Below are positions 1-64,000 of a stretch of 64,000 bases of DNA, in pieces. Within the stretch, counting starts at the first letter, position 1. Each line of letters opens with the position of its first letter. The position numbers and the translations under genes were made by a program. The notes beneath the pieces are model-generated. The model ran no database searches and had not been told where the DNA came from. It worked only from the letters and a program-made list of their open reading frames with translations. Location: positions 1-64,000 of the forward strand of contig NIVC01001014.1 of assembly GCA_002269645.1 (NCBI GenBank). The letters run 5' to 3'. This DNA is from Macrostomum lignano. Lineage: Eukaryota.

Positions 1-91
1 TGCAGTGTCTAACATGTTTAAGCCATGGAAGCCTCTATGGTCTAAGCATATTAAGCTTCTCAGCAGGTGCCTCTTATCTCTTGTCTGTCTA

Positions 92-508
92 ATAGGTGAC
101 TCTCATCTCTCCAACAGGTGACACTCATCTGTCTAACAGGTGACTCTCATCTGTCTAACAGGTGACTGCCATCTGTCTAACAGGTGACTCTCATGTGTCT
201 AACAGGTGACTTTCATGTGTCTAACAGGTGACTGCCATCTGTCTAACAGGTGACTCTCATCTGTCTAACAGGTGACTCTCATCTGTCTAACAGGTGACTG
301 CCATCTGTCTAACAGGTGACTCTCATCTGTCTAACAGGTGACTCTCATGTGTCTAACAGGTGACTCTCATGTGTCTAACAGGTGACACTCATCTGTCTAA
401 CAGGTGACTCTCATGTGTCCAACAGGTGACTCTCATCTGTCTAACAGGTGACTCTCATCTGTCTAACAGGTGACTGCCGTCTGTCTAACAGGTGACTGCC
501 ATCTGTCT
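92..508. repeat. 22-bp minisatellite
   Basis: Unit aacaggtgactctcatctgtct. Confidence 0.95.
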
Positions 509-940
509 GTAGCTTACAGAAGACTATTTCCATATTGCAAACATGACACCCCCTACTGAATATTTTGCTCCATCCTAACAACAATCCCTTATTTAGCATT
601 TTGAACCTATTTTTTAGTTTTAATTCTCGGCAAAAGAACCCTAAAGATTAAATATAGAACATCGAGAGTATTCATGTCCAACAGTTTAAAATTTTCACAC
701 GTACCTGTCTTCCAGGTGCTAATATTTTACCTCGTCAGTTAAAAATAGAAAATCAATATCTTAGGAAGGCTCATTTCCACCAGCTAAAAATGGAGTCGAT
801 ATTTTCTCACTCTGCAAACTTCAATATTGCGCATTATTTGAGTCTGAATCGCTGCCTCAGATTTCATTCTTAATCTGCTTGACTGCATGCCTACATATAC
901 TCGTATATGACTGCCAAATCGAAATGCCACTGTCTCGCAG

Positions 941-15023
<14,083 letters not shown>

Positions 15024-15318
15024 ATTGACAGTGGATACGGTCAATGAACGACTGAAGTAGAAAAATGACATTTAGAAGGAGCAATACGTAACATCTAGCG
15101 ACTTAGAACGACATGGGTAAGGAAGGAAACTTAGTTTCTGAGAAGATCGTTGAGGGCTCTCTTTTGCGCGAAAAAGTGGGATACTATATTGGAAGTACTA
15201 TTAAATTTTGTAAAAACCTCCTTTAAATGAATTTCTGACTTAGAAAGGATCGACATAAAAGATGAAAATGCGTCACAAGTTTTGATAACGCATTTTTAAG
15301 ACTAATCTTTATATAATA

Positions 15319-15888
15319 CAAGCTGTTGAAACCCGCGGAATTTGAACCCGGGGAATTCCAATCCCCGGAACTATTTTTGCATGTATTCTAAAATCAGCCC
15401 ATACTGAAACAAAAACTTGTTAATAGTTAGTAGGATTAAGGTAAACAAAATGGAGTACATTCGCGTAAAATTAGGATTCGAGGCAAACATTGATATTGTT
15501 GGCTGGGGGGGGGTGCTTTTTACTTTAAATAGGCAATTAGTGTCTGTCTGACTCTAAAACATGTATTGGCAAACTCTGGCCTCTGCCTCTGACTCTCCCT
15601 CCCTTGGATCCTTTGAAACTTCTATCTTCTCTTCTGTTTCCTCTCTTCTTTCTCGTCCCTCGTCTCTTTTTCCTCTCTCCTCTCTCCCCTCTTCTCTCGT
15701 ATCTTCCCTCATTTCTCTTCTTTTTCATCTCTCTTATCTCATTTCTTTTCTCTTCTTTTCTCTTTCCTCTCCTCCCACTCTTCTCTCGTCTTTTCCTTCA
15801 CCTCTCTTCTCTCTCGTCTGCTCTTTCATCTCTCCTTTTTCTTCTTTTATCTTTTCTCTCTTATCTCTTCTCGTTTCTATCTGCTCTG

Positions 15889-15943
<55 letters not shown>

Positions 15944-16150
15944 CCAATCTCTTCTCCAAGTTTTTTGCACTTTTAGGTGGGAAGACTCAAATTTAGGAAA
16001 TTTTAAAGGTAGCCTATGACACTTTCCGTAGTGAATTTAGGGTGGGTGCAAAATTTGGTGTAATTTGGTTGAGCGGTTTGGGAGTCTATAGCGAAGTAAT
16101 TTGTCCACAGACAGACACACACACAGAGTTTTGACTTTTATAGGTAGAGA
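15319..16150 (-). mobile_element. Non-autonomous Helitron-like element with internal CT-rich and (CT)n tract
   Basis: On (-) it starts A|TCTCTACCTATAAAAG followed by a (TG)/(CTGT) microsatellite and ends CAGCTTG|T near a short GC hairpin (ccgggga..tccccgg). The 5' ~190 bp recur inverted at 48440. Confidence 0.5.
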
Positions 16151-16878
16151 TGGCATATTGCCTTAATTTTACGCATTTTTCGCGTGAAGTCGGCTTTTAA
16201 AGATTTTTTTAGGAAATAGAGTTTCGATCCTAATTAAGTTGTCCTTGTTTCTGGTTCCTGTGAGGTTACTTGAGTTCATTGGAGTGAGTACAGCTTTGTA
16301 TATGCTTGCCGGATCAGGCGGCGATATTCTAGGCTATTTAGCTACCTATAGCTAGACCAGACTATATAATCCTGGGTAGCTTTGGACGATTCTTCCACAG
16401 AAATCAGTTTAACAATACGGGGTTTAAAATTACCATTTCGCAGATTTTCTTTGCCGTTTTTGAATTAAACATTTTGTGTAATTCTCTGTGTTCAGTCACC
16501 GTGTCCTGCTTTTTTATTTGTAAATCAGAAATCATATCTCCTTATTGTAGAATTTTATCGCTAAAAATCGAGCTTTTGAGACTTATTTTACAGTTTACTA
16601 GAAAAATGACCTCATCTATGCGTCATTCAAGCTGCTACTAGTTAGTAACTCAGCTAGGTACTTCAGGTTCTGCACCTGTGCGAAGCGTTTTTGAAACACA
16701 CAGTAATAACGAGCATATTTAACCTTAGTTAGTTCAATTTCGGTAATGAGCTAATCTCTCGACTACTTCTGAACTTAAGCAAAGTATTATACAGCCTACT
16801 GAGCATCTATTTATAATAAGATTAAATACTATAATGTTTTCGCGTTTTATGCACTGTAATTACTTACTTTCTTGAGTT

Positions 16879-17202
16879 TCATGTGTCGCTGTCAGACTAG
16901 CTACCAATGAGAGTCGGAGGTTTCATGAGTCGCTGTCAGACTAGCTACCAATGAGAGTCAGAGGTTTCATGAGTCGCTGTCAGACTAGCTACCAACGAGA
17001 GTCAGAGGTTTCATGAGTCGCTGTCAGACTAGCTACCAATGAGAGTCAGAGGTTTCATGTGTCGCTGTCAGACTAGCTACCAACGAGAGTCAGAGGTTTC
17101 ATGAGTCGCTGTCAGACTAGCTACAAATGAGAGTCAGAGGTTTCATGAGTCGCTGTCAGACCTGCTACCAATGAGTGTCAGAGGTTTCATGAGTCGCTGT
17201 CA
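16879..17202. repeat. 44-bp minisatellite
   Basis: Unit tttcatgagtcgctgtcagactagctaccaatgagagtcagagg. Confidence 0.95.
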
Positions 17203-17492
17203 AGTCTGATGTCAAAGTGTAATTTTATTTGATGAAGTTACAGAAGCAGTTCACACTAAGCAAGCGTCACTAGAGCACAGACGTGGTATACTCTATGGGA
17301 TATAATTTCTAAGAAAAACAGCAACCTGGGAACACCAAGAAGTTCACATTTACGTTTATAACGTCTGGGAACAAAATTGTATTTGCAGTACTTGCTGTGC
17401 AGCAACATACGCTCGTAGTAAAATAACGAGCCAGCAACTCTTAAATTGTTTTAAAGAAATAATTAATTTAGCAAAAAGCAACAGTTTGCTTG

Positions 17493-17803
17493 TCAGACTA
17501 AAACCAGCTCGAATACTTCCATTCCCACGAAGCCTTGGCATCTGTTGCCGAATCCACCGTCCACGCAGGGAAAGACGTTGCAGAGATCCGCAGACTGATA
17601 GGGCAGACCATAGACTATGCGATCGCCGCAGTAGCACCACCTGCGATCGGCGATGCCAAAGTAATTGAACGGCTTGGGTTTCCTCGCCGTTAAGCATTCT
17701 GTCATGCAGGTTGTCTGGCTCATTTCATCCAGGGGTCCCGCCACCTCCAGTTCTAGTACGGGAGGCAATTCGTCCGACAACAAATAGCAGCCTTTTGGAA
17801 CGG
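17493..17803 (-). CDS. WSC-domain protein, terminal exon (upstream exon not located)
   Basis: Acceptor ttttttgcactccag|CC, then VPKGCYLLSD..EMSQTTCMTEC..FNYFGIADRRWCYCGD..LCNVFPC..RCQG: WSC-type cysteine spacing (GCY..M...C...C..YFG....CYCG..C...C..CG). Confidence 0.7.
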
Positions 17804-18247
17804 CTGGAGTGCAAAAAAATGGTGAAAGGAATAAATTTAGAGCACCCAGACCTCCTAAGCTTGTCTGTATCTGTTGTTATAGCCAGTATAATAGCATGGG
17901 CGGGGGGAGCTTGCGGCACCGGGGACACGTGCCCCCCCCCAAAAAAAATGAGTCCACGCGGCACAAATCTATTGTGCCCCCCTGAATTTTTGAAATTTTG
18001 ATATTTTAGTGCATAGTATTAGCAGTTGGACAATACTAAACTTACTGTACTATCAATTAAATATAAGCTAACCTTAGTTTTTTTTTAAAGTAGCCATTAC
18101 AATTTTTACTAAACACGCTATCACATGTACTCGTAGCTAGATGCAACTACCTTTCAAAGTGGGCACCAGTATCTTAAAAGATGACGCGATTTAGCAGTAT
18201 CTATAAAACATGATCATGAGTCATGTTTCATGACTCAAAACATGAGT

Positions 18248-18672
18248 CAAGGCTCATAGAGTGTGGGGGTGAATCGTCAAGTTGTCAAGGCTCATAGAGT
18301 GTGGGGGTGAATCGTCAAGTTGTCAAGGCTCATAGAGTGTTGGGGTGAATCGTCAAGTTGTCAAGGCTCATAGAGTGTTGGGGTGAATCGTCAAGTTGTC
18401 AAGGCTCATAGAGTGTTGGGGTGAATCGTCAAGTTGTCAAGGCTCATAGAGTGTTGGGGTGAATCGTCAAGTTGTCAAGGCTCATAGAGTGTGGGGGGTG
18501 AATCGTCAAGTTGTCAAGGCTCATAGAGTGTGGGGGGTGAATCGTCAAGTTGTCAAGGCTCATAGAGTGGGAGTGAATCGTCAAGTTGTCAAGGCTCATA
18601 AAGTGGGGGGGGGGCTGAATCGTCAAGTTTTCAAGGCTCATGGAGTGGGGGTGAATCGTCAAGTTGTCAAGC
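18248..18672. repeat. ~39-bp minisatellite
   Basis: Unit gtgaatcgtcaagttgtcaaggctcatagagtgtgggg. Confidence 0.95.
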
Positions 18673-19296
18673 TCATGGAATAACTGAATTGCTGTGGCTC
18701 ATAATAGACAGATCATTTCTGACAGGTCAAGGATTACCGGGGAAAATTGCTTGTGATTTTAAGGCTATGAGGGAGTCGTTTAATAGCTGAAGCTCAAGGG
18801 CAATGAGGGAATTGCTAAGATGTCATTTCTCATGGGGGCCGGATTTCTGAGATGTCAAGGCTTCAAAGAAGAACTGCTGAGGTGACAAAAGATTTGCTCA
18901 GATGTTGACTGGAATAGATTTTGGCTAATAGGGATTCGTGCTGGACTGTTTGGGCGAGGATTAGGCTAAATGATACTGATATCTGCTAAATGGAAAATAT
19001 TGATTAGACAGAATTGATTCCTTGACTTGAGCGAATAAAAATGGGCATATAGCAATTTAGCAATAGCAATGTCATCAAGTGTTGAGTACTCTAGTGAGCT
19101 CAGTTGCGAACCCAGTCCATTGATGCCAAATTCTGATAAAGCTATTTTTATTTTCATTTTTAACACGAGTAAATTTCTGTCTCTTGTTGCAGAGCACCCG
19201 AAATGTAAGTTCATCATTGATGCACCCTTATTGAACTTTTATTTTCTTCCTATGTGTTTAAATTGCGACACTTACATAAACCTTTGCACTGACTGG

Positions 19297-19740
19297 TGTG
19301 GGACAATGGCAGAAACGGATCTCGCTCTCACTCATAAATTTACCCAATTAGCGTCTGAGCACGAGCTCAAGGTGCCTTCGGTCCTCTGGCCGGACCCACT
19401 TCGAACTCTGAGCTGAAGATCGCGTCTTCGTTGGGATCGACCCGTCCCCAGGCAGACACAATACAGTACGAATCTCCAGCCCTCTAAGAAATAACGCAGC
19501 TCACTCAAAATGCTCTTGGATTCAACGAGTCCGACAGGCAAGTGACAGGGCTTGGTTGCACGGAGCGCTGAGTAGTATCGTAGTTGACTGACTCAGCTGA
19601 GTGAGCTCTCGATCGTCTGAGTTTATCTGAGTATCTGAGTCTGAGTAGACTCTGCGCACCACCCATGCTGTCAACCTCAGCACACAAATTATATAAATAT
19701 TGTGCACTGTTTCATCATTGGTGCACCGACCCCGGCTACA
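19297..19740. mobile_element. Solo-LTR-like element, copy A
   Basis: 444 bp, TG...CA ends, flanked by actgg/actga (near 5-bp TSD), AT-rich tatataaa near the right end. Highly similar to 24851-25292. Confidence 0.45.
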
Positions 19741-19747
19741 ACTGAAA

Positions 19748-21623
19748 ATGCGATTAGCGACTGTAGCGCCATTCTATTTTACTTGTCCATGAGTTTGAGC
19801 ATGAGCAGTGCACTCTCTTATTAGTTTTTGCGTAACTCGATCTTTGCATTTAAATTTCAGTTAAACTGCATGGCTGCTTCGATTACTTGTGGGATCTAAA
19901 TGTTGTTATTTTGGAGTCGATTTGTTTAACTTTAGGATGAGCAACGGAAAAACGAACGATAGGCACGAAAGGCCTTGCACGGTCAATATATTTTGTATTA
20001 AAAAATGGTGAGTGAAAATTTGGGGGGTTTGAATTGCAGATAATAAAGAGAGGGGGTGGAGTGCGCGACTGAGGAAAGAGGCGAGAACGGAGAGCCAATC
20101 AGAACGCAGCAAGGGAGAGAGAGATAAGAATAACAAGATTGAGCTAGACAGAGAGAGAGAAAACGGAGTAAACAGAGACAATTGAAGGTGAACTAAGAAA
20201 TGACTAGGAAAGTCGCGACACTCCCCCCAAAAAATGGAACATTTTTTGAATTTTCGAGTACCAATAGAATTATGAATTAGGGTTCAAGAAACAACTTTAA
20301 AGCAAATTTAACAATGGTGTACAAATACGACTAAGAATTTCAATACAAAACCTGTGGAGACTAGAGTGAATGCAAATTTGACCAAGAAATTTCACGTGTG
20401 CGATTTTAATGAATAAATTGTTACGAGTATAACCAATGAAAAACTGAAATAAGGCGCTTTTACCCTCCCCCTAAAAAATTAATTTAATTTTTTACATTGT
20501 GAAAGAAAAAATTGAATGACGAATTAACGAGGCGATCCGGCAGGCGATGAGCGAAGAGACGATCCGGCAGGCGAGCCCTGAGGCGCCCCGGCCGAGAATT
20601 TGAACCGAGAGAGACCGAGGACACCGCAGGTCGCAGGACGCACCTCCGGCAGACGATGAGTGAAGAGAGTCGAGACGATCCGGCAGGCGAGCGAAGAGAC
20701 GATCCGGCAGGCGAGCCCCGCGGCGCCCCGGCAGAGAATCTGAACCGAGAGAGACCGAGGACACCGCAGGACGCACCCCCGGCAGACGATGAGCGAAGAG
20801 ACGATCCGGCAGGCGAGCCCTGAGGTGCCCCGGCCGAGAATTTGAGACCGAGAGAGACCGAGGACACCGCAGGACGCACCCCCGGCAGACGAAGCGATGA
20901 GGCCGACAGACGAAGCGATGAGGCCGACAGACGAAGCGATGAGGCCGACAAACGAAGCGATGAGGCCGACAGACGGGATGACGAGATGACTGGTGGAGGG
21001 CTACGACTATGACGATGGCATGGCCTTTGCCAGCCTTACTGAATTGACTTAATTATTTTACATTGGGCGCCATGTTGTTATTTTGGAGTCGATTTGTTTA
21101 ACTTTAGGATGAGCAACGGAAAAACGAACGTTAGGCACGAAAGGCCTTGCACGGTCAATATATTTTGTATTAAAAAATGGTGAGTGAAAATTTGGGGGGT
21201 TTGAATTGCAGATAATAAAGAGAGGGGGTGGAGTGCGCGACTGAGGAAAGAGGCGAGAACGGAGAGCCAATCAGAACGCAGCAAGGGAGAGAGAGATAAG
21301 AATAACAAGATTGAGCTAGACAGAGAGAGAGAAAACGGAGTAAACAGAGACAATTGAAGGTGAACTAAGAAATGACTAGGAAAGTCGCGACACTACAAGA
21401 CCAAAAATCATCCGAGTCCATGACAATCGAGAGCTGCCAAAAGGACTGCAGTGTCACTACTTATCGCTACTTTGGAGTCGCAAACGGATTAAAATGCTTC
21501 TGTGGTGATTCAGTGAGGGGAGTAAAAGTTCCTTCCAAATATTGTGATTCCAAGTGTTCGGGAAACCCAAAGCAGCTATGCGGTGGTCCTAAAACAGCTG
21601 TTGTGTACGAGCAGCCCGTCTGA
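19748..21623 (+). pseudogene. WSC-domain gene copy A, 5' part disrupted or rearranged
   Basis: ATG at 19748 gives MRLATVAPFYFTCP* (frameshifted relative to copy B). GCFDYLWDL motif near 19871-19897. Intact WSC core SESMTIESCQKDC..YFGVANGLKCFCGD..CDSKCSGNPKQLCGG..VYE in ORF 21372-21623. The two parts are separated by a duplicated 320 bp segment and an insertion. Confidence 0.55.
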
Positions 21624-21967
21624 TTGAGGCCAAGTTCATTTACTAGCGAAGGAACTGACTTTGAATGAAAAAATAATAGCTGCCTCACTGACAATGAGAG
21701 ATGATTAAAATCCTGATTAAAAAACAAAATCTTTCAGCGTTGTACTTTAGTGTCCGTGATTTCTCAAACAATACTTCTCAAGGACAGCAGTCGCACAAAA
21801 AGTTTTGCGCTGTAAAAAGTGCTGTAGCAGAGCTGTACTGTGAAAATGTAGCCAGAGCCTCCTAATCCAGTGTAGTGCACAGGCTGCAGCAGCTGTTAGT
21901 TTAGCAAACACCAAATGGTCTGCGAGTTTAAAAAGCAGGTCGAAGGATCCTTTAGTGCCGCTGCCAA

Positions 21968-24282
21968 CCTTCAGCCAATCAAGCTGATAAAAAGCCAATC
22001 CAGCTGATAAAAAGCCAATCAAGCTGATAAAGAGCCAATCAAGCTGATAAAAAACCAATCAAGCTGATAAAAAGCCAATCAAGCTGATAAAAGCCAGTCA
22101 AGCTGATAAAAAGCCAATCAAGCTGATACAAAAGCCAATCAAGCTGACAAAAAGCCAATTAAGCTGATAAAAAGCCAATTAAGCTGACAAAAAGCCAATC
22201 AAGCTGATAAAAAGCCAGTCAAGCTGACAAAAAGCCAATCAAGCTGATAAAAAGCCAGTCAAGCTGATAAAAAGTCAAGCTGATAAAAAGCCAATCAAGC
22301 TGACAAAAAGCCAGTCAAGCTGATAAAAAGCCAATCAAGCTGATAAAAAGCCAGTCAAGCTGACAAAAAGCCAATCAAGCTGATAAAAAGCCAATCAAGC
22401 TGATAAAAAGCCAATCAAGCTGATAAAAAGCCAATCAAGCTGATAAAAAGCCAGTCAAGCTGATAAAAAGCCAGTCAAGCTGACAAAAAGCCAATCAAGC
22501 TGATAAAAAGCCAATCAAGCTGACAAAAAGCCAATCAAGCTTACAAAAAGCCAGTCAAGCTGACAAAAAGCCAATCAAGCTGACAAAAAGCCAATCAAGC
22601 TGACAAAAAGCCAATCAAGCTGAAAAAAGCCAGTCAAGCTGACAAAAAGCCAGTCAAGCTGATAAAAAGCCAATCAAGCTGATAAAAAGCCAATCAAGCT
22701 GATACAAAAGCCAATCAAGCTGACAAAAAGCCAATCAAGCTGACAAAAAGCCAGTCAAGCTGACAAAAAGCCAATCAAGCTTACAAAAAGCCAGTCAAGC
22801 TGACAAAAAGCCAATCAAGCTGACAAAAAGCCAATCAAGCTGACAAAAAGCCAATCAAGCTGAAAAAAGCCAGTCAAGCTGATAAAAAGCCAGTCAAGCT
22901 GATAAAAAGCCAATCAAGCTGATAAAAAGCCAATCAAGCTGATACAAAAGCCAATCAAGCTGACAAAAAGCCAATCAAGCTGACAAAAAGCCAATCAAGC
23001 TGACAAAAAGCCAATCAAGCTGACAAAAAGCCAGTCAAGCTGACAAAAAGCTAATCAAGCTGACAAAAAGCCAATCAAGCTGACAAAAAGCCAATCAAGC
23101 TGAAAAAAGCCAGTCAAGCTGACAAAAAGCCAGTCAAGCTGATAAAAAGCCAATCAAGCTGATAAAAAGCCAGTCAAGCTGACAAAAAGCCAATCAAGCT
23201 TACAAAAAGCCAATCAAGCTGATAAAAAGCCAATCAAGCTGATAAAAAGTCAAGCTGATAAAAAGCCAATCAAGCTGACAAAAAGCCAGTCAAGCTGACA
23301 AAAAGCCAGTCAAGCTGACAAAAAGCCAATCAAGCTGATAAAAAGCCAATCAAGCTGATAAAAAGTCAAGCTGATAAAAAGCCAATCAAGCTGACAAAAA
23401 GCCAGTCAAGCTGATAAAAAGCCAATCAAGCTGATAAAAAGCCAGTCAAGCTGACAAAAAGCCAGTCAAGCTGACAAAAAGCCAATCAAGCTGATAAAAA
23501 GGCAATCAAGCTGACAAAAAGCCAATCAAGCTGATAAAAGCCAATCAAGCTGACAAAAAGCCAATCAAGCTGACAAAAAGCCAATCAAGCTGACAAAAAG
23601 CCAATCAAGCTGAAAAAAGCCAGTCAAGCTGACAAAAAGCCAGTCAAGCTGATAAAAAGCCAGTCAAGCTGATAAAAAGCCAATCAAGCTGATAAAAAGC
23701 CAGTCAAGCTGACAAAAAGCCAATCAAGCTGATAAAAAGCCAATCAAGCTGATAAAAAGCCAGTCAAGCTGATAAAAAGCCAGTCAAGCTGACAAAAAGC
23801 CAATCAAGCTGATAAAAAGCCAATCAAGCTGATAAAAAGCCAGTCAAGCTGACAAAAAGCCAATCAAGCTGATAAAAAGCCAGTCAAGCTGATAAAAAGC
23901 CAATCAAGCTGACAAAAAGCCAGTCAAGCTGATAAAAAGCCAATCAAGCTGACAAAAAGCCAGTCAAGCTGATAAGAAGCCAATCAAGCTGATAAAAAGC
24001 CAGTCAAGCTGACAAAAAGCCAATCAAGCTGACAAAAAGCCAATCAAGCTGATAAAAAGCCAGTCAAGCTGACAAAAAGCCAATCAAGCTGATAAAAAGC
24101 CAGTCAAGCTGATAAAAAGCCAATCAAGCTGATAAAAAGCCAATCAAGCTGATAAAAAGCCAATGAAGCTGATAAAAAGCCAATGAAGCTGATAAAAAGC
24201 CAACCAAGCTGATAAAAAGCCAATCAAGCTGATAAAAAGCCAATCAAGCTGATAAAAAGCCAATCAAGCTGATAAAAAGCCT
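21968..24282. repeat. 20-bp satellite, ~2.3 kb
   Basis: Unit aagctga(t/c)aaaaagcca(a/g)tc. Confidence 0.98.
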
Positions 24283-24850
24283 TCAATATCCTTTTCAGGA
24301 TATTAGCTCTTCAAGCATGATGTGGGTTAATAAGTCCAAACACGGATATCCACAGTACAGTGATTTTTACTGAGTGATAGCATCTTCCCAATGGTGCTTT
24401 CAGCATAATTTTTATCCTATGTCTTTGAAAAAACATCAACGCCTTTTATCGCAATTTTAAGATTTAGCATCAGGTTTTTGCATACTATGTTTTTCGGTGC
24501 TTACTTTTATCCATAAAATGCAGATGAGGGTGGCGATAAGCAGACGATTGTTAGACAACTGAAAATTCGCTACTGCTAACCGTGGTGTTGCTTTAGAGAG
24601 GCCGCAAGCAGCTTGGGATCAATCAGATAATTCCAAAGAGCAATACAAGCGGGAGTGAGAGGGGAGCGAGAGAGAGAGGAGGCCGATAGGGAAAACAAAA
24701 AAATGCACACAAAAACTAATCAACCTCAGAACACCCAAAGAATTGATGACCCGCACAACTATGCAAAGGCTGAACAGTAGAGCTACGGGTTTTGAACCTT
24801 AATTTGCAACGATTCCGGAATGCTAAGCTTGTACTCGAAATTTACACTGG

Positions 24851-25292
24851 TGTTGGGACAATGGCAGAAACAGATCTCGCTCTCAGATTGATCCAATGAG
24901 CCTCAGAGCACGAGCTCAAGGTACCTTCGATCCTCTGGCCGGACCCGCTTCGAGCTCTGAGCGGAAGATCGCGTCTTCGTTGTGATCGACCCGTCCCCAG
25001 GCAGACACAATACAGTACGAATCTCCAGCCCTCTAAGAAATAACGCAGCTCACTCAACATGCTCTTGGATTCCACGAGTCCGACAGGCAAGCGAGCGACA
25101 GGGCTTGGTTGCACGGAGCGCTGAGTATTATCGTAGTTGACTGACTCAGCTGAGTGAGCTCTCGATCGTCTGAGTTTATCTGAGTATCTGAGTCTGAGTA
25201 GACTCTGCGCACCACCCATGCCATCAACCTCAACACAAATTATATAAATATTGTGCACTGTTTCATCATTGGGTGCACCGACCCCGACTACA
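24851..25292. mobile_element. Solo-LTR-like element, copy B
   Basis: 442 bp, TG...CA ends, flanks actgg/actaa. Paralogous to 19297-19740. Confidence 0.45.
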
Positions 25293-25299
25293 ACTAACA

Positions 25300-25638
25300 A
25301 TGCAACTAGTGACTGTAGCGCCCTTCACTTTGCTTGTCCTTTACTTTGCATTAAAATTTCAGTTAAATTTAAAGAGGCTGCTACGATTATATTTGGGGTC
25401 CATCACTCCATCTCTAATCGGCTACGGATCATCCAGCGAGTCCATGAAAATCGAGAGATGTCAAAAGGACTGCAGTGTCACTACAGCTCGCTACTATGGA
25501 GTAATACGTGGAAAAATTTGCTACTGCGGTGATGAAATAAGGGGTACACGATTGTCTTTAAGAAAATGTGATTACAGGTGTCCGGGAAATCGAAAGCAGA
25601 TCTGCGGTGGTGAATGCATAATGGTTGTGTATGAGTAG
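25300..25638 (+). CDS. WSC-domain gene copy B (small, hydrophobic N-terminus; possibly frameshifted)
   Basis: ATG 25300: MQLVTVAPFTLLVLYFAL..SSESMKIERCQKDCSVTTARYYGVIRGKICYCGDE..CDYRCPGNRKQICGGECIMVVYE*. The expected GCYDY motif lies in a different frame. Confidence 0.65.
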   Translation: MQLVTVAPFTLLVLYFALKFQLNLKRLLRLYLGSITPSLIGYGSSSESMKIERCQKDCSVTTARYYGVIRGKICYCGDEIRGTRLSLRKCDYRCPGNRKQICGGECIMVVYE

Positions 25639-26238
25639 CCCTTCCTAATTGAGGCCTGATTAACTCATTAGACTAACTTTTCAAAAAAACGTCATTTAAA
25701 AATCATGTTGGACTCTGATTATTACGAGTAAATAAACACAATCTTTAAACAGTGTCCGTAGTGTCCGTGTTTTCTGAAACAATATTTCTCAAAAAAGTTT
25801 TGCTCATAAAAGTGCTGGAGCAGAGCTGCACAATGAAAAAGATGGCCACAGCCGCATGTTTTTGTGCAGCGCACAGGCTGCTGCAGCTGTAGAGAGAAAA
25901 GTAAGAGTTTTATCGAGTTCAATTTTAAATTAATAATTTGTTACAAACCAATGATAAACTAGTCGTAGAACTGCCCTCTCGCCCCAAAACTTTCCATTTT
26001 TGTTTGATGACAGCTACTGCAGTACAGAAAAATGTAGAAAAGCACCATCGCCAGTTGACCCGATGAAAACGTTACCGTGACAAGAATCGTATTAGAATCG
26101 TTTTAGTGATTCAAATACGCGTCAAGTGATTCAAATACGCTTCAAGTGATTCAAATGCGCTTCAAGTGATTCAGAAACGATTCTTGTGATCTTAAAACGC
26201 TTCTGGGGTGGGTGAGTGAGTCGCACCAATTTTTCTGA

Positions 26239-26562
26239 TGGCTAGAATCGTTTCTGAATCGTTTTTGAAGCGTATCTGATGCGTTTCAATTCTTTGCAAG
26301 TTTCTGCAGCGTGTTAAAATGAAAGTATATGAGCTGCTGCTGCACAGTATTATAGTGTCTTCAGTAGAACCGCCACCATTTGTATTTTAGAGCAGCATGG
26401 ATAGGCGACAATGTTGCGATGGAGTGTATTGCCGTGTACCGTGACATCTCGTCGGTTTTGAATCACACAGAATTACTTTCCCTCCTATCCCCAGTGCAAC
26501 TCCAAAACGCTTCAAAAGCGATTCAAATACGACGCAAACGCTTCATTTACGATTCTAGGCCA
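26239..26562. mobile_element. Possible MITE with subterminal gattcaaatacg/gaatcg repeats
   Basis: tggctagaatcgt versus acgattctaggcca as inverted ends. Related direct repeats at 26080-26190. Confidence 0.35.
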
Positions 26563-27064
26563 CAGTCACGTTTTCATCGGGTGAGTGCGAGATTGAGATG
26601 AGAATCGATGAGTTGAGATTGATGAGACTGCAGACTGACATGTGAGGATGAGGGAACCGCGAGTGAAGAAAATTGACGAGAGAGACCGCGGTGGGATGGA
26701 CTGCCGACACCGACTCTGGTGAGGCAACCGACTTTCTTTTATGACTTGACATGACGCTTCTCTTATGCTCGATATGACGCTTACATTGACAAATTTTTAA
26801 CGCTTCGCTAGTGCATCCGGTATGCTCTCGAGAAATCGGATTTTACTTGACCAAATCTGTCTATGGCCCTAACAGCGTTCAGCGCTATGCGTTCACACAA
26901 GGAATTCTTTAGAATTCCTTCGTTATGTATATAATCTTTGTCTGTTCTTTTGGTTCCTATGGCAGAGAAAGGCTTTCTGTCTTTCTGTCATAGACACCAA
27001 AATAATTCTAATTCCAGAATTCCTTCGTTCGCCACAACCAATGCGTTCTCTTGGTTCACCAGAC

Positions 27065-27916
27065 CCACTGGCCCTCAACCCCCCTTGCCCACTGGCCCTC
27101 ACCCTCACTGGGCCTCAACCCACTGGGCCTCACCCAAACTGGGCCTCAATCCCACTGGGCCTCACCCAAACTGGGCCTCAACCCCACTGGGCCTCACCCA
27201 AACTGGGCCTCAACCCCCACTGGGCCTCAACCCCAATGGCCCTTCATCGCAAAAATAGACTGGGCTTACCAACTGCAATAACCTTCCTTCTTAACACTTC
27301 TAGTCCTATCAACGTCACCTTAAACGAGCTGTCCCGAAGGGCACACCGCGATTAAGCAATTACAGGATTATAACAACTCGATCTATTCATACAGAAAGAC
27401 AGGTGATTTTGAATTATCGGTTCTCATGTTCTCATGGCGACGGATTGGGGGAGTCTCAAGTTCTCATGAGTTTGAATTGGCGAGTCTCATGTTCTCATGG
27501 CAATGGATTGGGGAGTCTTATTCTCATGAGTTTTTATTGGCGAGTCTCATGTTCTCATGAGTTTGGATTGGCGAGTCTCATGTTCTCATGGCGATGGATT
27601 GGGGAGTCTCATGTTCGCATGAGTTTGGATTGGCGAGTCTCATGTTCTCATGGCGATGGATTGGGGAGTCTCATGTTCGCATGTGTTTGAATTGGCGATT
27701 CTCATGTTCTCATGGCGATGGATTGGCGAGTCTCATTCTCATGAGTTTGAATTGGCGAGTCTCATGTTCTCATGGCGATGGATTGGCGAGTCTCATGTTC
27801 GCATAAGTTTGAATTAGCGAGTCTCATGTTCGCATGAGTTTGAATTAGCGAGTCTCATGTTCGCATAAGTTTGAATTAGCGAGTCTCATGTTCGCATGAG
27901 TTTGAATTAGCGAGTC
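27065..27916. repeat. Two adjacent minisatellites (ggcctcaaccccactg-type 27065-27242; gagtctcatgttctcatg-type 27405-27916)
   Basis: Direct reading. Confidence 0.9.
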
Positions 27917-28431
27917 TTTCTGTGCTCGTACTCGCATAAATAATTAAATAAATGAAGAAAATACCAATAACTGCACATAAATTTCAATTATTTTTTCCAT
28001 TCTCAAAAGTCATGAACACTATGACTTTTGCAGAAATCTACGCCACAAACTGCTTTTGGCTTGAGAAAACAAAGTAGATTTTTGTTGTATTGTCCGCACC
28101 GATAAGAACAAGAACGCAGGATCAGACAGATAAATATAAAGCTGATACGAGCTAAAAGCAATGTCATCGGTCGGACAGATAACTAGACAAAGACAGACAC
28201 CAAAATCAAATCAAGTTCAATCAAAATCACTGCTCACTGGATGATAGATCAATAGTGGGGATTCAATTCAATTCAAGCGACTTCAAGTGTGTGGCATAAG
28301 AATGGTTCTCAGGGCTGCTTTGATGAAGATTGCTTTCTTGGAATCATTTTTAGTTTGAACTTTGAACTCAATTCGTTGTCATCATAAATGTTATGATGGA
28401 TTTGAGTTTATCTCTCCAGAGATTTAAAACT

Positions 28432-28860
28432 CTCATGACGAATCTCTTGATTGATTAGAGATGAATCTCATGATGGATTAGAGACGAATCTCATGGTGGA
28501 TTAGAGACGAATCTCATGATGGATTAGAGACGAATCTCATGATGGATTAGAGACGAATCTCATGGTGGATTAGAGACGAATCTCATGATGGAAAAAGAGA
28601 CGAATCTCATTATGGATTAGAGACGTACGAATGAATGAATCTCTTGATGGATTAGAGACGAATCCCATGGTGGATTAGAGACGAATCTCATGGTGGATTA
28701 GAGACGAATCTCATGGTGGATTAGAGACGTACGAATGAATCTCTTGATGGATTAGAGACGAATCCCATGGTGGATTAGAGACGAATCTCATGGTGGATTA
28801 GAGACGAATCTCATGGTGGATTAGAGACGAATCTCATGATGGATTAGAGACGAATCTGAC
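28432..28860. repeat. 23-bp minisatellite
   Basis: Unit gattagagacgaatctcatg(a/g)tg. Confidence 0.92.
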
Positions 28861-29258
28861 GGTGTATTAGAGAGGAATCCAAGGGAAAATTAGGTACAAA
28901 TATGGAAATTTAAAGACAATTATAATGCTAATTTCGAATCGAAAAGATACCAGAAACAGCAGCTAGACAGATAGTTAAACCACAACAGCACCACACACAG
29001 GCAGGTGACTATGACATGAAGTAGGCATGGCAACCGGCAGGCTACAAAAACTTACCTGGACAATCAATAGATTATAATGAATTTATGATCCAAATGTGTT
29101 ATTATGATTTTAAACACAAACAAAGTTTAAGCATAAGACTTAAACGCAATGAATGCTAAAATGTTTATAACTATATCCCTATCTCCATCAGCTAAACGCC
29201 GTCAAAAAGTACAAACAGTACTCTCGAAAAAAATAAAGGCAGTCTTGGCCAGCAGTCT

Positions 29259-32200
29259 TCAAGGCGTAAGCCGCTTCGGGTCGCGTGGAAACAAGGAAGT
29301 CTTGCGGATGTTGTCCAACCCGAGAAACAACATGGTGACCCGCTCCAGACCTGCGGCAATTCGTGAGGGGTACAAGTACACGCACTAGTCATGTTGAGTA
29401 ATAATTAGTCAGCTCAATGACCCCCTCAATAATTACAGGAGATGGCAATGACCCCCACCCCCATAATTACAGTGGAGGGCAATGACCCTACCCTCTCGAA
29501 TTATAACGGAAAGCTTTGACCACCGCCACCCATCCACCCTCATAAATATCCGCCCCTTCGGCATCCGCCCTCATAAATATCCGCCCCTATAGATATCCGT
29601 CCCCATAGGTATCCGCCCCCATAGGTATCCGCCCTCATAAATATCCGCCCCTTCGGCATCCGCCCTCATAAATATCCGCCCCCTTCGGCATCCTCCCTCA
29701 TAAATATCCGCCCCTTCGGCATCCGCCCTCATAAATATCCGCCCCCATAGGTATCCTCCCTCATAAATTTCCGCCCCCATAGGTATCCGGCTTCATAAAT
29801 ATCCGCCCCCATCGGCACCCGCCCTCATAAATATCCGCCCCCATTGGAATCCGCCCTCATAAATATCCGCCCCCATAAGTATCCGCTCTCATAAATATCC
29901 GCCCCCAATGGAATCCGCCTTCATAAATATCCGCCACATCGGCATTCGCCCTCATAAATATCCGCCCCATCGATCCTCCCCTTAGTCTCCGCCCCCAAGC
30001 AGCCCCCCTAAAACACACGGAGCCCTCACCAATGCCTCCGCCAGCATGGGGCGGGCAGCCGTACTTGAAGCAATCAACATAGGACTGCATCTTGGCCGTA
30101 TCGATGCCAAAACCCTGGGCCCGTTCAACCAACAAGGCCGGGTCGTGAATGCGCTGGGCGCCGCTCAAGATCTCTTCGCCTCGCATAAAAAAATCGTAGC
30201 TATTCGAATAGCCGGGCCTGGCCGGGTCGGGCATCGTGTAGAACGGCCGAGCAGCCAACGGGAACTTATCGAGTATATAAAAGTCCGTCTTGTACTTTGC
30301 TTTAACCAGACGGCCAAGCAGTTTCTCGTTAGGCGTTGACAGATCGTCAAAGTCGCCCTGTTCGGCTCCGGCCTCTCTTAGCATCCTGACGGCTTCGGGA
30401 AACTCTAGACGAAGAGTTGGTTCGAGAAACTCGAACGGCTCAGCCGGGTACTGCTTGCACACGGTGGAGATTAGATCGGCGCAGCTCGCCTGCAGGCCTT
30501 TGAATATGGCCACGAATAGTCGGCCGAGAGTGTCCAGCACCTCGTGGTAATGACTAAGGAACGCCATCTCCAAGTCTAGGCCAATAAATTCGGTCAAGTG
30601 CCGATGCGTGTTCGAGTCCTCCGCCCGGAATACGCTGCCGATGGTGAACACTCGATCGAAATCCCCCGCTATGGCCATCTGCTTGTAGAGCTGGGGAGAC
30701 TGGGCCAAGTAGGCCTTGGACTTGAAGTACGTCACCTCGAATACGTTGGCGCCGCCCTCTGATGCAGCGCTGATGATCTTCGGCGTGTGGATCTCCACGA
30801 AGCTTTCAGCTGCGGGGATTGCAGATTTGATGAGGGACTCTGATTGGGGATTCTGATTGGGGATTCTGATTGGGGATTCTGATTGGGGATTCTTGTTGGG
30901 GATTCTGATTGGGGATTCTGATTGGGGATTTCTAATTGGGGATTTCTAGTTGGGGATTCTGATTGGGGATTTCTAATTGGGGATTTCTAGTTGGGGATTC
31001 TGATTGGGGATTTCTAATTGGGGATTTCTAATTGGGGATTTCTAGTTGGGGATTCTGATTGGGGATTCTGATTTAGGATTCTAATTCGGGATTCTGATTT
31101 GGGATTTCTAGTTGGAGTTTCTGATTGGGGATTTTGGTTGGTGATTCTGGTTGGGGATTCTGATAGGGGAATTCCGGTTGGGGATTCTGATCGGGGATTC
31201 TGGTTGGGGATTCTGATTGGGGATTCTGATAGGGGAATTCCGGTTGGGGATTCTGATCGGGGATTCTGGTTGGGGATTCTGATCGGGGATTCTGGTTGGG
31301 GATTCTGATAGGGGATTCTGGTTGGGGATTCTGATTGGGGATTCTGATAGGGGATTCTGATTGGGAAATTCCGGTTGGGGATTCTGATTTAGGATTCAAA
31401 TTCGGGATTCTGATTTGGGATTTCTAGTTGGAGATTCTGATTGGGGATTTTGGTTGGTGATTCTGGTTGGGGATTCTGATAGGGGAATTCCGGTTGGGGA
31501 TTCTGATCGGGGATTCTGGTTGGGGATTCTGATTGGGGATCCTGGTTAGGGATTCTGATCGGGGATTCTGGTTGGGGATTCTGATTGGGGATCCTGGTTA
31601 GGGATTCTGATCGGGGATTCTGGTTGGGGATTCTGATTGGGAAATTCCGGTTGGGGATTCTGATTGGGGGTTCTGGTTGGGGATTCTGATTGGGGGTTCT
31701 GGTTGGGGATTCTGATCGGGGATTCTGGTTGGGGATTCTGATTGGGAAATTCCGGTTGGGGATTCTGATTGGGGGTTCTGGTTGGGGATTCTGATTGGGG
31801 GTTCTGGTTGGGGATTCTGATTGGGGGTTCTGGTTGGGGATTCTGATTGGGGGTTCTGGTTGGGGATTCTGATTGGGGATTCTAATTGGAGATTGGATGA
31901 ATTCAGGTTATGGATACTACGAGCTACTTTATTACATGCACCTATTATACTACTGCTAGCTAAGGGTAGTTAATCAGTAGGCCAGCAAGAACTCACCAGC
32001 CAGAGTGTCTCTGAAGAGTCGGCAAACTTCAGCCTCTAACCGGAATACGGCTTGGTTGGTTGGAGTACGCAGATCGATGACCCGATTATCGAGTTTAATC
32101 TCCTGACCGGCTGTGGCTAGAGAGGCTTGCTGTTGATTCGGGCGCATGGCGTCTTCAACTTGCAGTGGCAGGCGGGGCTCCGCAGCAGATACGCACCAGA

Positions 32201-34630
32201 TCTCAGTGGTATGCAGCTCCACCTGATTTCGATTCGGAGATTTACTGTCATGTATATCTAATCTGCCTAGTCTATCTGACCCCCTAGTCTATTCGACGGA
32301 TCTAAATCTAAGTCTATCTACCAGATTTTAAATCTAAGTCTATCTGCCAGATTTTAAATTTAAGTCTATCTGCCAGATCTACATCTACCCAGATCTACTC
32401 TATCTGCCAGATTTAAATCTACCCAGATCCAGTCTATCTGTCAGATATAAATCTATTAATCGCTAATCTGCAACAGAGCGAGCTGATGCCAATAATTTCT
32501 CACCTCCTGCTGCGAGCACGCGGCCACAGGTGAATCCACTTTACGCAGCACGCCAGCCACATCAACAATGGACTCTTTACTAACTGACGCGGCAAACTTC
32601 ATCATCTGACGGGACACAGCCGAGCCAACAGACAGCACACACTGCACAGAGTAGTGCTGATGCCGAATAACAAAGAAACCAGTTTTGCCTTTGAACCGAG
32701 ACGTGTGCAGGCGGCCTCGAATCCACACGGATTTCCCATCCAAGCTGGACTCCAACAGTTTGATAGGCGAGTAGGATTTGCTCAGAAAGTTCTCCGATCG
32801 GTTTAACGGCATATTGCCGTACAAACCCTGCGACACGTCGGCCTCGGACGATTCCGACGCGTCGGCAGCGGCATCGCCAGCGGAATTCTCCGTGGATGGG
32901 GCGCCTGCGGCTGCTTTATGGGCGGCTTTTTTCTCCTTTTTGGCCGCCTTTTTAGCCGCTTTCTCTGCCGCTTTCTTGGTGGCCTTGTCGCTTTTATTCA
33001 ATTGAAAGGTGGGGGGGGGGTTTCCTGTAGGAAGCCAGCCAAGTCGGCAAACGGGAGCTGCTGGGATGCTGAGACTCAATGGGGAGTTGCTGAGATGCAT
33101 ACTCATATCTTGACACACCTATCAACATCTCTAATCTACCCATATCTAGCCTATCAATATCTCTAATCTACCCATATCTAGTCTCCCCATCGATATCTAT
33201 AATCTACTCATATCTTGACTCACCTATCAACATCTCTAATCTACCCATATCTAGCCTATCAATATCTCTAATCTACCCATATCTAGCCTATCAATATCTC
33301 TAATCTACCCATATCTAGTCTACCCATCGATATCTCTAATCTACTCATATCTAGTCTCTCCTATCAATATCTCTAATCTACCCATTTCTAGTCTCTCCTA
33401 TCGATATCTCTAATCTGTCTATATCTAGTCTCTCCTATCAATATCTCTAATCTACCTATTTCTAGTCTCTCCTATCGATATCTCTAATCTGTCTATATCT
33501 AGTCTCTCCTATCAAAATCTCTCATCTACCCATATCTAGTCTCCCCATCGATATCTATAATCTACTCATATCTAGTCTCTCCTATCAATATCTCTAATCT
33601 ACCCATTTCTAGTCTCTCCTATCGATATCTCTAATCTGTCTATATCTAGTCTCTCCTATCAATATCTCTAATCTACCTATTTCTAGTCTCTCCTATCGAT
33701 ATCTCTAATCTGTCTATATCTAGTCTCTCCTATCAAAATCTCTCATCTACCCATATCTAGTCTCCCCATCGATATCTATAATCTACTCATATCTAGTCTC
33801 TCCATCAATATCTCTAATCTACTCATATCTAGTCTCTCCTATCGATATCTCTAATCTGTCTATATCTAGTCTCTCCTATCAATATCTCTAATCTACCTAT
33901 TTCTAGTCTCTCCTATCGATATCTCTAATCTGTCTATATCTAGTCTCTCCTATCAAAATCTCTCATCTACCCATATCTAGTCTCCCCATCGATATCTATA
34001 ATCTACTCATATCTAGTCTCTCCATCAATATCTCTAATCTACTCATATCTAGTCTCTCCTATCAATATCTCTAATCTACCCATATATAGTCTATCACATC
34101 GATATCTCTAATCTACCCATATCTAGTCTCTCCTATCAATATCTCTAATCTACCCATATCTAGTCTATCACATCGATACCTCTAATCTACCCATATTTAG
34201 TCTCCCCATCGATATCTATAATCTACTCATATCTAGTCTCTCCTATCGATATCTCTAATCTGTCTATATCTAGTCTCTCCTATCAATATCTCTAATCTAC
34301 CCATATCTAGTATCTCCTATCAATATCTCTAATCTCTCTAATCTAGTCTATCACATCGATATCTCTAATCTACCCATATTTTGTCTCCCCATCGATATCT
34401 CTAATCTACCCATATCTAGTCTCCCCATCGATACCTATAATCTGGACGAGGATGTGAACCCAGCAGAGCAGCTGATCAAAATGCGACTCATATCTAGTCT
34501 CTCCTATCGATATCTCTAATCTACTCATATTTAGTCTCCCCATCGTATAATCTACCCATATCTAGTCTCACCAACTAACTGCTTACCTATTGTCAGCGGC
34601 AGGTACTTCCACAGCTACGGGTTCCGACAT
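29259..34630 (-). CDS. DARS1: Aspartyl-tRNA synthetase, cytoplasmic
   Basis: Exons 34587-34630 ([14 protein letters not shown]), 32504-32990 ([24 protein letters not shown] fold), 31997-32222 ([18 protein letters not shown]), 30030-30809 ([65 protein letters not shown]), 29259-29350 ([29 protein letters not shown]). All phases are consistent. Confidence 0.96.
29530..29970. repeat. ~29-bp minisatellite, last DARS1 intron
   Basis: Unit ccctcataaatatccgccccttcggcatccg. Confidence 0.93.
30832..31890. repeat. 14-bp minisatellite, DARS1 intron
   Basis: Unit ttggggattctga(t)-like. Confidence 0.95.
33100..34570. repeat. ~37-bp minisatellite, DARS1 intron 1 (related short array at 32250-32455)
   Basis: Unit atatctagtctctcctatcgatatctctaatctaccc. 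Confidence 0.95.
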
Positions 34631-35954
34631 TAGTTTCTGTTTATGTTGGCAATTCGGCTCAAGTTAAAACTGACTGCACTTCAGTACACTTGAAAGTTTG
34701 CAGCGCAGCATGAATATAAAAATGAAAAGGTAAAAAAGTTCAAATGATTTAACAAAAATACAACTTTTCCTATACTTTTTGTTTAAAATGAATACTGCTG
34801 ATTAAACTCGCGGAGGGGGGGCATTGCAGACAAATAAAAGTAAAGATTTGCTTGCTTTTAATTTTGATGAATCTTATCTTCTCGATAGCTGGTTCTCATG
34901 TCTCACTCATTCACAGTCCCTGGTTCTCATGTCTCAGTCATTCACTGTCCGTAGTTTTTATTTATCACTCATTCAATGTCCCTAGCTCTCATGTCTCACT
35001 CATTCACTGCCCCTAGTTCTCATATCACTTGCATTCACTGTCTCTTATTTACTCTTTCTGATGTGCTCAGCATCAAACGAGATTATATGGTATACAAAAT
35101 TGAGGAAAAACCACACCCCACGGTTTCTACTTATCCAGCAAGTAGTATATAAAAATATAGAATTAGCTAAGGCTTCTTAACACCGCGCGAAAAAAATATT
35201 GAAATTACAAATGAACAATTAGGTAAGCAATATGAAAATAAAATAAACTGACGGCAACTCTAACCATAATAAAAGTAGTAACCTAGAGGTAACTAATAAT
35301 ACAAAGAATAACTTTTTTAAAGAAGTAACGCAAACTAAAAATATCTATTAATTTTTTACTCTGAGTATCTGCGTAAGCTTTTTATATATTTATATACACG
35401 GTTTATTACTGTACGTAAATTATATAATAGAAATATAAATACCGCAAAAAATTAAGAATCAGTCAAAACTTGATTCAAGCAGTTTTAACAAGAGTTATTA
35501 TTTTTTTGCCACACCCTATGCGAGTCAATAAAAAATATGCAAATTATATTACAATAAATTTTTTGAAATTTGCTACATCAGCTGTTTAAATTAATTTTAT
35601 CCAATTTATGGATAGGCACTATGATGGGAGATTCACCTATGCACTTTAGTGAGTGAGTTTATATGTACTTATATACCTTCTTATGTACTTTAACGGGTTT
35701 TTTTGTGTACTTTTATGAGTGCTTTGATTATTTTACCTTTATAGGGGCTACTATGATGTACTTTTATGCGTGCTTTTCTATGCACTTTAGTGAGATTTTT
35801 TCGATGCACTTTAAGGAGCGATTGTATTTTTTATTATTTTCATGGAAGCTTTCCTAACATGTATAATTCTTAGAAAGGCTTCAAATAAAGTACGACTACT
35901 TTAAAGACAATTCACAATGTTTTTAGCAGAAGCCTGACGAAAAAAAGTAAAAAA

Positions 35955-38011
35955 TTAACAGTCACCAGAAGACTGAGACGAAGTCTGCAACATTGCTTTC
36001 AACTTGGCATTCTCAATTTCAAGCAGTTCCACTTGCCGCTGCATATCTTGCACTTTAGTTAACAGCTGACTTGATTCTTCAGCTAAATGTACGTTTTGTA
36101 TCTGCAATTTGCCGAAATAATCCACCGCCTTGTTTAATACGGCACTTTTTGGCAGGCAGAGCCAAGGCGCTTGCTGCTGATCAAGCTGTTGTTGCTGATG
36201 CTGCTGCTGTAACTGAAGCTCCTGGTCTTGCTCTGAGTCCATTGTTAGAGCCTGCTGGCTGTCCGGAGAAGCCGAGGTTGCAGCGGCGGCTGCTGCTGCG
36301 TGGCCGCTCCATTCCTGAGCTGGCATCATCTCGGCCAGCTGGTTGATCAGCGTGTTGATCTTGTCACGGCGCCGCCGCTCCACCTGTGACACAGCGGCGA
36401 TTTTAAGGCCATTCTTAGAAAGGCGAATCCTATAGGGATGATTCTTAGAAAGGCGAATCCCACAGGGATGATTCTTAGAAAGGCGAATCCTACAGGGATG
36501 GTTCTTAGAAAGGCGAATCCTACAGAGATGGTTCTGAGAAAGGCGAATCCTACGGGGGAATTTCTGAGAAAGGCGATTCCTACGGGGGAATTTCTGAGAA
36601 AGGCGAATCCTACGGGGGAATTTCTGAAGAGGCGAATGCTACAGGGATAATTCTTAGAAAGGCGAGTCCTACAGGTGCGATTCTTAGAAAAGTAAACCCT
36701 ACAGGTGCGATTCTTTGAAAAGCGAATCCTACAGAGACGATTCTTAGAAAGGCGAATCCTATAGGGATGATTCTTAGAAAGGCGAATCCTACAGGGATGG
36801 TTCTTAGAAAGGCGAATCCTACAGAGATGGTTCTGAGAAAGGCGAATCCTACGGGGGAATTTCTGAGAAAGGCGAATCCTACGGGGGAATTTCTGAGATA
36901 GGCGAATCCTACGGGGGAATTTCTGAGAAAGGCGAATCCTACCGCGGAATTTCTGAGAAAGGCGAATCCTACGGGGGAATTTCTGAGAAAGGCGAATCCT
37001 ACGGGGGAATTTCTGAAGAGGCGAATGCTACAGGGATAATTCTTAGAAAGGCGAGTCCTACAGGTGCGATTCTTAGAAAAGTAAACCCTACAGGTGCGAT
37101 TCTTTGAAAAGCGAATCCTACAGAGACGATTCTTAGAAAAGCGAATCCTGCAGAGACGATTCTTAGAAAGGCGAATCCTACACAGCTGATTCTTAGAAAG
37201 ACGAGTCCTACAGAGGGGATTTTCAGAAAAGCGAATCCTACAGGGGTGATTCTTAGAAAAGGCTAATCTTACACTGGGCGACCCTTAGAAAGGCGAATCC
37301 TACAGGGTGATCATTTTAATGCGAGATTAGAAGACAAATATTACAGGACAATAAAAAATGCAATTCTCGCGAGAATTGACCTTCAGGCTACATCAGTTAC
37401 AGGGATTAAAGGGCCAAATGTTGATCAAAAAGGTTGCATTTAATTTTTACCTCATTATGACTTGATTTTCTACGCTTCTCCCGATCGCAGCAAGCCGACA
37501 GCTGTCCATTAGCTGCACTGCCGTTGACATTTCCAACAACAGAAGCAATGACTGGTCCGCCGCCGCCACCGCTGCTGCTGCTATTGCTATTGCTGTTGCT
37601 GCCAACAAGTCGATCTGAATCCAACAGAAAGTTCTGCTGCTGTTGAGAGTGAGACGGTCTGCCACTGCCGCCACTATAAGGTCGAGGTCGTTTAACAGCA
37701 TGCTGTTGATGATGATTGGCATCTATGGAATTCAGAGCGGCATTAGATTGCAATTGATAAGCGGCAATGTGTGAAGTAGTGGCTACAGAGGCAGTGGCAG
37801 CGGCAGAGCCAGCAGTAGTAGTAACGGAGCTGCTGGGCGTCACCATTATATAGATGTCACCGTTTGTGCCTTGCACCAACTGGCCAGTTGTTATGCTGGC
37901 AAGACTGCCTGCTGGGCCAATAGGCTGCGGCTGCTGCTGTTGCTGACCAGCTGATGATGAAGCTTCCAATGCGGCTCTCCAGCTTCCATTGGTGCCAATT
38001 CCGGGCCGCAT
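35955..38011 (-). CDS. USF-like bHLH-leucine zipper transcription factor
   Basis: Exons 37451-38011 and 35955-36383 join as REKRRKSSHNE|VERRRRDKIN..I.QL..M..KSAVLNKAVDYF..L..N..L, followed by a zipper (LEIENAKLKAML). This is a USF-family basic region. Confidence 0.85.
36410..37310. repeat. 27-bp minisatellite, USF intron
   Basis: Unit ttcttagaaaggcgaatcctacaggga-like, with an internal ~360-bp block duplication. Confidence 0.95.
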
Positions 38012-38171
38012 AGCGATGCAGTTATCAGAAATTTGAAGAATATTTCAGAAGGTTGACATTTTACCGAAATATAGAAAATATAAAACGGCTGAACCTGGTT
38101 CTGAAGCATCTGAAAAACTGAAACTAAAAAAACTAAGTTGCTGGGATGGGCCTAATGGGAAAGTGAGATAA

Positions 38172-39185
38172 GAGCTTATAGAATATGGGAAGGTGAGATT
38201 GGAGCTTACAGATTATGGGAAGGTGAGATTGGAGCTTACAGATTATGGGAAGGTGAGATTGGAGCTTACAGATTATGGGAAGGTGAGATTGGAGCTTACA
38301 GAATATGGGAAAGTGAGATGGGAGCTTACAGATTATGGGAACGTGAGATGGGAGCTTACAGAATATGGGAAAGTGAGATTGGAGCTTACAGAATATGGGA
38401 AGGTGAGATTGGAGCTTACAGAATATGGCAAAGTGAGATTGGAGCTTACAGAATATGGCAAAGTGAGATTGGAGCTTACAGAATATGGGAAACTGAGATG
38501 GGAGCTTACAGAATATGGGAAAGTGAGATTGGAGCTTACAGGATTTGGGAAAGTGAGATTGGAGCTTACAGGATATGGGAAAGTGAGATTGGAGCTTACA
38601 GGATATGGCAAACTGAGATTGGAGCTTACAGAATATGGGAAACTGAGATTGGAGCTTACAGGATATGGGAAAGTGAGATCGGAGCTTACAGAATATGGGA
38701 GTCTGAAAAAGTGATTGGGGTGTGATAAAGGAGAGTGGGAAAGTGATTATGGGCGTGGTAAAGGAGAGTGGGAAAGTGATTATGGGTGTGGTAGACTGTG
38801 GGAAAGTGATTATGGGTGTGGTAGACTGTGGGAAAGTGATTATGGGTGTGGTAAAGGAGTGTGGGAAAGTGATTATGGGTGTGGAAAGAGAGTGTGGGAA
38901 AGTGATTATGGGTGTGGTAAAGGAGTGTTGGAAAGTGATTATGGGTGTGGTAAAGGAGTGTGGAAAGTGATTATGGGTGTGGAAAGAGAGTGTGGGAAAG
39001 TGATTATGGGTGTGGTAAAGGAGTGTGGGAAAGTGATTATGGGTGTGGTAAAGGAGCGTGGGAAAGTGATTATGGGTGTAGTAAAGGAGTGTGGGAAAGT
39101 GATTATGGGTGTGGTAAAGAAGTGTGGGAAAGTGATTAGGGGTGTGGTAAAGGAGTGTGGGAAATTTATTATAGGTGTGGTAAAG
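38172..39185. repeat. 30-bp (38172-38700) and 29-bp (38710-39185) minisatellites
   Basis: Units gggaaagtgagattggagcttacagaatat and gggaaagtgattatgggtgtggtaaaggagtgt-like, sharing a gggaaagtga core. Confidence 0.95.
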
Positions 39186-39838
39186 CGATTAGACTGCTAT
39201 TTAAAAATGCTTAGTGCTGTTACAACCAGCAAGGAAGAAAAGATGAGTCATACTTTTTTATTAATATAGACGCATATCATGTTCTTAATTATGCGAAACG
39301 CCCAAATTATTTTATTTAGATTAAGTTGTTTTTGTTTATTTGTTTTGTTTATTCTGAATAAAATTGTACTACAGGCAGACAGACAGCAAACTTTCGAGCA
39401 GAAAGAGCTATTGTTATTTTTTTCAAAGGCGCTATGATCATAGCGGATTAAATAATGTTATTTAGTTGCTATGTTGCTATGCAGGTAGTGTCCTTACCTG
39501 TCCTTAACACCGCAGGTCTACAACTGCACTATGGGAGGAGTTGATAAATAGCGAAGAAAAAACATAAAAAACGGAGGAGGAACAGAGATTTGAATTACAA
39601 TATTAAAAAGCACAAAAAGATTAACAGACAAGGATAAGGATAACAGTTTTTGTGGTGCGGCCAACTTATTTGTATTAGATATTCACTAATATAATTGTAT
39701 ATTGGAACAACAGTTGACAGCCAAGTGAGGGAGGGACTTAGACGGCTAAAAATTGGTTGGGAAAAAAGAATATAAATTGTTTCTTATTATTTTTACTATG
39801 ATGATGATGATGATTATTATTTTTTTAACTCGCCGAGC

Positions 39839-42800
39839 TCAGGACGAGGCGCACTGCACTCGCTGACCGCCGCCAGCTCCGTCTTCATCGTCGGAGTCTG
39901 CGCCGCCGGCTGCGGCCCGCATGAAGCCGCCGCGACCGCCTGCGGGTGAGTTTAGGTTAATAGTTTAATATTAACGACTTAAATAGGAAATAATATGATT
40001 ATTAGGAATTATAAATAGTTAAAAAACAATGTTCAAAATTAGATTGCGACACGCCGTGCATAAAAAATCTTACTTTGGAAAACATCTCTGTATAAATTTG
40101 GATAGTATGGTTGGCTGTGCTTTTTGGGTGAAGGCGGTCGAGTGTACATCAAGGGACGGGGTTTGGGGGTGAAGGCGGTCTAATTAATGTACATTAAGAG
40201 ATGGGGTTTTTGGGAGTGAAGGTGGTCTAATGTACATTGAGGGACGGGGTTTTGGAGTGAAGGCGGTGGAGTGTACATTGAGGGACGGGGTTTTGGGTGA
40301 AGGTGGTCGAGTGTGCATTGAGGGACGGTTTTGAGTGAAGGCGGTCGAGTGTACATTGAGGGACGGGGTTTTGGGTGAAGATGGTCGAGTGTACATTGAG
40401 GGACGGGGTTTTGGGGGTGAAGGCGGTCGAGTGTACATTGAGGGACGGGTTTTGGGGTGAAGGCGGTCGAGTGTACATTGAGGGACGGGGTTTTGGGGTG
40501 AAGGCGGTCGAGTGTACATTAAGGGACGGGGTTTTGGGGGTGAAGGCGGTCGAGTGTACATTGAGGAAAGACTTAGGGGGAAGAGATTGAATTGTAATTA
40601 GTTGAATAACGACCGCTGCCAAATTTCTTTAGACAAAGAGGCAAAGAAAGACACTGCTTTATTAATAATCAACTACTAACTAATGCTGCTCAGTGTGCAG
40701 CGTAGAAATATATTGTCTAAAAAAGAATAAATCTAATAGTCAGACAGTTGATAAGAGCAAGCTGATTAATAAGCGGCATTAAGCGTATGGTTAGGTAAGA
40801 AACTACATAAGGTATAATATCAAATCAGACAGATTTAGTTACCAAACTGGCTCCTCATTCTCTCTAAAATGTTTGAGGAGCACGGGGTATTGTGAAGAAA
40901 GAGATTTAAATTCAAAGGCGAGGGTCGAGTTCAAAAATACAAAGTGCATTATGTATTATATAATCTAAAACACTAAAGCAAGCGATATAAAATTTGCACA
41001 GTTGTATATACTCTTAGTAAATTTGTTTGCTTGGTTAGTAACAAATTATTAATTGGCGAATGTTTGCGGAGAAATTAATCGATTTACTACCGATATGTTT
41101 TGTAAGACACTTTTATTGAACTCTCATTGGATTTAAAAGCTTGTAAAGCAATAATAAATTAATATTACAGATAATTTTATAGCTTAAACATGCCATGTAC
41201 ATCTGCGTAGAGACCTAATCGAAATTCGATCTAATATACCGATATGTTGCGTAATAAACTTTTCCATTAGAAAACTTACCGTCTCTCTGCTGCCTGGCAT
41301 CCATTTCAGGGTCGAATTCGGTCATGACAGTCTCCTCAGCATCGTCGGGAACGATGACTTCCTGTCCTGGCGGAAGCAGTTTGCGCAGCTGCTTCAACTC
41401 TTTCTCGCTGAGGAAACCGGTTGGCGGGAACTCCACAGTGAAATGTATTATAAGGCGGCCCTTCTCGAACGGATTCTTATAAGTTGGCATGCCCTCGTGT
41501 TCGACAGTTTTATAGGAGCCGTGGCGAATCACTTCGCCAGGTCGCGACTCAATTAGCAGGCTGCGCTGATCCAGGGTGCCAATGACGCGTTTGAATCCGG
41601 TCAGCGACTCGTTCAGATTGATGGTGAGCTTCAAGATGAGGTCGCGACTCCGACGAATGAAGGTCTCGTGCTCGCGCTCCTCTAGCACGATGACGATATC
41701 CCCGGGCTCGAGTTCGGGATCTTGATCGCCTTCGCCGGTGAAACGAATCTGCTGGCCATCCTTCATGCCTTTGTCGATGTTTACTTCGAGTATCTTCTTC
41801 TCGCGATTTACCTGCAATTTTGAGATGTCAAGGGGATTTTTTAATCTCAGATTGTACGCCTACTGATTAGCAGTAGTATATCGCAACACAAACATTACTA
41901 ACCTTTCGTCCTTCGCACTTCTTGCAACGATCCTTGGCATTGATCACTTCGCCTTGGCCCTGGCAGTTGCGACAAACAGTCTGGATCTGCTGCACCATGC
42001 CAGGAGCCAGCTGGCGAAGGTGCACCTCCATGCCAGAGCCGCGACAGTTCGAGCAGGCCTGAACAGCGCCGGCTTTGCCGCCCCGACCTTCGCATTTGTC
42101 GCAGACGACATTCTTTTGCACGGCTAATTTCCTAGTGGCGCCGTTGTACAACTCCTCCAGGGTGACGCCTAGCTGGTGGACAACGTCTTTACCGCGTCGG
42201 GGACCGCGCGAACGGCCGCCGCCGCCGAAGAACATGTCGAATATGTCCATGGGATTGTGGAAGCTGAAGCCTTCGCCCGGCGTGCCCTCCTTCAGGGCCT
42301 GAAGTTGGAGGGGTAGGGAGAGAGTGAAGAGAGTGCATTGTGGGTGAGTGAAGCCAGCGGGTAAAATGAGCACGCGAAATTATAATTTCATGCGAAATAG
42401 CAACTTCGGCGTGCAAATGGGGGAAATCATAAGGCACTTCATATTATAGCATGGGATAAATGAAGGGAGATGGGAATGGGATCAGTGATGGTGGGGAGAG
42501 GGGAATGGGATAAATGATGATGGGGAGAGGGGAATGGGATAAATGATGACGGGGAGAGGGGAATGGGATAAATGATGACGGGGAGAGGGGAATGGGATAA
42601 ATCATGACGGGGAGAGGGGAATGGGATCAATGATGACGGGGAGAGGGGAATGGGATAAATTATGACGGGGAGAGGGGAATGGGATAAATGATGACGGGGA
42701 GAGGGGAATGGGATAAATCATGACGGGGAGAGGGGAATGGGATAAATGATGACGGGGAGAGGGGAATGGGATCAGTGATGATGGGTAGAGCTGGGAATGG

Positions 42801-43213
42801 GATGATGATGGGAGAGGGGAATGGGATAAATGATGATGGGAGGGGAATGGGATCAATGATGAAGGGAGAGGGGAATGGGATAAATGATGATGGGAGGGGA
42901 ATGGGATAAATGATGATAATGGGATGGGGCAAAAGGGGAAAGGGAAAAAACGGGAAGTGGAACATAAAAAAGCAGAAGCTAATAGCAGAAAGCAAAGTCT
43001 CACCTGCTCGCCACCCTCATCATAGATCTTCCTCTTCTTAGGATCGGATAGCACTTCAAACGCCATGGCAATCTCCTTGAACTTGTCGCCAGCCTCCGGA
43101 TTCTTGTCCGGATGATATTTCAATGCCAATTTTCTGTAAGCCTTCTTGAGCTCCTGCTCAGAAGCGTTCGGGGTCACGCCTAGCAAATCGTAGAACTTTG
43201 TTTCCTTAACCAT
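39839..43213 (-). CDS. DNAJA1: DnaJ/Hsp40 subfamily A member (DNAJA1-like)
   Basis: Exons 43004-43213 (J domain with HPD), 41903-42298 (G/F region, CxxCxGxG repeats), 41280-41811 (C-terminal domain), 39839-39939 ([32 protein letters not shown], CaaX box). All phases are consistent. Confidence 0.96.
40118..40565. repeat. ~40-bp minisatellite, last DNAJA1 intron
   Basis: Unit gaaggcggtcgagtgtacattgagggacggggttttggggt. Confidence 0.93.
42450..42925. repeat. ~30-bp purine-rich minisatellite, DNAJA1 intron
   Basis: Unit gggagaggggaatgggataaatgatgacg. Confidence 0.93.
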
Positions 43214-45522
43214 TGCTGCTGCCTTTAACTGTAAGATTAATATATAAATAAATAAATTGTAGTATTCACGGTCTCTTTCTGCGAAGATTTGTTTAAATCA
43301 CAGAGATGGAAGCTTGCAGAGATGCCTGGACTATAAGTGTAGTTAATAAAGCAAGTAGCTTTAAAGCTGAAAAATAAAGCAATTTTATGGGTAGGATAGA
43401 ATTGTGATGTACTTTTGCTTATATCTAGAAATTTTGTCATAAAATAAAGTTCAAATTTAATTCTATCAGTTTGACTAAATTATGTTTGTTTGGTATTTAG
43501 AAAAAATATTAATAAACGACTACACACTTAAAGATAACTCAAATTCAGCAATTGATAGAATTATGAAATGTTAAGAATGTGTATACTTCTAATGAAATAA
43601 AATATTTATTATTGCTTGATGGTAATAAGGCCTATTATTAGCCAAAGTGTCATTTAATCCAAATTGGAATCAATAGTAAAATAATAGATTTATTGACAGA
43701 TAACTATATAGTAGAGGTCTATAGATGCTTATTTACTATTTTGGGTCTTGCTTGCCCTCACTAGGCCCTACAGATAAGTAGTTTTTTAAAGATTTACCAG
43801 GTCAGCACTAAATGGTTAGCAGTTCTATTCTTAAAGAAAGTGCATTTAAACAAAGGCTTTAGGTTTAGAACTGTATATAGACCTCTACTTTATGTTTAAT
43901 CAAAGCCTTAGTGCCTTTACAAGTGCAGAATAACCAAAAAATTACCCAATAAAATGTTTACCTGATTAAAAAGTTTCTATGTAAACATTTTGATAGGATT
44001 TTATTTTACTAATACAGAACTATATATATTGCAGATAATATACTCAATGATATAATTTTCCCACATACATGAGCCCCTTGTTTTGTTTTTTTTGTGTGCA
44101 TATTTATATAAAAATTAATATGCCTACAACACTTGAGATTATGCTTGGCATATACCAAATTGTGCATAGAATTTAGAACTAGAATTTTTTGGAAACTTAG
44201 GTCTAAAATTTGTTAGTAATTAATAATGAGAACAGTACTAAAAACACTAGTATTAACTAATGATCTACATAGTTGAATATGTTGACTATCAACTAAATTC
44301 ATACGTGTGCAACTGCCCTGATTTATATCACAGATACTAGAATAACTAGATAGGCCACTCAACATATTTATATATAAACTTTCAGTTTAGTAGCAAGTCA
44401 AACAGAAGCGTTTCAATATACTTTTAAATTCAAGGCTTATCTAGCCAAAACCTTCCAATTGCTACTTCTATACTACCCCCACCCCAATTTTTATTGCCTT
44501 TCTTAGAATTATAGCCTAAAGCTACCATGTAAATTTCAATTTCTGGCTAATATACATTAGTGCTAAACCAATTAATAAGTTATTTAAACCTGCAAGCTTG
44601 GGCTTTTAAAGTTATTAAAGTCATTTCAGTTGCCTTTTTTATAAAATAGCTTATGCATTATTTTTTGCTACTGAACTAAGAATAGAAACTTGTTTTGATA
44701 AGTAGATTTACCTAAATAGCCCATCTAGTTATTTTAGAATCTGTGATTTACATTGGCCATGCAACTTTTTTGACCAAAAATGAGACTAAAGTAAGAAAAA
44801 CTAAAGCAAAATTTAATGTTATTTTAAGTAAACAATAAGGATAACTATGACTGTCTTTTAAAGCTAAATGCTTTACCATCTAATTAATACTGTCTATATT
44901 TTTGGGTGGTCATTTTTGCAATTTTTGCAACTTACCCTGGGTCTTAGCTGGGCCCTCACTAGCTAGCAGAATTAGCTAGATAAGCTAGGTGCTGTTCATA
45001 TATGACTACATTTAACATTTAAACCAAGACATCAATTATTATTTTGTTTTAGATAAACTAGTTTTTGTCATACATCTTACATTCACAATATAGCATGTCT
45101 TCAAAAAGTTTTATTTTTTGCTTAAAAAATTAAAAGGATGCTTAACATTATAATGAAAAATAGTAAACTGCTTGTTGGCTAAATTAATAGAACTTATAAG
45201 ATTATAAGATAAACATACAAACAAACAAATAACATGTTAGTTTTAATATTAGGAGAGACAGCTTATGGAAGTTGGTCATTTACCCTATTATAATTAATAA
45301 AATCAGATAAATAGCATATGATTAAACTACTTATTAGCTGATAAGGCAACTAACTCAATCATAATTATTCCTATTTACCTATTTGCCCCCTAGATTAATG
45401 ATGGTTTATACACAAAGTGTATTATGCTTGGTGCACAACAGCATATCTATAGACTAAGAATTTATTCCAATAGGGCTGTACTATAGATCACATTTTTTAT
45501 TTGATAAGAAGCATTTAGCTAA

Positions 45523-45663
45523 CTAGTTCCACCAGTAAACGAGCCGAGCCTGGCACCGCCGAAGGCGGCATTGGGCGAGGGCGAGAGAACCCGAGGCCCC
45601 ACTAGGGGCCAAGGGCGAGTGAATAATTTCTACCCATGTCGGCCTTTGGCCAACATGGGCTAG
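45523..45663 (+). mobile_element. GC-rich Helitron-like 3' terminus remnant
   Basis: Hairpin cccatgtcggcc-ttt-ggccaacatggg immediately followed by CTAG, within an AT-rich intron. Confidence 0.3.
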
Positions 45664-47904
45664 AAAGTGTTTATGAGTAAATAAGTTAGACTCCCATGAA
45701 TTTTGAAATTTCATATTTTTTTGCTAAAAAATGCTTCTGTTTTGCAACCACTGCATCAATAAGGTTGAGTGAGGTGTCAATCGATAGAAAACTTTTAAAT
45801 CTATCGAATGAATATACTTTTAAGTACAAAGATTTTATTACTAAGCTGTAAATTAGGTGGAAAGACGATTTTCTCAAAAGTGCTTCTAAGAGATCTCAAA
45901 ATTCTGGTACACCTTATGAGATATGGCTTTGACATCTACTGATCAAAATTGTCAAATTAAATTTCCTACAAAATGGTATATGGCACTTTGATTTATTTCG
46001 GCATCTTTATGCAGTTTTGGTGGGTTTTTTGGGTAAAAAAGTCACCCTCATTTTATTATTTGCCACTTTTTCCTACAAAGGTTTTTTAGTTTGGGCTTCA
46101 AAGCAGTGCAGTTGGATGCGCAAAGCAAAAATCTACAAGTGTCTAAAGTTTTGTTTTCCTACGATTCTGCAGTGCTGAGATTGACAAATAGAATAGACAA
46201 ATAGAATAGACAAGAATAGACAAAAATCAATTTTTCAAAAATTCACATGACTTTTGCATTATTGCTCATTATAATTTTGAGAACATGGTGCGAATAAGCC
46301 GATTTCCAATTTCTACAGCATAGTTGCTGTACTAAATTGGTTTAAATTTCCGTCGTCTGATTTTGCTGCTTTCAGGTTGAAAAATTGATTAGAAATCGAT
46401 AATTTGTGATTTTTGGCTGATTGGGTGCCCAAAAAATGGGTGATTAAATTTTTAAAAGAATGGTAGTTCAAATGTGGATACTGCAACAAGTTGTACTAAT
46501 GTCTGGCTAAAATTGACTAAGTTTTTGAGTGTCTGCACCAAATGCTCATGTGTCAGTTGTCAAAAGCAATTGGAAATTGATCAGAGTACAGATTTTTTAA
46601 TATTTTGCTTGAAATCAGGGAAAAAACGCAATAGGATGACATTATTTTTATGACGGTTGATTTCCCACATAACGAGGCATATTTGTGTGCAATTTCTAGC
46701 AATTCAGTTCATTAGGTAAATTTTTTTTCGATAAATACTGAAAACTTGATTTTTCACTTTTATGTTAGTTCAGGGGCTATTTAAACTGGAAATGGTAGGA
46801 ATTTTGAACTAAAACCAATGCACAGTGTTCCATATAGTTAATTTAACAAATTTCTTGAATTTCATAACCATTCAATGTTTTTTTCATGTAAAAAGATGCC
46901 TTTTTTGTATCGAAATTAATCACATTAAGCTTCATACCGCTTTGCATATTCTGCATTTGCATGCGATTACTTGTGTTGCATGGCTTTGGCATTGGGCTAA
47001 GTTAAGCTGGTTAGAAAGAAAAGGAAAAGGAAGGAAAGGAAGGAATATTCGTACATACAATATAGTTATATGTACAAGTTGTATGTACATACCCGTCACT
47101 TCCAAGTGGGGTTGTGGCAACGTGAGAGGGCTTGGTGGCTTGGTTGGGAGGGTGTGTAATAGAGCTTCATGCGACTCGCGCACAGACCAAGGAAAATTAG
47201 ATCAATAAATGGGTGTCACGTGATTAGAATTTTGTATTAAATTTAGCTATTTAATTGCACATTTGAATTGCAAGCCCAAAGTTTGGCGGGTGGTAAGCTC
47301 CAAGTCACTATGTGTACAACCCCCCCAGACTATAGGTTCAGGCAATATGGCTTATTAAGTAGCTATGTACAGTGGTTTGGAATAACTTTATTTATAGCTT
47401 TCTTTGAAAATTGCAACCCCATTGAAGAAGAGGCTTAGGGAGGGTATCTTATGTCAGTTTAGTGTACTATCTGATTGATAGTATCAGTCAATATCAGTAT
47501 TATGTCCCAAAAAACTGGCCTGGCTTTCCAAGCACTTAAGCTGATGCTAGAGGATCTTGCACCAAAACAACCAGCTTAAATGGAGTTGTATAACCCTGCT
47601 GCTACTACACTCTCAAGACTTTAGACATTTTTTTTAGATTGAGGGCCCATTGTAGAAGATTCCAGTTCATGGTTGCAAGCCAGATAAGAGAGGAAATGAA
47701 AGAGAATAGATGGAGAAGAGAAAAGAGGAGATAAGAGATAAAGATAAGGCAAGGTGAGAGAAAAGCGAGAGGAGAGGGGAGACTAGAAAGAGATTAGAGA
47801 GGAGCAAAACAGAACAAACAAAGAGAAAAATGGGATGAGTAGAGATTTAAATTTTTCTTGAGATTCTCAAAGTTCTTTTTTATCGGTACAAAACTAGGTT
47901 TATC

Positions 47905-47981
47905 AAGTAGTATGAAGACCCACGTCTAAAAAGAAGCCCATTCACTAGTGGCAAAAAGACGTGTGCGTCTTCATACTACTT
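47905..47981. repeat. Short inverted repeat (mini-MITE or hairpin)
   Basis: aagtagtatgaagac / gtcttcatactactt perfect 15-bp arms, plus cacgtct/agacgtg. Confidence 0.6.
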
Positions 47982-48439
47982 GTAATTAAAAAGTACATTA
48001 ATAAAGTATATACCAATTATAATTTAAGATTTTATATTAGTCAAGTTTGCATATGTTTATAATTACAAGCAAACATAATCATTTCCCATGGATTTTAGTC
48101 ACTTTATACAGATTGCTATTTTAACAAAGCTGCTATAGCTAGTTTACTTAAAGCAAAAAATAGATGCTTAGCTAGACTGACAACTAGGCTAAAGTAATGA
48201 TTTTTTAACCTTATTTTAAACGCATCAAATATATCAAAAAACAAAGAGGTTTTATAGTTTTTGATTCTACCTTAGTCAACTATAGTTGGACTCTTAAAAT
48301 ATATGCAGAGAGGAACATTTGATAAATTATAACAAATATAAAAAATTAATAATTATAATTTTGACAAAAATTATTAATTTTTTTCTACTCAATTTTAAAA
48401 AAATTATTCTAAGGCAATCAAATAATACCTGCATCTTTA

Positions 48440-48650
48440 TCTCTACATATAAAAATCAAAACTCTGTCTGTGTGTCTGTCTGTCTGTGTGTCTGTGGACA
48501 ATTTTGTTTGCTATAGACTCCCAAACCACTCAACCAAATTACACCAAACTTTACACCCACCTTAAACTTACTACGGAGAATGTCTTAGGCTACCTTTTAA
48601 TTTCCTAGACTCAAGTCTTCCTACCTAAAAGTACAAAAAACTGCTCAAAA
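48440..48650 (+). mobile_element. Second copy (5' part) of the same Helitron-like family
   Basis: A|TCTCTACATATAAAAATCAAAACTCTGTCTGTG..GCTATAGACTCCCAAACC..AAATTACACCAAA matches the reverse complement of 15960-16150. Confidence 0.5.
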
Positions 48651-49445
48651 CGCGCAATTTTTTCACTAAATCCTTTATAGCGCCGCTCCACTTCTATCAA
48701 TTCTCTTCAAATTTGACACAGACAATCTTAAACTATTTTGGCACAAACATGTAAAATTTTGAGTCTTAAAGTTACTCCTGAGCGGTGCTGTGCACTTTTA
48801 AAGTTAGGCTGTTTTTTTCAGCATAGCAACCACCATAACCTCCACCCACCTGCCTCGCTTTCCCGATCCCAATCTGGGCCCAGATGTGTAAAAGGGTTTC
48901 AAAATTGACTAACTTTCAGCTGCCGTAAGTTTACTCCACGTAAAGCAATAGACTTCAAACTTGACACAATTCTTCATTGACTCATTATCTATCTTAATGT
49001 AAAGTTTCAACTGTAACTCAACCGAAAAAGAAACTGTAAGCATGTGTTGTGAAGTTAGTCTGCTTTTTCTGTTGTTTGTGCCACTCACTCACTCATTCCC
49101 CCAGAGCCAGACCAAGGCAATGTACAGTGTTTTTGAATAGCTTTGTTTATAGCCTTCTCTGTACCCCCATGGAGAGGCTACGTTAGCCATCCATAACAGT
49201 TTAGTGAGAAATTCTAACCACTGTCCTCTGTATAGGCAAACTCTGCATCAGTTTAACAGTGGATGGCAAATCAAGGCAATCCAGCATGGTTTGTAAAAGC
49301 GAAAGATTTATGAAAAGGCGATGCAATGCAATAAACCCTACTAAATTAGTCACAGTCACACCATGGAAATTTTAAGTTTCTCTTAAAAGTACTTTGAAAT
49401 TTAAATGAAATTTATATAATGCATTATTTATTTTTAATTTGGCAC

Positions 49446-50142
49446 TAGAGCTGTCACGAGATCTCGACGAGACAAGATTCAAGACAAGATCTTGACATTT
49501 TTTCTCGTCTCGAGAAATCTTGAATTTTGTCAAGAAATTCGAGATGAGATTCAAGAATTTTTCTGATACCTTTTTTTAAAAGCTTTTAAGTGATAAGATA
49601 TAAAAAGGGGAGCAAATTTTAATATAAATACAACTATTTGTTGTAACACGCTTGATAAGGCAATTTTCAAATGGTAAAATCTAGCCAATGTCAAGCAGTT
49701 TTAGTTATTTAACAAACATTGCTATATACAAGTTTGCATTGCATATGCGCTCTTTTAGTTATCATTTCAGTTCTGCGGCAAGGTGTATCATAGCAGACTC
49801 AAAGACAATCTACATAGGTTTTTTGACGAATTAATAATAGACATAGGCCTAGTAGGGTCAAGGGCCTATATGCCACAAGCATAAATGCTTATGAATAAAT
49901 AGCAAAGAATTAAAACTAGAATTAAGAAAGTATTCTGGAAAATCTAAAAAATATATTTTAGAATTGTATCTTATCAAGAAATTTAAGACAAGATAAGACA
50001 AGACAAGAGCAAGACAAGATGCAATTCTGAAATATATTTTTTTAGATTTACTTTGTCTTGTCTCGTCTCGAAATTCTCGACTTATAAGCCTTTCTCGTCT
50101 CGAATCTCGTCTCGAATAAAATCTCTAATTTTGACAGCTCTA
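49446..50142. mobile_element. hAT-type MITE
   Basis: TIR TAGAGCTGTCA/TGACAGCTCTA, exact 8-bp TSD tttggcac (49438-49445 and 50143-50150), subterminal gagacaag/ctcgtctcga repeats. Confidence 0.85.
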
Positions 50143-50771
50143 TTTGGCACTTCACAATATTTTTACACTTTCTATATTGAATGCAATCTTGTTTAGGCCT
50201 AACTATTCTCAAATGCAGGGCCCATTCTTCAAAGTTTGAGAATTTCTTGAAATGACCCAAAAAAAGGCCAAGTCCCAAAATTTTGCGATTGAGATTGAGA
50301 TCTCAGTCAGACTTCACTATGCTTACACACAGTTTGAAATTTCATTGAAATTGTTCACGCAGAGTCAGGGATTTGTCATCACAACATCAGAGATAAGATT
50401 TCCACTTGGAGTTTTGTTAAAAATTGTTAGGCCCCCTCACACACTAGGCCTAGGGCCTACACATTAAATAAAGCACATTGTGGTGTGCATTCTCATTTTA
50501 ATGGGTAATTTTTTGGTCCATCTGCACTTGACTTGTGTAGAAGCATCGGAATGCTGAATAACTTTTAGTGCGTCCAATAACGCACTTCAGTTCAAGTCTA
50601 AAAAATAGGCCTAGTAATAATAGGCCTAGGCCTATCGCCTATGCTATGTAATTGTATGGCTATTTTACTAATTAGGCCTATATTTTATAATAAAGATTGA
50701 GGTAGAAGTCGAGTCATGAAAAAAAACGATAAAAAGTAAGCAATTACAATAAAAAAACAATTGACACTTAC

Positions 50772-50830
50772 CTTACTGGACAGTGACGTTGAAAGACGTG
50801 TTTAGCCCAAGCCCACAAGAGTAATTGGGA
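50772..50830 (-). other. Putative non-coding first exon of DNAJA1 (upper boundary uncertain)
   Basis: Consensus donor AAG|GTAAGT at 50772. Matching acceptor ttaatcttacag| at 43229, 15 nt before the ATG. HSE just upstream. Confidence 0.55.
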
Positions 50831-50863
50831 AAGTGAAAAAGTATAAAAATAAGGCCGTTTGTC

Positions 50864-50878
50864 CTTCTAGAAATTTCT
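50864..50878. promoter_or_regulatory. Heat shock element (three alternating nGAAn units)
   Basis: cTTCt-aGAAa-tTTCt is a perfect HSE, about 90 bp upstream of a (-) strand donor that points to an Hsp40 gene. Confidence 0.6.
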
Positions 50879-52079
50879 TTCTTTCCGGTTTTTTATTCAG
50901 TTAAGCAAAATTTTATTTATTTTTTACTGTTGCTTTGCATTTTTAAGTTTTAAATATAAAAAGATTTATATAATATATTTGATTTTTAAAATAGTTCAAC
51001 ATTTTTTAAATCGTCTGCTAAAGTTTATTTGATAAAACCGAAAAGCTCTATTAATATCAATAGAACTATAAACTCAAGAAATATCAAACGATGAACATTG
51101 GGTCTGCCTCCTATGAGAAGCAATAATTTTTTCACTGAAAAATGAGAGGCTCTGCTTTTTCCATAATATTTATTGGTAAATCGCCCTCCTATAATTTTTT
51201 CTAGAAACGAAACATGTACGATTCCCGTCTTTACTACTAGAGTAGTCCTTCGAAGATTGACCTTCAAATCTACAGGCATGTGCATATGCAGCGTCTTTAA
51301 AAGTATATTCTTATGTAACTCTTTGCGGCCGAAAAAGTACATAAAAAGCAATAAACACCTACATGTTCAACTTTGTACATGGACATTAGTCAAGTCAAGG
51401 AGAACGTTTACTAGCTATGGATCGAGTAAACTACCACGTATACTACTGTAGAGTGTTCTACCTCCCTCAAAAAGTGATAAAATTGTTAACCTACTACTTA
51501 CATAGTAGTAAGACAAGTAGCATGTATAAGAGTAAGCGTTGAACTGAAGCGGCTTGCGAGTGGAAGCTTGAAAAGTAGCAAGCGAGCAAAAGATCTTGTG
51601 TATATTTAATTGTTTAAGCATAGTCTTTATACTTGAGAGAATAAGGCTGGCTGGGCAAAACTCCCCTGCAGCAACCAGGTGTGCAGGGGCCTGTGCACAG
51701 GCGGGCCCCGCTCTCAACCGTGCACCAGTCTAGCCGCCACAGAACCATATTATTAATTTTAATCAACCAATCAAAAGAGAGAAAAGTCGGGCATGTTATT
51801 TTTTGCAACCTACCAATCATGCGTGACCTACAATTGTCAAGTTAAACCCCATCTCTGCGATTCATCATTGGTCACGTGCGACCTACATTTGTCAGTTCAA
51901 ACCCCACCTACGATTCATCATTCGGCTTGCACCCGGATGAACCCATCAAAGGTATCTAAAAATAGCTCAGCTACGGTAACCAATCATGTGCGCTTACACT
52001 AGACTAGTTGCTTAACTTTCTACCCTGTCATGCTTGACAGCAACCAAAGCGTGACCCTTTGACATTTACGAAAAAGGTG

Positions 52080-52438
52080 ATGGACGACCTCACGAGGGGT
52101 CTGCTTCTCTATAAATACAAGTGGTCCGAAGCGGATCCGGAGCCAACTCCCGACGATAGGAGAAGCTCCGAAGAGGAAGCCTTAGGAGGAATTTTTGATC
52201 ACCAAGTCAATCGAGACTCGGTCGAGTTGTTGCGGTAAGCCTTTCTCATTTACGCCAGTTGTTGTTGAGTCGACTCACTATTGTTATAGTGTTAGAGTCT
52301 GTTGAGACTCTTGAGTCTATTTAGACTCCATTGATTGTAGTCTCCAGAAGGACTACCCTGATAGATCTTAGAGGACTACCGGAGCTTATGTTGGAGAAGA
52401 CTTATGTTGAACCGCAGTTTGGCGCAGGGATCCCATAG
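52080..52438 (+). other. Possible small two-exon orphan ORF (~82 aa) or transposon relic
   Basis: ATG 52080 open to CG|gtaagc (52234). Acceptor tctccag| at 52348 is phase-compatible and ends at TAG 52436-52438. No recognisable domain. Confidence 0.25.
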
Positions 52439-52986
52439 TTAATTCGAAGCTTCTGATTGGTCCGAACGACAGATACCGGCCGGAAACGACTTCGTTGGAA
52501 GTAAAGAGGAACCTGGACCAGGACAACTAAATATGGACATCTAGACTGATTGAGACCGAGAACTACGCAAAGGAAGAGCTCTTCCAAATCAGGACTCAAG
52601 GTAATAGATACCTTCATTTGATTACTGGGTTGCCTAGCAGTAGCTAGAAGTGATTGTTCCTTGATTACTAAGAAGTTCTTGGTAGTAAGGAACACATCAC
52701 TACCAACTGCGAGCGCGATATCACAATATCACTTCTAAGTTCTAACCCCATGCAATACTACAGTGTATGTGTACATTTATATTACAACGATCAAAGTTTC
52801 CTATAGACAAAATTAAAATGAGTTATAGCTTTATGCATATTGTATGGCCGTTCATTTAAAATACCCCATGCAAGCTTGCATTTTGGTACGTCGATCATGT
52901 ATAATGCTTTTAGACGCGAGGAGATCAGCAGAGCAGCTCGACGGTATGGAGACATCTGAGAGATCTGATTCTCGGCGGGACCCCTG

Positions 52987-53516
52987 GGGGGTCTTTCTCG
53001 AAAGCAACTTACGATCGACCATAGACGTAAGTTGGGTAAGCTACACTTACGGGTTGCTCGAAGGGCTCGCAAGTACTCTAGCTATGCGTAAGATTGATCG
53101 CAACTTTACGAGTTCGTAACTTTGCGCAAAAGACTGTTTCTCGAAACGTTCGTATGTCTATGGTCTTTCGTAAGGTTGATCTTAACCCTACGACTGCTCG
53201 GTATCAGTCGTAAGACGCACTTAAGCACTAATCGCATAGTACGTGAAGCTTTAGTCAAGCCAAGTCAAGTTAAACTTTATCGAAGGTGGGTCTTTCTCGA
53301 AAGCAACTTACGATAGACAAAGTAAAGATATTTACAGATTTATGACCATAGACATGCAACTTTTCGTTTCAGATACGACTTACGAACAGCGTAAGCCACG
53401 CAAAGTCTGAGTGAGTTTTGAGAAAGCGTCTTACGAGCAAACTTACGCTACACGTAAATTTCTTTCTTACGATCTAACTTACCATAGAACTTACGTGAGT
53501 TTCGAGAGACACCCCC
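52987..53516. mobile_element. PIF/Harbinger-type MITE
   Basis: Imperfect TIR GGGGGTCTTTCTCGAAA versus the reverse complement of TTTCGAGAGACACCCCC, 3-bp TSD CTG, internal cttacg repeats. Confidence 0.6.
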
Positions 53517-53749
53517 CTGATGGTTTGATTCCGTGCACGGCCGTCATTATTACATGTATTATACCTTGGAGCTTGTGCACGAAAACTGGCCGGTGGGTTG
53601 TCGTCGGGGTGATCTCACCGAAGGCGTTCACAGCAGGGTTCCTACAACGCTATAGCTCCTGCAACTAACTACATGTAAAAAAGTGTAGCATCCATAGAAG
53701 GAAAAAACTTTCGCTATTGTACATGCAGTTAAACGAGTTGGTCTCCTCT

Positions 53750-54211
53750 AGTATTGCTTTTGTCAGCCTAACTGAGAATAAAGCCATCCAAAGTGAGAAT
53801 CCTGCCTACGCTGACTGCGAAGGGCCTGGCTGCGTGCAGCCTTAGTCTATGGGCCATAGACAATAAAGGACAAGCAAAGTGATAAAAAGCCATCCAATGT
53901 GAGAATCGATTGGTCTATGCGTCGTATTATTTTATTTTTATACCTTCTGAGCTTCTGAGCCATATGACTAGCCAATCCTAGCTTATCCTTTATAGCCTAT
54001 GGCTCATAGACTAGGCTGGACGCAGCTAGGCCCTTCGTATTCAGCGTAGGCAGGATTCTCACTTTGGATGGCTTTTTATCACTTTGCTTGTCCTTTATTG
54101 TCTATGGCCCATGGACTAAGGCTGCACGCAGCCAGGCCCTTCGCAGTCAGCGTAGGCAGGATTCTCACTTTGGATGGCTTTATTCTCAGTTAGGCTGACA
54201 AAACCAATACT
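53750..54211. repeat. Foldback element, ~158-bp near-perfect inverted arms
   Basis: 53750-53907 is the reverse complement of 54054-54211. Confidence 0.85.
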
Positions 54212-54461
54212 GTACATGTAGTCAAATACAGCCTAATTTTAGAGCAATAAATTAAGAATTTGACAAATCAACTACAATTAACGTCAGACTTAAGAAGTAT
54301 ATTAAGCTGGGGTAAAGATAGCTTCCACGTAAGGTTGAATAAAAAAACGCTCATATTTGTACCCGCTTTTTAGTTGTTAAACAGGATTAACTTCTAAAAA
54401 TTGATAAACGAGTATATGCATGTACTACGCTTATAGTCATGCTCTGTGAACCACGAGAATA

Positions 54462-61759
<7,298 letters not shown>

Positions 61760-63814
61760 CTGGATACAGGATACGTAGCGGTGTGAATCAGTGATGACGT
61801 ACCAAGCACTTGCTTGTGTAACAGGACGTAAATCGCAAATATAGTGTATGTTTAGGAGGCCAATTTCTGGAAAAATGCACTTTCCGACTTCATTACATTT
61901 GATCTGGGGCAGTGAATATATATATATATATACATTACCATTCTTTTAATTTAGCATGCCCTGAAAGTTACTCTGTTGTACTGTATTTTGCTGTGCAGTG
62001 ATCATTTTATATTGTTTTCTTAATTTGTATCTAGATAATTCGTAAGCCTGAATTTGTATGCGCTGAGTATGCATGTATGTCTCAATCAATAATGGCTTAA
62101 GAGTAACTGCATGCAACATTTTTATTGCAAATATACTTGATTCTTGTATTTTTACAACTTTGGGCTTATGAAATAAAAGTACATGTACTATGATAATGAA
62201 ACTCTACACAGCTATATAACAGAGTAACATGCTGTGCATGCTAACTTAAAAGAATGGTAAGCTGCACTGCCCCAGTCATTGATTTTGTGATTGATGTAAA
62301 ATGATTTTTCCTATCTCCGCAGTGTATTTTTCTAGGAAATCGGCCTTCAAAAAAATTACACGATCTTTGAGTGTAGCGTCGTGACATATGTGCTAGTGGT
62401 CCTTGGCACGTTTTTAAGAGCAGACTGCCACTCGTATCAAATCCTGACTGTTGGCAATTCGAATTAATTAACTATTCTGCTGGTTTAACAATTTCCCATT
62501 GGCGCCAGTGTATTTCAATACACCCTTGTGCGCCAATCAGCACCTTGCGTTTCAGTGCTGCCTTGTCAAGCCTCTGGACCTGGAAGCTTTTGGACCTTCA
62601 ACAGGTGGCACCAGGGTGACACAAGGGGATAGAGGTCCTTCAACGGGTGACACAAGAGGCAACCAATCGAGCTTAGTGCCTAACTTACATATTATTTATG
62701 AAGCATCAAATTCATATAAGAAAGTAACAAAGAAGAAATTAAAGAAGATTTGTCGTCTGTATAAAAGTTGAAATGAAATATTAATAAAATACGCGTTTGC
62801 AACGACTGTGCAATTGTTGTGAGCCGGACAGAGAAAAGTAACAATTTAATTAAAATTTATTTAAGTAACACAACGAGATTTTCAGCCAGCAGTGACAGAA
62901 CAAGTTTTAAATTTATTATTATGTTATTATTTAACAGTTAATTAATTTATTACTATGGCAGAATTTTGATAGAAAATTGATAGTATCGCCTTACAACATA
63001 AAGTTGTATTAATATACTATAAAATAAAGTTATAAACTTTACTTATTTGCATTTCAGTTGACATAATAATAAGAATTGACTGGCTGACTATGACACAATA
63101 TTAATCAATAGCCTGATAAATAGAGACACACAACAGCGATATTTCAAACGGATATACGTCGCTACGGTATAAAGAAAAAGCAGCGCCTAGATACTTAAGA
63201 ACTACTAATAGTAGATACACCAACTACTGAATAAAAGTAACAGTTTTTTGCAATATTTTGTCAATATTAAAAAAACACAGTCAGTTTTGATTTATTTGCA
63301 TTCGGTGCGGTTCAAATAATAAGCATTACGGCTACATTTTATTACTATTATATTTATATAAAGCAAAAAAATAAATATACAATAGTTACTGAAGTCAAAT
63401 TATTTATTTATTGCTTGGAAAAAAGGCATTGGTCTATTATTTGAGTGTGTGTGACAGGAAAGAAATGCACAATACGATTAATATGAATATGCATTAACCT
63501 TTTCGTTTTAGTTTTAACAGTACATGCAAATTCACAAACAAAGAACACAAGACAGATTACTTAGTTGTAAGTAGTACAGTTGGAATTGCTGTCAAGAATA
63601 ATTACAAGACAAAATTTAAATTATTAGCCAACGAAATGGACGAGGGAAGGAACAAAATTTTAACAAAATTACATAAAGATAATTATTCAATTAACTGCTT
63701 GAATTCCATTTGCGAAAGTAAAATGGGCTGCACATGTCGCCACACTTCTGATAATTAATTACCAACTTTATACTAAACTTGGTTTATGATTTCTATTATA
63801 ACTGGAATGTACAT

Positions 63815-64000
63815 AAACTCTACCCCCCATATCTTAGAACTGGAACCAATGTACATTGCCTCTCTATCCCCATATCTTAGAACTGGAACCAATGTACATT
63901 GCCTCTCTATCCCCATATCTTAGAACTGGAACCAATGTACATTGCCTCTCTATCCCCATATCTTAGAACTGGAACCAATGTACATTGCCTCTCTATCCCC
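63815..64000. repeat. 43-bp minisatellite running off the window end
   Basis: Unit ggaaccaatgtacattgcctctctatccccatatcttagaact. Confidence 0.93.

Follow-up and report, generated by a model that had tools for sequence, protein, structure and literature searches.

Hairpins near the cap restrict 43S loading, as with Kozak-type stems and with the ferritin IRE, whose effect depends on its position. Pairing can also tether the partners of trans-splicing, both in engineered SMaRT pre-trans-splicing molecules that carry an intron-binding domain and in C. elegans eri-6/7, and the trypanosomatid SLA1, an H/ACA-like RNA, pairs with the spliced leader (SL) and guides its pseudouridylation. Wallace et al. 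are said to have found in 2010 that the nematode SL stem-loop helps eIF4E/G use TMG-capped mRNAs. SL-exon sequence is also found outside SL RNA genes, near the 5′ ends of genes, as the relict SLs of retroposed trans-spliced mRNAs in dinoflagellates and at Mlig013257.g1 of the flatworm Macrostomum lignano, where an SL sequence is encoded at the gene's 5′ end (PMC8629364). Here we describe an antisense counterpart close upstream of the M. lignano Hsp40 gene DNAJA1, probably within its leader; a literature search for antisense-SL elements found no description of one.

The window that we analyzed is a 64-kb stretch (64,000 nucleotides) of contig NIVC01001014.1 (GCA_002269645.1). DNAJA1 lies on its minus strand, with the ATG at 43213–43211 and coding exon 1, which encodes the J domain, at 43003–43213 (from ATG 43213 as far as the donor GAGCAG|gtgaga). 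Its protein product matches M. lignano PAA73377.1 (Mlig009083g1), from the same contig, at 100% identity. Exact look-ups of the DNAJA1 protein matched genome contigs only, a search with the N-terminal 144 aa gave no M. lignano fragments, and the gene id Mlig009083 was not found in the paper texts in which we looked for it. At 43268–43287 the plus strand reads ACGGTCTCTTTCTGCGAAGA, which matches nt 9–28 of the published M. lignano SL at 19 of 20 positions (CCGTAAAGACGGTCTCTTACTGCGAAGACTCAATTTATTGCATG, as printed in PMC5173321; a 35-nt version is given in PMC8629364). The minus-strand RNA, UCUUCGCAGAAAGAGACCGU, is complementary to SL nt 9–28 with one A.A mismatch. A preliminary description of this DNA had named the species and its SL sequence and claimed 19/20 complementarity between this SL and the DNAJA1 pre-mRNA; the protein identity confirms the species, and the printed sequence the other two points. 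The alignment is confined to SL nt 9–28, the flanks being at chance level. No other site in the window lies within three mismatches of the SL core (0.01 expected from shuffles), and elsewhere in the window local alignments to the SL do no better than shuffles. For the 764-Mb genome, both strands included, our own arithmetic gives about 0.1 matches of 19/20 expected by chance.

Compared with the relict SLs, the DNAJA1 element is likewise SL-exon sequence outside an SL RNA gene and close to a gene 5′ end; relict SLs also lack the SL RNA intron moiety, and only SL-exon similarity is detectable here. It differs in being antisense to its host gene, so that the transcript carries the SL complement, in having no visible plus-strand retrocopy body, ORF or poly(A), and in being common to more than one species and not recent. 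A relict SL of a retroposed mRNA would be in sense immediately ahead of the mature leader of its host gene, and this is not the case here, the SL-like strand being plus whereas DNAJA1 is on the minus strand. The search for a retrocopy body found no plus-strand ORF of at least 50 aa within 2.4 kb of the element, and within the window we found neither multi-copy transposable-element protein ORFs nor a second copy of the element region (as a repeat or transposable element). An old, fully decayed retrocopy body is possible.

The plus strand could also be read as a decayed SL RNA gene, as a retropseudogene, or as a snoRNA-like guide RNA that targets the SL. It does bear the sense SL core, together with a AATTTTATGG motif and a weak likeness to the second hairpin region of the SL RNA about 100 nt downstream, and the guide-like segment is flanked by GUGAU and UGAA strings. 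However, beyond the element the plus strand continues as TTTGTTTAAATCACAGAGATGGAAG, with no GTAAG donor in register. We rejected an SL RNA gene of the M. lignano type (109 nt): the full SL exon (35–44 nt) and the donor are absent and the two-hairpin/Sm-like intron moiety is unmatched. For comparison, a genuine SL RNA gene was recovered from a metagenome contig (L007, 616–720); alignment of its intron moiety gave P values of 0.33, 0.07, 0.78, and 0.97 against the window, the M. lignano homeolog L003, and the transcripts L005 and L002 of two related species, respectively. A C/D or H/ACA guide RNA was rejected both by eye, since neither a D box (no CUGA before the acceptor) nor a terminal stem or H/ACA hairpin is present, and by Rfam, where no family passed the gathering threshold or E<1 except for a single chance hit. 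The DNAJA1 segment shares with SLA1 an extended SL-exon complementarity in a natural RNA, but it probably lies in an mRNA leader rather than in a small RNA and has neither the architecture of a guide RNA nor an Rfam match. With the segment also sitting in the mRNA 5′UTR in relatives (below), we consider an SL RNA gene derivative or guide RNA very improbable, in agreement with the preliminary description, which had noted the mismatched flanks and missing donor and concluded that the site is not an SL RNA gene.

We found the anti-SL element in 3/3 M. lignano copies of the locus. In L003 a single C-to-U change falls inside the 20-mer and keeps a G.U pair; this substitution, which hits a CpG, matches the background rate and so does not mark the pairing as specifically constrained. 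The L005/L006 transcripts are from another species, whose protein is 95% identical to that of M. lignano and whose third codon positions match at 43/70 (61%). They begin with the 3′ end of the SL and have a 5′UTR of 160 nt, which aligns with the antisense SL at 25/30 positions with 4 indels (shuffle P 0.0015) at a site homologous to the M. lignano core, and in the comparison of M. lignano with L005 the core ranks among the best-conserved UTR pieces. A more distant species is represented by the L002 transcript, which is SL-capped as well; it has kept the flanks TTGAATTCT and ACCTTGTTTA, which are not significant alone, and has lost the core. In both relatives the homologous segment is exonic rather than intronic, being downstream of the SL acceptor and within the 5′UTR of mature SL-capped DNAJA1 mRNA. 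The next-best DNAJA1 transcripts, from the marine metatranscriptomes P0003 and P0004, have unrelated leaders and no Macrostomum SL. These comparisons establish what the element is by sequence, that it is old, and that it is exonic in the relatives, and the element withstands one of the refuting conditions set in the preliminary description, since the homeologs have it and one related species has it in decayed form.

The pattern of decay differs by lineage: M. lignano lacks the flanks, L005 has 3 to 4 indels in the core, and L002 lacks the core. An antisense SL-exon copy would predate the divergence of M. lignano from at least one of these relatives, and probably from both, with each lineage keeping a different part of it. 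SL pairing is not kept across species, being interrupted by indels in L005 and almost gone in L002. At ACC[G]T both relatives carry T, while the base in M. lignano is complementary to the SL; this suggests that M. lignano changed towards complementarity. The half-site UCGCAGA, which is conserved, has a possible local partner as well in a conserved UCUGUGA 20 nt upstream, and such pairing could account for part of the conservation without the SL. Chance resemblance would be helped by an AT-rich, low-complexity region and by a partly self-complementary SL core (GTCT..AGAC), but the expected match counts oppose it, as does the independent, significant match to the antisense SL that another species has in the homologous place, and we regard a chance origin as effectively refuted.

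Two candidate 3′ splice sites on the minus strand fit the published [T/C]TNCAG motif. The first, cttacag| (43229–43235; exon start 43228), is 15 nt before the ATG, is conserved in 3/3 M. lignano copies and would place the terminal AUG of the SL in frame (ATG|TTAAAGGCAGCAGCA ATG). The second, tttttcag| (43367–43374; exon start 43366), would be an upstream SL acceptor giving a 153-nt 5′UTR that includes the anti-SL core, compared with 160 and 118 nt in the relatives. The 54 nt upstream of it are identical in L003, and a further copy, L004, has TG in place of its AG (..TTTTTATG|C). Between 43214 and 43420 on the minus strand, M. lignano differs from L003 at 2 positions in 207 nt, against about 7 to 10 per 100 nt, or about 9%, further upstream, and this block is contained in an ATG-free run of 227 nt preceding the start codon, a length that just 2.5% of positions attain across the 10 kb upstream. 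The near-invariant block and the ATG-free run favor 43366 over 43228 as the acceptor and suggest that the M. lignano leader is exonic up to about 43366–43420. The anti-SL segment would then probably be inside the mature SL-capped mRNA via tttttcag|43366, as we infer from these sequence features. If 43228 were the sole acceptor used, the element would be outronic and a stem within one mRNA would never form; the conserved, in-frame cttacag| and the AG missing from L004 argue in this direction, against a leader stem.

Tentatively, and at somewhat less than an even chance, we favor the interpretation that the DNAJA1 5′ leader contains an old antisense SL-exon copy, probably exonic and stem-forming, with the 20-mer as its best-preserved core. 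With the segment part of the mature SL-capped mRNA, its most direct physical consequence would lie within one molecule: after trans-splicing, SL nt 9–28 would fold back onto 5′UTR nt 80–99, forming a stem of 19 bp, with its start 8 nt from the cap and a loop of about 94 nt inside it. Transcripts of the relatives carry the SL end and the homologous segment, that is, both arms, on the same mature mRNA. The SL and UTR pair in silico, with predicted duplex energies of −37.5 kcal/mol for M. lignano, −35.4 for L003, −28.2 for L005 (P 0.004), and −19.0 for L002 (not significant). A cap-proximal stability of about −30 kcal/mol or stronger is thus predicted for M. lignano and L003, while L005 lies just short of it and L002 does not reach it. 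When the SL and UTR were folded together, the stem was kept in both the minimum-energy fold and the centroid (z-scores −2.4 and −3.4).

One would expect so strong a stem close to the cap to dampen cap-dependent initiation in the SL-capped isoform. Like Kozak-type stems, the predicted DNAJA1 stem is strong (about −37 kcal/mol) and close to the cap; unlike them, it would gain one arm by trans-splicing, so that it would exist in the SL isoform only, and it is predicted to be weaker or absent in relatives. As in nematodes, the SL sequence would join a 5′ structure; the nematode stem, which affects translation, is a short and local one common to SL mRNAs in general, whereas the DNAJA1 stem would be long-range, gene-specific, and probably inhibitory. 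A perfect heat-shock element (HSE; GAAATTTCTAGAA on the gene strand), the sole perfect one in the window, lies at 50865–50877 on the minus strand and is followed by a TATA-like box and by the donor of a putative non-coding upstream exon (50766–50772, minus strand; G|GTAAGT within AG|GTAAGT, exon end 50772), which is kept in L003. The HSE, the TATA-like box, and the donor are all conserved in the homeolog. An mRNA from the HSE promoter, cis-spliced from exon 50772, would escape the damping because it lacks the SL arm. We infer this effect on translation from the predicted fold, and a strong cap-near stem is not usual in heat-shock mRNAs, which counts against a leader stem.

A further step would be that the element is a selected, gene-specific sensor of the origin of the DNAJA1 5′ end, acting either as a brake within the mRNA or in trans on acceptor choice; we think this unlikely, although less so than the trans pairing considered next taken by itself. 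As a brake, only SL-capped mRNAs would fold the 19-bp stem and be poorly translated, while HSE-driven cis-spliced mRNAs would escape. In the trans version, SL RNA would steer acceptor choice by pairing beside the branch site that serves the 43229 acceptor.

The preliminary description had instead placed the 20-mer in an intron, about 40–60 nt upstream of the acceptor, where pairing with the SL RNA could tether or decoy the SL snRNP and so switch between cis- and trans-splicing. In the form that we considered, the element would be outronic or intronic, 38 nt upstream of the 43229 acceptor, and would pair in trans with the SL RNA and set SL trans-splicing versus cis-splicing from the HSE exon, by tethering the SL snRNP to the acceptor or by blocking the branch-point/U2-anchoring region. 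Several observations are compatible with this. The cttacag| string is where it was described, with a motif fit, conservation, and reading frame that suit a candidate acceptor; the HSE, TATA-like box, and donor are real and conserved; and a TACTAC branch-point-like motif directly adjoins the element on its 3′ side. When DNAJA1 RNA was cofolded with the genuine L007 SL RNA, opening stem-loop I, the net gain was −13.2 kcal/mol, compared with a mean of −3.6 for scrambled cores, and a tether or decoy of SL RNA by the 20-mer is thus thermodynamically possible. As with a SMaRT molecule, the 19/20 pairs would link an RNA that carries the donor to a stretch a short way upstream of one candidate 3′ splice site. 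Unlike in SMaRT, the SL exon itself would do the binding, and stem-loop I of the SL RNA buries it: nearly all of nt 10–25 is paired there, with an unpaired probability near 0. In nematode trans-splicing in vitro the SL exon sequence is dispensable, and no case from nature in which an SL exon pairs with a specific target is known to us. The homologous segment is moreover exonic in two relatives, downstream of the SL junction, so a role in trans-splicing cannot be ancestral. With a second candidate acceptor lying upstream of the element, the intronic placement is doubtful, and we consider control of splicing by pairing in trans distinctly improbable.

A functionless relic deserves more weight. 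An SL-bearing cDNA end or SL fragment may have been inserted antisense into the DNAJA1 leader long ago and now be decaying, the M. lignano core being a chance survivor within a leader constrained for other reasons, for example splice signals or UTR functions. The progressive, lineage-specific decay fits this account, as does the background rate of the homeolog difference within the 20-mer, and the M. lignano protein-coding locus Mlig013257.g1 offers another case of an embedded SL sequence (PMC8629364). Because the element was picked for its good match, its apparent conservation is also inflated. Against a relic, 19/20 positions kept in M. lignano are hard to reconcile with a split that leaves 61% of third codon positions matching; the core is conserved relative to the rest of the UTR in the comparison with L005; the base at ACC[G]T is SL-complementary in M. 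lignano and not in the relatives; and constraint covers the whole leader. We judge a functionless relic quite possible, if short of probable, and about equally likely. An old antisense SL-exon copy, probably exonic and stem-forming, is nevertheless the interpretation that we prefer.

The same SL is added to about 30% of M. lignano genes (PMC8629364), and the role of the SL for monocistronic genes is still debated. If the element acts as proposed, an mRNA that bears the complement of its own SL would be a simple and testable way to treat SL-capped and non-SL isoforms differently, here in a chaperone gene with a heat-shock promoter and in a flatworm amenable to transgenesis. The sensor, if true, would be the first natural mRNA to read its spliced leader via base pairing. 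If the element is only a relic, it documents the capture of an antisense SL into a gene leader. As this case cautions, not all SL-like k-mers in flatworm genomes are SL RNA genes.

The + strand of the window at 43268–43287 reads ACGGTCTCTTTCTGCGAAGA, which is identical at 19 of 20 positions to nucleotides 9–28 of the Macrostomum lignano spliced leader (SL core) and lies antisense to the SL in RNA from DNAJA1, a minus-strand gene. The SL given in the preliminary description is printed verbatim in PMC5173321 (a 35-nt form is in PMC8629364), and comparison with the published sequence returned the same 19/20 complementarity that had been claimed. The species was also correctly named: the exons assembled on the minus strand encode a DnaJ A-type protein 100% identical to M. 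lignano PAA73377.1 (Mlig009083g1), which is located on scaffold NIVC01001014.1 of GCA_002269645.1. All three points, the match, SL sequence, and species, are solid. Apart from the 20-mer, no site in the window comes within three mismatches of the SL core (shuffle expectation 0.01), the other local alignments between the window and the 44-nt SL do not rise above shuffle level, and by our own arithmetic ∼0.1 chance 19/20 matches are expected genome-wide (764 Mb). Given these window and genome expectations, chance is not a serious explanation.

Nor is the element an SL RNA gene, in agreement with the preliminary description. An Rfam search at the 20-mer found no family, the region has no second copy in the window, and no + strand ORF was found adjoining it. 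When metagenomes were scanned for the SL 3′ end joined to GTAAG, one contig was recovered (L007, Ga0302322_100095745), which carries at 616–720 a complete SL RNA gene, CCGTAAAG...TTGCATG/GTAAGACACCGGTGATCCAATTCTGGATCAGTATTTTTAGCAGCCCTTTCATGGGCTTCC (slashes mark splice sites), with an SL 44/44 identical to that of M. lignano, a GTAAG donor, two 3′ hairpins, and a AGUAUUUUUAG Sm-like site; its RNA folds into three canonical stem-loops. Because L007 comes from an environmental sample, this SL is common to M. lignano and an uncultured relative. Neither in M. lignano nor in the relatives does the sequence adjoining the 20-mer resemble the L007 intron moiety significantly (P 0.33, 0.07, 0.78, and 0.97). 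With this result and the empty Rfam search, we reject an SL RNA gene and conclude firmly that the 20-mer is neither that nor a chance match.

At the DNA level, the locus is as previously described, with a cttacag string (ending at 43229, minus strand) 15 nt upstream of the DNAJA1 ATG (43213, minus) and an HSE-linked upstream exon. The upstream block (50766–50877, minus) contains the sole perfect heat-shock element in the window (HSE, 50865–50877), ∼7.6 kb from DNAJA1 on its upstream side; a TATA-like box comes next, then a putative short noncoding exon that ends at 50772 with the donor AG/GTAAGT. L003, a further M. lignano copy of the locus, has a homologous block at 6392–6580, conserved far better than its surroundings and only ∼3.5 kb upstream of DNAJA1. 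The long upstream interval in the window is flanked at both ends by a common TAGGCCTATTATTA motif on opposite strands (43627–43640, plus; 50615–50628, minus), in GGCCTA-rich patches, and this pair may have been left behind by an inverted-repeat transposable element. Large minisatellite arrays (42451–42916, 40121–40566, 38155–39185, and 36411–37311; periods of 29, 40–41, 30, 33, and 30 nt; 11–30 copies) occupy DNAJA1 intron 1, the DNAJA1 last intron or 3′ region, and the neighboring HLH gene region. Both strands of the GC-rich stretch at 54687–58848 (up to 57% GC) contain long, overlapping ORFs, and Pfam gives weak hits to collagen repeats there; the stretch is probably a collagen-like gene of low complexity.

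Three Logan transcript contigs that encode close orthologues (L005, L006, and L002) bear on the age and placement of the element. L005/L006 must come from another species because their protein is 95% identical to that of M. lignano with 43/70 third codon positions identical; L002 is more distant (92% and 31/70). All three start with the 3′ part of an M. lignano-type SL (..CTGCGAAGACTCAATTTATTGCATG), followed by 160 nt (L005/L006) or 118 nt (L002) of 5′UTR homologous to M. lignano ∼43366–43214. In these relatives, the segment is part of the mature mRNA, 3′ of the SL junction, and its exonic place there is solid. At the position of the 20-mer, L005 aligns to antisense SL nucleotides 11–41 over 30 nt with 25 matches and 4 indels (shuffle P 0.0015; L005 TTGAATTCTCTCGCAG-AAG-GACCTTGTTTA, antisense SL TTG-AGTCT-TCGCAGTAAGAGACCGTCTTTA). 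L002 retains the flanks only, TTGAATTCT and ACCTTGTTTA, which we read as remnants solely through homology to L005 because L002 alone does not match the antisense SL significantly (P 0.57). By the homologous match in L005, the DNAJA1 leader of a common ancestor therefore already contained most of the SL exon as an antisense copy: the sequence comparison argues firmly that the 20-mer predates the divergence of the L005 species from M. lignano, and the copy was probably present in the ancestor of all three. M. lignano has since kept the center and lost the flanks, partly by a 13-nt deletion; in the L005 species the flanks and some of the center survive, and in the L002 species the flanks.

The published motif for trans-splice acceptors, [T/C]TNCAG (PMC8629364), is matched at two M. 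lignano sites: tttttcag/ (exon from 43366) and cttacag/ (exon from 43228). Counting for 43366, L003 is identical over the 54 nt that precede the site, a length that fits a branch point plus polypyrimidine tract, and begins to diverge just beyond that stretch; an ATG-free run as long as the 227 nt before the start codon occurs at only 2.5% of positions across the 10 kb upstream; and use of this site gives a 153-nt UTR, in line with the relatives' lengths. Counting for 43228, the site is present in 3/3 M. lignano copies, its junction puts the SL terminal AUG in frame with the ORF (ATG/TTAAAGGCAGCAGCA ATG), and L004, another copy, reads TTTTTATG/C where the window has TTTTTCAG/C at 43366 (L004 1262–1266, window 43365–43369: ..TTTTTATG/CTTTAAAGC versus ..TTTTTCAG/CTTTAAAGC). 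The two adjacent L004 changes create an ATG precisely at the would-be SL (..GCATG) junction and abolish the AG, which looks like short cDNA-templated conversion or an assembly error. The relatives' acceptors have no counterparts at the same positions in M. lignano, so acceptors have turned over. Judged by these features, M. lignano probably uses 43366, and both acceptors may be used.

If 43366 is used, mature DNAJA1 mRNA would bear both the SL and its complement. RNAduplex energies for SL:UTR pairing (kcal/mol) were –37.5 in M. lignano, –35.4 in L003, –28.2 in L005 (P 0.004), and –19.0, a nonsignificant value, in L002. The SL:element stem is present in the minimum-energy structure and the centroid of full SL + UTR folds (M. 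lignano –46.3 kcal/mol, z –2.4; L005 –50.4, z –3.4). The two leader blocks best conserved between M. lignano and L005, CUCUGUGAU and UCGCAGAA (43301–43309 and 43276–43284, minus), can make a local 7-bp hairpin (UCUGUGA/UCGCAGA) that would compete with SL pairing. At L005 200–217, the first DNAJA1 codons (GUUAAAGAGAC; GUUAAGGAAAC in M. lignano) pair with SL nucleotides 12–18 (GUCUCUU) in the predicted minimum-energy fold.

The preliminary description had taken the 20-mer as intronic and proposed that it could pair in trans with SL RNA as a tether or decoy. When L007 SL RNA was cofolded with DNAJA1 pre-mRNA (43340 to 43214), SL nucleotides 10–25 were almost wholly paired in stem-loop I along with the donor, and the heteroduplex had a net gain of –13.2 kcal/mol (scrambled cores, –3.6 mean and –9.0 best), making trans pairing thermodynamically possible in the model. 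Such a duplex would sit directly 5′ of a TACTAC branch-point-like motif. The region directly 5′ of the branch point anchors U2, so inhibition would be at least as likely as tethering. We rank action in trans third and consider it unlikely.

A functionless relic is a tentative reading that comes a close second to the same-mRNA stem. It would account for the indels in L005, loss in L002, and background-rate substitution in L003, and the 20-mer was picked for its good match, an ascertainment bias. Modest points for selection are that few UTR pieces are as well conserved between M. lignano and L005 as the core, that 19/20 is retained despite substantial divergence, and that one site has the SL-complementary base in M. 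lignano and in neither relative; the predicted local hairpin could explain part of this conservation. Among the homeologs, to which the preliminary description had looked for conservation, the 20-mer is identical in L004 and has one further change in L003 (..CTGCAAAGA), which in the mRNA reads as C to U at a CpG and would retain a G·U pair with the SL. Over the proximal 1.4 kb, identity between the window and L003 is 92.8%, with the differences very unevenly spread: just two at 43214–43420 (43363 and 43283, the latter within the 20-mer), and ∼7–10 per 100 nt beyond 43420. The leader thus hardly differs between these copies, and the near-identity over 207 nt suggests either constraint or a recent gene conversion that took in the coding exon as well; the 20-mer is no better conserved than the neighboring leader.

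No description of anti-SL elements was found in the searchable literature. The element resembles the relict SLs of retroposed mRNAs, but it is antisense and no retrocopy body is visible beside it; it could function as the binding domain does in engineered trans-splicing RNAs, and it is built differently from SLA1 or a snoRNA. It could also act as a cap-proximal inhibitory hairpin does, except that here one arm comes by trans-splicing. The reading we place first, without granting it even odds, is that an old antisense-SL segment persists in the DNAJA1 leader with an SL:5′UTR stem within one mRNA as its most direct consequence. The predicted M. lignano stem starts 8 nt from the cap, where a stem of this kind should hinder 43S loading, and a cis-spliced mRNA from the HSE promoter would be without the SL arm.
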